From the IMG/VR virus record IMGVR_UViG_2868569063_000004, positions 58,875 to 122,874 of that record: a stretch of DNA of 64,000 nt, one strand, 5' to 3'. Both the position numbers and the translations under genes were made by a program. Of the stretch, positions 1 to 64,000 are shown in pieces; position 1 is the first letter of the stretch, and each line of letters starts with the position of its first letter. This DNA comes from a virus (lineage: Duplodnaviria > Caudoviricetes). The notes below the pieces were generated by a model. It did no database searches and was not told where the DNA came from. It saw only the letters and a list, made by a program, of their open reading frames with translations.

Positions 1-50
1 TAACCGGACAAATCGCCAACCTGGAATTCACCAGGTCAGCAATTTAATAT

Positions 51-323
51 TTATTTCACTGCATCTTTTAATGCTTTTCCAGCTTTGAATTTCGGTGCAA
101 GATGAGCTTCTGTCATCATAGTTTCTCCCGTCTGCGGATTACGACACTCTCTAGCAGCTCTTTCAACAACTGAGAAAGAACCGAATCCTGTGAATGCTAC
201 TTTTCCTCCGCTTGCCAGTTCATTAGTGATAACCTGAAGAAATGCGTCAACCATTGCTCCAGTATCTTTCTTTGTGATTCCTGTTGTTTCTGCTACTTTT
301 GTAATAACTTCTGCTTTTGTCAT
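51..323 (-). CDS. hup: HU family DNA-binding protein
   Basis: 90 aa; MTKAEVI...GFGSF...RECRNPQTGE...PKFKAGKALKDAVK, canonical HU. Confidence 0.95.
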   Translation of the reverse strand: MTKAEVITKVAETTGITKKDTGAMVDAFLQVITNELASGGKVAFTGFGSFSVVERAARECRNPQTGETMMTEAHLAPKFKAGKALKDAVK

Positions 324-340
324 AATAATTATTTCTCCTT

Positions 341-1114
341 TTATTCTTTATTATTTACTACGGCATATCTAAATTTATAGCCGTGAGTTTGTTTTAGTTT
401 TCCTTTACACACCTTGCTTATAGAAGATGGATCTAAATTTAATTCTTTAGCTGCTTGACTAATACTTTCATAATTATTGATAATTTCTCCAGAAGAGGAG
501 ATTCGATCTATAGATTTTAGGGTAGAATCTTTATAATTCTTTCTTTGATGTAATCTATAAGAAATAATTTCATCAGTGGTCATATCCTTAATGTCATTGA
601 AATACATAAAAATATATCCATGACATGTATTGTTTTTCCCTGATGCCGTTTTAGAAATGTTTGTGGAAGCTATGCCATTAGCTCTGGCACAGTCTTGAAC
701 ACTTACATAATACTCCAACACTTCATAGTCAGTATCTAACTTTATAATGGGCACAGTTTCATCTATATTGTTAGAAAGCATTCCAAAATTTTTAGGAATA
801 CAATTTCTATTATAAGCTTTGTAACCTGCCAAGCCTGATCCACCAAGAGTCATATTATACCCATAATTATATGTATCTAATGTAGCTATCCAATAAATTT
901 CTTTAATATCTAACTCGTCAGGTTGGCATTCTTCAAGTATATAAAAATCAAAGTTCTCAACACCGTATTTATCCATTGCTCTATAAAGAAATGTATCTCT
1001 TACTAAAGAACTTGTATGTCTATGCTGAGTCCATCGTGATTTAATATCAATAGATTGACCAACATACTTTTTGTGATTTATTTTATTCTCAATGCAATAT
1101 ATACCACAGGACAC
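341..1114 (-). CDS. Free-standing GIY-YIG homing endonuclease with two NUMOD1-like repeats
   Basis: GIYCIENKINHKKYVGQS...R motif; two C-terminal Y.S....A......S.IS....GK....HGY.F repeats; only 6 and 17 nt of flank, so no intron. Confidence 0.88.
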   Translation of the reverse strand: MSCGIYCIENKINHKKYVGQSIDIKSRWTQHRHTSSLVRDTFLYRAMDKYGVENFDFYILEECQPDELDIKEIYWIATLDTYNYGYNMTLGGSGLAGYKAYNRNCIPKNFGMLSNNIDETVPIIKLDTDYEVLEYYVSVQDCARANGIASTNISKTASGKNNTCHGYIFMYFNDIKDMTTDEIISYRLHQRKNYKDSTLKSIDRISSSGEIINNYESISQAAKELNLDPSSISKVCKGKLKQTHGYKFRYAVVNNKE

Positions 1115-1120
1115 TCAACA

Positions 1121-1312
1121 TCAGTCCTCTACAGGGACCTCTGTTTTTTCTGTGACAGCTAAATCAAAAATACAGCCTTCAAATGTATTCTTCAGTGCAT
1201 TGATAAGATCAACTACCTCGCCATCTACGTAAATAGATCCCTGTTCATCAATTGTAGCCTTCTTGATTTTCATCTGGGTAGTAGTTGTTGTTTTAATTTC
1301 TACTCCATTCAT
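1121..1312 (-). CDS. Small protein, YonK-like (tentative)
   Basis: 63 aa from ATG 1312 after AGAAAAGG; size, C-terminal VTEKTEVPV and position near HU/RNAP recall SPbeta yonK. Confidence 0.45.
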   Translation of the reverse strand: MNGVEIKTTTTTQMKIKKATIDEQGSIYVDGEVVDLINALKNTFEGCIFDLAVTEKTEVPVED

Positions 1313-1653
1313 CCTTTTCTTCCTTTCACTCTTTCCCACAATTTTAAAGCTTCTCTGTACTCTTTAATATTATCTTTCCTCCAACGAGCACTGTAACGTG
1401 CAGAGAATTTTAAAGTAGGTTCTATTGTTTTAATTTCTCCGTCAGGCATCTTTTTCTCATGACTTGGTACTAATTTACTAAACATACCAAATCCTGTGAA
1501 CAGTCGAATTTCTACATCCTTATGTTCATTTGCTGACAGGAGTAAATCATACACAGTTTCTTCTAAAGCTTCATATATTTCAGCTATATTTTCTTCTTGA
1601 TAGCCTGTTTTTTCTGAAACCTTAGCAATCAATTCTTTTTTGGAATATTTCAT
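1309..1653 (-). CDS. Divergent HU/IHF-like DNA-binding protein
   Basis: SKKELIAKVSEKTG...IRLFTGFG...P.LKFSARYS pattern. Confidence 0.75.
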   Translation of the reverse strand: MKYSKKELIAKVSEKTGYQEENIAEIYEALEETVYDLLLSANEHKDVEIRLFTGFGMFSKLVPSHEKKMPDGEIKTIEPTLKFSARYSARWRKDNIKEYREALKLWERVKGRKG

Positions 1654-2267
1654 AATATTTCATCAATAGGGCAGTCAACGCCAACAATAGTATCAACAAT
1701 TCCCAATTCTTTAGCTTCTTCTGGGAACATATAATATTCTCGATCAGCAATACCGTCTAAAAAATCTTTGGTAATAGAAGTATTGGCATATACAAGTTCG
1801 GCTAATCTTTCATCACATTTATTATAAAAATTCATGATGTCATTTGCTTTTCTGGAAGTCTGCATAATACCGGTTTGTCCGTCATGAATACAAATTGTAC
1901 TATTAGGAAAGATATATGATTTATCACAGACCATTGGAATATAACTTGCCATACTTGCAGCCATTCCAATTATTAAGCAATAAACAGGTGTGATACTATG
2001 TTTAATACAATCAATGAGTCCCATTCCGAAGTTTACGACTCCACCTACTGAATTTAAAATAATCCAAATAGGCTTTCTTTTATCTTCAGGAACATCTTTA
2101 TCTTCCTGATTATATTTCAAAATATATAAACAGATGGACTCTAATAGATTGTTATTGATTTCATCGTTAATGATTAATCTACGATTGTCATAGTTGCTTT
2201 TGATGATATCAGCAACTAATTCATCTACTCCACTTTTCATAATTGGAAAATCAAATAATTCTTCCAT
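1650..2267 (-). CDS. clpP: ClpP-family serine protease subunit
   Basis: NSVGG, AASMAS (Ser), IHD (His), DREYYM.PEEAKELGIVD. Confidence 0.88.
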   Translation of the reverse strand: MEELFDFPIMKSGVDELVADIIKSNYDNRRLIINDEINNNLLESICLYILKYNQEDKDVPEDKRKPIWIILNSVGGVVNFGMGLIDCIKHSITPVYCLIIGMAASMASYIPMVCDKSYIFPNSTICIHDGQTGIMQTSRKANDIMNFYNKCDERLAELVYANTSITKDFLDGIADREYYMFPEEAKELGIVDTIVGVDCPIDEIL

Positions 2268-2294
2268 ATGTTTCTCCTTGTAATCCTTATATTT

Positions 2295-3506
2295 TTAGAA
2301 GTGATCCTTTTCGAAAAGATCAGCGAAGAGCTTACTGGTTTCTGATCGCACATCTTCTCCAAGATAGATACATCCAAATTTTTCATTTCCTTTAAACTCA
2401 TTACACATTTTAATGAGAGGATTATTAATCGTTTTACTTAACAGGGATTGTTTATAATCACCTGCAAGATAAATTTTACTGTTCTCTCCAAGTCGTGTAC
2501 CAATAAGTTTAATTTGACTTTCTGATAAATCTTCTGCTTCATCACAGAGAATAACAGTGTCATTATAAGTAGTACCTTTCATAAAGAACGGTACATTAGT
2601 ATCTAACACACCAGATACTTTCAAACTCTGTAATTCGAACTCTCCGCCATTAAGAGACTGAGAGAGTGGTTCAAAGAATCTCCCAACTTTATCTTCCATG
2701 TCGCCTGGAAGGAATCCGATCTCTTTACCTTCACCAGAAACTTCTCGTACACCTAAGATTTTACTATTTCTGCCTTTCTCCTTTACATTGTATAGTGCCA
2801 TTTGCATAGAAAGGTAAGTTTTTCCGCTGCCGTAACCACCGAGAATAGCCGCAATAGTGATATCTGGGTTATTCAAAATATCTAATGCACAACGTTGTAA
2901 GGAGTTTTTTGCCTTAATAAATTTGGAAGATGGCAGTTTTAGTGCCACAAACCCCTGACCATCATAGCGCATTTCTTTAGTAGTGCCATCGTCAGTATTT
3001 TCAATAATGAGATACTCATTGGTGTACCAAGTTGAATAATCTAGTTCAGCCATAGCCTGATTGATAGCATTAGTATCACCTTTAATTACTTTATATCCTT
3101 TATATATCTCGTTAGTAGGCTCTACGATTCCGTACACTGGCAGGTTAAAGACTTTCCTTGCAATATTTTTGCAGCACAAATCATCTGAAATGAATTCAAT
3201 ATCCTGAACTTTAGATAGAGTATAAGCACTAAAAACAATCCTGTTGTCTGGTCTAACTGGATCCAATTCAAAATTTAACAGTTGTTTTTCCATTTCAAAA
3301 TTATAATTTATTACGGAATACTGATCATGATTCTGATCTAAAAGACGAGCTATATGTCTAGCTTTGTATTTGATATCCTCATCTTTTCGAGAGGATGTTT
3401 TGATATTTTCGATTTCTCTAAGAGTTTCATCAGAGATGAAGAATCTTTCTTTGAATGCTGCCTCCTGGAGATTCAGGAGAGCATTGGTATCATAAAATTT
3501 AGTAAT
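2295..3506 (-). CDS. phoH: PIN-PhoH protein (PIN RNase + PhoH ATPase), probable ATT start
   Basis: Frame stays open 71 codons upstream of the tracked ATG and encodes KFYDTNALL (PIN); AAGGAG lies 9 nt before ATT 3506; GGYGSGKT, IGFLPG, DEAEDL, GDYKQ, RSETS PhoH motifs. Confidence 0.88.
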   Translation of the reverse strand: MTKFYDTNALLNLQEAAFKERFFISDETLREIENIKTSSRKDEDIKYKARHIARLLDQNHDQYSVINYNFEMEKQLLNFELDPVRPDNRIVFSAYTLSKVQDIEFISDDLCCKNIARKVFNLPVYGIVEPTNEIYKGYKVIKGDTNAINQAMAELDYSTWYTNEYLIIENTDDGTTKEMRYDGQGFVALKLPSSKFIKAKNSLQRCALDILNNPDITIAAILGGYGSGKTYLSMQMALYNVKEKGRNSKILGVREVSGEGKEIGFLPGDMEDKVGRFFEPLSQSLNGGEFELQSLKVSGVLDTNVPFFMKGTTYNDTVILCDEAEDLSESQIKLIGTRLGENSKIYLAGDYKQSLLSKTINNPLIKMCNEFKGNEKFGCIYLGEDVRSETSKLFADLFEKDHF

Positions 3507-3520
3507 AGTTAGGCACTCCT

Positions 3521-3700
3521 TTACAGTGATTTTGCTTTATCAGCATAGTAGTCCTCAATATATCTGTTGTTGCCTGAGGTCTTGTAATATCCTACATGAT
3601 ATCCTTTTTTGTTAATGTAACCTTTGTGCGTGTTTCTAATGATACCTTTGTCCATTAGTTTTTCAATTTCTTTCTTAGAAATCGGTTTAATAATAATCAA
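3521..3700 (-). CDS. Small hypothetical protein (~56-59 aa, not in ORF track)
   Basis: Open frame IKPISKKEIEKLMDKG...AKSL filling the gap between genes; TTG or ATT start. Confidence 0.6.
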   Translation of the reverse strand: MIIIKPISKKEIEKLMDKGIIRNTHKGYINKKGYHVGYYKTSGNNRYIEDYYADKAKSL

Positions 3701-3713
3701 CTCTTTCTATAAT

Positions 3714-3944
3714 TTATTTTTTATTAAATAGATGTTCGTAGATTTCCATACCCCTGTCATTCAGCATCCTGTAGTAAGGTTCCTGAGAAGACTCCCCATT
3801 TCTTCTCACAGTCACACCGGAACAGGCTGCGTTGTCACAGCGGAGGATATTTACTCCATCTACTTTTTTCAATGTTTTCCCACAGACAGGACATTTTCCT
3901 AAAAATTTCTGTCTGGCAAAATAAAGTCTATTATTGTTTTTCAT
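3714..3944 (-). CDS. Zinc-ribbon protein
   Basis: CPVC...CDNAAC; AAGGGAG RBS. Confidence 0.7.
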   Translation of the reverse strand: MKNNNRLYFARQKFLGKCPVCGKTLKKVDGVNILRCDNAACSGVTVRRNGESSQEPYYRMLNDRGMEIYEHLFNKK

Positions 3945-4040
3945 CTCTATATCTCCCTTTCATAATATGCAGAATTTAAAGAATCTCGCAAACGCGCCTG
4001 TAGAGCGCATTTGCGGAAACTGAGGTCTATTTTGATAGCG

Positions 4041-4919
4041 TTACATATGCCTTTTTTCTCTATGTTTAGCGACTCTTTGACGAGTTTTTTCTAAATCAAT
4101 AATATTTTGGCATTCAGAACAAAGCGTAGAACGATTATTCTTGGACATTGTAAAAAATTCTTTGCCACAACAATCACACGTAATAAGTTTTGTTTCATCT
4201 TTAGCATTTTTACTCTGGCAGTCGGTACAATAAGGATTCCTTGCTTTGGAACTTTTCACCTTGTACGGCTTCCCGCAGCGTTTACACAGCTTTATCTTAG
4301 ACTTCGGACCCAAGTTCTGATATTGATAGCCCAATTCACGCATATCTGTAATTTTAAGTACCGGATCAGACTCATTATCAACAAATGTGATTCTTATATT
4401 GAAGCGAGTTATCTTCTTGCTCACTTCAACCAAACCAACTTCTTTTAAGTCGTAGATCATATGTGGACGATCATCCACTTTACAGGCAACTCTGGCGAGC
4501 TTAAACCACATTTCCATAGGATAGTTGATCCAATTATTGTTAGTTTCAGATTTCAAATTATTGAACTTTGCAATGACCAAGAGTGTGAACACAAGTCTTT
4601 CCCTGGCGGGGTTTTTGATTTCCTTGATAGTATCTAACTCTTTCTGCGTAATAGGTATATAGTCAATGTTCAACAGGTCTCTTTTTTTGGCTTTACTGAT
4701 ACATTTATCTATAAATGAATACCAAGCATTAATATCAAATTCTGGTACGACTTTTGATACAAATTCTTCTATATTATTATATATTTCTTTCTGTGTATAC
4801 TTTTCCTGATACATATATCTTGTTAGAAGCGCTATGACTGAACCTAAGTCTTTAGGATTAAATTCACCTAGCTCTAACATCCTTTCAACATATTCTTTCT
4901 CATTGAGTATTAAATCCAT
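4041..4919 (-). CDS. Hypothetical protein with two C-terminal Cys4 zinc fingers
   Basis: ATG 4919 after GGAG; CKRC/CTDC and CDCC/CSEC; overlaps the RNAP stop. Confidence 0.75.
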   Translation of the reverse strand: MDLILNEKEYVERMLELGEFNPKDLGSVIALLTRYMYQEKYTQKEIYNNIEEFVSKVVPEFDINAWYSFIDKCISKAKKRDLLNIDYIPITQKELDTIKEIKNPARERLVFTLLVIAKFNNLKSETNNNWINYPMEMWFKLARVACKVDDRPHMIYDLKEVGLVEVSKKITRFNIRITFVDNESDPVLKITDMRELGYQYQNLGPKSKIKLCKRCGKPYKVKSSKARNPYCTDCQSKNAKDETKLITCDCCGKEFFTMSKNNRSTLCSECQNIIDLEKTRQRVAKHREKRHM

Positions 4920-5992
4920 TCTCTTTCTCCTTCCATGTAAACTTTTTTCATAGTAAAATGTTCTCCGCAATATTCTATATCCCCAGATGGATCCTTTACT
5001 GGTATTTGAGCATATCCTTCAGTACGTGAGAGAAGATTTTTGATAATAGTATCTCCTGACATTTCCCAGATAAAAGATTTTCCTTTTTTAGAACTGTATC
5101 CTAAATCAACAAGGATATTGCAGAGTTTCTCTGGATCAGATACATATTCAGCGCATTCAATTTTAAATGCTTTATTATATGAAGCAGAAAAAGCATCTGT
5201 TTTTGTGGTACAGGATCTGTTCATTTGTTTATTGAATTTATCATATATGCGTTCTATAAGTACTTTATCCTTATTTGTGTAGGTGGCATCTGACTTCAGA
5301 ATAGAACTGTCAAACGGTACCTTACTTTCTTTTACATCAGCCAGTGTTTTCTCAATTTCCCAACAGAGTTCATTGACTACACAGGTTTCTGCATTGACTG
5401 GATAGAATTCTTTATAGAATTTGAGAAACTCTGCCTGTTCTTCAGTCAACTCTTGTGATGACAGCAGCTCTTCCAGTGGGATGTTAAACCTGGACCTGCT
5501 CACGGCGTCTGATGTTTTGATGTAGTCTTTGTATTCCTTCATGAGAGTAGGGTAGTTGTAGATGAAGAAATATGGCTTCTTATCTGCACAAATTCTCTGA
5601 TTGAATTCCTTCTTAGTTATTTCTTCTGGTGTATCTGTTTCTTCTATACGGTTGTAGCTATTGTCATACCAATGTTTTGGCATAGGTTTAGCGATGATTC
5701 CTTTAGCTTTATCAATAGAGTTCTGTTGGAACAGCTGCCCACACAATATCCTGTAGTCTAAGACTTTATATTCCTCACTGTCTTTCGGGAACCTTGCCTG
5801 TAAGCATATCTGTGAAGTGATAACATTAGTAATAGGACCAATCGCATCACCGAAAGAACCTTTATTAGCTTGTATCATATCTGTTTCAGTCGGAACTACC
5901 TTGTTTCCTTTACGTTGGATGCAATAGATTGGCGGTAGGTTTTCTGTATGTTTTAATAAGATAGTATTGTTAGTAGTAAACATTAAGTCTCC
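4910..5992 (-). CDS. yonO: YonO-like single-subunit RNA polymerase, exon 2
   Basis: Starts GGA GAC (GD), completing DCDGD; IGPITN, QNSIDKAKG, KKPYFF motifs of the YonO/RdRP-like family. Confidence 0.9.
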   Translation of the reverse strand, partial: GDLMFTTNNTILLKHTENLPPIYCIQRKGNKVVPTETDMIQANKGSFGDAIGPITNVITSQICLQARFPKDSEEYKVLDYRILCGQLFQQNSIDKAKGIIAKPMPKHWYDNSYNRIEETDTPEEITKKEFNQRICADKKPYFFIYNYPTLMKEYKDYIKTSDAVSRSRFNIPLEELLSSQELTEEQAEFLKFYKEFYPVNAETCVVNELCWEIEKTLADVKESKVPFDSSILKSDATYTNKDKVLIERIYDKFNKQMNRSCTTKTDAFSASYNKAFKIECAEYVSDPEKLCNILVDLGYSSKKGKSFIWEMSGDTIIKNLLSRTEGYAQIPVKDPSGDIEYCGEHFTMKKVYMEGEREWI

Positions 5993-6985
5993 CGACTTAA
6001 CACCTTATGTTTCCATAAGGACTAGACTATATCTTCATCTGTAGCTCTATCACCAAGATACAGATGCTCGGCACTTCCCCTGCGAGGATTCCACTCACAA
6101 GGTACTCTACTTGCTTCTTTACTTAAGTATTTCTCTTAAGCTATGCTTTCGATAGTCGTTAAACTTTTCTCATTATTGAGACTTAGCACAGTATTGTCTT
6201 TGGAAAAATAGTATGTGTGTTTATATATGTTACCTGTTTCTATATAATATGGGATTCTTCCTGCTAGACCTGCCGGAGATGAAGAAGAGTGCAGTTGTTT
6301 CAACACATATTCTGCGCATAACTGCATGTATGGAAAAGTTGCTATTACATTTTTGTCTTTATCTAACAAACATACTGGAATAGCTCTTCCATTCTGTCCT
6401 CCGGGACGAGATTGTTTTTCTTTTGAATATGCAGGATCAGCTTTGTACTTCTGACTGAGTGTGGTGTTTCCGTAGTTGGGATTTTTCTTGCCACTATAAT
6501 CTAACGTCTGCGAAGCATGTCTGCCAGCAGCGAGAGTATAGTCAATATTTTCTTTATGTGAACACCATTCTAAGTTATCTACACTGTTGTTTGTGCGATT
6601 GTAATCTTTATGATTTACTTCCGGTAAATTTAAAGGATTAGGGATAAATGCTTTTGCTACTAATCTATGAACACTGGCAACTGTTCTGTTTCCTGTTTTA
6701 CCGACAGTAATACACATGTACCCATCTGAATTCATACGTTGTTTTATTTCCTGATGATATTTCGCTCTACCACGATTATGAGTACTAAATATTTTTCCAT
6801 CTTCACGAACTATGTAATCAATACCTTTTACATTTAAAATTCTTTCTTCTATTGTTCTCACCTTCTTTTTTATAATCTATTTTTCCAATAAGAGTTCCAC
6901 TGTTAGCCCGGTACTTCCGGACACCTTACATTTGTAAGTTCACCGAGTTTTACATATACATCGCTGTATAAGGTGACAGAGTTTT
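5993..6985 (-). mobile_element. Group I intron (993 nt)
   Basis: Exon ends in U, paired U.G in P1 (GUGAU/GUCAC); R element AACGACUAUC; S element AAGAUAUAGUCU; P9 CCUUAUG-GAAA-CAUAAGG; terminal G at 5993; removal restores frame and catalytic motif. Confidence 0.93.
6136..6861 (-). CDS. Intron-encoded HNH homing endonuclease
   Basis: VHRLVAKAFIPNP...VNHKDYNRTNN...NLEWCSHKEN; the ORF tail runs into the intron core. Confidence 0.92.
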   Translation of the reverse strand: MRTIEERILNVKGIDYIVREDGKIFSTHNRGRAKYHQEIKQRMNSDGYMCITVGKTGNRTVASVHRLVAKAFIPNPLNLPEVNHKDYNRTNNSVDNLEWCSHKENIDYTLAAGRHASQTLDYSGKKNPNYGNTTLSQKYKADPAYSKEKQSRPGGQNGRAIPVCLLDKDKNVIATFPYMQLCAEYVLKQLHSSSSPAGLAGRIPYYIETGNIYKHTYYFSKDNTVLSLNNEKSLTTIESIA

Positions 6986-8632
6986 ATCACAATCAGCTCC
7001 ATTAAGAGCTTCTTTAGTACTATCCCATGAGTTTAACAACATACATGTGTTTATATATCTATACCAATAAGTCATATCAGGAGTCCCTACTATCTTAAGC
7101 TTACGCACATTGTATTTGCTTGTCATAGGTGCTCTGAAGCAGCAGACCTCGCTGACTCCTCGATCAAGCCAATGTTTATGCCAGCATTCCCCAGCGTGGA
7201 GTAATCCTGTGACCGGTAAACCAAAGATACTCTGCATCAAGCTATACGGATCCCCTCCAATGATGGCAAAGTTACCCCTCACTTTGAGTACACCAATCTT
7301 GGCCTGTCTGATTTTTTTCTTTATCATATTGTAGATTCTGTCTCTGATGTAAGGATCATGAATCATCTGTGGCTCAATCATGAGAGCATTGATATACGGT
7401 TCTTCATCAATATAGGAATCTTCTGTAAGATTTGTTCCTCTCAGAAATAGGAGTGACTTCCTGTAATCTAATCCAAGGATTTCTTGAATTTCTTCTACTG
7501 TAGGACGGACCAATTCAGTTACTTCTTCCGGTGTAAGGTGGTAATTCTGCAGGAACTGGTAATTTGTGCTTCTGTACTCATCAAGTCTTGCAGGAGCAGT
7601 CTTGGCTATAGATATTTGATAATGATATTTTTCTATATTGGACCAGTAATCTTCGAAAGAAGAGTAGGAATCCCATAATTTAAGCATAGAAGTAGTAATA
7701 ATCAGTTCAGACTCTCTGATATCTCTCATATCTCCCCAGGCATCTTTTATATAGAAGTTTTTCGCTATAGATTCCCCAAAAGCTAAGTAATCCATTGTGA
7801 AAACCATGCCCTTTGTCCATGGAAGTCCTCTGAGATTACAGCCAGATAAAAAATCTTCTTCTTCGTCAAGCTCTCTTGCCCAACGGTAAGAGAGTGATGG
7901 AAGCATGATTCCGTAACCGTCTGATTCCATAAGCTCTATTTCTTGATCCTTGAGGAACTCTACTATTGGTTCATCAGACTGAGAGTCATCTACACGAATA
8001 ATGTCTTCTGTGAAATGAGTAATGCAGTCAGGAACGACTATGATCCCTTTTGGCATACTTACTGGAATACTACCGGAACAGATCAGTGCCTGGTACGCTT
8101 CAAGTTTAGCTGGCACAAATTTTTGTTCTAGGTTCCTACCGCAACAGAGACGCTCATAGAGCTGGGGATATAGCCTTTCAGAGACATAAACAATAGTAGA
8201 ATTCTTTATGCCCCCGTTGGTGCCTAGGAGTCTGTGATATTTTATTCCATTGATAGAAAAGCCTTTATTGGCTCTGTTATAATCAGACATTTTATCAATG
8301 ATCAGACACATGTAATCTGGAACAAATTGAAGATTATAGAATCTTTTATAGAGATTTGCTATGAGAGTATCTTTCTTAGAAGAATCAGATTTTTTGAGAC
8401 GCTTGATTTCTTTCTTTATATAAGAAGCTTCTTCTTCTCTGGCTTCACTGGTGTCTCCGTTGAGTTCATCAATGAATCTGAGAATCTGGCTATCAGACAG
8501 AGAAATAATGTCTTCTGTGTTTAGAGCTTCCTCTAATGGATATTCTAGCTTCCAGCGTGATCTGCGAAGACGTTCACTGTGGAGCTTGAATAAGTATCTT
8601 TTACATTTTTTCTGCTTTGCTATTGTAATCAT
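6986..8632 (-). CDS. yonO: YonO-like single-subunit RNA polymerase, exon 1 (spliced product ~909 aa)
   Basis: PAKLEAYQAL.CS, SDGYG, KGM, NYQFLQ, FRAP and LNGADCD at the exon end. Confidence 0.9.
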
Positions 8633-8920
8633 TCCTTTCTTTGGTAGCGAGCTATGAGGGTCTTACTTTCTTTCTCTCACTCGCTTCGCTCATTCGTTCA
8701 ATCAGTTCGAGTTGGATTTATTACACCTGTAAAAAACAACAATTATTATTTATATAAAAAATAATTACTATATTTTTTTGGTGTAATAAAAAACAATCAA
8801 CGTCTGAACGCAAAATTTTTTCAGAAGCAGCTGCTTTAGGCGAGGCGCTTAACCGCCGAGTGTAGAAAGTAGCGCTGAAAAAACTTTCATGTGTTCAGAC
8901 CTCAGGCTTCGCCTTTCGCT

Positions 8921-9787
8921 CTATTGCAACCTGACAGCGGTGTCAATTATTGAATTCATTTTCTTATTATTCAGTGCATCACATTTGGAACTTGCATCTT
9001 TCAACTTTTGTATTATTAAATTGTTTAGAGTATGAGGATCTGATAATGGAAGAGTATTAAACTGCTTAATCTCAGTAAATACGTAACATTTTGTATATCT
9101 TTTTACTCCTAGCGGCTCCAATTTTTTAAGAATAAAATCAGTATATTCTTTTGCTTTGGAACTATGTAAGATAGACCATTCATCTTTATATGAAGTTTGT
9201 GCCAAAGCTTGAGCTTTTACATCTTCCATGTAGTCTATTGGAATGTCTACTGGTTTGTGTCCTTCTTTGAATGTATAGGCATAGTCCATATGATATGAAA
9301 TACAACCTTTCTCTTCAAATTTCCTCAAATTTATATATAATATTTGTGCAATGATACAATTTATTTTTTTATGAAAATATCTATAAGAAGAAAGAGAGAG
9401 TTCTGTTGCATTCACACAATCTAAAAAATATTTTGGTCTCGTGAATCTGTCACTCGTAAACCCTAAGAGTTCATAAAGGTCTGTTACGGAATATTTCTTA
9501 TTGAGTTCCAGATGCTGTAAGTTTGCATAGATTGCTGAGTTATATTTTCCATGTGGACAATACTCTTTTTGTTTACGTTTAGGTTTAGTCTTAGGTTCTT
9601 TATATATTTCGTCAATGATCAATTTGTGGGTACCTGTAATTTTTTTCCATGAGAAATATAATTTGAATTTTTCCTGCTGTAGAACATAGCCTTTTCCGGC
9701 AGGCATCTTCTGACCAGTAAGAGCTACTGACAGTTCCTGCATGTTCTTAAATTCCTGACCGGGTAAAATTTTTGTGGTGTCGATCAA
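8921..9787 (-). CDS. Basic hypothetical protein, possibly DNA-binding
   Basis: 288 aa, TTG start after AGGAGG, Lys-rich. Confidence 0.7.
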   Translation of the reverse strand: MIDTTKILPGQEFKNMQELSVALTGQKMPAGKGYVLQQEKFKLYFSWKKITGTHKLIIDEIYKEPKTKPKRKQKEYCPHGKYNSAIYANLQHLELNKKYSVTDLYELLGFTSDRFTRPKYFLDCVNATELSLSSYRYFHKKINCIIAQILYINLRKFEEKGCISYHMDYAYTFKEGHKPVDIPIDYMEDVKAQALAQTSYKDEWSILHSSKAKEYTDFILKKLEPLGVKRYTKCYVFTEIKQFNTLPLSDPHTLNNLIIQKLKDASSKCDALNNKKMNSIIDTAVRLQ

Positions 9788-9840
9788 GTTTCTTACCTCC
9801 TAAATAATGGGTTTATTTGAGTATATGGATCAAATTTCTT

Positions 9841-9884
9841 TTGTAAGAGGCTCACTGTAAAGTTGTAAGCCTCTCACTGTAAAA
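9841..9884. repeat. 22-bp tandem direct repeat x2 (TTGTAAG...CTCACTGTAAA)
   Basis: ttgtaagaggctcactgtaaag / ttgtaagcctctcactgtaaaa. Confidence 0.75.
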
Positions 9885-9891
9885 TCAAAAT

Positions 9892-10998
9892 TTACTTACA
9901 GATTTCATAATACTGAGCAGACAGTTTCTCAATGTCTGGACCGAAGATTACACATGCTATTTCAGCTAGATCATTGAACATACCAATGTGCTCTATGTAA
10001 TCTAAACGGTTCTGTAGCTTAGGCTTATGTGTCTCATTGTAATGTTCAAGCTGTACTTTAGTATTCATATGAAACTTATTGTCGAACTCTCTGTAGAGGA
10101 ATGGCCAACGTGTATGAGGACTTCCTCCGAAGCGTACAATTCTATTGAGGATCTGACGTTTATCTGCTAATGGAATGTCTGATGTAAGATTACGAATGAT
10201 GTCTTCCTGATGTGAAATAGTGTGATTCTGCTGCTGAATTGTATTGTTCTGTTGCTGGATAGTATCAAGAGTAGTTTTAAAAAGAAGTCGAGTGTTCTGA
10301 TCCGCAAATGGGAGATAGGTGTTTAGGAAAAGGTCGGACTGTGATGGGTTAACGTAGCCCCCTGTCTTACGAATGGAGGGAAGTACTTCTGAAGTAACCC
10401 AATGCTTGAACTCTTTTGCTGATGGAAGCTTACTGCTGAGAATAAGGGAGTAGAGACCGGATTCGTTGATCCAAACGGGATGTTGAGTTCTTCCAAAACT
10501 GTCTATAATAGATGGGGCGTCTCCGGGACGGGTCATCTTATCTTCATCAGAAATATTCTTTCTAATAGCTTGTGTGGTATCTGAATATCCCAATGCTACA
10601 GCTACATCCTTACCTACGAACCATGGTTCCCCTGAGATTTCAACAGTTCTCAGCTCACCAAATTCTGGATGATTGAACACTGTTGGGGCTTCTGTTGGCG
10701 TAGACGCTTCTGAAAGATGATTTATAAACCAGTTTAGATGTTCTTCGGTAGGATCTATTTCTTTGAAACCTGCATAGTTAATGATGATAAGTTTACGGGA
10801 ATTAAAAATAGTATGATCGGTATTTTCAGGTGAAACATGGTATTTTATAGCTCGCCAGGTGTCTTTGTAACCACAGATAGCTGCAACATCTTTACCGATG
10901 AACCATGTGGTGCCTTCAATGATAGAGTATCTGAGAGGGATTGAAATTGAATCATTAGTGTGGTATAGTAATGTGTGGGTATTAGTAAAAGTCTTCAT
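9892..10998 (-). CDS. BRO-N domain (two copies) antirepressor-like protein
   Basis: WFIGKDVA and FGELRTV...PWFVGKDVA...INESGLYSLILSSKLPSAKEFKHWVTSEVLPSIRKTG. Confidence 0.9.
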   Translation of the reverse strand: MKTFTNTHTLLYHTNDSISIPLRYSIIEGTTWFIGKDVAAICGYKDTWRAIKYHVSPENTDHTIFNSRKLIIINYAGFKEIDPTEEHLNWFINHLSEASTPTEAPTVFNHPEFGELRTVEISGEPWFVGKDVAVALGYSDTTQAIRKNISDEDKMTRPGDAPSIIDSFGRTQHPVWINESGLYSLILSSKLPSAKEFKHWVTSEVLPSIRKTGGYVNPSQSDLFLNTYLPFADQNTRLLFKTTLDTIQQQNNTIQQQNHTISHQEDIIRNLTSDIPLADKRQILNRIVRFGGSPHTRWPFLYREFDNKFHMNTKVQLEHYNETHKPKLQNRLDYIEHIGMFNDLAEIACVIFGPDIEKLSAQYYEICK

Positions 10999-11010
10999 AT
11001 AAAATACTCC

Positions 11011-11280
11011 TTATGATTTATAAACTTGTTTACGGGTTAAAGCTTCAAGCTCATCATAGTCATACTCAGTTAAGTGGGAATCTGTAGTATTGATCAGGAA
11101 CTCGTTGGGTTCGAAAGATGAGAGAAGTGAGTCTAAGAGTAGAAGAGTGTTTTGTACACCTAGATTGTAGCCTTTTACTGCATCTGGAGGTGCAGTAGAT
11201 AGAATGGCTGACTTGTGAGAATCAAGTTGTTTCTGGAGTTCTTGAGTAAGATTGACTCCAATAAAAGTAATGTCGTTCAT
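11011..11280 (-). CDS. Hypothetical protein
   Basis: 89 aa, AGGAGG RBS, first gene after the leftward promoter. Confidence 0.75.
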   Translation of the reverse strand: MNDITFIGVNLTQELQKQLDSHKSAILSTAPPDAVKGYNLGVQNTLLLLDSLLSSFEPNEFLINTTDSHLTEYDYDELEALTRKQVYKS

Positions 11281-11320
11281 ATGTGCCTCCTGTGATTTCT
11301 ATCCCTTTCGGGATAAGTGT

Positions 11321-11370
11321 ATTATAGCACTGGCTACGAAAAATGTCAACAGAATTTTACAAACTTGTTT
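11321..11370 (-). promoter_or_regulatory. Sigma-A promoter with upstream AAACAAGTTTGTAAAA box
   Basis: TTGACA(11349-11344)-17-TATAAT(11326-11321); box at 11355-11370. Confidence 0.88.
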
Positions 11371-11789
11371 AGAAAAATAAAAACAGGTGAATCAGGAAAA
11401 CATATATAATAAGGAAGAAACTCTGATCTGGAAATCGAGTGAGAGAGATGTGATGATCGGAGAATCTGGGAACATGGATCCGAAATCTGAACTTGGTGTC
11501 AAAAAAGCTCTGCATCCCCCGGAAACACTGCATTTTTAAGGAAAATTTGGCATAAGTACCCTCGGTCTAAAACGTGCGAAAATGCTTATTTTCAAACCTT
11601 TAGTGGGCAAATGTGAACAGTTTGGACTGATTTTGATTGTTTCTGACTGAAATGGTAGGAATGCTAGGATTTATGCAACGGTAAGATGTATCGTTTTATA
11701 AATGCCCCGTTTTTAAGGCTTTAAAGTGATAAAGTGGATAGCCCTAGTATACTTTAATAAATCAGTGTTATACATCCGTACCGTAGCGA

Positions 11790-11857
11790 AATTTTACAGT
11801 ATTGAAATTTTACAATTGGAAAATTTTGCAGTGATAATACTACAGAATTTTACAGTA
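11790..11857. repeat. Iteron-like AATTTT(A/G)CA(G/A)T repeats x4
   Basis: Copies at 11790, 11806, 11822 (16-bp period) and 11846. Confidence 0.7.
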
Positions 11858-12092
11858 CTAAAGTAATCAGAATATTCAGTCAATATAACGAATTGTATTG
11901 AATTGTGTCTGATTTCTCAGCTCAGACCCACAGGAAAATCAAATTGTTATTATAATTGTACATTGAAGAATAATGTTTCTGGCAAATAATTATATTTGTA
12001 CTGAATTGTCTGACAATTGACTTCTGGTAAAAACAGCTCAGGTAAATTGTATATACAATTAAACAAATTGAATAGAAAAGAGGCGTATATTT

Positions 12093-12269
12093 ATGTCAAA
12101 TTATGAATATAACAAGAAATATGCAGAAGAATGGAATAAAAACAATACAAAAAACATAACTATCAGATTATCAAACTCACAATATGAAAAATTGCAAAAC
12201 TATTGTGATTCTAACAAAATTGCACGCGCAACTTTTATTAAATCACGAATAGCAGACATAATTGATTAA
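12093..12269 (+). CDS. Ribbon-helix-helix-like DNA-binding protein (58 aa, not in ORF track)
   Basis: MSNYEYNKKYAEEWNKNNTKNITIRLS...LQNYCDSNKIARATFIK; GAGG RBS; resembles 17232..17417. Confidence 0.7.
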   Translation: MSNYEYNKKYAEEWNKNNTKNITIRLSNSQYEKLQNYCDSNKIARATFIKSRIADIID

Positions 12270-12526
12270 ACTTTACTAATTAACACTCTATTCTAAATAT
12301 TTAATCTATTCTAAATATTCATATGTATTACACTGTGCATATAAGTACATACAGTAATACGTATTACGCTCTGTATGCAGACTGTCTGATCCTGTCAACC
12401 TTTATTTTTCGCTTTAATAGGAAATAATTTTTCACGAAAAAACTTTTTTTCATGCCAAAAAGCCTGTATTTATGCGGGTTTGCGGGCTTTTGTAAACGTG
12501 TAAATAAAAATATTTTCAAAAAAGTG

Positions 12527-12555
12527 TTGACATTCTATGTAATCCGTAGTAGTAT
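12527..12555 (+). promoter_or_regulatory. Sigma-A promoter
   Basis: TTGACA-17-TAGTAT with an AT-rich UP element. Confidence 0.7.
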
Positions 12556-12700
12556 AAACGTGTCGACAGGGAAGAGCAACAATCCCTAGTCGGTGGGAAG
12601 ATGCTTCTTAAGAAGTGGGAATCCCTAGTGTAAGAGATGAAACATCAAGTAACTTGTAAACTAGCAAATAAAACTTTTTCAAAAAAGTTTTAAAAAGTAC

Positions 12701-12729
12701 TTGACACAACCAAACAGTTGTGGTAAAGT
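12701..12729 (+). promoter_or_regulatory. Sigma-A promoter, extended -10
   Basis: TTGACA-17-TAAAGT with TG; A/T tracts upstream. Confidence 0.7.
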
Positions 12730-12764
12730 ACAATCATCAACAAGAGCACAACTTGTTGAGTAAC

Positions 12765-12790
12765 AAAAAAGCCCTTGCGCTAACAAGGGC
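12765..12790 (-). terminator. Intrinsic terminator on the minus strand
   Basis: GCCCTTG-TTAGCG-CAAGGGC-TTTTTT. Confidence 0.8.
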
Positions 12791-12817
12791 AGAGATAACT
12801 GAATAGGAGGTGATTAC

Positions 12818-12931
12818 ATGAACCTTAAAGGTTTTGACGTTCCAGATGGGTTCATGGGATGGGTGGACTCTATCCAGCGGTATATGCTTTTTGCTTCATA
12901 CCGTGACTATAGAGAATACCTTGAGCCATAG
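12818..12931 (+). CDS. 37-aa small protein (not in ORF track)
   Basis: AGGAGGTG RBS; MNLKGFDVPDGFMGWVDSIQRYMLFASYRDYREYLEP. Confidence 0.75.
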   Translation: MNLKGFDVPDGFMGWVDSIQRYMLFASYRDYREYLEP

Positions 12932-12971
12932 GGGGCTTTTGCCCCCTAAACCCTAAACAGTTATTGTAACT

Positions 12972-13000
12972 ATTATACCATATTGCCTTGCATGATGCAA
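12972..13000 (-). promoter_or_regulatory. Antisense sigma-A promoter
   Basis: TTGCAT-17-TATAAT with TG extension. Confidence 0.72.
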
Positions 13001-13214
13001 GAGTACGTTCCTTGAAATCATATATAGTTAGTGCGTCTACACCTTGATGGGTAGCTTGCCACGTCCAAACTTTCACCTTGATGGGATTGTCTGGAATCTC
13101 TAGTAATAGAGCGCAAGAGTGCTGTCTATATTACATATGCTTATTAACAGTCTACGGACTAACTATATATTTTAAGTGATAAACAATAAAATAAATCCAC
13201 AGGAGGAAATTATT

Positions 13215-13994
13215 ATGTCAAACAAAACTTTTAAAATTACAATCACAGGAAAGAATGAGAAAGAGTTATTTGCACCAAAACAGGTTGTCAATGTACAGCG
13301 GTTTGGTGAAGATGTACAGTTAGAATACGACAGACAGCACTATTTACAGTTGTCTGATAAATATTCTAAAGCTGTTGCATCAAGAACAAAAGCCCTTGAA
13401 AAGGGTGAAGTATCTAAGGCTAAAAAAGCTGACCTTGACGCTAAAGTTGAGTCTGCTAAAGAAGCACTTGACACTTTCAAATCAGAGCTTGTTGAAAGAT
13501 ATTCAGAGGACAGTTTCTGCCCTAAGCCTACTAGCAATCGCATTGCTTCCGTCTATGTATGGGCTTACTTCCAGACAGGCGGTACATTCACACTGACAGG
13601 CTTTCATTCACTCTATGTCAATGCTAAAGACTATCAGGCTACTTACAATGACGTTGAGTCATTCGACGCTGATAGACAGCGTGATTTCAAATATGTGAAA
13701 GAACTCTGTAAAGACATCATGTCACCAGTATTCAATACTGCCAATGACGGTACAGATGATTCCATGTATAAAAACTTCACATTAGGTGCTACACCAGCAT
13801 GGGTTGCTAACAACTTGTGTGCATTCATCTGGGGTAAATTACAGGCAGACTCTAAGGGCTTAAAGCGTAACTATGGTAAAGAAGTCGAAGCATCCAGACA
13901 GCTGATTCTGTCTTATCTTGAATACTTAGGTATTCCAGTAGATGACGCTATCAAAGTATCAGCAGAGGAATCTATGGAGACTCGTATGGCTTAA
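13215..13994 (+). CDS. Hypothetical early protein
   Basis: ATG 13215 after AGGAGG; 259 aa. Confidence 0.8.
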   Translation: MSNKTFKITITGKNEKELFAPKQVVNVQRFGEDVQLEYDRQHYLQLSDKYSKAVASRTKALEKGEVSKAKKADLDAKVESAKEALDTFKSELVERYSEDSFCPKPTSNRIASVYVWAYFQTGGTFTLTGFHSLYVNAKDYQATYNDVESFDADRQRDFKYVKELCKDIMSPVFNTANDGTDDSMYKNFTLGATPAWVANNLCAFIWGKLQADSKGLKRNYGKEVEASRQLILSYLEYLGIPVDDAIKVSAEESMETRMA

Positions 13995-14000
13995 TCGTAC

Positions 14001-14043
14001 TGATATGCTCTGCCTATGACTTCGGTCGTAGGTAGTCATATCA
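14001..14043 (+). other. Intergenic RNA hairpin with UUCG loop
   Basis: TGATATG/CATATCA plus CTGCCTATGAC-TTCG-GTCGTAGGTAG; no U tail. Confidence 0.65.
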
Positions 14044-14064
14044 ATATGATAGGAGGAATTAACT

Positions 14065-14649
14065 ATGAAACCATGTTCACAGGTCAGAGGTTTTGGCACT
14101 AACTTTCACAACTATGTGTTACCTCTTTACAGCCTTTTTGGTAATGTCAATGGCACACTTTACGTGTGTATTAGACCACATTACAGAGTGTCACGGCTCA
14201 AAGTCTGGAATGGCTACAGATGGGTAGACACCACTACTAAAGACCATCCAGATATTAGACATTTCATTATAGCTTTCATGAACTCTGCTGATTTTATCAG
14301 TGAAGAACCTGTAAAATGTCGTAGAGATACTAGAGCTATAGCTTCCATGCTTCCACGTGAGAAGAAGCATCCACAACCTATGTATGGCTCAAAAAGCGGC
14401 TGTTACTCACAGGCACGAGTTGACGGTCAGGGCTATAACATCTCATGGGAAGAAGATTCCAAACCTGTATTCGGTCATGGTTTACCTGTCAAGTATTCCG
14501 AAGGTCACAGATTACCGCCGGTGGGCTTTAATAGCTTCGAAGGTTACACCGACACGCCAGAAGCACGTCGTAGAGATGGCATGAAGATTAAACAGATTAA
14601 GTGCAGACCGGGCAAGGTCTATGTTGTTGAAACACAAGCAAAAAAATAA
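14065..14649 (+). CDS. Hypothetical protein
   Basis: AGGAGG RBS, 194 aa. Confidence 0.75.
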   Translation: MKPCSQVRGFGTNFHNYVLPLYSLFGNVNGTLYVCIRPHYRVSRLKVWNGYRWVDTTTKDHPDIRHFIIAFMNSADFISEEPVKCRRDTRAIASMLPREKKHPQPMYGSKSGCYSQARVDGQGYNISWEEDSKPVFGHGLPVKYSEGHRLPPVGFNSFEGYTDTPEARRRDGMKIKQIKCRPGKVYVVETQAKK

Positions 14650-14687
14650 TATGAGTTATGCCACTCTAAAAGGCAGGAGGAAAAATT

Positions 14688-15263
14688 ATGACAAAGACTA
14701 TCTACACAAGAATCATCAACAAGAAAACCACATCTGTAGAGCTGAAATCTGTTTTAGGCAGAGAACTCTACATCTGTAACAATGGAAACTGGACAGATGT
14801 TCTCAACGAATTTTCTTTCAGCTACACACCAGAACAGTTCTGCCAGTATATTGCCAACTATGAAGCATGGGCGGAACTCAACAATGTCTATGTAGAAATT
14901 ACAGAAGGCAAGGCAGAATTTAGGCAATCAATTAATGAAGCCAAAGACCTTCTGAAAGACTGGCTTGAGAATAATGAGCTTGATGATTTTAAATCATTGT
15001 ATTCTGGTCTTTCAGCAAGGCAGAAGGAAGCTGTCGTTCTTGTTCTTAGGTACAGTGAAATCTTTGAGTACGCATATGCGAACTTAATGTGTCCATCAAC
15101 AAGCGAACTCTCTCTTCTCTGGAAAGCTTCTGTAAAGAAACAGAAGCACAAAGCAAATCTGCTGATCACAGTGATAGGAGATAACTACGAGTATACTATC
15201 AACCTGTTCACAGGCGAAGTAGTAGATTATGTGGACATGGACATCATAGAAGGAAATTTTTAG
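14688..15263 (+). CDS. Hypothetical protein
   Basis: AGGAGG RBS, 191 aa. Confidence 0.8.
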   Translation: MTKTIYTRIINKKTTSVELKSVLGRELYICNNGNWTDVLNEFSFSYTPEQFCQYIANYEAWAELNNVYVEITEGKAEFRQSINEAKDLLKDWLENNELDDFKSLYSGLSARQKEAVVLVLRYSEIFEYAYANLMCPSTSELSLLWKASVKKQKHKANLLITVIGDNYEYTINLFTGEVVDYVDMDIIEGNF

Positions 15264-15275
15264 GAGGAAAATATC

Positions 15276-15695
15276 ATGATTAACTTAAAGAAAACAACAA
15301 AGGAACTGGAAGGAATCAACTTCGTAGCATTCAGCAACAACGTAGTAGTAGTGAACACAACTCCGCATCCTGTCACCATGCAGGATATGGACGGCACACT
15401 AATCACCGTGCCTACTTCTGTGCTGATCAATGCCAAGGCAGAAGAGCGGAAAGTCTCTGATCTGTTTGTCCGGACAGAGTTCGTAGGAACAGAAGAAGGT
15501 AAAGAAACAATAGAGAGAATCAAGTCTGTTTATAACAGACAGTTCTCCAATGGAACCCTTGTGATTGTCGGTAGTATTATAGCTGCACAGGCATACCCTG
15601 GAGAAGTAGCAGCTATGACACCTGTAGAAGGATTTGAGCGTGTAGCACCAGACCAGAAGAGAATGCGTTGTGACAAGTTCACAACTTTCGCATAA
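15276..15695 (+). CDS. Hypothetical phage protein (N-T-T-P-H type)
   Basis: VNTTPHPVT...VIVGSIIAA; AGGAGG RBS. Confidence 0.8.
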   Translation: MINLKKTTKELEGINFVAFSNNVVVVNTTPHPVTMQDMDGTLITVPTSVLINAKAEERKVSDLFVRTEFVGTEEGKETIERIKSVYNRQFSNGTLVIVGSIIAAQAYPGEVAAMTPVEGFERVAPDQKRMRCDKFTTFA

Positions 15696-15706
15696 GGAGG
15701 GAAATC

Positions 15707-15868
15707 ATGCAGAATTATAAAACCAGAATCGCACAAGCAAAATCAAGTTTCGAACTTTCCTGTATCTGGGAAGAAGTTCGCAACGCATACTGGACTAAAA
15801 AGACAATCAGCAAGGAAATGTATGAGAAACGTTCTGCTGAAATTGCAGCTAGGAGGAAATCATTATGA
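15707..15868 (+). CDS. Small hypothetical protein (53 aa, not in ORF track)
   Basis: AAGGAGG RBS; stop overlaps the next start (ATGA). Confidence 0.7.
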   Translation: MQNYKTRIAQAKSSFELSCIWEEVRNAYWTKKTISKEMYEKRSAEIAARRKSL

Positions 15869-16269
15869 ACAAAACAGATAAAATCAAACGGAAACTCATA
15901 AGGGAAGTAGTAATCCCTTCATTGATAGGAGTGTTAATAGCACTCCTTTTTTTATTAGCTGTAGTAAAGCCTACAGGAGCTACAGAAGACAGTACCCGTC
16001 CAATGATAGGCACTGTATATTTTGTTTCAGGGAGAAGTATCTCAATAGTTTCTCCTGATAAGCGCACTTGGAGTTACAAAGGAAAAGGCTTCACAGTAGG
16101 TGACACAGTATCTTGTGTTGTGTCTAATAATGGCACATCCAAAACAGTAGATGATTATATCAAATCGGCTGTTGTGAGCGAAGGACAACCAATAGAAATA
16201 GAAGCAGCTGAAGAAGGGGCTTTAGCCCACTTCGCAAGCGAAACATGGTATTTAGAAAGAAGGTATTAA
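15865..16269 (+). CDS. Membrane-anchored exported protein
   Basis: N-terminal TM helix; SCVVSNNGT...DDYI motif shared with 17880..18215. Confidence 0.75.
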   Translation: MNKTDKIKRKLIREVVIPSLIGVLIALLFLLAVVKPTGATEDSTRPMIGTVYFVSGRSISIVSPDKRTWSYKGKGFTVGDTVSCVVSNNGTSKTVDDYIKSAVVSEGQPIEIEAAEEGALAHFASETWYLERRY

Positions 16270-16270
16270 T

Positions 16271-16735
16271 ATGAACTTAGAAGTATTATATAAACAGTTC
16301 TCTGGCAATGATTCATTCAAAACACCAGAGGACAGAAAGTCAGTGTATCTTGAGTCATTAGAGAAAATGTATCCAGGAATTCTTTGTTCCATTGGTCAGT
16401 GTATGGAAGTGAAATTAACAGGTGAACCTTATGAAGATGAAGGATTCTACACAACAGAAATGAGAAAATCAGATTATCCATGGTGGATAGTGACTACTTC
16501 TGTCGGAGACGAAGGAGCAATAACTTTATTCTATCCAGGAGCAATGGAACGCTTGGCAATGGTACTAGGCGAAAGTTACTATGTAGGATGTGCTGGAGAT
16601 GATCGAGCAATATTAATCGGTGAAAGTTTTATGTCTTTGGAAAGATTCCAAAATCTCTGTCAGAGAAAATATCAAGGCAAAGGATATTTTTACAATGCTG
16701 AAACAGGAATCTTTTCACTTGCACAAGGGAACTAG
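16271..16735 (+). CDS. Hypothetical protein resembling the C-terminal part of 37529..38470
   Basis: GAITLFYPGAMERLA vs GAVAIFYPGVAERFA. Confidence 0.7.
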   Translation: MNLEVLYKQFSGNDSFKTPEDRKSVYLESLEKMYPGILCSIGQCMEVKLTGEPYEDEGFYTTEMRKSDYPWWIVTTSVGDEGAITLFYPGAMERLAMVLGESYYVGCAGDDRAILIGESFMSLERFQNLCQRKYQGKGYFYNAETGIFSLAQGN

Positions 16736-16747
16736 ATAATTTATAAT
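16719..16747 (+). promoter_or_regulatory. Sigma-A promoter for the HTH gene
   Basis: TTGCAC-17-TATAAT. Confidence 0.6.
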
Positions 16748-16768
16748 CTCTGTAGGAGGTATAAACCT

Positions 16769-16987
16769 ATGCAGAGAATTATTAATCCAGCCTTAGCCAA
16801 GGCAAACATGAGCAAAACGGAACTTGGTGCTCGTTTGGGAGTAACTCAACAGAATATATCTAAAAGAATCCAGAGAGGCAAATTCACTCTTGATGAACTT
16901 CAAGAAATAGCTCGTTGTATGGGAGCAGAATTTAACTGTTCCTTTGATTTCCCAGATGGAACTAAAATAGGGACAAAAGGAGAGTGA
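16769..16987 (+). CDS. XRE-family HTH regulator
   Basis: MSKTELGARLGVTQQNISKRI...LDELQEIA. Confidence 0.88.
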   Translation: MQRIINPALAKANMSKTELGARLGVTQQNISKRIQRGKFTLDELQEIARCMGAEFNCSFDFPDGTKIGTKGE

Positions 16988-16990
16988 TAT

Positions 16991-17191
16991 ATGTATTACG
17001 TTAGTATATTACATAGAGTACCGTATACTACTGTAGAATACACAACGGAAACTTACTTTATAGATGAAGTAGCAGCGGACAATTGGATTGATAAAATTTT
17101 TATGCCGCATGAATTTCATCCAGACTTGTGTACTATAGTAGACAGAGGACCAGCCTCATGGTCTAAAATAGGAGTGCTTTGCGCAGACTAA
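16991..17191 (+). CDS. Hypothetical protein
   Basis: 66 aa, GGAG RBS. Confidence 0.65.
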   Translation: MYYVSILHRVPYTTVEYTTETYFIDEVAADNWIDKIFMPHEFHPDLCTIVDRGPASWSKIGVLCAD

Positions 17192-17220
17192 GACATCTCG
17201 AAAGAGGTGTCTTTTTTATT
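17190..17220 (+). terminator. Intrinsic terminator
   Basis: AGACATCTC-GAAA-GAGGTGTCT-TTTTT. Confidence 0.85.
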
Positions 17221-17231
17221 GGAGAAAAGAA

Positions 17232-17417
17232 ATGGCAGTATCAGAAGCTCAGAAGAGAGCAAGTAAAAAATATTTCGATAATAACTACAGACAAGTGAAA
17301 CTGTCAATGCCTATTAAGGAAGCAGAAGCGCTTGAAGCATATTGCGAAGAACATGGATATTCCAAAGCAGGACTCATCCGGGCATTGATTAAAGAAAAAT
17401 TGGAGGAATCACAATGA
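17232..17417 (+). CDS. Ribbon-helix-helix-like DNA-binding protein
   Basis: MAVSEAQKRASKKY...VKLSM...SKAGLIRALIKEKL. Confidence 0.78.
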   Translation: MAVSEAQKRASKKYFDNNYRQVKLSMPIKEAEALEAYCEEHGYSKAGLIRALIKEKLEESQ

Positions 17418-17647
17418 CATACAAATATACAACTGTCAGAATACAACGGAAAGAGGCTCTTTTGGGTTACACAGTACCTAAAGGAGCCTTATTTATTAGA
17501 GGCAATGGACTTCAGTTCATATGTATTGAACGTCCAAAGGATCCTATGAATATTCCTGTGTTAATGTTTCAGAATGGAAACTGGCACAGAATTTCAGTGT
17601 CTGTTATGTATAGCTATCTTGCAAGAGAGATAGTGAATTTTATCTAA
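17414..17647 (+). CDS. Hypothetical protein
   Basis: GGAGG RBS, coupled start. Confidence 0.7.
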   Translation: MTYKYTTVRIQRKEALLGYTVPKGALFIRGNGLQFICIERPKDPMNIPVLMFQNGNWHRISVSVMYSYLAREIVNFI

Positions 17648-17662
17648 AGGAGGAGTTCTGTT

Positions 17663-17863
17663 ATGAATAACGTATACACAATACAAGAGATTATGACTTT
17701 GAAATTCTGTGAGTTGTCCAATGTAGTGTATGAAGCTATTCTGGCAGAACTCACAAGGCAATACAAAGATATGATTGATAGACTGTTGCCTATCTTTGAC
17801 AAGGCACCTGTATATCAGTTAGATCAATATGTAGATATCTATAAATATATCGTAGTTATATAG
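17663..17863 (+). CDS. Hypothetical protein
   Basis: AGGAGG RBS. Confidence 0.7.
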   Translation: MNNVYTIQEIMTLKFCELSNVVYEAILAELTRQYKDMIDRLLPIFDKAPVYQLDQYVDIYKYIVVI

Positions 17864-17879
17864 AAAGGAAATAAAAATC

Positions 17880-18215
17880 ATGAAGAAATTATTAGTTTTA
17901 GCATTAGCAACTATGATGGTTTCAACCCCAGTATCAGCGGCTCCAACAACAGATGGAGAATGCAAAGACCTGTACCCTCTAACAGGTATAGTAACTGAAG
18001 TCCAGGAAGTAGATAAAGACACGGACCTCGTAACTATGACATGTGCCAATGGAAATCAGTTCTCTTGGTATGTAGACAGCACAGATGATTGGTGTATCAA
18101 TGACCTTGCATCTTGCATCATGAACTCCAACGGAACTGATGAAGTCTATGACGATGAAATTGTAGACGCTCACTATGTTGGCACATTAGACCAGTTATCA
18201 CAATATACTGCATAA
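17880..18215 (+). CDS. Secreted acidic protein (Sec signal peptide)
   Basis: MKKLLVLALATMMVSTPVSA signal; SCIMNSNGT...DDEI. Confidence 0.8.
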   Translation: MKKLLVLALATMMVSTPVSAAPTTDGECKDLYPLTGIVTEVQEVDKDTDLVTMTCANGNQFSWYVDSTDDWCINDLASCIMNSNGTDEVYDDEIVDAHYVGTLDQLSQYTA

Positions 18216-18308
18216 GCAGTATATTTAAGCATCTTGAATTACTCAAAAAGGGTAGCATGAAATCTAGGGTTACCCGTTTTCCTCCAAGATGTTTAACTAT
18301 GCTGCTTA
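18213..18308 (+). other. Long intergenic RNA stem (11+12 bp with G.U pairs)
   Basis: TAAGCAGTATA/TATGCTGCTTA and TTAAGCATCTTG/CAAGATGTTTAA. Confidence 0.7.
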
Positions 18309-18321
18309 GAAAGGAAACAAT

Positions 18322-18546
18322 ATGTTAAAGAAAGTAACCAGAAGAGAAGCACAAAAAGCACTTGTTGCAGGAAATCCTGTATATTTGCTTCCGAATAGAA
18401 TGCAAGTGAATTCACCTTGGGCGCATCCATTCAAAGTGAAGACCCCTATGTCAGAAGAGAAATTTAATCGTCTGATAATGAAATATGAACATGCTTGTTG
18501 CACTGTAGATACAGGAACCGGAAGTTTCTGTTATATAGATGCTTGA
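18322..18546 (+). CDS. Hypothetical protein
   Basis: AGAAAGGA RBS, 74 aa. Confidence 0.7.
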   Translation: MLKKVTRREAQKALVAGNPVYLLPNRMQVNSPWAHPFKVKTPMSEEKFNRLIMKYEHACCTVDTGTGSFCYIDA

Positions 18547-18571
18547 CAAGGGAACAGATGTTTGCTATGAT
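18543..18571 (+). promoter_or_regulatory. Sigma-A promoter with LexA-like box in the spacer
   Basis: TTGACA-17-TATGAT; GAAC-AGAT-GTTT at 18552-18563. Confidence 0.65.
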
Positions 18572-18588
18572 TCGATTAGGAGGTAAAC

Positions 18589-18774
18589 ATGAAAATAATT
18601 TATACAACATTAATAGGACTGGGCTATGTGTCCAAAGAGTCAAATAATAAATATACTGTAGAATTTCTACATGGAAATTATATTTTTGACTTTCCTAAAA
18701 AAATAGTAGAACCATTATTGGTTCATAATACTCTTTATGAAGCGATTTTGCACAGGAAAGGAGAATGGAAATGA
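18589..18774 (+). CDS. Small protein with C-terminal tag (LYEAILHR)
   Basis: AGGAGG RBS; shared C-terminal motif. Confidence 0.75.
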   Translation: MKIIYTTLIGLGYVSKESNNKYTVEFLHGNYIFDFPKKIVEPLLVHNTLYEAILHRKGEWK

Positions 18775-19001
18775 GACATATTTATGTGAAAACACCAGAT
18801 GGTTTAGGTAAATTAAATTTTTATGATGGATCATTATGGCATTCTCACTACATAGTAGACCATTATAAACATGATTCAAAGTTTTACTCTGGATACTATG
18901 AAGGAAGATATATAACTAACGCATCCTGCTATGGCAAAGAACATATCAAGTTTCTCAGGAAGAGACCGCTGATTGATCTGATCACCAAGAGAAAGGAATG
19001 A
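18765..19001 (+). CDS. Small protein with C-terminal tag (LIDLITKR)
   Basis: Paralog of 18998..19243 (IYV...GKL...Y.V...FYSG..GR.I.N...Y.K..IK.L.K.PL). Confidence 0.75.
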   Translation: MEMRHIYVKTPDGLGKLNFYDGSLWHSHYIVDHYKHDSKFYSGYYEGRYITNASCYGKEHIKFLRKRPLIDLITKRKE

Positions 19002-19243
19002 CTATGCAGAACATATATGTATATAATCGTAAAGATAAAATAGGAAAGCTGATATGGTATAGGGGTATAGTCCCTTACCCTTATGTAGTCACTTATAGTC
19101 ATTCCTACAATAGAATATTTTTATATAGTGGCTCAGTTGATGGTAGAGCTGTTATAAACTGTATGGTTTATAGTAAAGATGAAATCAAGCTCTTACATAA
19201 GAAACCGTTGAGACATTTTATAGAAAAGAGGCAAGGCAAATGA
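18998..19243 (+). CDS. Small protein with C-terminal tag (LRHFIEKR)
   Basis: Paralog of the preceding gene. Confidence 0.75.
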   Translation: MTMQNIYVYNRKDKIGKLIWYRGIVPYPYVVTYSHSYNRIFLYSGSVDGRAVINCMVYSKDEIKLLHKKPLRHFIEKRQGK

Positions 19244-19446
19244 TAGTATACAAAATAAATGTCCTGCAAGAGTTGAAGCACAAAGGATATTCAACTTATG
19301 TCTTGCGGAGAGATAGAATCATGGGAGAAGCTCAGATACAAAAGATTCGGCAGGGTGAACTTGCTAGTAAAGAAACTCTCAATACAATCTGTCGATTATT
19401 GCAGATACAGCCCGGAGACTTGCTTGAATATGTGGAGGAGATATAG
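19240..19446 (+). CDS. Cro/C1-type HTH regulator (YozG-like)
   Basis: TLNTICRLLQIQPGDLLEY. Confidence 0.85.
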   Translation: MIVYKINVLQELKHKGYSTYVLRRDRIMGEAQIQKIRQGELASKETLNTICRLLQIQPGDLLEYVEEI

Positions 19447-19680
19447 ATGTTAGGAGAATACATTAAAGACCCATTTTATGGGTTAGGCAAAGTTATAAAA
19501 TTCAGACCTGGCAGTAGTGAACTTGTGTACTTTTTCAAAGCAAATGATAACCTACATGATGGTGCAATAGAGCCAGGTTCCTGTCCAGACAACCATGGTT
19601 GGTGGTTTGGTTCTGACGACATTAAAAGAATGAAGTACCTTCCTCCGCTAGCATCATTAATAGAGAGGAGGCAACAATGA
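19447..19680 (+). CDS. Small SH3-like protein with C-terminal tag (LASLIERR)
   Basis: YGLGKVI...LVYF.K.N..LH.G......WW family. Confidence 0.75.
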   Translation: MLGEYIKDPFYGLGKVIKFRPGSSELVYFFKANDNLHDGAIEPGSCPDNHGWWFGSDDIKRMKYLPPLASLIERRQQ

Positions 19681-19913
19681 AAATAGGTGATATAGTATGG
19701 CGAAGCAATTCTGGTATGGGAAGAATAATAGATATTAGATCTTCCTCAGCGCCATATCTAGTTTATTTTTATAAAGAAAATAACCGTTTGTATAATGGCA
19801 ACGATAGAGGCCCAGATTGTCGCTATTGGTGGTGCTTCAGAAGTTCACTTACTCTTGTCCGTTCTCTGTCTTTGTGCAAGCTAATAGAAAGGAGAAGAAA
19901 TGCAACATCCTAA
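19677..19913 (+). CDS. Small SH3-like protein with C-terminal tag (LCKLIERR)
   Basis: MKIGDIV...GMGRII...YLVYFYKEN..L.NGN...YWW. Confidence 0.75.
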   Translation: MKIGDIVWRSNSGMGRIIDIRSSSAPYLVYFYKENNRLYNGNDRGPDCRYWWCFRSSLTLVRSLSLCKLIERRRNATS

Positions 19914-20148
19914 AGAATTAAATATAGGTGACATAGTTTATCATAAATATTACGGTATAGGACAGATAGAAGATATTGACAAAGATCTTGGAGAACCATT
20001 CCAATATTTAGTCTATTACTATAAAGAAAACATTTCATTACACAATGGAAATGGTGGCTCAGATTACCACTATTAGTGGAGCTATGCTGAAGACCTGAAA
20101 CTTATTTCCTCTGTCCGTACATTAATAGAAAGGAGGCAACATGGTTGA
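19900..20148 (+). pseudogene. Paralog of 19677..19913 with internal TAG (20074-20076); tag VRTLIERR
   Basis: IGDIV...YGIGQI...YLVYYYKEN..LHNGN..DYHY*W; TAG aligns to the paralog TGG. Confidence 0.75.
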
Positions 20149-20461
20149 TTTAAGGAAGAAGCTCCGGTCTGGAATGATAGCTGTCACACCAGCAGGAAGC
20201 TATCTTGTTCTTACCGATTGCGAGACGGCGAATTATGGCAGTCAAGATTTTTGTATTATTGGACCTGATGGTTTTATGATAGGCAGTAATTACGATGAAA
20301 ATTTGAGCACTATTCGTGGCATTTGCTCTATAAAAGCTCTATATAAGTCAACTGTAAATGGACTTACTTATGAAATGAAATACAAAGATAAAGATTTAAT
20401 TTGGACAAAGGATCCAAAAAATCTTAAAGAATTAATCATATCAAGGAGGTTTTCAAAATGA
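20141..20461 (+). CDS. Small protein with C-terminal tag (LKELIISR)
   Basis: AGGAGG RBS; shared motif. Confidence 0.75.
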   Translation: MVDLRKKLRSGMIAVTPAGSYLVLTDCETANYGSQDFCIIGPDGFMIGSNYDENLSTIRGICSIKALYKSTVNGLTYEMKYKDKDLIWTKDPKNLKELIISRRFSK

Positions 20462-20691
20462 AGACAGCAAAGGAAAGACTCTACAGAGTTGATTATGCCG
20501 AGGAAAAACTCGGTGACACAGTAACTAAGGAGATGATGAATACCAGTGAGTATGAAAAAGGCTACGGAATCATTCAAGCCCTTGAATCATGCGAAACAGA
20601 CGGAGAACTTGACATATTAGATGAAGTTCTGACTGCTTTATGTGGTCATGGTATTGAGTATCTCACCAACTTAGTAGAATGTGACTGCTAA
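20458..20691 (+). CDS. Hypothetical acidic protein
   Basis: AGGAGG RBS. Confidence 0.7.
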   Translation: MKTAKERLYRVDYAEEKLGDTVTKEMMNTSEYEKGYGIIQALESCETDGELDILDEVLTALCGHGIEYLTNLVECDC

Positions 20692-20707
20692 ACTATGAAA
20701 TAAAATT

Positions 20708-20735
20708 AGAGCTGTGAAAACAGCTCTTTTTTATT
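20708..20735 (+). terminator. Intrinsic terminator
   Basis: AGAGCTGT-GAAA-ACAGCTCT-TTTTT. Confidence 0.85.
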
Positions 20736-20762
20736 ATATAAAAAAGAAAAGAGGAAAACAAA

Positions 20763-21605
20763 ATGGAAAACATCGTTTACAACACAGTTATGAGCAACTT
20801 ATTAATCTCTGGTACAAAGGCATGTGCAGTAATTCCAAGGGAATTGATGTCTGTCGATCCAGCTTACCAGCGGCTGGAAACACGAAATCATAGAAAAATT
20901 AAAGCAATGCATGACAATTTTGATCATATGATTATGGATGCATTATTAGTGGTGCCACATCCAGAAGAGTGCACTTTTTCTATTGTAGACGGTTATGGTC
21001 GTTTTATTGCATCAGAAGGTATTTTAGATAAACTCGAATGTGTTGTTATTACTTCAGCCCCATCTGATCCAGATGAGAGAAGACATTTCGAAGCAAGTAT
21101 CTTTACAAGACAGAGCTTGTATACTGAAAAAGTTACTCCGCTGCAGATGCATAAGGCAAATCTTATCTTAGGTGAACCGAATGCTGTAGCGTTGCAGGAA
21201 GTGGTTGATGAATATAATTTAAGCATTGCAGAAGACAAAGGGGTAAGAAAACCAGGAACTATTGGTAGTTACACATCCGCTTACAGGATAATTAAAGCAA
21301 AAGGTAAGATAGCTTATGAAAGTATTATATCTACTTGTTGTAAAGCTGGTTATAACTTATCAGGAGATGGATTATGTGACAAGATAATTAGGAACTTATA
21401 TAAAATTTATTGCTTCTACGGAGATATTGGATTAGTAAAAGTATTGCCTATTATGAGAGGAACTGAGCCAAGTACACTTAAAGCAAAAGGAATAGCTGCT
21501 TATCCAGAAAGAGTTGAATTAAGTCTTGCTCTCTACCTGCAGGACTATCTTGTATCTCTTGGTGAACCAAAACAGTTTAACGAGAAAGGAAAGAAAATTT
21601 CTTAA
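20763..21605 (+). CDS. ParB/Srx-superfamily N-terminal domain protein
   Basis: VDPAYQR...FSIVDGYGR...EASIF motifs. Confidence 0.7.
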   Translation: MENIVYNTVMSNLLISGTKACAVIPRELMSVDPAYQRLETRNHRKIKAMHDNFDHMIMDALLVVPHPEECTFSIVDGYGRFIASEGILDKLECVVITSAPSDPDERRHFEASIFTRQSLYTEKVTPLQMHKANLILGEPNAVALQEVVDEYNLSIAEDKGVRKPGTIGSYTSAYRIIKAKGKIAYESIISTCCKAGYNLSGDGLCDKIIRNLYKIYCFYGDIGLVKVLPIMRGTEPSTLKAKGIAAYPERVELSLALYLQDYLVSLGEPKQFNEKGKKIS

Positions 21606-21652
21606 ACAAGTTTGTAAAAAGTATTGACAAGTTTTACAAACTGGTTTATAAT
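21604..21652 (+). promoter_or_regulatory. Consensus sigma-A promoter with two inverted operator boxes
   Basis: AAACAAGTTTGTAAAA(21604-21619), TTGACA(21624), inverted TTTTACAAACTGGTTT(21632-21647), TATAAT(21647). Confidence 0.9.
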
Positions 21653-21681
21653 GCAGTTACAGTTAAGAAAGGAGAAAACAA

Positions 21682-22341
21682 ATGGCAACACTTATTAGTT
21701 TATATAAAGATAACAGAATCACTTCATCAGAGGTAGAATCTAAGGACATTGATATTGTCCTTGGATTCCTCTTCAAAAACTATGTCTTAGGAGAAGACAT
21801 CACAGAGAACTTTGACTCAAAGTTTCTCTACATTGAGGACAGCAAGTTTAAAATGAAACCTCTAAACAAGAAAATAAAAACATTTTCGCAAGAAAAAGAG
21901 GATTCTGTAGAGGTTCTGATTCAGTTTGAGGAGCTCGCTAAGAGCTACGAAGCAGCTTATATCTTTGACCAGTATGAGGTATTCAAGTTTGAAAACGGTG
22001 ACTATAAAGATCTGGATGAGAGAGATTATAAACTCTCCATTTGTAAGCACTGCGGAAAGATTATTTCCGGATCTTTAGTCAATGATTATTGTCCAGAATG
22101 CTTCGTAACCTATGGAGTACAGGAAGTGTTTGAACAGATCCAGTCAGACGACAAAGAGCTGTATACAGAGTACGAGACAGTATCAAAAGTAATGAATACT
22201 GTTGAAGCATTCTACGAAAAAATCAAAGACAAGGGAACTTTAGCTGTACAGAGAGCAAGAGAAATCTCTGAACAGTACTTAGGAAAAGAGCAGATTCCTG
22301 AGGATCTCTATGAAACAATTTTAGGAGGATTTGTAGCATGA
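21682..22341 (+). CDS. Hypothetical protein with zinc finger
   Basis: CKHC...CPEC. Confidence 0.75.
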   Translation: MATLISLYKDNRITSSEVESKDIDIVLGFLFKNYVLGEDITENFDSKFLYIEDSKFKMKPLNKKIKTFSQEKEDSVEVLIQFEELAKSYEAAYIFDQYEVFKFENGDYKDLDERDYKLSICKHCGKIISGSLVNDYCPECFVTYGVQEVFEQIQSDDKELYTEYETVSKVMNTVEAFYEKIKDKGTLAVQRAREISEQYLGKEQIPEDLYETILGGFVA

Positions 22342-23867
22342 ATAAAGAAACAATGAAACAGGGTATGATTAAGGTTCTTAATATGTATGATATCCCTTGG
22401 GGTAATTCAGCCATTGACAAAATTATCAACACATGGGCAGACAACAAAACCCCTTTGATTGAGTTATTAAGACATCATCCTAACTGGAATGATGAAAAAT
22501 GCTATGTAGCATTTGATCAGAATATCAAGGGACAGCCAGACGAGGAGAAAATTTATAATTTCATTAATTGGATGATTATCAAGGGAAGACGCACAGATGC
22601 TTTGTTTGCACTGAGAGATTACAGAGAACAGCTTTTGGACGAACGAACAGCTTCTTTAATTAAAGAATGCTATCCTGATATTAAAGGTATTTCAGCAGGT
22701 CAGAAAACCTCAAGAGCAGTGAAGAAAATCTGTACACTTATAGGTATTACTTCTAATACCTATTCAGATTTTGAAAAGAGGTATGCCAAATATTCAGATG
22801 CAATCAATCCTCTTGACGTTGTTCGGCACACTATCCTGTCAGTTAATCCAGTTGATTATCTATTGTCCTCCAATGGAAACAGCTGGTCTTCTTGCCACAC
22901 ACTTGATAAAAACAATCCTAATGGGTTCTCAGGTTGTCACTGTTCCGGAACTATGAGTTATCTCCTTGATGGAACTACAATGGTTTACTATCAGGTAGAT
23001 AAAGAGTACGACGGAAATGACTTAGAGTTCGAGCCGAAAATCATCCGTCAGTTATTCCATTATAAAGATGGAATCCTTGTACAGGGAAGACTCTACCCTC
23101 AATGTAACGATGGCAAAAACTCACTGTATACTCCAATTAGAGCACAGCTTCAGAAAATCATCGCTGATTGTTTGGTGGCTCCTAACCTTTGGAGAAAGAA
23201 AGGCGGCACCTCTGCTTGTTGCTCAGTTATTAATTCTGAAGGTACCCACTACAGAGATTATGAGTGCCAGAGTGAGTGCTCAGTAAGTAAGATTGTCAAA
23301 ATGATTCCCAAGGGAAGAGTAGATAATAGGCATATGACAGTTGGACATGATATCTACTGTGTAAAATGTGGGGATTGGCATGATATGGAAAGCACTCTTC
23401 TTTGTGAGGATTGTCATGATAACTATGGTGACAGTGGATCTCATAGATGTTGTGATTGCGGTGATCGTTATGACGAAGATGAGATGTATCGTATCAACGG
23501 AGAATGGTATTGTAGTGGTTGTTCCACTTATTGTGATCACTGCGGTAAAAGAGTACCCAATTCGAGTATTCATTATTACGGGGAGTTAGATGAGGACATC
23601 TGTGATGAATGTATCTCTGAAGATTTTTCCACTTGTGACTGTTGTGGAAAGTTAACTAACAATGATGATTTGACTTATATTGAATCTACAGATGAAAATG
23701 TTTGTGGCAGATGCTTAGAGAACAAATATGCATATGTAGATACTGAAGATGAGTATTATCCCATTGAAAAAGTAAATACTTGCGTATGTGGACAAACTTA
23801 CTTAATTGAAGAAGGTGACAAAGGACTTTGTCCAGATTGTGTAGAAAAGGAGACCGGAGATGAGTAA
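22338..23867 (+). CDS. Phage protein with C-terminal CxxC repeat array
   Basis: LSVNPVDYL.SS.GNSWSSCH, GRLYP, then about ten CxxC motifs. Confidence 0.8.
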   Translation: MNKETMKQGMIKVLNMYDIPWGNSAIDKIINTWADNKTPLIELLRHHPNWNDEKCYVAFDQNIKGQPDEEKIYNFINWMIIKGRRTDALFALRDYREQLLDERTASLIKECYPDIKGISAGQKTSRAVKKICTLIGITSNTYSDFEKRYAKYSDAINPLDVVRHTILSVNPVDYLLSSNGNSWSSCHTLDKNNPNGFSGCHCSGTMSYLLDGTTMVYYQVDKEYDGNDLEFEPKIIRQLFHYKDGILVQGRLYPQCNDGKNSLYTPIRAQLQKIIADCLVAPNLWRKKGGTSACCSVINSEGTHYRDYECQSECSVSKIVKMIPKGRVDNRHMTVGHDIYCVKCGDWHDMESTLLCEDCHDNYGDSGSHRCCDCGDRYDEDEMYRINGEWYCSGCSTYCDHCGKRVPNSSIHYYGELDEDICDECISEDFSTCDCCGKLTNNDDLTYIESTDENVCGRCLENKYAYVDTEDEYYPIEKVNTCVCGQTYLIEEGDKGLCPDCVEKETGDE

Positions 23868-24831
23868 AAATAAATATAAAATTACAGAATTAGAAGAGAT
23901 TTTGAGAATGAAACAAATGACTTTAAAGAGTCACCTGGAAGCCAAGTTGGAAGCAGCAGGTTATGAGCCTAAATCAGAAGATGGATTCCTCTATGCTAAG
24001 GGAACTTTCCCAGTACTCTTAGTTGCTCATATGGATACAGTACATGAAGAATGTGTCCAGAAAATCAAATACACTGGAGCAATCATGTCTTCTCCTCAAG
24101 GGATTGGGGGAGATGACCGGTGTGGCATCTACGCTATTCTGCAAATTATTAAAGAGTATCATTGTTCTGTATTGTTTACAGAGGATGAAGAGAAAGGGTG
24201 CGTAGGAGCTGAGAAGTTTGCTGTAAGTGACTATATAGTAAACAATGATATAAATTATATCATTGAAATTGATAGAAGAGGGACCAATGACTGTGTATTC
24301 TACTCTTGTGACAATCCAGATTTTGAAGAGTTCATAGAGTCTACTGGATATTTCAAAACAGCATGGGGTTCTGTGAGTGATATATCAACAATTGCTCCGG
24401 CACTCGGTGTAGCAGCAGTCAATTTATCTTCTGGTTATTTCGACGAACACACTACAAGAGAAACAATCAATGTAGAGGCATTACTTTCTACAATTGAAGA
24501 AGCGAAAAAGATTCTTGCTTTACCATGCGAGGAACCATTTGAGTACATTGAAGCTGCCTATGGTGGTTATGGAAACTGGTGGAGAGATTATGATGAAGAA
24601 GCATCACCTATTAGCACTGATTACACAACAGCTTATACAGATGATTGTACTTATATATTCTCGAAAGAGGAGAAGGCAAAGAAATTCTTCCATATTTATC
24701 TTCAGACTTACAGCGGAAATGAAATCTGTTGTGAAATCCTCGCAATAAATGAAATGGAAGCAATTGGTATGGCTTTAAGTCATTATCAGTATTATTCTGC
24801 TTGTGACATTATTGATATAAAATCACAGTAA
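23860..24831 (+). CDS. M28/M20-clan zinc peptidase
   Basis: AHMDTV, GGDDRCG, DEEKG, IDRRG, EHT. Confidence 0.85.
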   Translation: MSKNKYKITELEEILRMKQMTLKSHLEAKLEAAGYEPKSEDGFLYAKGTFPVLLVAHMDTVHEECVQKIKYTGAIMSSPQGIGGDDRCGIYAILQIIKEYHCSVLFTEDEEKGCVGAEKFAVSDYIVNNDINYIIEIDRRGTNDCVFYSCDNPDFEEFIESTGYFKTAWGSVSDISTIAPALGVAAVNLSSGYFDEHTTRETINVEALLSTIEEAKKILALPCEEPFEYIEAAYGGYGNWWRDYDEEASPISTDYTTAYTDDCTYIFSKEEKAKKFFHIYLQTYSGNEICCEILAINEMEAIGMALSHYQYYSACDIIDIKSQ

Positions 24832-24892
24832 AGGAGGAATGTTTATGCCAAAGTATATGATTGACCTCTAGCCCACTAAGAGGTTTTCATAT

Positions 24893-24930
24893 AAATTACA
24901 ACTGAATATAGAAAAATTACAACTGAATAT
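24893..24930. repeat. 17-bp direct repeat AAATTACAACTGAATAT x2 (21-bp period)
   Basis: Identical copies at 24893 and 24914. Confidence 0.75.
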
Positions 24931-24985
24931 GGGTAAAGATTAAAACAAACAACAAAAAACAAATTTCAAACAAGAATAGGAGATT

Positions 24986-25510
24986 ATGATTATGATGAAC
25001 ACAACTATTATTACAAAAATTATGGCAGCACTTGGACAGGACGAGCTTAAAGAACTCATCGGAGCACTTCAGGGAATGGTTGATGCACCAGAGACAGTAC
25101 AGAAACATTGGGAGCCAACAGAAGGTGAGCAGTACTTCTATCTGTGGGGTACAGGAAAGAAAGACGGTGGAGTATTCACAGCAGAGAACCAGAAAGATGT
25201 GATGCGTTTAGCAGTAGGCAACTGCTTCAAGACTGAGGAAGAGAGAGATGCAGCCGCTGAGTATCTGATGATTGTAGCAGAGCTGAAACGCTTCGCCATT
25301 GATCACAACGATGAGATTGACTGGGACGATCACTCTCAGAGAAAATACAAACTCTGCTGGAACAGAGAGACAGAGAAAGTTGATTCCACATGGAGCAGAA
25401 GGAAAATCACAGATGGTATTTACTTCAGCTCTCATGAGGTAGCAATGGCTGCTGTCGAAGCTGTAGGAGAGGATAGAATCAAAAAGTTCTATCTGCCAGA
25501 TGCTGAGTAA
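24986..25510 (+). CDS. Hypothetical phage protein
   Basis: GNCFKTEEE...IDW.D...IYFSS.E.A..A. Confidence 0.8.
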   Translation: MIMMNTTIITKIMAALGQDELKELIGALQGMVDAPETVQKHWEPTEGEQYFYLWGTGKKDGGVFTAENQKDVMRLAVGNCFKTEEERDAAAEYLMIVAELKRFAIDHNDEIDWDDHSQRKYKLCWNRETEKVDSTWSRRKITDGIYFSSHEVAMAAVEAVGEDRIKKFYLPDAE

Positions 25511-25571
25511 ACAGTAAAATAAACAGTTCTCTTGGGGTTCGACTCCCCAAGAGAATTATCAAGGAGCTATT

Positions 25572-25727
25572 ATGGAATTGGATAAGTTATTAAAAAAGAG
25601 AAGTATAATAAGCTGCACAATCAAGGACGGGATTTGTATTGTACAGTATGCTTCAAAGGAAATGAAACTATTAGACATATCAGGTATGAGCATTGCAGAA
25701 GTACTTGATTTTATATTGGAGGAATAA
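25572..25727 (+). CDS. Small hypothetical protein (51 aa, not in ORF track)
   Basis: AAGGAG RBS; ends 1 nt before the next ATG. Confidence 0.6.
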   Translation: MELDKLLKKRSIISCTIKDGICIVQYASKEMKLLDISGMSIAEVLDFILEE

Positions 25728-25728
25728 C

Positions 25729-25977
25729 ATGAAAGTTGGAGATAAAGTAATCGTTAATCCTAGACTGCCTAAATTGTGTGAAGCCATATGGGGGATCTCC
25801 CTGGAGTTAGTTAAAGATAGAATTATGACTATAAAGAGTATAGGTAATGATGATGGCACATCTTATTGCTATGTAGAGGAAGAAACATATATATTTCCTT
25901 GTAGTATATTTATTCCTGTGGAAGATACTCTATTCTTAGCAATTCGCAAAAGGAGACAGTATGGGAAAAGGAGATAA
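25729..25977 (+). CDS. KVGD-type SH3/KOW-like protein with C-terminal tag (LFLAIRKR)
   Basis: MKVGDKVIV; GGAGG RBS. Confidence 0.78.
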   Translation: MKVGDKVIVNPRLPKLCEAIWGISLELVKDRIMTIKSIGNDDGTSYCYVEEETYIFPCSIFIPVEDTLFLAIRKRRQYGKRR

Positions 25978-26206
25978 AGTAATTTTTAGATCTAATACTC
26001 CTCGTATTCTATGGGGCGTAGATATAAATTATTTATTAGGAAATATATGTACCATAAAATCAATTATAGAACTAACTTCTAAAACTTTTGAAAGAAAAGC
26101 TTATGAGTTAGAAGAAGCTAGTAATTATTGGTTTCCAGTAGAGGAATTCATTCCTTACAAAGGACTAATTGCACTAATTGATAAGAGGAGGAAACATGAA
26201 ATATAA
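25961..26206 (+). CDS. KVGD-type protein with C-terminal tag (LIALIDKR)
   Basis: KGDKVIF...WGV; paralog of the previous gene. Confidence 0.78.
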   Translation: MGKGDKVIFRSNTPRILWGVDINYLLGNICTIKSIIELTSKTFERKAYELEEASNYWFPVEEFIPYKGLIALIDKRRKHEI

Positions 26207-26483
26207 AGTTGGGGATAGAGTTATAGTTCGGAAAGATTTAGTTGGCGGATTGGAATATCCTTATTCGAATCCGTTATGCGGAAAGTTATATTTTGCTTCA
26301 GCAATGGAAAAATTTCGTGGGGAAATGTATGAAGTAATAACAGTTTCAGGTGAGTATGATTATGGTTGTGAAACTTATGAATTATCTCTGGGAGAAGAGG
26401 CATTCAGATGGCTGTTCAACGACGCAATGTTGATGTCTGCTAGTGGGTTAAGGAGCTTGATATGCAAGAGAAATATAAAATAG
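26196..26483 (+). CDS. KVGD-type protein with C-terminal tag (LRSLICKR)
   Basis: MKYKVGDRVIVRKDL...M.KF.G...W.F.D.ML. Confidence 0.8.
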   Translation: MKYKVGDRVIVRKDLVGGLEYPYSNPLCGKLYFASAMEKFRGEMYEVITVSGEYDYGCETYELSLGEEAFRWLFNDAMLMSASGLRSLICKRNIK

Positions 26484-26755
26484 GAGACATAGTAAGAGTT
26501 AGAAGTAATTTGAAAGGTAATACAAGATATTATTATGATGGTAGTGATAATGAATATTTGTTTTTTAACATTGCCATGCAAAAATTCTGTGGCCATGCAT
26601 ATAAAATCATAGATAAAGTTTCATCATTTTATCCTGGCTATGTTAACTATAGACTAGCACTAGGAGATGAAACATGCGAGTGGGTTTTCAGTGACATAAT
26701 GTTAGAACCTGTTCAGTGTTTAGGGGGACTTATATGCAAGAGAAAAAAGAATTAA
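26462..26755 (+). CDS. KVGD-type protein with C-terminal tag (LGGLICKR)
   Basis: YKIGDIVRVR...MQKFCG...WVFSDIML. Confidence 0.8.
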   Translation: MQEKYKIGDIVRVRSNLKGNTRYYYDGSDNEYLFFNIAMQKFCGHAYKIIDKVSSFYPGYVNYRLALGDETCEWVFSDIMLEPVQCLGGLICKRKKN

Positions 26756-26967
26756 AAGTTGGAGATTGGGTTCGTGTAAAACGTAACCTAGCAGTTCATG
26801 AGATAGGGGTGAAGTATCTCGGAAAAGTTTATAGAATCAATAGAATAAGTTATACAGGTTACTATCTATCTGGTACTCCAGAAGGATACTGGTACAGATC
26901 ATCACTTATTCCAGTAGGAAATTTAAGTAGACTTGTAGAAATTAGAAAGGAAAATCATGAGATATAA
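26734..26967 (+). CDS. KVGD-type protein with C-terminal tag (LSRLVEIR)
   Basis: ATG 26734 after AGGGGG; LKVGDWVRV. Confidence 0.75.
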   Translation: MQEKKELKVGDWVRVKRNLAVHEIGVKYLGKVYRINRISYTGYYLSGTPEGYWYRSSLIPVGNLSRLVEIRKENHEI

Positions 26968-27232
26968 AGTCGGAGACAGAGTAGTGATTAGAAAAAATTT
27001 AGTTAGCGGGTGGTATTACCATTATGAAAATTCAATGGGAAGATTATTTTTTAACAGCCACATGTCTAAGCTTTGTGGGAAAGTTTGTGTAATAACTAAA
27101 ATTACAGATCCTGAATTGGATGAATATTTTTTGTTAATAGGTAATGAAGAAGTAGAGTGGTATTTTAACAACGCAATGTTAATGCCAATAAAAGGTTTAA
27201 AACGTTTGATATTGTTAAGGGAGGTGATTTGA
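26957..27232 (+). CDS. KVGD-type protein with C-terminal tag (LKRLILLR)
   Basis: YKVGDRVVIRKNL...MSKLCG...WYFNNAML. Confidence 0.8.
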   Translation: MRYKVGDRVVIRKNLVSGWYYHYENSMGRLFFNSHMSKLCGKVCVITKITDPELDEYFLLIGNEEVEWYFNNAMLMPIKGLKRLILLREVI

Positions 27233-27372
27233 TGAAGATATTTACTCTTCAACAAGATATTCATGGGAGATGGTTCGGCTACTGTAAGGAGACAAAAGAA
27301 TATACACCAAGCTTCATCAAATGCAAGAACTTGAAGAAAATGCTTATCTGGAAAGGTTGGGGGTGGAAATGA
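27232..27372 (+). CDS. Small hypothetical protein (46 aa, not in ORF track)
   Basis: GGAGGTG RBS; MKIFTLQQDIHGRWFG...LKKMLIWKGWGWK. Confidence 0.6.
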   Translation: MKIFTLQQDIHGRWFGYCKETKEYTPSFIKCKNLKKMLIWKGWGWK

Positions 27373-27647
27373 TTGAACTTAGAGACTGTATTGTGGGAGT
27401 TAAAGATGAAAAAGAATATGAAAAAGTAATTCAGATTGCGAAAGAACAAGGATGTGAGTGGAATTCTGGAGACTCTTTAGATTATATCTACTGTACATTT
27501 CCAACAAGATTGTTTTTTGATAAAAGAGGAAGGGTCACATTTGGGGGATATCATGAAAAATATTGTGACTATCATTGTAAAAATTTGATGAGTAGATTAC
27601 AAGAATTGATAATTATAAGACAGAAGGGAAAGTTATGGTTGATCTGA
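27369..27647 (+). CDS. FPTRL-family small protein with C-terminal tag (LQELIIIR)
   Basis: M..LR.C.V.V....EY......A..QG..W.SG..L....C.FPTRL. Confidence 0.78.
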   Translation: MIELRDCIVGVKDEKEYEKVIQIAKEQGCEWNSGDSLDYIYCTFPTRLFFDKRGRVTFGGYHEKYCDYHCKNLMSRLQELIIIRQKGKLWLI

Positions 27648-27906
27648 GAGATAGTACAGTATTGGTTAACAATGTAGAAGAATATATAGCTGTGGCTAAA
27701 ATTGCTAAGAAACAAGGCTTTAGATGGGTGAGTGGGGCCCCCCTTTAAATAGAGTCCTTTGTGAGTTTCCAACGAGATTAGAATTTAGTAGGAGATATGA
27801 AACATATTGGGGTTCTAGCCGTGGCAGATGTGCACGAGATTATCCTAAATGCATGGCTCTAGTTGGAGGATTGCGGAGACTCATAATGGTCAGAAAGGAA
27901 ACGTAA
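27635..27906 (+). pseudogene. FPTRL-family paralog frameshifted at a G4C6 tract; tag LRRLIMVR
   Basis: MVDLRDSTVLVNN...QGFRWVSGAP then stop; removing one C at 27738-27743 gives LNRVLCEFPTRL. Confidence 0.78.
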
Positions 27907-28182
27907 ATGATAGATTTGGAATGTTGTACTGTTTTGGTGAATAATAAAGCAGAATATATAGCGTTAATCAAAGAAGCTCAAAAGCAAGGTTTCACATGGG
28001 CATCTGGGTATGATTTAACTAATATATTTTGTGATTTCCCAACAAGATTACGCTTTAATGGAGAGTGTAAAGTATATTATAATTCTTCCGCCTATTATTA
28101 TAATCGTGATTACAAGTGCAAGGAAATAGTTGGTGCATTAAGAAATATGATATTGAAAAGAAAAGAGGGACAACTATGTTAA
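27907..28182 (+). CDS. FPTRL-family small protein with C-terminal tag (LRNMILKR)
   Basis: Third tandem paralog. Confidence 0.78.
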   Translation: MIDLECCTVLVNNKAEYIALIKEAQKQGFTWASGYDLTNIFCDFPTRLRFNGECKVYYNSSAYYYNRDYKCKEIVGALRNMILKRKEGQLC

Positions 28183-28589
28183 AAGAAAAATTATCTATTG
28201 AGCGGAAAAAGGCTGTAATGATTACAGCCGATTTTACAGCACCTACAACAGAAAGCTATGCAATGGCATGGCTAAAACTGTGCAACAACGCAAGAGAGTA
28301 CAAAGACGTTATCTGGAGAGTAGAGAATGATTCAGGAAATAGGGTATATGTCTGGTGCAATCCAAAGTATAAAGAAACAGTAATAGAATTCCTCACAGGA
28401 ATAGTTTACTATCATCAGGAAGATAAAGGGCCTACATCAGTAGGAAAAGTTATTGAGGCAGAAGATGTTACAGTTGGTTTCCCGGTGTATGAGTATGAGA
28501 GTACATGTTCTTCACATGAGGAGCAATGGGGCATAGATATTGATAATTCAATTATGTTTTGGGGAGCAGTAAAAGAAATTTTTTATTGA
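28176..28589 (+). CDS. Hypothetical protein
   Basis: ATG 28176 after GAGGG. Confidence 0.7.
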   Translation: MLKEKLSIERKKAVMITADFTAPTTESYAMAWLKLCNNAREYKDVIWRVENDSGNRVYVWCNPKYKETVIEFLTGIVYYHQEDKGPTSVGKVIEAEDVTVGFPVYEYESTCSSHEEQWGIDIDNSIMFWGAVKEIFY

Positions 28590-28590
28590 G

Positions 28591-29061
28591 GTGATTTTTA
28601 TGAAAAATAAGGAAAATTTTGCAAAAGAAATTTTAGATATTGCTTGCAAAGGGTATCCATTTTCAGTTACAAAGTCAGGTGAAATTACTTTTTGTGATTG
28701 TTTTAAATGTGATATGTGCAAATTTTATGTTCCTGCTGATTATAAAAGTTGCAGAATTAGGCGATATGAATGGTCAGAATTAGAATATGTAGAGAAACAT
28801 ACAATTACATCAAAAGAAAAGAAATTTCTTGATCTACTTTTGCCTAATTATAAATATATTGCAAGAGAGAAAAATGGTTTCTTATTAGTCTATACAGAAA
28901 AGCCAATTAAAATATTAGAAACTTGGGGATTAGCAAACTGTGCATTAATGAATATGTTTGATATTAAATTTGATTTTATCAAATGGGAAGATGAAGAACC
29001 CTGGAGTATTGAAGATTTAAAGAATCTGGAAGTAAGAGATGATGGAAAATCTAACGGCTAA
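28591..29061 (+). CDS. Hypothetical phage protein
   Basis: YKYIARE.NG...KP...F.FIKWEDEEPWSIEDL motif common in Clostridia phages. Confidence 0.78.
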   Translation: MIFMKNKENFAKEILDIACKGYPFSVTKSGEITFCDCFKCDMCKFYVPADYKSCRIRRYEWSELEYVEKHTITSKEKKFLDLLLPNYKYIAREKNGFLLVYTEKPIKILETWGLANCALMNMFDIKFDFIKWEDEEPWSIEDLKNLEVRDDGKSNG

Positions 29062-29129
29062 AATAAGAAAATCAATAGTTGTACAGAATGGACCACTAAC
29101 AAATTTATATTAATGGAGAAGAAATCATT

Positions 29130-30206
29130 ATGGATAAATTAATAGCAAAAGAAGTAGAATTTAACGGAGATATTATTAAAGCAGCACAGGATCCTGATGG
29201 AAATATTTGGGTTGGTGCTCGCTGGGTATGTGAAGCTATCGGTTTAGATGATAACCGGATCAAATATGAAAGAAGAAAAATGCAAACGGATTCAGTAATT
29301 TCAAAGGGGGTACAAAATTTTACCCTCCTTACCAATGGCGGGAATCAGAATGTTATGTGCTTACAATTAGATTATTTACCATTATGGTTGGCTAAAATCT
29401 CAATTACTCCAACTATGAAAAAGGAAATGCCGGGAATAGCAGAAAAACTTGTAGCATATCAGCTCAAAGCAAAAGATGTACTGGCAGCAGCTTTCCTTGA
29501 GAAAAAAGTTAATAATCCAAACGTTATTCAGTTACAGCTGCCAGATTTCAATAACAAAATTGAAGTATTAGAAAGAAAAGTAGATAAAATCTTTGAAGAT
29601 ATGGGGCGTTTAGCTTCTATGATGGTTCAGGAGAAAATTGTTACGACACCTATCCCAGTGAAGAAAGTAGAGAATCCTGGTAAAAAATGGAAAAATGATA
29701 TGTACCAGATGATTGATGCTCTTACCACTTGTGACAAGTTCTCTGATCGTGGCTCTGTAATGAAAACTGTATATAAGTATATGAATAAAAATTATGGTGT
29801 CTGTTGGGATCAGGAAGTGAAAGATTACAAAGAAAAATATAATCCAGTAAGTAAATTTAGTACTTATGATGTTGTCTATGCCAATGATACTTTAAGATCT
29901 ATCTTCAGTGCTGCGTTAGGAGATCTGTATGAAAAATATAAATCAATCTGTAATCAGGATGCAACAGATTCTATTATTGCTCCTCTCGTAGAAAAATATG
30001 GAGATAAGAGCAACGGAGGAATGGTTACATATAGAAAAGTATACAAAAAGATGGGAGAAATGAGTCCGATCAATTGGCATAATTTAGAAGTTCGTTATAT
30101 TAACAAACATGGCAAAGCAGGAGCAAGAAGAAAGAAAATCATTTCTTCTAATCCGGAAATGCTGAGAAAATTTAAGAATGCAGTTGATGTCATGATGGTT
30201 GGGTAG
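29130..30206 (+). CDS. Antirepressor-like protein (P22 Ant N-terminal type)
   Basis: VEFNGD...IWV..RWVCEAIGL...GGNQNVMCL.LDYLPLWLAKI. Confidence 0.8.
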   Translation: MDKLIAKEVEFNGDIIKAAQDPDGNIWVGARWVCEAIGLDDNRIKYERRKMQTDSVISKGVQNFTLLTNGGNQNVMCLQLDYLPLWLAKISITPTMKKEMPGIAEKLVAYQLKAKDVLAAAFLEKKVNNPNVIQLQLPDFNNKIEVLERKVDKIFEDMGRLASMMVQEKIVTTPIPVKKVENPGKKWKNDMYQMIDALTTCDKFSDRGSVMKTVYKYMNKNYGVCWDQEVKDYKEKYNPVSKFSTYDVVYANDTLRSIFSAALGDLYEKYKSICNQDATDSIIAPLVEKYGDKSNGGMVTYRKVYKKMGEMSPINWHNLEVRYINKHGKAGARRKKIISSNPEMLRKFKNAVDVMMVG

Positions 30207-30209
30207 ATT

Positions 30210-30506
30210 ATGGTAAAGATAGGAAAGAAATATAAAGTTCGTTCTTGGGATGATATGGAAAGAGAGTTCGGAACCGCTCAAACTGGGGATGAAACATATA
30301 TACCATGTTTGGCATTTTTTGTTAAAGACATGTGTAGATTTTGTGGAACTACTATAACTGTTTCATATTTTATATACAACAATGTTTTTAGAATCGAAGA
30401 AGATAACGGTAGATATATGTGGTCTACAGACATGATCACACCATTAGGAGATTTATATGAAGCGATACAAAGTAGGAGACATAGTTCAGATTCGTCAATG
30501 GGATGA
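30210..30506 (+). CDS. SH3-like protein with C-terminal tag (LYEAIQSR)
   Basis: KIG.KYKVRSWDDM..EFG...FV.DM..FCG...W..DM family. Confidence 0.78.
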   Translation: MVKIGKKYKVRSWDDMEREFGTAQTGDETYIPCLAFFVKDMCRFCGTTITVSYFIYNNVFRIEEDNGRYMWSTDMITPLGDLYEAIQSRRHSSDSSMG

Positions 30507-30741
30507 TATGGTTAAAGAATTTGGTGTTAATTATTATGGTGTTATTCGATGTAACAATTGCGGTTTTGTAAGAGAAATGAAAAAATATTGTGGCCAAAAG
30601 TTGCGGATACGTGCTATACAGAAATTTGATGATATCTATTATTATTTGAATACTGCAGATACATGGACTTTTACAAGTGAGATGTTTGAAAAAGGAGACT
30701 TATCAATGTTAATCACAAGGAGACAGGAATGTATAAAGTAG
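30457..30741 (+). CDS. SH3-like protein with C-terminal tag (LSMLITRR)
   Basis: YKVGDIVQIRQWDDMVKEFG...FVREMKKYCG. Confidence 0.8.
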   Translation: MKRYKVGDIVQIRQWDDMVKEFGVNYYGVIRCNNCGFVREMKKYCGQKLRIRAIQKFDDIYYYLNTADTWTFTSEMFEKGDLSMLITRRQECIK

Positions 30742-31034
30742 GACAGAAAGTAAGAGTTAAATCTTGGGGGCAGATGGCACAGGAGTACGGAGTTACAGAT
30801 GGAACTATAAACACGCCATCAAGTTTTGTCCCAGATATGCGATGCTTTTGTGGGAAAGAGTACAGAATTAAAGCAATATATGATCCCGTTAATAACATAT
30901 ATGATTTAAAAACTATTACGGGAGACGAAGATGAAAATAGAGAACTGCTTTATTTCTGTTGGGATGAAGTGATGCTTATTCCAATCGCTGGGAAACTAGA
31001 AACTATGATTAAGGAGAGAAGAAAAAATGTATAA
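30729..31034 (+). CDS. SH3-like protein with C-terminal tag (LETMIKER)
   Basis: YKVGQKVRVKSW..M..EYG...FVPDM..FCG. Confidence 0.8.
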   Translation: MYKVGQKVRVKSWGQMAQEYGVTDGTINTPSSFVPDMRCFCGKEYRIKAIYDPVNNIYDLKTITGDEDENRELLYFCWDEVMLIPIAGKLETMIKERRKNV

Positions 31035-32091
31035 ATACTATGATAAGAAAAACAACTTTGTAGAAACATTTAATCCGGAGACAGGATTCTATATCCGGTC
31101 CGATGATCTTACAACAGGAAAAGAACCATTTATGAGAAATTTTCCTGCTTTGTTAGATATTGGTGTTATGGGACATTGCGTCCATGGGGCATCTGGTTTG
31201 TGTATTCAGTCAGGGGTTCAGTGTTATCAGAATGGATTACACACACAGGAGCCTAATATGTCCCTTGAGAATTTCAAGAGAATAGTAGATGAATGTAAAG
31301 GAAAAACATTTCAGTTTGCTCTTGGCGGCAGAGGAGATGTAGACCAGCATGAAAATTTTGAAGAAATCCTTAAGTATTGTTGTTCACAAGGGATTGTGCC
31401 AAACTTTACAAGTTCCGGTTTAGGATTCAATGAAAAAATTGTTTCCTTATGTAAAGAATATTGCGGAGCCGTAGCTATTTCTTGGTATAGAAGTGAATAT
31501 ACACAGAAAGCGATTGATATGTTAGTATCTGCAGGAGTTACTACCAATATTCATTATGTCCTTGGACGGAATTCTATTGATGAAGCTATTGAACATTTGC
31601 AGCAGGAAGATTTTCCTGATGGTATCAATGCAGTAATTTTCTTGTTGCATAAGCCAGTAGGTTTAGGAACTCAGGCAAATGTATTGTCTCCTGATGATGA
31701 AAGAGTCAAAGAATTTTTCTCTTTGATTGATAAACATGATTATAAATTTCAGATTGGATTTGATTCATGTTCTGTGCCTGGACTGTTGAATTTTACAGAA
31801 GAGATTTTAAATTCTACTCTGGAACCGTGTGAAGGAGCAAGATTTTCTGGGTATATTACCTCTGATATGAAGATGCTGCCATGCAGCTTTGACAATCAGG
31901 AACTTAAGTGGGCAGTTGATCTTAATGAACACACTATTCAGGAAGCATGGGATTCAGATGTGTTCGATGATTTCAGAAGCCATTTCAGGAATTCTTGTAG
32001 AGGTTGTAGTCGTCAGTGTGATTGCTTAGGTGGATGCCCGATCAGAAGAGAAATTGTCTTGTGCACAAAAGAGGAGAAAGATTTATGCTAA
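31027..32091 (+). CDS. Radical SAM/SPASM-domain enzyme
   Basis: Cx7Cx6CYQ cluster motif; ALGGRGD; SPASM CEGA...YI...LPCSF...CRGC...CLGGCP. Confidence 0.82.
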   Translation: MYKYYDKKNNFVETFNPETGFYIRSDDLTTGKEPFMRNFPALLDIGVMGHCVHGASGLCIQSGVQCYQNGLHTQEPNMSLENFKRIVDECKGKTFQFALGGRGDVDQHENFEEILKYCCSQGIVPNFTSSGLGFNEKIVSLCKEYCGAVAISWYRSEYTQKAIDMLVSAGVTTNIHYVLGRNSIDEAIEHLQQEDFPDGINAVIFLLHKPVGLGTQANVLSPDDERVKEFFSLIDKHDYKFQIGFDSCSVPGLLNFTEEILNSTLEPCEGARFSGYITSDMKMLPCSFDNQELKWAVDLNEHTIQEAWDSDVFDDFRSHFRNSCRGCSRQCDCLGGCPIRREIVLCTKEEKDLC

Positions 32092-32405
32092 CAATTGGGC
32101 TAAGTGCTGTATTAATAGTGACATTGATAATTTTATTCGCTTGCATAAGCAAAAATATAAATTTGAAAATGGAAGTAGAAGAACTAAAAATAAAGAACGA
32201 GACCCAACGCTTGAGTTATTCTAGCGTATACCGAGATTATGTAAAGTTACTAATGAAACCTGATGCATTAAAGCCTACTACATCAGACATAAAAGAAGCT
32301 GTTCACTATGCAATGATTAAAGCTCATCCTGACAATGGAGGTAAACAAGAAGATTTTGTAAAGTTTAGAAAGCTATATGAGAGGATGAATAATGAATACA
32401 GATAA
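32085..32405 (+). CDS. Membrane-anchored J-domain-like protein
   Basis: N-terminal TM; DIKEA.....KAHPDNGG..EDF....K.YE. Confidence 0.75.
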   Translation: MLTIGLSAVLIVTLIILFACISKNINLKMEVEELKIKNETQRLSYSSVYRDYVKLLMKPDALKPTTSDIKEAVHYAMIKAHPDNGGKQEDFVKFRKLYERMNNEYR

Positions 32406-32682
32406 ACTTAAATTTCTTAAACTTGGCGGGCAATATAAAGTAAAATCATTTGCTCGTTTAATGGAAGAATATGGTTCTGATAACTCTAGTGGAATGCCGA
32501 ATGTCATCTGCGGTTTTAATAAGCAAATGAAAAAATTGTGTGATCAAAAAATTACGATACAAGATACATTCTATAAGCATGAAGATAAGTTTTATCAAAT
32601 AAAAGAAGCAAGATATTGTTGGAATAGTCAGATGTTAGAACTTCCTTTAAGTACATTGATCTATAGGAGGAAACATGGATAG
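32392..32682 (+). CDS. SH3-like protein with C-terminal tag (LSTLIYRR)
   Basis: KLG.QYKVKSF..L..EYG...MKKLC...W...ML. Confidence 0.78.
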   Translation: MNTDKLKFLKLGGQYKVKSFARLMEEYGSDNSSGMPNVICGFNKQMKKLCDQKITIQDTFYKHEDKFYQIKEARYCWNSQMLELPLSTLIYRRKHG

Positions 32683-32920
32683 AAATGAAATATATTTCAA
32701 GTTAAGTGGATTTTGCTCCGATCATTTTTGCTTTAATTGTCCAATATTTTTCATAAATCCCAAGTATAAATGTGGTAATGGTTGTGGATACAGTTTATGT
32801 GGAAATCCGGTGCCGCTATCAGAAGCATTGAAGTATTATTCTATCATATTTGAAAAACAGAATCTGAGAGCACTTATAGTAAGAAGAAGGGGGTATTATA
32901 AATATGAAAGAAGGATATAA
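32675..32920 (+). CDS. Cys-rich small protein with C-terminal tag (LRALIVRR)
   Basis: FC...CFNCP...C...C; body unrelated to other tagged genes. Confidence 0.72.
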   Translation: MDRNEIYFKLSGFCSDHFCFNCPIFFINPKYKCGNGCGYSLCGNPVPLSEALKYYSIIFEKQNLRALIVRRRGYYKYERRI

Positions 32921-33350
32921 ATTAGAAGACACTATTATCCTCAATGGAAAAGTAGGGTGGGTAAACACAGGAGATGATGCTGATAGCATTATTAGAATAC
33001 AAAATATTCAGAAAGTAAAAAGATTTTCTGGTGAAGAAATTATTGTATCTAATAATGGATTTGCTTTTTCAAAAGAAATGGAAAGTCGATGCGGGTGGCT
33101 TGACAGATATGCAAGTATTCAAATGCTTACAGGAGATACACCTATTGATATGGATCACATTGATGAGACAAAGATTGTATCAATGGAAGGAATCACTGAG
33201 TCTGAATATTATCATCGGTATAGTGATTATACTGGATATCTTTGGACTGAAGAAGAATTCAAATGTGGCGGTCATGATCTGTTAAAAATCTTAGAAGGGA
33301 ACATGGGAAAATATATTCATATGGAAATTGAATTATATTCGAGGTGTTGA
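32904..33350 (+). CDS. Hypothetical protein
   Basis: YSDYTGYLWT...GGHDL. Confidence 0.75.
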   Translation: MKEGYKLEDTIILNGKVGWVNTGDDADSIIRIQNIQKVKRFSGEEIIVSNNGFAFSKEMESRCGWLDRYASIQMLTGDTPIDMDHIDETKIVSMEGITESEYYHRYSDYTGYLWTEEEFKCGGHDLLKILEGNMGKYIHMEIELYSRC

Positions 33351-33351
33351 T

Positions 33352-33747
33352 ATGACATTTGAAGAAGCTAAACAGCGTTCGGATTACTGTTTTAGACTCA
33401 ACGGAATCCAACTTCTAATAAGGAATATAAGAGAAGAGCATTTAGAAATTGATCTCGATAATGGTCCTCTTATAGGTAAAGCTGTATTGGAAATAGGTTA
33501 TGTTGATATTGAAGTAAATATTTCTGTTCTCGGAATGTTTAACGAAATACCAACATATAAACCGACTATTGAATATTTTACTTGTTTAAAAACGGAGAAT
33601 GATTGGGAGCCTATTGAATATATTGGGACTGGAGCAGATGTGGATTGGTGGAGTAACAGATGGAAAGAAGAGTTGGAAGAAGATATGTTTTTAGCATTAA
33701 ATGAATATGTGGAAAGTGCAGGACTCAGCTATGATGAACCAAATTGA
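33352..33747 (+). CDS. Hypothetical acidic protein
   Basis: ATG after GAGGTG. Confidence 0.7.
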   Translation: MTFEEAKQRSDYCFRLNGIQLLIRNIREEHLEIDLDNGPLIGKAVLEIGYVDIEVNISVLGMFNEIPTYKPTIEYFTCLKTENDWEPIEYIGTGADVDWWSNRWKEELEEDMFLALNEYVESAGLSYDEPN

Positions 33748-33761
33748 AGGAGGAAAGAAGA

Positions 33762-34553
33762 ATGGATAAAGCTTGGTTAGAACAGAAAATAAAAGAATGT
33801 GAAAGTGCCCGGCCTGAGATTGAAAAAATACTTAGGAACAAGCTGCATTTGGATGATAAGGAATTTGAGAAAATCATGGATTGTCTCGAATCTCCTTGTT
33901 ATACTACTGCAATACAAGAATTAAACATGGTACTTATTATGAAATATGTGGATGATTCTACAAAAACTTATGAAGAATATAAAGAATTATCAGAACTTAC
34001 AGGAATTGAAGAGCTGTTTTATAAATACACCAAGAAAAATTGGATTGATGCATATTTAGATGGAGAGCCAATGGAATTTGATGGAGATATTATTATCACA
34101 GATCCTTGTTATATCATGAAAGAAGATGATGATTGGGCAACATGTGCCTACGGAGAGGATATGGAAGCACTTGGAATAACTCACTATATGACAAGAGATA
34201 CTCTCTATGGAGATTGGAGTTGTACTACTTTTGATACTGATACAAAAGAAGCTATTGGTGAGTTTTGTGCAGATGCTGGTTTAGTGTCAGTATTTTTATT
34301 AGATGAAGTCCTGAAATATAATCCATATTATAAAGATCATTTAAAAAATAAATGGACGGTTACTTGGATTAAAGATTTCAAAGGAACTGTAGAATTTGTC
34401 GTTAAGCACATTGAGGGCTACTATGAAGAAGATACCGACTACTGGAAAAAAGGTGACTACTGGGAAGATTATGTTTTAGAAGTAGTAGGACATGGCATTA
34501 ACAAAGTTACTGGTAAACCAATTAACTTTGTTGGAAAGCAAACAGGTTTATAA
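33762..34553 (+). CDS. Hypothetical protein
   Basis: ITDPCY...T.YGD...ADAGLV motifs. Confidence 0.78.
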   Translation: MDKAWLEQKIKECESARPEIEKILRNKLHLDDKEFEKIMDCLESPCYTTAIQELNMVLIMKYVDDSTKTYEEYKELSELTGIEELFYKYTKKNWIDAYLDGEPMEFDGDIIITDPCYIMKEDDDWATCAYGEDMEALGITHYMTRDTLYGDWSCTTFDTDTKEAIGEFCADAGLVSVFLLDEVLKYNPYYKDHLKNKWTVTWIKDFKGTVEFVVKHIEGYYEEDTDYWKKGDYWEDYVLEVVGHGINKVTGKPINFVGKQTGL

Positions 34554-34554
34554 T

Positions 34555-34776
34555 ATGATTCCGAACAAAAAAGGATTACAAGTTATTATGAAAGGCACTT
34601 TTACTCCAGGATGGGAAAATAGAATTTTTACATTAACTGGAGAAAAACAAATAAATGATTGGGTAAATGTCTACTATCCAGTAATGGAGAATGTTAATCC
34701 TGTCAATAGATGTTTTATGGTGCCGCTAAATTCGTTAAAATTATTAATTTTAAATAAACAAGAAAAGGAGAACTAA
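34555..34776 (+). CDS. Small protein with variant tag (LKLLILNK)
   Basis: ATG 34555; KKG.QV SH3-like start. Confidence 0.6.
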   Translation: MIPNKKGLQVIMKGTFTPGWENRIFTLTGEKQINDWVNVYYPVMENVNPVNRCFMVPLNSLKLLILNKQEKEN

Positions 34777-34780
34777 AATT

Positions 34781-35047
34781 ATGAAAATGAGCTATGATGT
34801 ACAGGTTGAGGAGTTAGGAGCAAACAGAAGAGGTCTTGTTACTTCAGAAGAGGGAAGAGCTATTGTTGAGTTTATGAAAACAAGTAGAGCCAACATGTGC
34901 TTTGAGTACGATGATGAGGCTGAAGCTAAAAGAAGAGCTTCTGCAGTAATGAATTGTTGCAAGAGACTCAATGAAGAAGGCGAAAAAGAAGTTATTAAAT
35001 ACGCTAAACGTGGAAATAAAATCTACGTCATTAAAGTGACGGAATAA
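34781..35047 (+). CDS. Hypothetical protein
   Basis: AAGGAG RBS. Confidence 0.75.
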   Translation: MKMSYDVQVEELGANRRGLVTSEEGRAIVEFMKTSRANMCFEYDDEAEAKRRASAVMNCCKRLNEEGEKEVIKYAKRGNKIYVIKVTE

Positions 35048-35058
35048 GGAGGAGTCTT

Positions 35059-35478
35059 ATGTTAGACATTAACAAGAGAGTGAGGTGTGAGGGAACAACT
35101 GTTGCAGAGATGATTGAAGCTCTGCAGCGGTTGCCTCAGGATGGTGTTGTCCATTTCACAGGGAAAAAGAAAGGTTATATCCACTGTGATCCAGAGAGTA
35201 AAACAATAGATTTTGATACTGATGAACTTAGTGCCATGTATGAAGAAGTTTCAGAAGAACCTAAGGAATACTATCTAGTGTATATAGATACTTATTTCAA
35301 AGAATATGTAGCCGTAAAAGCACAGAATCATTTCGAAGCCGAAGCAAAAGCACGAGATTTAAGCCAGATAAACTTTAATGGAATGAATAAAGAAGTCTAT
35401 GTTTGTGCTACATGTAATGCTCATACAAAAACTTATGCACAAGAACGTAATTACAGAATTATAGAGGAGGACGTATGA
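35059..35478 (+). CDS. Hypothetical protein
   Basis: AGGAGG RBS; Y.V.I......V.V.A....EAE segment also seen in 40216..40416. Confidence 0.75.
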   Translation: MLDINKRVRCEGTTVAEMIEALQRLPQDGVVHFTGKKKGYIHCDPESKTIDFDTDELSAMYEEVSEEPKEYYLVYIDTYFKEYVAVKAQNHFEAEAKARDLSQINFNGMNKEVYVCATCNAHTKTYAQERNYRIIEEDV

Positions 35479-35747
35479 AATTAAGAATAGGCTTTGTAAC
35501 TAATAGTTCCTCATCCAGTTTTACTATTGCTAAAAGTGATTTAACAGATGAACAGATTGAGAAGATTAAAAATTACTTTGAAGTTGCAAAAGAAGTTGGA
35601 ATGAATGATTTCGATGATTTGTGGGATATTGATGAAACAAATTTTGGAATTAGAGGCTTTACATGTATGGACAATGGAGATATGAACAAGTTTCTAAGGC
35701 TAATTGGTATTAACAGAGATATTGTTGAATGGGAGGATTGGTCATGA
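35475..35747 (+). CDS. FVTNSSS-motif protein 1
   Basis: MKLRIGFVTNSSSSSFTI. Confidence 0.82.
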   Translation: MKLRIGFVTNSSSSSFTIAKSDLTDEQIEKIKNYFEVAKEVGMNDFDDLWDIDETNFGIRGFTCMDNGDMNKFLRLIGINRDIVEWEDWS

Positions 35748-36202
35748 AAATTAGAAAAGGATTCGTAACTAATAGCAGCAGCAGTAGTTTCATTCTTGGT
35801 TTTACAAGTGAAGAAAATATCAAAAAAGAATTGGAAGCAGAGGATCTCAAAGAATATTTTGATGAGGTCCTGGAAGATGTAATGAGAGCTACAAAATTGA
35901 CTAAAGATGAAGCTTTGGAAGGGTATTCAAAAGAAATTTATTATGATACTCTCTGGGATTTAGAGTATAGACTTGATGTACCTTATGATAAGAAGTTCGA
36001 AATACGAGAAACGAAAGAGTTTCAGAATAAGCTCAATAAAGCAATAACAGATAGGGTGTCTGAGTTAGAGGAAGATATGCAAGGGTACTCTGTATTTGTA
36101 GAGATTAATTATTCAGACGAGGATGGTCTTAGGTATTCAACCCTTGAACATCACATTGCACTGAATATGAATTGTTGTCTTGCTGTTATTAGTCATCATT
36201 AA
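35744..36202 (+). CDS. FVTNSSS-motif protein 2
   Basis: MKIRKGFVTNSSSSSFIL. Confidence 0.82.
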   Translation: MKIRKGFVTNSSSSSFILGFTSEENIKKELEAEDLKEYFDEVLEDVMRATKLTKDEALEGYSKEIYYDTLWDLEYRLDVPYDKKFEIRETKEFQNKLNKAITDRVSELEEDMQGYSVFVEINYSDEDGLRYSTLEHHIALNMNCCLAVISHH

Positions 36203-36233
36203 AAATGTAGGTATTAGAAAGGGTGTGGAGAAA

Positions 36234-36776
36234 ATGGGAAATTACTATGAAGGAAAATTAATTTTTGGATTGAAAAGAAATCTTCCAGATGAACTGTTAC
36301 ATGATTTATCAGTGCTTGCAAGCGAGCGGAGCTGTGATAGAGATATAAAACCACTGTTACAGCATAGAGAATTAAAAGAGTCTAAATGGATGAATCATTA
36401 TAGAGCTTTATATCCGACTTACACATTAGAATTTTCAGAAGGAGTGTGGTTCTTGACTGCCAGCTTCTGTATGAAAGGATACATGTACCTAGGTGATGAC
36501 TTAGGGCAAGATATTTATGACTTTCTGTATCCATATTTTAATTCAGACATTCTTGATGAAGCAGATGGTGGCTATATAGGCACTATTGAAGATGAAGATG
36601 GAACCTACCGGAAAGAATTCTATGCAAACTATGAGCGATTCAATAAAATCATAGAAAATAGAGAATACTTGTGTAAAGGTTGCTATAAGAAAATGGATGG
36701 ATCGTTGTGTAATGATTGGAAGTATTGTAAAAGAGCATATGATATAGGAAGGGGTGATACCATTGAAGATTCGTAA
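36234..36776 (+). CDS. Hypothetical protein
   Basis: ATG 36234 after GGAG; C-terminal Cys cluster. Confidence 0.72.
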   Translation: MGNYYEGKLIFGLKRNLPDELLHDLSVLASERSCDRDIKPLLQHRELKESKWMNHYRALYPTYTLEFSEGVWFLTASFCMKGYMYLGDDLGQDIYDFLYPYFNSDILDEADGGYIGTIEDEDGTYRKEFYANYERFNKIIENREYLCKGCYKKMDGSLCNDWKYCKRAYDIGRGDTIEDS

Positions 36777-37512
36777 CGGATTTGTAACTAATAGTAGTTC
36801 TTCAAGTTTTATTATTGGCAAAGCAAACGACAACACAGTAACTATTGATTCGGTATATCAAGAAATAAAAGAACTTTATAAACAATATTATAAATCTTGT
36901 TCTGAAATGTATAGCTATGTAGAAGAGTATTATCCTGATGTATTTGAAGTTGTCACTGAAAAAAGAGGTAAATATTTACACTCAAAGAAATCATGGGATT
37001 GTACAAAAATTGCTGACACTCAGTTAAGATTGATGTTTGGTCTTGATCATTATGAAGAATTACCGGAAATAATTGATTGGATCGGCTGTGAGACATACAA
37101 AGATTATGTTAATTTTTGGACTCCTAGAATGGAAATCGGAGTTCATGCACCTTTTTATATAAGAGACTTTTCCTGCAATGATCCATATATTCCTCTTGAT
37201 TTCAGTACACAAATGAGAGAGTGCTCAGGAGACAACGGCAATGGAATTGAATCTGATATCTTAGCTTGGTATTTTCCTTGGATTGAAAATATAAAGTATG
37301 ACTGCGATAGTTGCCCAGACAATGAATACTGCTATAAAGAGGAATGTCAGGAAACTAAACAACAATTCATGGGAAAAGAAATTCCAAGAGATCAGGCATG
37401 TTTGTATATCTTAGGAAAGATTTGTATTTGTTCAGAATGTGGCTATATACCAGATTTTATAGTTAAAAAGTTAAGCGAAATGTCGGAATATTCATGTAAC
37501 CATATGGGTTAA
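36763..37512 (+). CDS. FVTNSSS-motif protein 3
   Basis: TTG start; KIRNGFVTNSSSSSFII; Cys-rich tail ending CNHMG. Confidence 0.82.
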   Translation: MKIRNGFVTNSSSSSFIIGKANDNTVTIDSVYQEIKELYKQYYKSCSEMYSYVEEYYPDVFEVVTEKRGKYLHSKKSWDCTKIADTQLRLMFGLDHYEELPEIIDWIGCETYKDYVNFWTPRMEIGVHAPFYIRDFSCNDPYIPLDFSTQMRECSGDNGNGIESDILAWYFPWIENIKYDCDSCPDNEYCYKEECQETKQQFMGKEIPRDQACLYILGKICICSECGYIPDFIVKKLSEMSEYSCNHMG

Positions 37513-37528
37513 GAAAGAGAGGGTAGTT

Positions 37529-38470
37529 ATGATGAATTATGAAATGTTTGTAGAAGAACTTAAAAATAAAATAAGTGCAGCTATCAACATTCCTATTGAG
37601 AATATAGAATTTTCAAAAGATGGAGACAGATTTTCTCCGACAGGAGACAGACTGCTGGTGAAATTTGCAGAGCATGATGATGCCTACGAAGTGTGCGGAT
37701 TACATACAAAAGAACTCTTTAGAGAATTCTTAAATGGAACATCATTTGACACCATTCTTAATAGTACTGTAAGAGACATTAGACAATTACAAGGACAAAA
37801 TTCTTATGAAAAAACAAAGAAAATTTGGAACTATGAAACTGTTAAAGATTCTCTTTTTATAAGGCTGCTTAATTATGATGATAATTCTAAAGAATTGAGT
37901 AATGCTGTTTATAAAAGAATAGGTGATATTGTTCAGGTATTATATATGAAGGTGTCTGAATGTGATGGAAACATTATGAGCACTAAGATTTTTAAATCTG
38001 TAGTAGAGAAATGGAAGGAAGATGGTTTGACCTTAAGTGAAGACAATATTCTGGAAGAAGCATTAAGAAACACAGAACGTATGTATCCACCGAGAATTTA
38101 CAGATGGGATCAGATGCTCTTTAATCCGGAATATGAAGGAGAAGAGTTTATGAGTCCTGGCACAGAAGAAGTAATTAGTCAAGATTTTATTGGAAATTGT
38201 CTAACTACAGCAAAGAAAACAAACGGTGCGGTAGCTATATTTTATCCCGGTGTGGCTGAACGCTTTGCTGATGTACTGGATTCAGATTTGTATTTAGTGT
38301 TTACCAGTGTACATGAGGTAATGGTACATAAAGCAGATGCTGTTGATGCGGTAGACTTATCAATAATCTTACAGGATACGTTGGAAGAAGCGACACCTAA
38401 AGAAGATTTCCTCACAAGGAAAATATATAAGTATGAAAAAGATACTCATAGATTTCTTTGTGCCATATAA
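37529..38470 (+). CDS. DUF5688-like protein
   Basis: RL.NY..N...NGAVAIFYPG...DLYL.FTSVHEVM. Confidence 0.72.
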   Translation: MMNYEMFVEELKNKISAAINIPIENIEFSKDGDRFSPTGDRLLVKFAEHDDAYEVCGLHTKELFREFLNGTSFDTILNSTVRDIRQLQGQNSYEKTKKIWNYETVKDSLFIRLLNYDDNSKELSNAVYKRIGDIVQVLYMKVSECDGNIMSTKIFKSVVEKWKEDGLTLSEDNILEEALRNTERMYPPRIYRWDQMLFNPEYEGEEFMSPGTEEVISQDFIGNCLTTAKKTNGAVAIFYPGVAERFADVLDSDLYLVFTSVHEVMVHKADAVDAVDLSIILQDTLEEATPKEDFLTRKIYKYEKDTHRFLCAI

Positions 38471-38515
38471 AAAATAGCCTCTCTCTTCTTGAGAGGGGCT
38501 GATAGGAGGGTAGTT

Positions 38516-39073
38516 ATGAGAGAATACCATATTTATATGCAGCGTACAAAGCGTACAGAATGGCATTGCGACTATAGCATATATAAATGGCTTCCGTGGG
38601 AATATGTAGGATATGTAGAAGGGACTAAAGAGCTGTATACATGCTTTAAGTTGAAGTTCCCATACAGCACAAGAAGTATTAATTTTTACCATTCATTCAA
38701 CTATTTTGATAGTGAATATGTTAGAACGGATAACGATTGGGATTTTATGTATTACCCACACGAATATCACAGATATTTGATCATGGATGATTATGGTAAT
38801 GTACGAGACTTTCATCAGCTTACTAAGAAATATAAAAAGAAATACTATCGTACATATCATAAACATCATGGATGGAATATTCATTGGGCTTCAACAGTGC
38901 CGGATCAGCGCAAAAGTATTACACCAGAAGAGATTGTAGAAGTAAGAAATGAATATGGTATTACCCTCAAGCCTATAAAACCAAAAAGAAAAATAAATCC
39001 ATGGGATTATGAGAAAGAATCCAAAGTGTCTGGTTGGAAGATGCAAAGTAAAAGAAGGAAACAGTGGAGGTGA
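38516..39073 (+). CDS. Hypothetical aromatic/basic protein
   Basis: ATG after AGGAGG; ends WK...KRRKQWR. Confidence 0.72.
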   Translation: MREYHIYMQRTKRTEWHCDYSIYKWLPWEYVGYVEGTKELYTCFKLKFPYSTRSINFYHSFNYFDSEYVRTDNDWDFMYYPHEYHRYLIMDDYGNVRDFHQLTKKYKKKYYRTYHKHHGWNIHWASTVPDQRKSITPEEIVEVRNEYGITLKPIKPKRKINPWDYEKESKVSGWKMQSKRRKQWR

Positions 39074-39076
39074 AAA

Positions 39077-39919
39077 ATGAAGATATATTTACTATGTACA
39101 TTGGATAGTGAACATTATAGAGAACCATATTTTTACTTTTTCAAAACTGCTTTTGCGGCTCATAAATGGGTTATAGACAACTTAGTCAGTATTACAGAGG
39201 AAAGCCGAGAAGAAGTAATAAGTGAGCTTGAATATAAAAATGTAGACGGATCCGACGACCAGATCATGCGAATTGATTATTCATACGGAGATGGAGAATT
39301 CTATGTTAACACTATTCATGAAATTGAAATAAAAGATGGAGATTATCTTTGTATTTATCATCATGCTTACGAAGGTGTTGGATTCTATGTAGAGAAGATT
39401 GGCACTTTGGAAGAATGTAAAAATCATATGTTAGATTCTACAGCTAAAATGGCTAATGATTATGACATTGATATAACTAATGATGATATATTCGAAGTTA
39501 ATTCATTTGATTCATGTATTGATGATGATTATCAGTGGCATATGAACAATATTATTCTGTTCAAGGCAGATGAAATTATTCAAGACGAAAAAAAAGAGTC
39601 TAAAGAAACTGAACCAGAAGAAACTGGAGCAACAATATTAACATCAAAGGAATCAAATAATAACGGTCATAAATACAGTGATGAAATTTATGAAGAGCTA
39701 AAAGATTATATGTATGGACCTATTCCTGGATATGGTGTTACTTCTGATTATGTTGGAACTTCGTTAGAAGAAATAATTGAAGATATTGATGCCAGACCAA
39801 AATATGAAGTATTTAAAGAATTGTGTAACTATCATGGAATTGCACCTAGTACGGTAGAGTATCTGTACGAATCTATTTGGGGAAAGCCAAAGGATAAAAC
39901 AGTTGGATATTTCTTATAA
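39077..39919 (+). CDS. Hypothetical acidic protein
   Basis: GGAGGTG RBS, 280 aa. Confidence 0.75.
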   Translation: MKIYLLCTLDSEHYREPYFYFFKTAFAAHKWVIDNLVSITEESREEVISELEYKNVDGSDDQIMRIDYSYGDGEFYVNTIHEIEIKDGDYLCIYHHAYEGVGFYVEKIGTLEECKNHMLDSTAKMANDYDIDITNDDIFEVNSFDSCIDDDYQWHMNNIILFKADEIIQDEKKESKETEPEETGATILTSKESNNNGHKYSDEIYEELKDYMYGPIPGYGVTSDYVGTSLEEIIEDIDARPKYEVFKELCNYHGIAPSTVEYLYESIWGKPKDKTVGYFL

Positions 39920-40017
39920 TACAAATAAAAATAAGGGGATAAAATTGCAGTATTTTTTAATAGGAGTTATAGCAAGAGTTATTATTGAATGGATATTTAA
40001 ATGAAAGAAGGTGAAAC

Positions 40018-40206
40018 ATGAAAACTTATAACAGAAGAGAAGTTGAGAGAATCATTCTAAAAAATGGTTGGGAGTTAGATCATTGTACTGGTGGTCATAG
40101 TATTTATAAGAAAGAAGGAGTAAGTAAAACACTTTCAATTGCTTATAAGAAATGTAACCGGATGGTTGTGCAGAGACTTATTAAAGAATTTGGGTTAGTT
40201 ACATAG
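40018..40206 (+). CDS. hicA: HicA-family toxin-like protein
   Basis: REVERII..NGW.....GGH..YKK.G....I......V...I.KE.GL. Confidence 0.75.
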   Translation: MKTYNRREVERIILKNGWELDHCTGGHSIYKKEGVSKTLSIAYKKCNRMVVQRLIKEFGLVT

Positions 40207-40215
40207 GAGGGCGCT

Positions 40216-40416
40216 ATGGGTAAATACTTAGTAACAGTAAGAGAAATCTTCGAACATACTTATTTAGTTGAAGCAGATTCTAGTGGAGAAGCAGAGAGTA
40301 TTTGTAACGCAGAATCAAATGGTTGCGATGTTGATGATTATGTAGATACTGAATATGATTCTGAACTGATAGAGGATGAAGAAGATTTGGAAAGTATTGA
40401 TTATGATGAATTATAG
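40216..40416 (+). CDS. Small very acidic protein
   Basis: AGGAGG RBS. Confidence 0.72.
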   Translation: MGKYLVTVREIFEHTYLVEADSSGEAESICNAESNGCDVDDYVDTEYDSELIEDEEDLESIDYDEL

Positions 40417-40468
40417 AAGGAATTTTGATGAAACAAGTGTTTTAACAGACGAACGGAGAGAAAATATT

Positions 40469-40708
40469 ATGAAACTATCAGAATGGAATGAAATTATAAG
40501 CTATGCAAAAGAACTATGCCAAAAGCGTACCAGTAATATAAGGCCAATTACATATTCGATGTATGATGGCAGAAAAGGAATTTATCTTGCATTATATGAT
40601 AGTGAAGGCAAACTATACGATCGAATTGCAAGTGGGGTGCATGACACAGTAGATGAATATAAAAAAGCACTTGATTCTATATACAATATTATTTGTGAAT
40701 TGATTTAA
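40469..40708 (+). CDS. Hypothetical protein
   Basis: MKLSEW start after GGAG. Confidence 0.65.
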   Translation: MKLSEWNEIISYAKELCQKRTSNIRPITYSMYDGRKGIYLALYDSEGKLYDRIASGVHDTVDEYKKALDSIYNIICELI

Positions 40709-40742
40709 AAGGATAATTTCAGGTTAAGAAAGAAAGGTAAAT

Positions 40743-40922
40743 ATGAGTTGGCATACAAAATGGGGAGATTTTCCAGAACTATATAAAGAAGTAGAAATTC
40801 TTATGACTGATGGCAGCATCAAAAGAGATATAATGGTTAAAGGAAAATATGGAAATTATGAATGGAGGAATTGGACAGATAAGTGTGTTGTAGGATGGAG
40901 ACCTATTGAAAAAACTACATAA
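40743..40922 (+). CDS. Small hypothetical protein (59 aa, DUF551-like, not in ORF track)
   Basis: MSWH....FPE...V.....VVGWRPI. Confidence 0.6.
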   Translation: MSWHTKWGDFPELYKEVEILMTDGSIKRDIMVKGKYGNYEWRNWTDKCVVGWRPIEKTT

Positions 40923-40970
40923 ATACTATAAACTGTAAATAGCCATCTTTTTGTATCAAGGAAAGGTAAG

Positions 40971-41687
40971 GTGAATTTGGGAAAGAAAGTTAAAGTAAGA
41001 GATATGAAGCCAGGTTGGACATATAGAGTACCTGGCAAAACATTGGAAGAAATTTATGAAAGTGCGCATGAATATGCTAAATGGCCTCCGGTACAAATGA
41101 CAGACGCAAAGCAAAATACAGGTTTATTATTGCTCAAAGTTACTGAAGACAATAAAAACAATTGGGATGAAAAATACGGGTTCAATCTATATCCTATACA
41201 TGAAGAAGTTGAGCTGACAGAAAAAGCACTGAGGCCCGGTCAGCAAGGAACTTTTCAAGTAGTAAGAACCGGGAATAAGGTTTGGAACTATCATCCCAAT
41301 TGTACTGTCCGAGTAGAAGTAGACTCATTAGATTTTGAAATGGAAGAAGCTTATCCATTCCCTATTGCTGTAGTGAGAGATGACTATGAGCCAATACCTT
41401 TGCCGAATCCATGGACATGGGGGGAAACAAGCGATCCTGATTCTAAGGCAGCAAAGCATGTAGATGTTTGGGACGAGTCTGATGCAAAGACTATAGTTAT
41501 ATTAGGAATAATATCATTTGTACTGCTAATGGCTGGACTTTCTGGTTTGAGTCTACTGATAACAATGTGGGCGGTAGCAGCAGCTTATTTTCATTCAAAG
41601 CATGAAAAAGTAAGAAAAGAAATCCTTGAACAAAGAAATAAACATGGAATTAGTGGAAGTGGATTAGACCACAAATTTAGATGGTGA
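40971..41687 (+). CDS. Membrane protein (two C-terminal TM helices)
   Basis: IVILGIISFVLLMAG...LLITMWAVAAAYF. Confidence 0.75.
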   Translation: MNLGKKVKVRDMKPGWTYRVPGKTLEEIYESAHEYAKWPPVQMTDAKQNTGLLLLKVTEDNKNNWDEKYGFNLYPIHEEVELTEKALRPGQQGTFQVVRTGNKVWNYHPNCTVRVEVDSLDFEMEEAYPFPIAVVRDDYEPIPLPNPWTWGETSDPDSKAAKHVDVWDESDAKTIVILGIISFVLLMAGLSGLSLLITMWAVAAAYFHSKHEKVRKEILEQRNKHGISGSGLDHKFRW

Positions 41688-41697
41688 GGTGAATTGC

Positions 41698-42696
41698 ATG
41701 AAAGGAAGAGAAGAACATAAATATAAATCAGAAAGCAAGATGAGAGCATTGCTTAGGGATAAGCCACAATATTTCACTGGTTATTATAATGGTCTATTCA
41801 ATTCATGCGAATATCTTACTGCGCAAAATTATACTATGACGGCTGTTAGGTTTATGAACTATTTGAAAGAAAACGGGTTTATAGAGTCAATAGAAGATTG
41901 TAATGGAGCGATGACTATTGACAATGTAAACTCTTATCTCTCTTGTTTAAGAGGAAGAGATGGAGGATACAGTTCAGATAGTGCTAAAGCAACTACTTAT
42001 ACGGCATTAAAATCATTTGCTGATTATTTGTTAAGTAGGAAAATGATTTCAGAGAACCCTTTTGATTGTGGCATAAAAAGAGTTTCTGTAAAAGATCCGC
42101 TTAAACAGGTTGCAATGACAGCTGCAGAGTTGAAAAAAGTTGTTGAAAGAATAAATGATAATTCTATTGGTACAAAAAGGGCCAACGCAAGAAGAGAAGC
42201 ATGGAAGGAAAGAAACCTTGCTATATTTACTCTTCTTATGGTAACTGGTATTCGTGTTACTGCGCTTACAGAACTTAATATGGAAGATATATTCTGGGAT
42301 CAGAAGATTATTAGGGTTACTGATAAGCGCAGAAACACTTATGAATGTGAACTTGATGATGATAGTATGGATATTTTAAGAAATTGGGTAATAAAACGTG
42401 CAGAACTTTTGAATAAAAGAGATTGTAATGCTCTTTTTATTTCTAACAGACGAACAAGAATCACTGACAAATCAGTGAGAGATTTAGTTAAGGCATATAC
42501 CGCAGATTTTGAAAAACATATTACTCCTCATAAATTTAGAAGTACTTTTGCTACATTATTATATGATCAGACAGGAGACATTGCATATGTACAGCAATTA
42601 ATGAATCATTCTCGACCTGACACGACACAAAGATACATCGTTCGAAAGCCCATTAATGCTGAAGCTGCTAAATATGTAAATAGTTTATTGAAATAA
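41698..42696 (+). CDS. Tyrosine recombinase (yopP/SroD-like position)
   Basis: TGIRV, K, HKFRST, MNHS, TTQRY: full catalytic set. Confidence 0.9.
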   Translation: MKGREEHKYKSESKMRALLRDKPQYFTGYYNGLFNSCEYLTAQNYTMTAVRFMNYLKENGFIESIEDCNGAMTIDNVNSYLSCLRGRDGGYSSDSAKATTYTALKSFADYLLSRKMISENPFDCGIKRVSVKDPLKQVAMTAAELKKVVERINDNSIGTKRANARREAWKERNLAIFTLLMVTGIRVTALTELNMEDIFWDQKIIRVTDKRRNTYECELDDDSMDILRNWVIKRAELLNKRDCNALFISNRRTRITDKSVRDLVKAYTADFEKHITPHKFRSTFATLLYDQTGDIAYVQQLMNHSRPDTTQRYIVRKPINAEAAKYVNSLLK

Positions 42697-42716
42697 GTTC
42701 TAAACAATGATATAAT
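42688..42716 (+). promoter_or_regulatory. Internal sigma-A promoter for the DGQHR-like and repressor-like genes
   Basis: TTGAAA-17-TATAAT with TG. Confidence 0.72.
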
Positions 42717-42736
42717 ACAAGAAAGGAGGTTGCAAA

Positions 42737-43945
42737 ATGTTAAGAAGTGAAAACCTGTATGAGATACTGGATAAGTATTTTTCTCAAATCCAGAAAAATT
42801 CATATTACAAGAGAGAAGTACAAAAATTTCTTATGAAAAAATATGAATACTCAGATATTGAATATATGCAGTATATCATTGGAGCAAAAAGCAAAGATGA
42901 AATTCCAGACAATGAAATGTATTGGCTTATTGATGCGTTTAATAATGTTTTTAGGACAAATATGGAAATGAAAACATATTTTTCTGATAAGGAAATAGTA
43001 AGATTTTCGAGCCTAAAGGCAGATTATTTAAAAACAGATATTTATCCAATAAGAATAAGTCCAGTGATAGAGATAGCTGAAGATCAATGGGTGACAAAAA
43101 TAAGTATTGATTTACTAAAAGAGTTTTATGATAACCAGCTTATAATATACAATCCAAGGACTCAGCGTCAACTTAAACAGAGACGTAGAGGACAAGATGT
43201 ATCATATACAATTGATATAGTTTCTTCATCAGTAAACGCTATTGAAGGTTTAATGAGCAAGGGAGAATTTGTACCTAATGCTTTAACTCTTAATCTCAAT
43301 GTTGATGATCCAGAGGTAGATTTTGATATTGTTGGATCAGAATTGATACTTAATTCTGGTAAATTTGATATCATTGATGGTTTTCACCGGTTTAGAGCTG
43401 CAATAAACACGAAAATTAAGAATCCTGATTTTCAGTTTAATTTTATTCTGAATATCATGAATTTTACAGAAGACAAAGCATGTCAGTATATCGAGCAGGA
43501 AGATAAGAGAAATAAGATTTCTAAAAGTTACTTAGCTTCTATGGATAAGTCGTCTCCTACTAATATAATTATTGACAAACTAAACAACACATTGGATAGT
43601 CCAGTAAGAGGTAAAATTGAAAGAGCACATAGAGGAGAAATAGACAGAGCTACTTTGTTTTCATTATTGGAGTTTATTCTTAAAACTAAAAATATGAACC
43701 GGAGTCAGTGTATCAAAACTGCGGTATTTATCATAAATATTTTGAAGATAGTTCAAGAGAATAATCCAGATGTTGTATTTGATGACACCACTATGCCAGT
43801 AGTGTTATATGGTTCATCTATCTCAAAGGATGCATATGAATGTGCAGAAAAAATAGAAAGTGCATTAGGAAAAGATGTGCCGATTATTAGTAGTGTTACA
43901 AACATGAAAGTAAATAAAATAAAAGCTTTATTTGAGGAGGTGTGA
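42737..43945 (+). CDS. DGQHR/DndB-like ParB-superfamily protein (yopQ/SroE-like)
   Basis: YNPRTQR...FVPNALTLN...IIDGFHR. Confidence 0.78.
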   Translation: MLRSENLYEILDKYFSQIQKNSYYKREVQKFLMKKYEYSDIEYMQYIIGAKSKDEIPDNEMYWLIDAFNNVFRTNMEMKTYFSDKEIVRFSSLKADYLKTDIYPIRISPVIEIAEDQWVTKISIDLLKEFYDNQLIIYNPRTQRQLKQRRRGQDVSYTIDIVSSSVNAIEGLMSKGEFVPNALTLNLNVDDPEVDFDIVGSELILNSGKFDIIDGFHRFRAAINTKIKNPDFQFNFILNIMNFTEDKACQYIEQEDKRNKISKSYLASMDKSSPTNIIIDKLNNTLDSPVRGKIERAHRGEIDRATLFSLLEFILKTKNMNRSQCIKTAVFIINILKIVQENNPDVVFDDTTMPVVLYGSSISKDAYECAEKIESALGKDVPIISSVTNMKVNKIKALFEEV

Positions 43946-43947
43946 TT

Positions 43948-44853
43948 ATGTATAATGAAGAACGGAAGAAAGAATATCTGCGACATGTAGTAGAAGATCT
44001 CGGACAAACTCCACAAAGTGCGAAAGCTCTTTTTAACAAAACGGAAGACTATGAGGACTTACTTAACAAGGACTTATGTGATTTTACTTTTTCTGAAATA
44101 GATAAATTGTTGTCTACATTTGCAGCCTCATCAATAAATGCCTTAAGGAAAAATATAAGTGTTTTACGGAAATATGCTGACTGGTGTTGTTCCTGCAACA
44201 TATCTATAGACAACATAAATCACTATGATGAAATAAATATGGAAATTGAAAGTCTACAGAAATATCTTAATAAGGAGAGAGCGGTGTGTCCCAGCAGAGA
44301 ACAGGTTTTAAAGGATATTTCTAAAATTAGAAACTATTCTGATAAATTTTTAATTCTGGCTTTGTTTGAAGGAGTAAGAACAGAAGCCCCCGGTGAGCTT
44401 TTAAGAGCTAAAATAAGTAAGTTGAATGGTAATATCCTTACTTTCGAAAACGGAGAGGAAAAAACTTTGTCAGAGACGCTGGTAGACTTGGCTAAAGTTA
44501 GTTCACAAGAGGAGGAGTATATATCTTTTACTGGAACTGCTTCTTTATTAAGTATGAAGGGGAATATTGTTAACTCCAGGAATAATACACGTAGTGATTC
44601 ATTAGAAGCTTTAAATCTAAGACTGACAAATAGGTTAATTGCGCTTAGAAAAGAGCTTAATATTCCGTATCTGACTATTCCTCGACTCTATACAGCCGGA
44701 ATTGTAGAGCAGTTTAGAGAAATAATGAAGAAATATAATGTTTCTAAGGAAGATATCTTTGAAAGCCAGTATGTTGAAATGGTTAGTTCAAATTATAATA
44801 TAAGTTCTTATGGCAAAGGAACTCTTAAAAATAAATTTTATAGTTATTTATAA
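43948..44853 (+). CDS. Degenerate tyrosine-recombinase-fold protein, candidate master repressor (yopR/MrpR/SroF-like)
   Basis: MYNEERKKEYL, E....KDL.DF, DKFLILALFEGVR; HxxR replaced by PRLY. Confidence 0.7.
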   Translation: MYNEERKKEYLRHVVEDLGQTPQSAKALFNKTEDYEDLLNKDLCDFTFSEIDKLLSTFAASSINALRKNISVLRKYADWCCSCNISIDNINHYDEINMEIESLQKYLNKERAVCPSREQVLKDISKIRNYSDKFLILALFEGVRTEAPGELLRAKISKLNGNILTFENGEEKTLSETLVDLAKVSSQEEEYISFTGTASLLSMKGNIVNSRNNTRSDSLEALNLRLTNRLIALRKELNIPYLTIPRLYTAGIVEQFREIMKKYNVSKEDIFESQYVEMVSSNYNISSYGKGTLKNKFYSYL

Positions 44854-44873
44854 TAGATAATACCACACATAGA

Positions 44874-44930
44874 TTGACTTAATTTGCTGTGTGTGGTAAT
44901 ATTTAAACATAATAAGCGAACAAGCGTTCG
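44874..44930 (+). promoter_or_regulatory. Sigma-A promoter with downstream LexA (Cheo) box
   Basis: TTGACT-17-TAATAT; CGAAC-AAGC-GTTCG at 44917-44930. Confidence 0.8.
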
Positions 44931-44948
44931 AACATTGGAGGGATTGCA

Positions 44949-45215
44949 GTGTTAGAGAGACTTTATGAATGTTTTGGAACTGAGGAGAGAATTGGATTAA
45001 TTTGTCACATAAATGGCATGGAAATGGGGTGGATGAACTTTGTAATTGAAAATATATATGAAGAGGGAGATGTTGTAAGAGTAGAAACCGGAGATTCCTA
45101 CATAAGACTGGAGCCGAAGCTTTATGAAGAGGTTCCAGTTGGAGAAGGGGAAAAATTTGTTCATGGTAAAGATTATGTTATATTGTATAAAATGGAGGAA
45201 GAAGAGTGCTTTTAA
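44949..45215 (+). CDS. Hypothetical protein
   Basis: GTG start after GGAGG. Confidence 0.7.
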   Translation: MLERLYECFGTEERIGLICHINGMEMGWMNFVIENIYEEGDVVRVETGDSYIRLEPKLYEEVPVGEGEKFVHGKDYVILYKMEEEECF

Positions 45216-47251
45216 AAGAAATGCGTGAATTAGTGGAAGAATTAAATATATATGCTCATGCGTATTATATGGAAGATACTTCTCTAATTTCTGATTATGA
45301 ATATGATAAAAAATATGATCGACTTAAAGAACTTGAGAAAGTTACAGGTATTATTTTAGCCAACAGTCCCACTATCAATGTTGGCTCAGAAACAGTTAGT
45401 GAGTTAGAAAAAGTCGAACATGATCATCCAATGTTGTCCTTAGACAAAACAAAGGATATAAATGAAGTTGAAAGTTTTATGAATGGTTTGCCAGGATTAG
45501 CCATGCTAAAAATGGATGGGCTTACTATTTCAGTAAAATATATAGATGGTAAATTGGTTGCTGCAGAAACTAGAGGGAATGGAATCATCGGAGAGAATGT
45601 TTTACATACAGCAAACAGTTTTGTAAATCTTCCAAAGGAAATTCCTTATAAAGATGAAGTAGTAGTTGATGGAGAAGCTGTCATGGAAATCCATCATTAT
45701 ACTTATCTTAAAGAGCTAAAAGATATTGATTTGAAAAAAGATGGAGAAAGAAAGGGACTTTTTGGTGAAGAATTAGAAAAATATATTAAAGATAATGGTA
45801 TTAAGAATATCAGAAATTTAACTGCTGGCTCTGTTAGACAGCTTGATAACTCCGTTACAAAAGAAAGAAAAATCAAGTTCATTGCTTGGAAGGCCGTTCG
45901 TGGAATAGATGGAAATAGTTTCATGAAAAGATTACAGATATTAGATCTGTTAGGATTTGAAGTGGTCCCTTGGGTAAAAGTTGATAATATTGAAGAGAAT
46001 ATTAAAGAACTTAGAAAAACCGCAAGAGAAAAAGATGTTCCTATTGATGGAATCGTATTTTCATATGATGATATTGATTATAGTGAAAGCTTAGGAAACA
46101 CATCACATCATGTTCGATCACAATTGGCATATAAATTTGCAGATGATAAGTTTGAAACAGTAATTAGAGATGTGGAATGGAGCATGGGAAAGACTGGACA
46201 GTTGACACCTGTGGCAGTTTTTGATCCGGTTGAAATAGATGATACTATTGTTGAAAGAGCTAGCTTACATAATGTGAGTATTTTCAAAAGTTATGAACTG
46301 TCAGTAGGAGATACGATTACGGTATATAAGGCAAACATGATCATTCCGCAGATCGCAGAGAATTTGACCAGAAACGGTGACAAATTGTTTACTGTGCCTG
46401 ACAAGTGCCCTATTTGTGGTGGTCATGTAAAAATTACAGGTGAAAATGAGACAGAAGAGCTTCAGTGCATGAACCTTGAATGTAAAGGGAAACTTCTTGG
46501 TGAATTATGTACTTTTGTAAGCAAAGAAGCACATGATATTACAGGGCTTTCTAAATCTACTCTGAGTCTATTAATAGAGAAAGAATTTATTAAAGGGCCT
46601 TTAGACTTATTTTATCTAAAAGACTGCCGGGGAATGTTAGTGACATTACAAGGGCTAGGAGCAAAAAAGGTTGATAAAATCCTGGAATCAATAGAAAAAT
46701 GCCGCAAGACAACTCTGCCTAAATTCCTTTATGGGCTGTCCATACCTTTAATCGGTCGAAGTGTTAGTAAGCAGCTAAACATTGTTGAAGAGAAGAGAGC
46801 AAGAGAAAAAGGGTTAAAAACAGCTTTTGATAGCTTTATTAAAGATATGGATTCTCAGTATGATTTTACATGTTTGGAAGACTTTGGTTTTGCGAAAGCT
46901 TCTTCTTTGAAAAATTATTTTGAAGAAAATCAAAGATACATAACTGAGCTTGCTGCGGAATTCCAGTTTGAAGAAATTTCTCAGGAGACGGTAAAAGATG
47001 TTTTGAATGGGGCAATATTCTGTATTACTGGGACACTCACCGAGTTTGCCAATAGAGCAGCTCTAGTAGAGAAAATAGAGTCTCTTGGAGGTAAAGTCAC
47101 AGGATCAGTAACTAAAAAAACTAACTACCTTATTAATAATGATACATTGTCAAAGAGTAGCAAGAATGTGAAAGCTATGCAGCTTGGTATCCCGATAATT
47201 TCAGAAAAAGAATTTTTAAACAAGTTTGTAAAAAAAGTGTTGACAAGGTAG
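45206..47251 (+). CDS. ligA: NAD+-dependent DNA ligase
   Basis: SDYEYD, HPMLSL, KMDG, TRGNG, DGIV, AYKF, zinc finger, HhH, C-terminal BRCT. Confidence 0.97.
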   Translation: MLLKEMRELVEELNIYAHAYYMEDTSLISDYEYDKKYDRLKELEKVTGIILANSPTINVGSETVSELEKVEHDHPMLSLDKTKDINEVESFMNGLPGLAMLKMDGLTISVKYIDGKLVAAETRGNGIIGENVLHTANSFVNLPKEIPYKDEVVVDGEAVMEIHHYTYLKELKDIDLKKDGERKGLFGEELEKYIKDNGIKNIRNLTAGSVRQLDNSVTKERKIKFIAWKAVRGIDGNSFMKRLQILDLLGFEVVPWVKVDNIEENIKELRKTAREKDVPIDGIVFSYDDIDYSESLGNTSHHVRSQLAYKFADDKFETVIRDVEWSMGKTGQLTPVAVFDPVEIDDTIVERASLHNVSIFKSYELSVGDTITVYKANMIIPQIAENLTRNGDKLFTVPDKCPICGGHVKITGENETEELQCMNLECKGKLLGELCTFVSKEAHDITGLSKSTLSLLIEKEFIKGPLDLFYLKDCRGMLVTLQGLGAKKVDKILESIEKCRKTTLPKFLYGLSIPLIGRSVSKQLNIVEEKRAREKGLKTAFDSFIKDMDSQYDFTCLEDFGFAKASSLKNYFEENQRYITELAAEFQFEEISQETVKDVLNGAIFCITGTLTEFANRAALVEKIESLGGKVTGSVTKKTNYLINNDTLSKSSKNVKAMQLGIPIISEKEFLNKFVKKVLTR

Positions 47252-47268
47252 AATGACTATGGTATACT
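47218..47268 (+). promoter_or_regulatory. Sigma-A promoter with operator box
   Basis: AAACAAGTTTGTAAAA(47218), TTGACA(47240)-17-TATACT. Confidence 0.85.
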
Positions 47269-47307
47269 TAGAGCAAGTTAAGAGAAAGGAGAACAGTTTC
47301 AAGCAAT

Positions 47308-47358
47308 AAACAAGTTTGTAAAAAACTTGTTGACACAGAATACGGAGTATGTTATAAT
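47308..47358 (+). promoter_or_regulatory. Sigma-A promoter with operator box
   Basis: AAACAAGTTTGTAAAA(47308), TTGACA(47330)-17-TATAAT. Confidence 0.88.
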
Positions 47359-47384
47359 ACATATATCACAAAAGGAAGAGGAAA

Positions 47385-48020
47385 ATGAGATATGTTTTAG
47401 AAAGTGAAAAATATCCTGGAAATTATTTGGTGTTTAAACATGGAAGTCCTCCTCATGTGGTGGATTTAAAATCTGCTCAGAAGTTTGACAATGTACCGAA
47501 AGCTTTAAACAGGATATCAACAATTCCTAAAAATTTAAGCATATACGCCCCTTGGAAAGTAACATCAGTTGATGAGAGAGTTGGTTTTGTACAGCAGAAT
47601 AAATCTCTTGTAGAGATTGGTGATTATAAAAAGAAAATAGATGACAGCATATTGCCTATTAAAGAAATATTAGGTAATAGAAAACCTTTAGAAAAACAGC
47701 TAAAGGAACTGGAGCTTATATCTCAGGATCTTGATCACTATATAGAATTTAATAAACTGAATGTTACTTCTGGATATTGGGCCTATAAAATAAAAAAAGC
47801 AATTAGAGAGAAACGAAGAAGTATAAAAGAAGATCTATATTATATAGATTATCTTCAGACAGCTTCATTACCTCAAATTGTAAACGGGGAAGGGAGGCCT
47901 AATTTAGATAATCAAAAATATCGAATTAGATCAGATATTGGACAAGAGTTTTTTAATCAGAAGTACATATCTAAAGAAATAGCAGAGAAGATTTGCAAAG
48001 AAATAGAGGAGATTACATAA
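47385..48020 (+). CDS. Hypothetical coiled-coil protein
   Basis: DLDHYIEF...RR.IK motif; GAGG RBS. Confidence 0.78.
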   Translation: MRYVLESEKYPGNYLVFKHGSPPHVVDLKSAQKFDNVPKALNRISTIPKNLSIYAPWKVTSVDERVGFVQQNKSLVEIGDYKKKIDDSILPIKEILGNRKPLEKQLKELELISQDLDHYIEFNKLNVTSGYWAYKIKKAIREKRRSIKEDLYYIDYLQTASLPQIVNGEGRPNLDNQKYRIRSDIGQEFFNQKYISKEIAEKICKEIEEIT

Positions 48021-48925
48021 TGAATGAATTAATTATGCTGGTAGGTTTACCTGCTTCCGGTAAAAGTACATGGGCTAAAGAGTATTCAGAAACTCATCCT
48101 GATTATATAGTGCACTCTTCTGATAAACTCAGAGAAGAAATGTATGGAGATAATTATGATGACGCAGACAACAGTAAAGTATTTGAAGAACTGCATCGTA
48201 GAATACTGGAAGATTTGAAAATGCATTCGGTTATTTATGATGCTACTAATTTGGTAAAGAAAAGAAGAGTGCATTTTTTAAAAGGAGTTCCTAAACATGT
48301 TTATAAAACATGTATTATGTTTTTGAAAACGTATGAAAAATGTTTAAAGGATAACTCAAAAAGGGAAAATTCAGTTCCAGACGAAGTGATTACAAGAATG
48401 AGGAAAGTATTTTCTCCACCAATGTACCATGAAGGGTTCAATGAAATTAGAGTTGTACAAGATGATCATAAAGATATAAAAGAATTAATAGATATGGCTC
48501 GTGACTTCGATCAAGAGAATCCACATCATTCTCTTACTCTTTATGAACATCTGAAAAAGGTTTCAGAAGGAGTACCTAGAGAAGAAAAAAATTTATGGGT
48601 GGCGGCCTGTCTCCATGATATTGGAAAGCTTTTCACTAAATCAAGAATTAATGGAAAAGGTGAAGAGGATGATTACTGTCACTATTATCAACATCATTGT
48701 GTTGGAGCTTATGAATGTTTAACATGTTTTGATTTTTCCGGTGCACTTACAGGAAAAGATATATATGATGCTTTTTATACAGCAAATTTGATTTATTATC
48801 ATATGCATCCCTATTTATCATGGTCGCAATCAAACAAGGCAAAGAATAAAGATAAGTATTTAATTGGAAAACAGATGTTTTCAGATGTGATGTTATTACA
48901 TGAAGCAGATGTTAAAGGGCATTGA
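48020..48925 (+). CDS. Polynucleotide kinase (AAA_33) fused to HD domain
   Basis: GLPASGKST, SSD..R, DATN; HH...EH, LHDIGK, HM, D. Confidence 0.88.
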   Translation: MNELIMLVGLPASGKSTWAKEYSETHPDYIVHSSDKLREEMYGDNYDDADNSKVFEELHRRILEDLKMHSVIYDATNLVKKRRVHFLKGVPKHVYKTCIMFLKTYEKCLKDNSKRENSVPDEVITRMRKVFSPPMYHEGFNEIRVVQDDHKDIKELIDMARDFDQENPHHSLTLYEHLKKVSEGVPREEKNLWVAACLHDIGKLFTKSRINGKGEEDDYCHYYQHHCVGAYECLTCFDFSGALTGKDIYDAFYTANLIYYHMHPYLSWSQSNKAKNKDKYLIGKQMFSDVMLLHEADVKGH

Positions 48926-48965
48926 TTTTCGATATAAACAATGATATAAAACAGGAGAATAAAAA

Positions 48966-50066
48966 ATGAGAATTATTAAGGTAGGAAACACATTTAGAAC
49001 TTACGACGATTCATTAGAAACTTTCGACAAGCTTCCGGCTCAGAATTATGTCGTGAGGTTTCAAAAGAATTCTGGTTTCTTTTTAGAAAAATATGCAGAC
49101 ATAGAAATCAAAGAAAAAACCTACGGAGTACATATGAGTAAGGTTGAAAAAGTTCTTAAGGCTTTTCCAAAAGCAGAAAAGAACCTTGGCGTTATCCTGT
49201 CAGGCAATAAAGGAATCGGCAAATCATTGTTTGCAAAGACATTGGCTGTGGAAGCAACAAAAGTTGGTTTACCAGTTATCATTGTAGACACGTATATTCC
49301 TGGAATTGCAAGTTTCATAGAAGAAATTGAACAGGAAGTAATGATACTGTTTGATGAATTTGATAAAACATTTGGCAGTATTAAAGCTGCTGATGGCATG
49401 GCAGATCCTCAAACAGAAATGCTTACATTGTTTGATGGATTGTCTCAAGGGAAGAAAATGTTTGTGATTACTTGTAATGACCTCAACTCGTTAAATAGTT
49501 ATTTAGTAAACAGACCTGGAAGATTCCACTATCATTTTAGATTTGAGTATCCGTCAGATGCTGAAATTACAGAGTACTTAGAAGATAAGTTAGATAAACA
49601 GTATTACAGTGAAATTGAAAAAGTAATTTCTTTCGCTCACAAAGTAGATTTAAACTATGACTGCCTGAGAGCAATTGCATTCGAGTTGAATTTTGGAGAG
49701 CCTTTTGAGATAGCAATCAAAGATTTGAACATTATTAATCTGAATAGTGTTATATATGAAGTCATTTTACATCTTGAAGATGGTTCTGAAGCAACTACAA
49801 AATTGACTATTGATTTCTTTGATAAGAGCGCAACGATTGAACCAGAATTCTGCTTTAAAGGAACCTATGTAGATGCTTCTTGTAAAGTTCTTGATTGTGA
49901 GTTTGATCATAAAAAAGGCATCATTTATGTATCTGGAAATGATATTAAATTAGAAAGTGATAATTACTACAATGATGAAGAAGATAAAAAGATCATCAAA
50001 ACAATGAAGCCAGCATATATGACTTTTGTAAGAGCAAAAAGTAGAGAATTGCATTATGCAGTATAA
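48966..50066 (+). CDS. AAA+ ATPase
   Basis: GNKGIGKS, LFDEFDK, NRPGR. Confidence 0.9.
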   Translation: MRIIKVGNTFRTYDDSLETFDKLPAQNYVVRFQKNSGFFLEKYADIEIKEKTYGVHMSKVEKVLKAFPKAEKNLGVILSGNKGIGKSLFAKTLAVEATKVGLPVIIVDTYIPGIASFIEEIEQEVMILFDEFDKTFGSIKAADGMADPQTEMLTLFDGLSQGKKMFVITCNDLNSLNSYLVNRPGRFHYHFRFEYPSDAEITEYLEDKLDKQYYSEIEKVISFAHKVDLNYDCLRAIAFELNFGEPFEIAIKDLNIINLNSVIYEVILHLEDGSEATTKLTIDFFDKSATIEPEFCFKGTYVDASCKVLDCEFDHKKGIIYVSGNDIKLESDNYYNDEEDKKIIKTMKPAYMTFVRAKSRELHYAV

Positions 50067-50103
50067 ATAATCTGTATATAGATACCTTCATAGGTATCTA
50101 TAG

Positions 50104-50175
50104 AGGGTAGTGGCCAAGCGGTAAGGCACAGCACTTTGACTGCTGCATTCATGGGTTCGAATCCCATCTACCCCG
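50104..50175 (+). tRNA. tRNA-Gln(TTG)
   Basis: Cloverleaf; CAGCA-CTTTGAC-TGCTG; GGTTCGAATCC. Confidence 0.9.
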
Positions 50176-50580
50176 TAGTTCTAAGTTAGCTCTGAAGGCC
50201 AAAGAGGTAACCGATAGAGCTAAGGTATACCTACTTATGTTCATGGCGGACATAGATAAAACTTAAGTGAAAATTTGGATGGTTTAATAACTGGAACCTG
50301 TTCAAAAAAGGGAACACAGTACATTGGTAGCAATGGTTTGGATGTACGAAACATTTATATAGATGTGCTTTGTGCTAATGAGGAAGTGGAGTGGAGAGGA
50401 CTGTACAAGTATGGTACGTGTAGTTAGTATGAAGCAAAAAGTAATTGCGTTAGCGAGGGTGATGGAAAGAGAGAAGGTCTGAGAATGATGACGATCATTC
50501 ATGTAGCTGACATGATTACAAATCAATCATTATAGTTGTTACGTTTTTATATGTGGGTGTTTTCAAAGTTCACCCACTAT

Positions 50581-50654
50581 GGAAACTTAGCTCAGTTGGT
50601 TAGAGCAACCGGCTCATAACCGGTCGGTCCTGGGTTCGAATCCCAGAGTTTCCA
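50581..50654 (+). tRNA. tRNA with CAT anticodon, probably Ile2 rather than initiator Met
   Basis: ACCGG-CTCATAA-CCGGT; paired 1:72; lacks the initiator GGG/CCC anticodon stem. Confidence 0.85.
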
Positions 50655-50878
50655 TTTCTCCTGACGAAGGAGTGACTTTTGAGAGCTCTAATTTTCAATA
50701 GTAAAGAGCCGTTGCTGATTTGGTAGTGAGAATCAGATGGCGCTGGAAAGACAGATAGTTTTTGAGATGTTTTGTAATGAGACAAACATTCAGCTTTAGA
50801 GAAAATGTAGGGAATTGAGCTGATCAAAGAACACATAATCCTGTTGTGACTGCAGCACGACAGGTCATGCATGAAAAG

Positions 50879-50951
50879 TGATAAGTAGCTCAGTTGGGAG
50901 AAAGAGCGCACTACAAAAGTGAGGTCGGTGGTTCGAGTCCACTCTTATCAC
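50879..50951 (+). ncRNA. tRNA-like element with truncated anticodon arm
   Basis: TGATAAG/CTTATCA acceptor, GCTC/GAGC D stem, GGTGG-TTCGAGT-CCACT T arm; anticodon arm only CAC-TACAAAA-GTG. Confidence 0.7.
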
Positions 50952-50992
50952 AGGCAATTAAATTAAAGTTTAAAATTCAGGAGGTATTTATC

Positions 50993-51631
50993 ATGACAAC
51001 AGAAAAAATGAATGTACACAAAGCATTAGCGGAACTGAAGATCTTAGATGATCGTATTGTAAAAGCAATTAACAGTGTAGAAGCTTGTATTTCAAATAAG
51101 CATTCTAACACAAAAGTCAAAGGTGTAGATATCAAAGTTTACACAGGGGTTATGAAATCTTCTTATGATAAAGCAACTGATTTAATCAAGAGAAGAGAAG
51201 CTATTAAAAGAGCTGTAGTTCTTTCAAATGCAGTAACTAAAGTCACTGTTGCTGATAAAGAGTATACAGTAGCTGAAGCTATTGAAATGAAAAATCATGG
51301 AATGGACTTCAAGAAACTTTTAAAACAGAAAATTAAAAAACAGTATGATGCTGCTATGGCTCAGATCATAACTGAGAATGGTAAATTGGAAGATAAAGCT
51401 GAAAATTATGTTGTAGGGCTCTATGGTAGCAAAGAAGGTAAAACCTCTACTGAAGAGTTTACAAAAACTAGAGAAGCCTATATAGAAGCTCAGACAATGG
51501 AACTTGTTGATCCAATTGGTGTTCTTAAAGAAATGGAGGATTTAGAAACAGAAATTGCAGAGTTCACTGCTGAAGTAGATGCGGCACTTTCAGTAAGTAA
51601 TTCTCTGACAGAAATAGAAATTACATACTAA
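50993..51631 (+). CDS. Coiled-coil protein, DIP1984/DUF6847-like
   Basis: ATG 50993 after AGGAGG; M.V..AL.ELK.L..RI...TVAEAI...VD.ALS.SN..T.I. Confidence 0.75.
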   Translation: MTTEKMNVHKALAELKILDDRIVKAINSVEACISNKHSNTKVKGVDIKVYTGVMKSSYDKATDLIKRREAIKRAVVLSNAVTKVTVADKEYTVAEAIEMKNHGMDFKKLLKQKIKKQYDAAMAQIITENGKLEDKAENYVVGLYGSKEGKTSTEEFTKTREAYIEAQTMELVDPIGVLKEMEDLETEIAEFTAEVDAALSVSNSLTEIEITY

Positions 51632-51635
51632 GATA

Positions 51636-52015
51636 TATTCACTGCTTATCGAAAACTTTAAACTATAATCTATATGTCTTTTTAGCTGGGTTAGACATAT
51701 ATAAAACAATAAAGAAACCACAGCATTACTTATACAGTAGATAATAGTATAAAATACAAAATGGATTAGGATTACGTGGTCGTATAGGACCTGTAAGCTT
51801 AATATATTATATTATTGGATGAGGCAGATAGCCATAGTACTGTAAAGTTCAAAGATTAAAACTCAAATCTTAAAATTCAAAATTCAAAGTTTATCCCAGT
51901 TTAAAGATTAAAGAATAAAGCATAAAGAATAAAGATTTATCAAATCCTTGGTAAAAGTTTATGAGCATGATTATACTTGGCTCTTAGTTTGTACAAGGCT
52001 GGTAAGTAGTGAATA
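51636..52015 (+). ncRNA. Candidate ~380-nt structured RNA with heptamer repeats
   Basis: 15-bp closing stem with two G.U pairs; 12 YAAA-initiated 7-mers at 51843-51936; no ORF. Confidence 0.68.
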
Positions 52016-52073
52016 AGTAAATATAATAGTCGCTTTCATTATTAACAATTGGCAGTTGAACTGCCAGTTGTAC

Positions 52074-52155
52074 CCACCCATGGTGGAATTGGCAGACACG
52101 TTAGATTTAGGTTCTAATGCTTAATAGCGTGAGAGTTCGAGTCTCTCTGGGTGGA
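52074..52155 (+). tRNA. tRNA-Leu(TAG)
   Basis: CCACCCA/TGGGTGG; TTAGA-TTTAGGT-TCTAA; long variable arm. Confidence 0.92.
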
Positions 52156-52179
52156 TTAATAAATAGAAAGGAGTAAAAA

Positions 52180-52779
52180 ATGTTTCAAGTAGGAGATATA
52201 GTACAAGTAATAATAGTGCCTAAAAAATATAAACAATATGATATTGCAGGTGCTACAGGCGTTGTAAAAACAGTTTATTCTAACAATATAAGAATACATA
52301 TCTCTAGTTATTACAATGAAGAATCAGAAGAAGGAGATTTTTATTTTAAAGAAAATGAGCTAAATAATTTTACAAGAAAGGAAAATGATATGTCAATTAT
52401 AGAACTTTGGGAGAAAAGAAGTATTGAAAAGATTGATAAGGAAGCTGAAATTAAATTAATGGAATTGCTTGCAGAAGATGAATATACTCATGATTTAATT
52501 TTACACATGAATGATCTAAAAGATGCCGGGTTTAAAGTTGAAATACCAAATAATATTTATGATATGACTTCTGATTATACCAGAGGAATGAGAACTATTA
52601 CTTTAAGTTCAGCAGAAGAGAAAAAAGTTGAAATTAAAAAAGTAGCAGAAGAGATTGGTGTCTTATTAGAGATGTGTAAAGGAGACGTTGTTAAAGAAAT
52701 GGAGATTCTTTGTAGCTATAGAGTTGTAGAATATCCATTCGGGAGAATGACTGTTGGAGGTAGTACTTGTGGAAAATAA
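52180..52779 (+). CDS. Hypothetical protein with N-terminal KOW/SH3-like domain
   Basis: MFQVGDIVQV; possible internal start at MSIIELW. Confidence 0.75.
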   Translation: MFQVGDIVQVIIVPKKYKQYDIAGATGVVKTVYSNNIRIHISSYYNEESEEGDFYFKENELNNFTRKENDMSIIELWEKRSIEKIDKEAEIKLMELLAEDEYTHDLILHMNDLKDAGFKVEIPNNIYDMTSDYTRGMRTITLSSAEEKKVEIKKVAEEIGVLLEMCKGDVVKEMEILCSYRVVEYPFGRMTVGGSTCGK

Positions 52780-53302
52780 AAAGAAAATTTTGATTGTTAT
52801 TGATGTTCAGAATGATTTTGTGACAGGTTCGCTAGGTACACCGGAAGCTCAGGCAGTTGTACCGAATATAGTGAAAAAAGTGGAAGAATATAGATCAAGA
52901 GATGATGTGATTATTTTTACAACTGATACTCATTACGATGATTATTTGGAAACACCAGAAGGCAAAAAACTTCCAGTGTCACATTGTATTGTAGGAACTT
53001 CTGGCTATGAAATTATTCCAGAATTAAATGTTGAACTTTCAACAATGGAAAAGATTTATCCTAAAAATACTTTTGGATATAGATGGAATATAAGCCATTG
53101 GATATGTTGTTATGATGTTGAAATTATTGGTGTATGCACAGATATCTGTGTAGTAACTAATGCATTAGTATTAAAAACACATTATCCGGATATAGAAATT
53201 ACAGTTGATGCGTCATGCTGTGCCGGGACTTCACCGGAGAAGCATAAAGCAGCTTTAGAAGTGATGAAAAGTTGCCAGATTAATGTGATAGGAGAGAAAT
53301 AA
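52769..53302 (+). CDS. pncA: Nicotinamidase (isochorismatase family)
   Basis: VIDVQNDF, DTH, HC..GT.G, K, GVCTDICV. Confidence 0.85.
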   Translation: MENKKKILIVIDVQNDFVTGSLGTPEAQAVVPNIVKKVEEYRSRDDVIIFTTDTHYDDYLETPEGKKLPVSHCIVGTSGYEIIPELNVELSTMEKIYPKNTFGYRWNISHWICCYDVEIIGVCTDICVVTNALVLKTHYPDIEITVDASCCAGTSPEKHKAALEVMKSCQINVIGEK

Positions 53303-53303
53303 G

Positions 53304-53765
53304 ATGGTAGGAGAAAATACTGTGAAAATGAAGAAATTAGAAGAAATTACATTAGAGGATATTCAGAATTATTTATATGATAATGATTGTGATGAAACAA
53401 TCACAACAAAAATCGTTACAAAAAATGATGTGGAAACATTGCAGATTTTGGAATTTGATGGACATTATGACGATGATATTTTAGTTTGTTCAATCTATAA
53501 AAAGAATGGTGATTTTATTATATGTAGAAATGAGGGGATGATTTGTCCATTTAATCATGCAGATGGTATTGAATATGATGATGAAGAAAATGAACTGTTT
53601 AAGATTAGTACAATTGTCGCAGGATTATTAAGCGAAGCGAAAACTTCATTATGTGAATCTATTGATTACTTTCAAAGACAGGTGGATTTTATTAATAATT
53701 TCTGCAATGGTAATCATTTGAATAATCCGTCTGTAATAACTACCTGTGATATTGAGCATAAGTAA
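53304..53765 (+). CDS. Hypothetical acidic protein
   Basis: ORF with GGAG RBS. Confidence 0.7.
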   Translation: MVGENTVKMKKLEEITLEDIQNYLYDNDCDETITTKIVTKNDVETLQILEFDGHYDDDILVCSIYKKNGDFIICRNEGMICPFNHADGIEYDDEENELFKISTIVAGLLSEAKTSLCESIDYFQRQVDFINNFCNGNHLNNPSVITTCDIEHK

Positions 53766-53782
53766 AGGATAAGTTAACTAAA

Positions 53783-53968
53783 ATGAAAAATAACAATGTT
53801 ATGAGTATGAATCTTGGGGATGCTATTGTATTTGTCCTAGATAGAGATGACAGCGAATGGACATCTTATAATGATTTATTAGATGATTTAACAGAATGTT
53901 TTTGGAAAATGTTGCCATATTATCTTAAAGGAGTATCTAATAATGGCGAACAAAACAACGCATTATGA
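53783..53968 (+). CDS. Small hypothetical protein
   Basis: Fills the gap; weak RBS. Confidence 0.5.
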   Translation: MKNNNVMSMNLGDAIVFVLDRDDSEWTSYNDLLDDLTECFWKMLPYYLKGVSNNGEQNNAL

Positions 53969-54749
53969 AGTTTTTGATTATTGGAAAGATAAAAGTATTG
54001 ATAAATATGGAAATTGTTATATAGGTGATAATGTTGATTTTCATAATACAATTCCCATAGTGAATGATTGGGGAGAACCAGAATGCTATGCGTGTGGACA
54101 TTCTGCAATAGATTATTCTCACATGGAAGACAATGAAAGATATAATCAGGCGTTAGGAGAAGACGATGGTTTAAAGTATATATATTCAAGAAAAGATGTA
54201 AAACATAATTTACAGCTAGCACACATTAGACCAAAAGCATTACAAGGAGAAGATATACCGTCTAATTTTGTTTTATTATGTCCAAGATGCCATAGAGATG
54301 CGCCTGATATTTTAAATAGAAAATTATTCTTATCATGGATATACGGGCGTAGAAAAGAAGGAACAATTTATGTACGATGTAGAGAAAAAGCAAAAATAAT
54401 TTTGCATGATGCATATGGTATGAATGATTTTTATGCTTTGGCATTGATGAAAGACGCATCAACTGCATTAGATAGGACTAAGGTAAATACACATGGTTCA
54501 ATATTGTGCGAAGATACAATTACATATGGATTTGTACAAGAAGCATTTTTAAATAGAACCAAATTGAAAGAAGAGTATGAAAAGATGTTTAAATTTACAA
54601 TAGAAGAACAAATTAGAAAAATTAAATCAAAATACAATATGACAACCAGCACAGAACATTATTCAGAAGTGGACAAAGCGATTTTAGATACGTTGAGAAG
54701 TGTTTTAACACAATACGATACATTTAAAACGTTAGAAATGGCTGAATAA
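53943..54749 (+). CDS. HNH-like nuclease domain protein
   Basis: CYAC...AHIRP...G.D...N..LLCPRCH. Confidence 0.75.
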   Translation: MANKTTHYEVFDYWKDKSIDKYGNCYIGDNVDFHNTIPIVNDWGEPECYACGHSAIDYSHMEDNERYNQALGEDDGLKYIYSRKDVKHNLQLAHIRPKALQGEDIPSNFVLLCPRCHRDAPDILNRKLFLSWIYGRRKEGTIYVRCREKAKIILHDAYGMNDFYALALMKDASTALDRTKVNTHGSILCEDTITYGFVQEAFLNRTKLKEEYEKMFKFTIEEQIRKIKSKYNMTTSTEHYSEVDKAILDTLRSVLTQYDTFKTLEMAE

Positions 54750-54774
54750 GTGGATTAACATAATAGGGAAAAAA

Positions 54775-55137
54775 ATGATTTTTGGGTATAGAGTAGAAGA
54801 CCAAGTTGAAAAACATGGACTGTGGCGGAATTTTGATGGAACATGGAATCCTGTATTCGACCAGCTCTCAGAAGGATTGAGTAGAAACCTGCCAATGGAA
54901 GATAGTGAATTATACAGAGAAGGTGGGGAACAGTGGTTTTCAGCAGCACCGTCAAAAGAAACATTAAAACACTGGTTCAGTCTTACCGATGTTCTTGAAC
55001 TCCAGAAACTTGGGTATAAGATTTATGAATTTCAGCTTGTTGGAACGAAACAGATTTCAGATTTTGAGATTATTTTTACAAGAGATAACATTATTGAGCA
55101 GCGAGAAATAGATTATAAGGAGATTTGGAATGATTAA
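54775..55137 (+). CDS. Hypothetical protein
   Basis: YRVE...GLW...WFSA......L..WF. Confidence 0.72.
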   Translation: MIFGYRVEDQVEKHGLWRNFDGTWNPVFDQLSEGLSRNLPMEDSELYREGGEQWFSAAPSKETLKHWFSLTDVLELQKLGYKIYEFQLVGTKQISDFEIIFTRDNIIEQREIDYKEIWND

Positions 55138-55933
55138 ATTAAACGGCGTAGAAATCAAACTTGACAAATATCCTGATGGGACATTCTTATTTAAGAATAT
55201 CCCACCCATCGGAGGATGGTGTAGAGATAATATTGAATGGTTCTTTGAATCAATGGAAGAATTAACAGCAGTTGAATATATTACTAGATATTGTTGGGAT
55301 CATAGAGTAGTGCCTAATTTATATATGCCTTATATCCCAGATGCTCGTATGGATCGAGTTAAGTATGAGAACGAATTATTTACTTTAAAATATTTTGCTC
55401 AGACTATCAATTCATTACATTTTGGAAGAGTAGAAGTTTTAGATCCTCACTCTGATGTATCTGCCGCATTATTTAATAAAGTACATGTAGAGTCACCGAA
55501 TCGAATGATTGAAGATACTGTCAAGAAGATTGCTAGTGATAATCTTATGATGTTTTATCCGGATGCAGGATCTATGAAAAGATATTCTTCAGCAGTACAT
55601 CTTCCATATGCTTTCGGTATTAAGAATAGAGATTGGGAGACTGGAGAAATTAAAGGTTTAGATTTATCAGGTGAAATTAATCAACTGCCAGGTAAAGATA
55701 TCCTTATTGTAGATGATATCTGCAGCAGAGGTGGTACTTTTTATTATAGTGCTAAGAAACTAAAAGAAACAGGAGTAAATAAGATTTATCTTTATATAAC
55801 TCATTGTGAGAATACTATTTATGAAGGAGAACTTCTGAAAAACAATGGACTGATTGAGAAGATTTATACGACAGATACGATTCTAACAAATCTGGAAAGT
55901 CCTAAGATTGAATTGGTTGAGAGATTTAGATGA
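55130..55933 (+). CDS. prs: Ribose-phosphate pyrophosphokinase-like enzyme (candidate ADPR-PP synthetase)
   Basis: YPDGT, PY.P.ARMDR, DPHS, PDAG, K.R, IVDDICSRGGTF, TH. Confidence 0.88.
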   Translation: MIKLNGVEIKLDKYPDGTFLFKNIPPIGGWCRDNIEWFFESMEELTAVEYITRYCWDHRVVPNLYMPYIPDARMDRVKYENELFTLKYFAQTINSLHFGRVEVLDPHSDVSAALFNKVHVESPNRMIEDTVKKIASDNLMMFYPDAGSMKRYSSAVHLPYAFGIKNRDWETGEIKGLDLSGEINQLPGKDILIVDDICSRGGTFYYSAKKLKETGVNKIYLYITHCENTIYEGELLKNNGLIEKIYTTDTILTNLESPKIELVERFR

Positions 55934-55985
55934 ATCAGTCCTGTACACACGCAGCATTCTTGCAGAAAAGAGGTAAGAGAAGAAA

Positions 55986-56273
55986 ATAAGTAAATCAGTA
56001 TTAGTGATTGATACGCCAGAGAAATGTATACGTTGTCCGCTATTAAACGATGCAGATGAATGCACAGTACAAGATGCTAATGCAAATTTCAATGCTGGTG
56101 ATTCGTGGGATGAGTTAATGAAAGGATGTCCTTTGAATCCATTGCCGGATAAAATGAAATTAACAGGAGTGTACGGAAGAGAGTATTTTCAAAGCAATGG
56201 AAAAATGCCTAGCTACAAGATTGGTTGGAATGATTGTTTGAGAGAAATTACAGGAGAAGATAATAATGAGTAA
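55986..56273 (+). CDS. Cys-containing phage protein, probable ATA start
   Basis: (I)SKSVLVIDTPEKCIRCP parallels MSKVMLSIEEPNSCDECP of the next gene. Confidence 0.7.
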   Translation: MSKSVLVIDTPEKCIRCPLLNDADECTVQDANANFNAGDSWDELMKGCPLNPLPDKMKLTGVYGREYFQSNGKMPSYKIGWNDCLREITGEDNNE

Positions 56274-56634
56274 AGTTATGTTATCTATAGAAGAACCTAA
56301 TTCATGTGACGAATGCCCATTTTCAGAATTAGAAACGTATGGATATTATTGCCAATTATTAAATAAATACATTAATTCCTTAAAAAGGAAAGAACATTCA
56401 ACGATTCCTAAATTATGTCCATTAAGAGAATTACCAGATTACCGTACAGAAACATACAAATGGGAAGATAGACTTCTAAGCTTACAAGACGTGATTGAAT
56501 CAATGGCTTATGAAATTGCTACATATAGACACTCTAATAGATATTCTCATATAGAAGATGTGGATGATATTTTAAGAGAATATGAAGTTGATAAAATTAT
56601 AAAGGAGATGAGAAAGTATGGAACCAATTATTAG
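56266..56634 (+). CDS. Cys-containing phage protein, paralog of the previous gene
   Basis: P..C..CP...C...CPL..LPD. Confidence 0.75.
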   Translation: MSKVMLSIEEPNSCDECPFSELETYGYYCQLLNKYINSLKRKEHSTIPKLCPLRELPDYRTETYKWEDRLLSLQDVIESMAYEIATYRHSNRYSHIEDVDDILREYEVDKIIKEMRKYGTNY

Positions 56635-56959
56635 TCCTTGGTTGATTTATTTTGCAAGTAGAGCAGATGCAGTGGGGACTTTATTTCTGATTGTTGCAGT
56701 AGCTGCATTTGCAATATGTTTGATAGGATTTGATGATTTAACAAAGAATGGATTCAAGTTATTTATTTCAATTGGGATTATTTCTGTAATTTTAACAGTT
56801 CTTACACCAACTACCGAAACCGTTTATACAATGATGGTTGCAAATGAACTAACATCGGACAATGTTCAAGCAATTGGGAAAACCGGCAAGGATGTTATTG
56901 ATTACATTACTGATCAGATTGATAAAGTTGTAAACGACAAAGAGGAGGATAAAAAATAA
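56618..56959 (+). CDS. Membrane protein (two TM)
   Basis: PIISPW.IY, hydrophobic helices, P..ET.Y.M. Confidence 0.78.
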   Translation: MEPIISPWLIYFASRADAVGTLFLIVAVAAFAICLIGFDDLTKNGFKLFISIGIISVILTVLTPTTETVYTMMVANELTSDNVQAIGKTGKDVIDYITDQIDKVVNDKEEDKK

Positions 56960-58434
56960 TGGATACCTTAGCAATTCTGTTAAGCGATACTTACAAACAA
57001 GTACACCACAATATGTTTCCGAGAGGATTGACGAAGTTAGTCTCTTATTGGACTCCGAGAAGATCAATGTTAAAGGAGCAGGATCATATGGTTTTCTTCG
57101 GACTGCAGGCTTTTATTAAAGAATATCTTATTACATATTTTAAAAGAGATTTCTTTAAATTAAGCACTGATGAAGTTCAAGAACTTTATACAATTAGTAT
57201 GGACATTCAGTTAGGAGAAGGAAATTACGATATTTCTCCAATCCTTAAACTTCACGAATTAGGGTATCTTCCGATTCAGATCCGTGCATTACCGGAAGGT
57301 ACATTAGTGCCTATGGGAGTGCCATGCATTGAAATCACGAATACACATCCAGATTTTGCATGGGTTGTGCAGTGGATTGAGTGTATTCTGCAGGTTGAGC
57401 TTTGGAAGCCGTGTGCTCATGCAACAATTGGACATATGTACAGAGAACTGGCAAATTTCTACTATAAAAAGACCTGCGACGACATTTTAAGACCTGAAAT
57501 GGCCTGCTCAGACTTTGGAATGCGTGGAATGTCCTGTATGGAAGAAGCAGAGAGATGCTCCGTTGCTTGGCTATTATCCTTTGATAAGACAAGTACGATC
57601 CCGGCAATTGATTATTTGGACAAATATTATTTCAATGACTGTAGCGTGAGTCATATTGGAATTGGTGCGATTTCTACCGAACATGCGGTCATGGCTTCAA
57701 ATTATGCTGTGGACGGAGACGAAATTACATTTGTGAAAAGACTACTTACAGAATTATATCCGAATGCATCTTTCAGCATGGTATCTGATACATATGATTA
57801 CTGGAACATGATTGACAATATTCTTCCAGCTTGCAAAAAAGAAATTATGCAGCACAATGGTAAGCTCTTGGTTCGTCCGGATTCTGGTGATATGGTAGAG
57901 ATTTCAGTTAAGACTATCGAAAAACTCTGGAATACATTTGAAGGATCAGTAAATAGCAAAGGTTACAAAGTACTGGACCCTCATATTGGAATTATCTATG
58001 GTGATGGCTGTACTCTTAACAATGTAAAAAAGGTATGGGAAGAACTTGAGAAGAAAGGATTCGCTGCAAACAACATTGTATTTGGAGTTGGGGCTTTTTG
58101 TTTCTCGGCAGTTGTAGAACCTGATGGACGTATGGTCGTTGTAACCAGAGATATGTTCGGCATTGCTATGAAAGCTACATTTGGAGAAGTTAACGGACAA
58201 CCGATTATGATTTACAAAGATCCAAAGACAGATGTAAGCCATTTAAAGAAATCTCATAAAGGATGTTGTCATGTATATTACGATGAAAATGGAGAATTAA
58301 GGTGCAGAGATGGATATGACAGCTTTGTTTATGATGGGGCATTAAAAACTGTATTTAAAGACGGTGAAATATATCATACAGAAATATTTAAAGAAATCAG
58401 AGACAGATTAAACGGAAGAAACAAAGATGAGTAA
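56959..58434 (+). CDS. nadV: Nicotinamide/nicotinate phosphoribosyltransferase (Nampt-like; candidate Namat)
   Basis: DTYK..H, FFGLQ, DFG.RG, TEH.VM, VSDTYD, VRPDSG, GDG, FGVG, RD...A.KAT, KDPKTD...KKS.KG. Confidence 0.92.
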   Translation: MDTLAILLSDTYKQVHHNMFPRGLTKLVSYWTPRRSMLKEQDHMVFFGLQAFIKEYLITYFKRDFFKLSTDEVQELYTISMDIQLGEGNYDISPILKLHELGYLPIQIRALPEGTLVPMGVPCIEITNTHPDFAWVVQWIECILQVELWKPCAHATIGHMYRELANFYYKKTCDDILRPEMACSDFGMRGMSCMEEAERCSVAWLLSFDKTSTIPAIDYLDKYYFNDCSVSHIGIGAISTEHAVMASNYAVDGDEITFVKRLLTELYPNASFSMVSDTYDYWNMIDNILPACKKEIMQHNGKLLVRPDSGDMVEISVKTIEKLWNTFEGSVNSKGYKVLDPHIGIIYGDGCTLNNVKKVWEELEKKGFAANNIVFGVGAFCFSAVVEPDGRMVVVTRDMFGIAMKATFGEVNGQPIMIYKDPKTDVSHLKKSHKGCCHVYYDENGELRCRDGYDSFVYDGALKTVFKDGEIYHTEIFKEIRDRLNGRNKDE

Positions 58435-58900
58435 AATTACAGATTATTTATTAAAAGATGATGTGATTGTAGTAATGGATGTAGATGGAGTACTTGCTCC
58501 GTATGAGTTTTCTGAATTAAGTCATAGTATGACTGACGATGAATGGGACAGACTTGTAGCTTCCGGTGAGAATCCGTATAAAGATGTGCGTCCGATCAAA
58601 TTAATACAGGAGTTTATTCAGAAGAAAGGCGTGAATAAAGTATATACCTGTTCAAAGAGTCCTTTAAATGAAATTCCTGGTAAAAGAGCTTTTATAAAAG
58701 ACAATTATGATCTGCCAGATGATAATATCTATTTCACTTTAGAAAAGACAGAAAAACTTACTGTGCTTCAAACGCTGCAACAAAAGCTCGGACTTAAGCC
58801 ATCTCAGATTGCAATTGTAGAAGATACAGTTAAAACTTTGGATTATATTCGTGCACATAGCGATTTTGTAACTGTACATGTTTCATCATTTATGGAGTAG
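58427..58900 (+). CDS. HAD-superfamily phosphatase
   Basis: MDVDGVLA, CS, K, VED. Confidence 0.8.
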   Translation: MSKITDYLLKDDVIVVMDVDGVLAPYEFSELSHSMTDDEWDRLVASGENPYKDVRPIKLIQEFIQKKGVNKVYTCSKSPLNEIPGKRAFIKDNYDLPDDNIYFTLEKTEKLTVLQTLQQKLGLKPSQIAIVEDTVKTLDYIRAHSDFVTVHVSSFME

Positions 58901-58919
58901 ATATAGGGAGGTATTAAAA

Positions 58920-59321
58920 ATGAGTTATTTTACTGATTCAGTTTCAGATCTTTGTCAGGGGATTATTGATAAAGTAGATACTTATGAAAAACGAATCAAA
59001 TACTTAGAAGAAGAAAACAAAAAGCTCAAAGATGAGCATTATAAAGACTCTGAAATGCAGAGAATGAAAACAGAGTTGGAAAAAGCAAAAGATGATTTAC
59101 ATAGAGGATTTCCAATTTCTAAAGAAGAAGAGGAGAAAATCAAAGAGTGGCAGTTAAAACATGACGCTGAGAAACATGGTTTGAAAACTATGGAACAGAG
59201 ATTGAGAGCTGGCGGATGTTGTGGCGGGAGATATACATATCAATTTGTTCCCACAAGCATTGGAACTATTGGAGAAGTGATTTGCTCCTGTGGCGAGAAG
59301 TTTACATTTCAGGATTTATAG
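58920..59321 (+). CDS. Hypothetical protein
   Basis: Coiled coil then GG..TY.F.PT.IG....V.C.CG. Confidence 0.75.
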   Translation: MSYFTDSVSDLCQGIIDKVDTYEKRIKYLEEENKKLKDEHYKDSEMQRMKTELEKAKDDLHRGFPISKEEEEKIKEWQLKHDAEKHGLKTMEQRLRAGGCCGGRYTYQFVPTSIGTIGEVICSCGEKFTFQDL

Positions 59322-59331
59322 GAAAAGATTT

Positions 59332-59832
59332 ATGATTAAAATTATTGAAGGTAACATTGTAGATGCACAGACCGATTATATAATTCATCAAGTTAATTGC
59401 CAAGGAGAAATGAATACTGGAGTTGCTAAAGCATTAAGAGATTATGACGAAGGTATTTATATACATTATAGAAACGTCTGTAAATTACGTGAGTTTAATC
59501 CAGAATTACTTCTTGGAACATATGACGAGTACTTTATCAGAAGGAAAAATCAAGAGATATTGTCCTTATTTGCACAAGACAAGTATGGATATGATGGAAA
59601 ACAGTATACTGATGTTAAAGCTTTTCGAGAAGGATTAAATTTTATTCGACAACAAATACCTGTTTATTGGTTTGATGCTGATAACAGACCTCACAAGACA
59701 ACCATTGCACTCCCATATAAAATAGGCTGCGGAAGAGGAGGAGCAGACTGGGAAGTGGTTTATAAGATTATAGAAGAAGAATTAAGTAGTTTTGAAGTAG
59801 AATTGTGGAAATTGGAGGAGCAGAATGTTTAA
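59332..59832 (+). CDS. Macrodomain ADP-ribose processing protein (Poa1/DarG-like)
   Basis: IIEGNI, IIHQVNC.G.M..GVA, LFAQ, IALPYKIGCGRGGADW. Confidence 0.88.
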   Translation: MIKIIEGNIVDAQTDYIIHQVNCQGEMNTGVAKALRDYDEGIYIHYRNVCKLREFNPELLLGTYDEYFIRRKNQEILSLFAQDKYGYDGKQYTDVKAFREGLNFIRQQIPVYWFDADNRPHKTTIALPYKIGCGRGGADWEVVYKIIEEELSSFEVELWKLEEQNV

Positions 59833-60970
59833 TGTAGAAAAAGCAACAAATGATTGTATTCAGTGGATTAGAGATTGGAGAGAAGAGAATGGTCCTGGAT
59901 GTAATCTCATAGTAGGTATTTCCGGTGGCGTTGACTCTTTAGTAGCTGCTAAGCTATGTGTGGAAGCCGTTGGAGCTGACAAAGTTCTCGGAGTAATCAT
60001 GCCGAACTATAAACAGGATGATATTGATGTGGCTTATGATATTTGCCAGCATGTATTAAACATTGATTATCTTACTATTAATATTGGATCAGCTTATGAT
60101 GATATTATTGATCAAATTGATGCTGCATTTAATGTAACAGATCAGACATTAATTAATCTCGCTCCTAGACTAAGAATGACCACTCTATACGGGGTGTCAC
60201 AGTCACACAATGGAAGAGTGGTTAATACATGTAATCTTTCTGAGGATTACATCGGATACTCCACTAGATATGGTGACGCAGCAGGGGACTTTTCACCGTT
60301 GGCTCAGTTCACAAAGAGTGAAGTAAAAAGAATCGGTTATTATTTAGGACTACCTAAAAAATATATAGAGAAAACACCATCAGATGGGTTATGCGGTAAA
60401 TCAGATGAAGATAGCTTCGGATTTACCTATGCAGTATTAGATAGATATATTCGTACAGGTATTTGCGATGATCCGGAAATTAAAAGACGGATTGATCGTT
60501 TACATACAAAAAATAAGTTTAAACTGAAACCAATGCAGTATTTTAATTATAAAGAGGAGAAAACAGATATGAATATGTCACCAGATGAGATTTTAAAAGC
60601 ACTTGAAAAAGCAGTAGCGAAAAAAGAAAAAGAGCATACTATTGGAGAAGAGCTTAGAAGCTGTGAGCGTCAGATTAAAGATGCTTTAGGCATTGATGTA
60701 TATATTGTACCTAAAAATAAAACTGATAAACAGGTTTGTAAAACACTTTCGAAAGATGATATCACATTTGTAGGAAGAACAAAAGATATTGCTACAGGAA
60801 AAATTAGAACTACTGTAGGGTTCAAAGATGGAACACAGACTTCTGTAGTCTTAAATGATTGGGAAGACGAAGATGATACTGAAAAAGCCATTATGTGGTG
60901 TTTGCTTAAGAAGTGTTTCAAATCAAAAAGAAGCTTAGAAAAAGTAATTTATTCAATGGAGGACATGTAA
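59825..60970 (+). CDS. nadE: NH3-dependent NAD+ synthetase with in-frame C-terminal extra domain
   Basis: GISGGVDS, N..PR.RM, NLSE..IGY.T.YGD, K.PSDGL, DE..FGFTY. Confidence 0.92.
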   Translation: MFNVEKATNDCIQWIRDWREENGPGCNLIVGISGGVDSLVAAKLCVEAVGADKVLGVIMPNYKQDDIDVAYDICQHVLNIDYLTINIGSAYDDIIDQIDAAFNVTDQTLINLAPRLRMTTLYGVSQSHNGRVVNTCNLSEDYIGYSTRYGDAAGDFSPLAQFTKSEVKRIGYYLGLPKKYIEKTPSDGLCGKSDEDSFGFTYAVLDRYIRTGICDDPEIKRRIDRLHTKNKFKLKPMQYFNYKEEKTDMNMSPDEILKALEKAVAKKEKEHTIGEELRSCERQIKDALGIDVYIVPKNKTDKQVCKTLSKDDITFVGRTKDIATGKIRTTVGFKDGTQTSVVLNDWEDEDDTEKAIMWCLLKKCFKSKRSLEKVIYSMEDM

Positions 60971-60971
60971 T

Positions 60972-61160
60972 ATGAGATCAAAGAATTCCTGGAACAAAGA
61001 GTATGAGACAAAAGTAGATAAAAACGGAAAGAAACATACTAGAATGGTTAAACATGGGATGAAGCAGTCTAAGAAGTCACTTGCTTTTTCTAAACATGTA
61101 AATAAAATGAAAACTGATAAACCTAAGTGGAATAAGAAATCTAGTGGCGAGAGCCACTAG
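60972..61160 (+). CDS. Small Lys-rich protein
   Basis: GGAGG RBS. Confidence 0.6.
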   Translation: MRSKNSWNKEYETKVDKNGKKHTRMVKHGMKQSKKSLAFSKHVNKMKTDKPKWNKKSSGESH

Positions 61161-61172
61161 AAAGGAGGGCTC

Positions 61173-61568
61173 ATGAAAATACGGAAAGGATTTGTTACTA
61201 ATTCAAGCTCTAGCAGTTTCATTATTTGCTTTGCAAGGATTGCTGACAAAGAAAAAGCTCAGAAGATAATTGATCAGTTCAATCTTGATGTATTAGATGT
61301 TACTGGTGTAAATGATGAAAAAAACTGGTCTGGTGAGCTTGGTGCTAGTTGGTGCGGAGCGGTCATTTATGGGGTTGATGACATTTTAGAAAAGCACCCT
61401 GATGGAGAATATATCGTAATTAAGGACAGTAACGATGCTTATTATGATGAATGGGGCGATGCTATATATGATTATGATTACTCTATGGGTGAAGCGATAA
61501 ATGTTATTACGAAAGTAAATGGATTTGCTGATATAAAAGTTGCCGAAGGAGAAGGGAGAGATGGTTAA
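61173..61568 (+). CDS. FVTNSSS-motif protein 4
   Basis: MKIRKGFVTNSSSSSFII. Confidence 0.82.
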   Translation: MKIRKGFVTNSSSSSFIICFARIADKEKAQKIIDQFNLDVLDVTGVNDEKNWSGELGASWCGAVIYGVDDILEKHPDGEYIVIKDSNDAYYDEWGDAIYDYDYSMGEAINVITKVNGFADIKVAEGEGRDG

Positions 61569-61951
61569 TGAAAATAAGAAGAGGATTTGTCACTAATAGT
61601 TCGTCTTCAAGTTATATTATTGCAAAAAAGAAAGATGCAACATTGACAGACATTAAAAACTCACTGTTGAAAGTAAGAGACAACGCTAAATCTTTTTTGA
61701 TTGAACAGCATAAATGGATTGATCTTGAGCCGGATGTAGAAGAGTCAATAAGAAAAGAAGATTATGATAAGGCTGCAGATGCGTTTTTAGAATATGTGGC
61801 AGATTATTTATACGGTAACTTTAATGCTGGAACATTGGGCGATTGGGAAGTTGGATCGGATGAGTTCTGGAATGACAATGGTGATCCATATGAAAATTTT
61901 ATTTTAGATTCTGCATGGCTTATTGGTGATGAAAACTTACAGATTATCTGA
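61568..61951 (+). CDS. FVTNSSS-motif protein 5
   Basis: MKIRRGFVTNSSSSSYII. Confidence 0.82.
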   Translation: MKIRRGFVTNSSSSSYIIAKKKDATLTDIKNSLLKVRDNAKSFLIEQHKWIDLEPDVEESIRKEDYDKAADAFLEYVADYLYGNFNAGTLGDWEVGSDEFWNDNGDPYENFILDSAWLIGDENLQII

Positions 61952-61960
61952 GGTGCAAAC

Positions 61961-62479
61961 ATGGAAATAAAAGCAAAGGAAATAATTGTAGATGGCAACA
62001 CATCTTATAAGTATTATAAACCAAAGTTCTGCTGTAAGGCATTGGAAGAAAATCCTAGAATAATTATTTCTAATGAATACCCTGATGCCTACTTATGTAG
62101 AACTTGTGAAACTGTAGTATGCCAAGACTGTGACTACGAAAGTAATGAAACTTTTGGAATTTTCTTTTACGTAAGCGAAGAAGTCCAAGACTGGGGAGAT
62201 ACATGGCCTGATGATTATTATTACCCTCTTAAATTCTGTCCATTTTGCGGAGAACCAATTGAAGTTGATGTCATAGAAACCATTGATAAAACAGAAGAAG
62301 CAGAAAAGGTATCTGAGGTTGCAACGAAGCTACGAAAACAGTTATGGGCATGTGATAGCAAGAAAAAGTGCGCAGAGTTAGAAAAAGAGATAAGGAACTT
62401 AGACGATATAGTAAATTATTATTATTCAACAGGAGAAATTGATGAAAATAGAGAAAATCAAAAAATTGTTGAAAAGTGA
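61961..62479 (+). CDS. Zinc-binding hypothetical protein
   Basis: FCC, CRTC, CQDC, FCPFCG. Confidence 0.75.
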   Translation: MEIKAKEIIVDGNTSYKYYKPKFCCKALEENPRIIISNEYPDAYLCRTCETVVCQDCDYESNETFGIFFYVSEEVQDWGDTWPDDYYYPLKFCPFCGEPIEVDVIETIDKTEEAEKVSEVATKLRKQLWACDSKKKCAELEKEIRNLDDIVNYYYSTGEIDENRENQKIVEK

Positions 62480-63473
62480 ACACTATGATTTCTTAAGAGC
62501 GAACGAGCACCTGGGGAGTAACATAATTCTATTAGGCTTAGGTGGGTCTCATGCTTATGGTACAGATACAGAAAACTCCGATCTGGATATTAGGGGTTGT
62601 GCTTTAAATAAAAGAGAAGAAATCCTGATTCCTACACATAATTTTGATCAGGTAACGGAAGAAACAACAGATACAACAATCTATTCTTTTAATAAATTGA
62701 TAACTCTATTGTCAAACTGCAACCCAAACACAATTGAGCTGATAGGATTGAAGCCAGAACATTATCTTTATATTCATCCAATTGGTCAAGAACTTCTTGA
62801 TAATGCTGAAATGTTTTTATCTAAGAAAGCAATCTATTCTTTTGGAGGCTATGCTACAAGCCAGTTAAGAAGGCTTGATAATAAAGCTGCCAGGAAATTG
62901 AGACAAGAAGAAAGAATGCAGCATGTTCTTAATAGTATTATGAATGCTTTTTATACTTTCCCTGAAAAGTATTTCAATTTTCCAGAAGATGCAATAAAGC
63001 TTTATGTAGATAAAGGTATTCAGGAAGATTATGAAACAGAAGTATTTATGGATATCCAGTTGAAGCACTATCCTTTGAATGATTATCAGGGGATGTGGGC
63101 CGAAATGAAAAACATTATTAGGGATTATTCCAGAATTGGGAAGAGAAATAAGCATGCCATAGAACATAATAAGTTAGGAAAGCATATGTGCCATTTAGTG
63201 AGATTGTATCTTATGTGTTTTGATATTCTTGAAAAAGGCAAAATTATTACATATAGAGAAGATGATCATGAGCTTCTTATGGCTCTACGTAATGGAGAAT
63301 ATTTGGATGCAAACAGTCAGCCTATCCCAGAATTTTTTGAAATGGTAAACGAGTTAGAGAAAAGACTTGAGTATGATTCAAAGAATACCTTATTGCCTGA
63401 TAAACCAAATTATAAAGCTATAGAAGAATTTGTAATGTCTGTCAATGAAAGAATTGTATTAGGAGAGATTTAA
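62442..63473 (+). CDS. Pol-beta superfamily nucleotidyltransferase (YcgL/RlaP-like)
   Basis: GGSHAYG....SDLDIRG, NPN.IE, SF.GYA..Q, K...H..RL. Confidence 0.88.
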   Translation: MKIEKIKKLLKSEHYDFLRANEHLGSNIILLGLGGSHAYGTDTENSDLDIRGCALNKREEILIPTHNFDQVTEETTDTTIYSFNKLITLLSNCNPNTIELIGLKPEHYLYIHPIGQELLDNAEMFLSKKAIYSFGGYATSQLRRLDNKAARKLRQEERMQHVLNSIMNAFYTFPEKYFNFPEDAIKLYVDKGIQEDYETEVFMDIQLKHYPLNDYQGMWAEMKNIIRDYSRIGKRNKHAIEHNKLGKHMCHLVRLYLMCFDILEKGKIITYREDDHELLMALRNGEYLDANSQPIPEFFEMVNELEKRLEYDSKNTLLPDKPNYKAIEEFVMSVNERIVLGEI

Positions 63474-63475
63474 GA

Positions 63476-64000
63476 ATGAATTTTAATGGATTAAAAAGTA
63501 GCGAAGTAGAGGTTAGTAGGACTACATATGGAAGTAATAAGCTTCCGGAGCCTGAATTGAAGAAATGGTATCATTTTGCTAAGGAGGCATTAACTGAACC
63601 AATTACTATGATTCTAATAATAATTGCTTTGTTTCAGTTGGTTTTAGGAGCTATGGGAGTAATGTCTCTTTCTGAACCTGTAATGATTATAGTGGTTTTA
63701 GCTATTGTTACTGGAATTGCTATTAAGACAGGTCTAGGCGTACAGAAATCTGCAGCAGAGCTAAGAGCAAAAACGGCAGTTAGATATTGTGATGTTGTCC
63801 GAGATGGAAGCGTACAGACAATTAATAAAGATGATCTGGTAGTAGGTGATTTAGTTCTATTGAGAACTGGACAAGAGATTTTTGCAGATGGATTTATTGT
63901 TGATGGAGAAATTTCTGTTAATAACGCCGCTATCAATGGAGAGACAAAAGAATGTAGAAAAATTCCTAGAGCGTGTCTGAAAAACATTTTAAATTGTTTA
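63476..64000 (+). CDS. Cation-transporting P-type ATPase, N-terminal part (runs off the window, not in ORF track)
   Basis: GL...EV..SR..YGSNKL, two TM helices, V.RDG....I...DLVVGD...L..G..I.ADG, AINGE. Confidence 0.88.
   Translation, partial: MNFNGLKSSEVEVSRTTYGSNKLPEPELKKWYHFAKEALTEPITMILIIIALFQLVLGAMGVMSLSEPVMIIVVLAIVTGIAIKTGLGVQKSAAELRAKTAVRYCDVVRDGSVQTINKDDLVVGDLVLLRTGQEIFADGFIVDGEISVNNAAINGETKECRKIPRACLKNILNCL

Follow-up and report, generated by a model that had tools for sequence, protein, structure and literature searches.

If a phage carries relatives of the two NARP1 enzymes and, next to them, a gene for a nicotinamidase, which would consume the substrate of any enzyme specific for nicotinamide, then the question arises which base, nicotinamide or nicotinic acid, is used in rebuilding NAD+. 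This question is raised by the segment 52754-60970 (+ strand) of the window (viz. the whole stretch of 64,000 nucleotides of viral DNA that was analysed), where genes are found for a PncA-type nicotinamidase, an Adps-like Prs-family enzyme, a Namat-like transferase, a small HAD phosphatase, a macrodomain protein and an ammonia-type NAD synthetase (NadE). All six functions had been named in an earlier, sequence-only reading of this DNA, and on the basis of Pfam, PHROG and NCBIfam profiles, PDB matches and AF2 models each of them is found on the + strand, at or near the position given there. However, PncA starts upstream of the codon assigned there: its frame opens at 52754, and 52769 falls within it. 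The phage also carries the NAD-dependent ligase gene reported in that reading, and there are seven more ORFs within the module span which it did not mention. The hosts of the phage carrying the module are gut Clostridia. Several hundred viral and metagenomic loci show these genes in synteny, and due to this recurrence the grouping of these genes is not a matter of chance. No published description of a module of PncA, an Adps-like enzyme, a Namat-like transferase with Ala or Ser at the amide-binding position (A/S-type) and NadE was found, and a nicotinic-acid route in phage NAD+ rebuilding was likewise found in no paper. Based on the loss of the residues that read nicotinamide and on the company of PncA and NadE, the six-gene set is most likely a rewired NARP1, which probably rebuilds NAD+ via nicotinic acid.

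The NARP1 pathway, which consists of Adps and Namat, is known from the phages Bas63, SPbetaL1, FADO and ICP1 (Osterman et al. 2024, bioRxiv 10.1101/2024.02.11.579819), and structures of its enzymes are available (PMC12774641, PMC13586617). The locus described here resembles it in that a Prs-family and a Nampt-family protein from the same two clades are encoded on one strand, 1 kb apart, in a phage, and in the presumed use of ADP-ribose (ADPR) released by NADase defences. The Adps-like enzyme (55130..55933, + strand, 267 aa; phrog_619, E 2.5e-67) shows about 42% identity to the biochemically validated Adps of SPbetaL1 and 32% to that of ICP1, and its matches to cellular PRPS are weak (E 1e-14). 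Of the ICP1 Adps residues, R87, H121, D161, K185, D212 and D213 are kept and F18 is replaced by Tyr, but the six retained residues are common to Adps and PRPS and hence do not discriminate between them; no residues separating Adps from a true PRPP synthetase were identified in the alignment comparison. When SPbetaL1 Adps was assayed as a PRPP synthetase, there was no measurable product (bioRxiv 10.1101/2024.02.11.579819). For the protein in the window we propose, from its sequence relationships, the reaction ADPR + ATP -> ADPR-PP + AMP. The transferase (56959..58434, + strand, 491 aa) matches the SPbetaL1 Namat structures 9w5x/9w5w with E 3e-110 and 41% identity, as against E 1e-55 for human NAMPT, and it falls in the Namat clade and not in the KVP40 Nampt clade. 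The PncB-type models PRK12484 and TIGR01513 match it only weakly.

In the nicotinamide pocket of Namat, for which seven residues including Ala242 have been named, the amide is hydrogen-bonded by Asp215 (PMC12774641). This Asp, which is D219 in human NAMPT, corresponds to Ser212 in the window protein, while A242 and S239 of SPbetaL1 Namat correspond to Ser239 and G236. Just two of the seven pocket residues separate the groups of related transferases, by the changes D215->A/S and A242->S, and the sole other discriminating column across the whole transferase is S239->G. Among 424 related loci, positions 215, 242 and 239 read (D/E, A, S/T) in 131, whereas Ala or Ser at 215 is combined with Ser at 242 in 291, with Gly at 239 in 288; no mixed types (D/E with Ser242, or A/S with Ala242) occur among these loci. 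The catalytic residues outside the changed pocket are retained, and the core shared with Namat comprises F189, R192, R306, D308, the G390 loop and TRD. A Ser at this same position in human NAMPT (D219S) is recorded as a substrate-switching change (PMC4919578, in its Table 2; PMC7096376; both citing Khan et al. 2006). However, the Ser in the window is natural, it is accompanied by the second change Ala->Ser, it is found in an enzyme of Namat (ADPR-PP-using) descent, and the A/S state extends across the clade. We propose that the pocket of the A/S-type transferases has been rebuilt for a carboxylate, and the use of nicotinate predicted in the sequence-only reading would be borne out by this active-site comparison (Asp215->Ser, Ala242->Ser).

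Among the distinct forms whose flank is 5 kb or longer, PncA, NadE and an Adps-like gene adjoin 158 of the 160 A/S forms, whereas neither PncA nor NadE is found beside any of the 66 D/E forms, and none occurs near the Asp-type loci from metagenomes. The Prs-like gene is kept at every flanked locus. The association with PncA and NadE holds in basal Ala-type members that have the canonical Namat clamp (L345, L346 and phage Phass-1), it survives a shuffled gene order (MT835544), and it spans Namat identities down to about 33%. As the A/S forms make up one deep clade, which has a support of 0.995 and holds 44 of the 142 representatives, their origin is single, and the co-occurrence should be interpreted as one inherited association, not as repeated convergence.

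The two companion enzymes have the features expected from their families. The PncA gene (52754..53302, + strand, 182 aa; Pfam PF00857, Isochorismatase, E 1.2e-25) encodes the Asp-Lys-Cys triad (D17/K104/C132) and the Asp-His-His metal site (D58/H60/H77) of nicotinamidases; these align to P. horikoshii PncA, whose structure 1ilw is the closest solved one, and are unchanged in all 164 distinct module PncAs. NadE (59825..60970, + strand; Pfam PF02540, NAD_synthase, E 1.7e-48; 163 bits against TIGR00552, for which the cut-off is 63.65) contains the SGGxDS loop as GISGGVDS, and this motif is unchanged in 158 module NadEs. Profile searches detected no nitrilase/glutaminase domain in the window NadE, which marks it as the ammonia-dependent type. 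Its core (residues 1-242) is followed by a C-terminal extension of 137 aa, which has no family match and is seen solely in the subgroup of the window. Among GenBank phages NadE is rare (43 of 50,697 records, vs 2,042 with Namat/Nampt).

From the observed gene content, family membership, pocket substitutions and strict co-occurrence we infer every substrate and product of the following route. Once NAD+ has been cleaved by an NADase defence of the host, which leaves ADP-ribose and nicotinamide, PncA would convert the nicotinamide to nicotinate and NH3, and the Adps-like enzyme would pyrophosphorylate ADP-ribose to ADPR-PP. The Namat-like transferase would then join nicotinate and ADPR-PP to give deamido-NAD (NaAD) and PPi, with no adenylyltransferase being required, and the phage NadE would complete NAD+ from NaAD, NH3 and ATP. 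The presence of PncA makes sense only if the transferase uses nicotinate. This deamidated variant of NARP1 (nicotinate + ADPR-PP -> NaAD -> NAD+) had been suggested in the sequence-only reading, whose interpretation is supported in part, viz. for nicotinate, by the pocket change and by the contrasting company of the A/S and D/E forms; for the route as a whole we consider the chances to be even.

The macrodomain protein could supply the ADP-ribose. Its open frame extends from 59290, and from the ATG the gene (59332..59832, + strand) encodes 166 aa of the Poa1p/DarG/TARG1 class (phrog_335, a family labelled 'phosphatase', E 7e-37). There is no Pfam match at default settings, Pfam Macro reaching E 0.11 only, but the NCBIfam DarG macro model matches with E 5e-13 and homologues of the protein carry a Poa1p-like annotation. 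The AF2 model (pLDDT 94) has as its best PDB matches the DarG macrodomain, then Poa1p (6lfq, rank 2), and TARG1 (ids 5m3e, 6lfq, 4j5s). In NARP1-AP, as described for Vibrio phage Gary, NARP1 is combined with the Macro-domain ADPR-1''-phosphate phosphatase Adpp, defined as a Macro protein (PF14519, PF01661 or PF20016) within two genes of NARP1 with Poa1p as its closest characterised homologue, and in 2026 such Poa1p-like macrodomains were shown to convert ADPR-1''-phosphate to ADPR for NARP1 (bioRxiv 10.64898/2026.01.28.702374). The module is similar to NARP1-AP in having a putative Poa1p-class macrodomain gene, with a predicted fold matching Poa1p, in the same string as Adps and Namat; it differs in that this gene is the third downstream of the transferase and is joined by PncA, NadE and HAD. 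We propose, from the modelled fold, that the macrodomain is a phosphatase similar to Adpp, which acts on ADPR-1''-phosphate and so provides Adps with ADPR, as in NARP1-AP. The earlier suggestion that it frees ADP-ribose would thus hold in the refined form of release from ADPR-1''-phosphate, although a DarG-type glycohydrolase activity may also be compatible with the fold. The HAD gene (58427..58900, + strand, 157 aa), which overlaps the stop of the transferase, scores below the cut-offs of Pfam (E 0.039) and NCBIfam. However, motifs I-IV are present (D18-V-D20, S76, K110, E132-D133), the AF2 model (pLDDT 90.6) has HAD phosphatases only as its top PDB matches, and by predicted fold and motifs it is a HAD phosphatase. 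It would be an accessory of the route, at times fused to the transferase: in-frame fusions are seen in relatives (646-aa fusions P0002/P0012 and L008/L013/L016/L018).

The donor may be either ADPR-PP or PRPP, and the product accordingly NaAD or NaMN. The Ser subclade, to which the window belongs, has other residues at two of the three clamp positions by which Namat stacks adenine (R40->Met, M37 in the window; Y396->Val), and its SCH clamp motif is interrupted by an insertion of 10 residues (GAFCFS, insertion, VVTRD in the window). The split SCH motif and the Met at R40, together with the pocket changes, set the window transferase apart from NARP1, whereas basal Ala-type members of the A/S clade have the NARP1 clamp, with GIGSYTYQYNTRD. 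Recognition of ADPR-PP is, due to these losses and the insertion, less secure in the Ser subclade than in the Ala-type members. However, the A/S clade keeps the AMP/adenine contacts D361, F392, T398, R399 and D400 at least as well as Asp-type Namat, and R40 in 42 of 53 cases, which argues for an adenine-bearing donor.

If the donor were instead PRPP, then nicotinate would be converted to NaMN, the host NadD or a phage NadM-like enzyme would make NaAD from it, and the phage NadE would again yield NAD+, with PRPP coming from the host or from the Prs-like enzyme. Almost any bacterial host should possess NadD. This Preiss-Handler route via the mononucleotide is the main rival, and we regard it as possible though rather doubtful. 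It is favoured by the loss of R40 and Y396 in the Ser subclade, by the ability of SPbetaL1 Namat to use PRPP in vitro (PMC12774641), by the NCBIfam name of the model matched by the transferase (nicotinate phosphoribosyltransferase, PRK09198, 458 bits), and by a NadM-type adenylyltransferase gene directly after NadE in the sibling phages G001-G003, a position expected if the transferase product were a mononucleotide. Of 100 Ser-type loci 21 have such a gene no more than 10 kb away, as against only 3 of 111 Ala-type loci. However, the absence of NadD, NadM and NadR from the window, as noted in the sequence-only reading, extends further: no PF01467 adenylyltransferase is found in the whole record of 122,874 bp, no NMN/NaMN adenylyltransferase in the relative G005 (162,615 bp, rated 100% complete), whose module proteins are 97-99% identical to those of the window, and no NMNAT in any of the four complete module-bearing genomes (G005, G004, G009 and Phass-1), so that the phage would boost all steps but one. 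In addition, the Prs-like enzyme retained in every flanked locus groups with Adps of validated activity, for which no product was obtained in the PRPP synthetase assay; the macrodomain of the ADPR-1''-phosphate phosphatase type is most enriched in the very subclade with the altered clamp (82 of 100 Ser-type, 34 of 111 Ala-type and 9 of 68 D/E loci); and the adenine contacts are kept in most of the A/S clade.

The NadE-NadM gene pair of the sibling phages also permits a Francisella-like reading, in which NaMN is first made from nicotinate and then turned into NMN by the NadE homologue, as an NMN synthetase, before a NadM-type enzyme forms NAD+; the pairing of NMN synthetase and NadM has been documented for Francisella (PMC3376133). 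The PDB matches of NadE are 2e18 and 3fiu, and it is about equally similar to the F. tularensis NMN synthetase 3fiu (E 1.2e-33) and to conventional P. horikoshii NadE. However, NadM/NMNAT is missing in the window and in the same four complete genomes, the route would be a detour relative to an Asp-type Nampt, and the short archaeal NadE of M. jannaschii simply amidates NaAD; this reading is quite improbable. Least probable of all is a canonical nicotinamide NARP1 with neutral pocket changes, where, for example, PncA removes nicotinamide for other reasons and NadE boosts host synthesis, as, although phage genomes are mosaic and a Ser or Ala in place of the Asp is by itself compatible with nicotinamide binding, PncA would destroy the substrate, the co-occurrence persists across shuffled gene orders, and the clade-defining changes of an enzyme of ~490 residues all lie in or beside the base pocket.

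The deamidated variant of NARP1 differs from NARP1 itself also in its implied product, which would be NaAD and not NAD+. With the bacterial Preiss-Handler pathway (PncA, PncB, NadD, NadE) it shares the first and last enzymes and the deamidated logic, but a PncB-type NAPRTase and NadD are lacking and an Adps/Namat-type pair stands in the middle. NARP2, which consists of Nampt and NMNAT/Nudix in Vibrio phage KVP40, is similar in the use of a Nampt-family enzyme for phage NAD+ salvage, and the sibling phages add a NadM-type adenylyltransferase; however, the phage of the window has no NMNAT, its transferase is of the Namat clade and has a Prs/Adps-like partner. NARP1 and NARP2 were not encountered together in a single phage by Osterman et al. 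(bioRxiv 10.1101/2024.02.11.579819). If the deamidated route is correct, then the Ser/Ala-type relatives of Namat would be nicotinate ADP-ribose transferases and as such a new enzyme; PncA, Adps, the transferase and NadE would form a fourth, deamidated pathway of phage NAD+ reconstitution, widespread among the large phages that infect gut Clostridia and other anaerobes and accounting for about one third of the 50%-identity clusters of Namat-like proteins that are closest to the window protein; and substrate supply would be the dedicated task of two accessories, the macrodomain and the HAD fusion. Taken together, these consequences could equally well prove right or wrong.

The other ORFs of the span, all on the + strand, include one of 153 aa (53304..53765) with matches in close relatives only and no family match, followed by an HNH endonuclease of 268 aa (53943..54749; Pfam HNH, E 1.8e-6). 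The latter has no tblastn match in any of 48 close relatives, and this gene between PncA and the Adps-like gene is a mobile insertion outside the pathway. An ORF of 120 aa (54775..55137; phrog_23161, of unknown function) lies directly upstream of the Adps-like gene and overlaps it. Between the latter and the transferase are three small ORFs (56004..56959), two Cys-rich (89 and 122 aa) and one for a membrane protein of 113 aa (phrog_3878), which vary among relatives. The ORF of 147 aa at 58878..59321, with a coiled coil and a C-terminal Cys cluster, is conserved between HAD and the macrodomain gene in relatives.

The six genes that the sequence-only reading had placed in one cluster, viz. those for PncA, a Prs-like enzyme, a Nampt-like transferase, a HAD protein, a macrodomain and NadE, were all recovered there by family matches, motifs and AF2 models. 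From 52754 to 60970 every ORF lies on the plus strand, and overlaps of a few bases are frequent. PncA (52754-53302, +) is a member of the isochorismatase family whose best match of known structure is the P. horikoshii nicotinamidase, and all six residues of its Asp-Lys-Cys triad and Asp-His-His metal site stay unchanged among 164 distinct homologues of related modules. The Prs-like protein (55130-55933, +), matched by phrog_619, shares ~42% identity with SPbetaL1 Adps and 32% with ICP1 Adps, keeps the ICP1 Adps residues R87, H121, D161, K185, D212 and D213 (PMC13586617), and matches cellular PRPS enzymes at only ~E 1e-14. The Nampt-like transferase (56959-58434, +) matches the crystal structures of SPbetaL1 Namat at E 3e-110 and human NAMPT at 1e-55. 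The HAD protein (58427-58900, +) was recognized by its motifs and by an AF2 model (pLDDT 90.6) whose top matches are HAD phosphatases only, and the macrodomain (59332-59832, +) by PHROGs and NCBIfam, its AF2 model (pLDDT 94) matching the DarG macrodomain, Poa1p and TARG1; both proteins are missed at standard Pfam thresholds. NadE (59825-60970, +) is an NAD synthetase of the ammonia type, consisting of a single domain followed by a C-terminal extension of 137 residues (60557-60970), which is seen only in the window's own phage subgroup, other NadEs of these modules being ~250 aa, and which has no relatives in Pfam, PHROG or the ESM Atlas. The first 8 bases of the HAD gene (58427-58434) are also the last of the transferase gene, and many relatives carry in-frame transferase-HAD fusions of ~646 aa (P0002, L008, L013, L016, L018 and P0012, the last a cluster of 2,406 member sequences). 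Because of this overlap and these fusions, the HAD phosphatase is functionally tied to the transferase.

The comparison of active sites that the earlier reading had called for places a serine, Ser212, where Namat has its nicotinamide-binding Asp. In pairwise HMMER alignments, Ser212 of the window protein (motif KTST) is paired with D215 of SPbetaL1 Namat, with its equivalent in 9ke8 and with D219 of human NAMPT (motif GTDT). In NAMPT, the substrate specificity is set by Asp219 and the D219S change is recorded as switching it (PMC7096376, PMC4919578), and in the Namat structure reported in 2026 the nicotinamide pocket consists of F189, R192, D215, A242, R306, D13' and Y15' (PMC12774641). When 53 sequences with Ala, Ser or Val at position 215 were compared with 100 having Asp or Glu, most of them 50%-identity cluster representatives, only three columns in the whole protein separated the two groups, viz. 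D215 to A/S, A242 to S and S239 to G; the remaining pocket and ribose-phosphate contacts are conserved in both. Only D215 and A242 are pocket residues, and thus two of the seven are rebuilt as would be expected if the base were a carboxylate, the repelling Asp being lost and a hydroxyl donor gained.

The distribution of the two pocket types was determined for loci from IMG/VR scans, one metagenome scan and GenBank phages, scored with HMMs built for this analysis. The pocket with Asp or Glu at 215, Ala at 242 and Ser or Thr at 239 is present in 131 loci, and that with Ala or Ser at 215 and Ser at 242 in 291 (A/S loci), of which 288 have Gly at 239; no mixed types were seen among these 131 and 291 loci. 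For distinct transferase sequences flanked by 5 kb or more on each side, PncA, NadE and the Prs-like gene all occur within 10 kb in 158 of the 160 A/S forms, and neither PncA nor NadE is found there for any of the 66 D/E forms. NadE is otherwise rare in GenBank phages (43 of 50,697 records). The gene set is kept despite reordering, as in MT835544 (Prs-Namat-Macro-NadE-PncA), and it persists across deep divergence, since phage Phass-1, whose Namat is only 33% identical, has the order PncA-Prs-Namat-x-NadE. In a tree of 142 representatives, all non-acidic forms fall into one clade of 44 tips (support 0.995), which lies amid Asp-type relatives of Namat. Based on this single clade, the association of the A/S pocket with PncA and NadE originated once and has been long maintained; repeated convergent changes from Asp to Ser or Ala were rejected, as the count on the tree gave one clade and one origin. 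Further, in basal members of the clade the Namat clamp is still perfect (GIGSYTYQYNTRD), although PncA is already found upstream and NadE downstream, the gene context here being that of the P0135-like branch as obtained by a metagenome scan with an alignment of basal representatives (P0135, P0138, P0162 and others). PncA and NadE track the pocket change and not the clamp insertion.

Depleting NAD+ is among the commonest ways in which bacteria defend themselves against phages, and of the known phage countermeasures NARP1 is the main one. In NARP1, Adps makes ADPR-PP from ADPR and ATP, and Namat joins ADPR-PP with nicotinamide to give NAD+ (bioRxiv 10.1101/2024.02.11.579819); NARP1-AP has in addition a Poa1p-like macrodomain phosphatase converting ADPR-1''-phosphate to ADPR (bioRxiv 10.64898/2026.01.28.702374), and NARP3 consists of PnuC and NadR (PMC13464706). 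A term search of the Osterman 2024, aRES/NARP1-AP and NARP3 papers gave no mention of a nicotinamidase, NadE or a nicotinate-using transferase, and our literature search found no paper describing a nicotinate-type phage NAD+ route. The module would be a NARP1 variant, implying an enzyme reaction not yet described.

If the donor for this reaction is ADPR-PP, then its union with nicotinate would yield NaAD directly; if it is PRPP, then NaMN would be the intermediate, to be acted upon by the host NadD. The evidence on the donor falls on both sides, and because of it we give the direct NaAD route an even chance of being correct, hold the NaMN route to be possible rather than probable, and leave what remains to minor alternatives. 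Several observations count for ADPR-PP. The Prs-like partner, which belongs with validated Adps, is retained in every flanked locus, and SPbetaL1 Adps gave no measurable product when assayed as a PRPP synthetase (bioRxiv 10.1101/2024.02.11.579819). The adenine "selectivity clamp" of Namat is formed by R40, F392, Y396, T398 and D400, with the signature GSXphiXphiXphiTRD (PMC12774641), and across the A/S clade the adenine/AMP contacts are kept no worse than in Asp-type Namat. A macrodomain of the ADPR-1''-P-phosphatase type accompanies 82 of 100 Ser-type, 34 of 111 Ala-type and 9 of 68 D/E loci, the published frequency for NARP1 being 15%. The absence of an adenylyltransferase, noted earlier for the window, extends to the entire 122,874-bp record and to a complete relative (G005, rated 100% complete, module proteins 97-99% identical), neither of which has a PF01467 match, and no NMNAT is present in four complete module-bearing genomes.

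Against ADPR-PP, the Ser subclade that includes the window protein has Met in place of R40 and Val in place of Y396, and a hairpin-like insertion interrupts its SCH motif, although in most variants of this insertion His, Lys, Arg or Tyr follows the turn. In sibling phages (locus L426, 1390-1965, minus strand; genomes G001-G003) whose transferase is 82% identical to that of the window, a NadE of normal length is immediately followed by a gene for a NadM-type adenylyltransferase of 191 aa; this protein has GRFQTFHKGH and ISGT motifs, its best NCBIfam matches being archaeal NMNAT. These siblings combine Adps-like, Namat-like and NMNAT genes in one genome; Osterman et al. reported no phage with both NARP1 and NARP2 (bioRxiv 10.1101/2024.02.11.579819). 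A NadM-type gene is no more than 10 kb away in 21 of 100 Ser-type, 3 of 111 Ala-type and 1 of 68 D/E loci. The module NadE also resembles P. horikoshii NadE and F. tularensis NMN synthetase to about the same degree. The Adps-like proteins of the A/S and the D/E modules were compared at every ligand-contact position of ICP1 Adps for signs of reversion to PRPP synthesis; these contacts are conserved in both groups and are also features of PRPS, so that they do not tell the two activities apart. The RlaP-like nucleotidyltransferase gene (62439-63473; Pol-beta superfamily, phrog_388) was considered as a hidden adenylyltransferase and set aside, since no more than 41 of 211 A/S loci have it close to the module, as do 4 of 68 D/E loci.

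If the nicotinate reading is correct, then a large and abundant "NARP1" branch in gut phages does different chemistry, with a new reaction yielding deamido-NAD, and the NAMPT fold contains a natural two-residue specificity switch. The loci would at present be mis-annotated, as nicotinate phosphoribosyltransferase in NCBIfam and nicotinamide phosphoribosyl transferase in PHROGs. It would then be asked what routing via nicotinate gains; the route might be pulled more strongly by thermodynamics, suit hosts in which nicotinamide is rapidly deamidated, or pass through an intermediate not cleavable by NADases. The NAD-dependent ligase named in the earlier reading was located as a LigA adenylation domain match (45398-46141, in a 686-aa frame), and it directly uses the NAD+ which the module would regenerate.

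The window (G+C ~34%) is the final 64 kb of an IMG/VR record of 122,874 bp, flagged as a provirus and rated 76% complete; the relatives are phage genomes of 100-180 kb, some with terminal repeats. A megablast of the 8.3-kb region gave no match in GenBank phages, the relatives being reached by protein-level search. A 76%-identical transferase is located within a 499-kb contig of Ruminococcus sp. AM36-2AA and others in Lachnospiraceae MAGs, and therefore the host of the phage is a gut Clostridia bacterium. The N-terminus of a P-type (E1-E2) cation ATPase at 63476-64000, continuing past the window end, should not be interpreted as the host flank of a "provirus", as related phage genomes have it in the same position (59-97% identity), and it is hence a phage gene. 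An HNH endonuclease (53943-54749) between PncA and the Prs-like gene is absent there in all 48 close relatives, and it is therefore likely a recent mobile insertion. A scan for promoters and terminators from 51.5 to 63.6 kb gave signal at the chance level and defined no operon.

Two neighbouring ORFs in 61173-61951 (131 and 127 aa) share an N-terminal leader, of which phrog_7397 covers residues 1-22 and 1-31 only, and have divergent bodies. In loci L031-L035 the RlaP-like gene is part of the module's gene string, where it either separates the transferase from NadE or follows NadE closely. The Phass-1 locus (L050, OQ749652.1, 96860-101298), with an Ala-type Namat, is from a TAG-recoded (code 15) gut phage, and its module adjoins a large tRNA array with a suppressor tRNA. 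Many Namat-like homologues are split by large insertions (P0180, P0189, P0224 and others, the representatives being of 550-1100 aa); three have intein-like inserts of ~300 residues exactly within the SCH clamp motif, and further insertions are located near residue 316 (RPDSGD).
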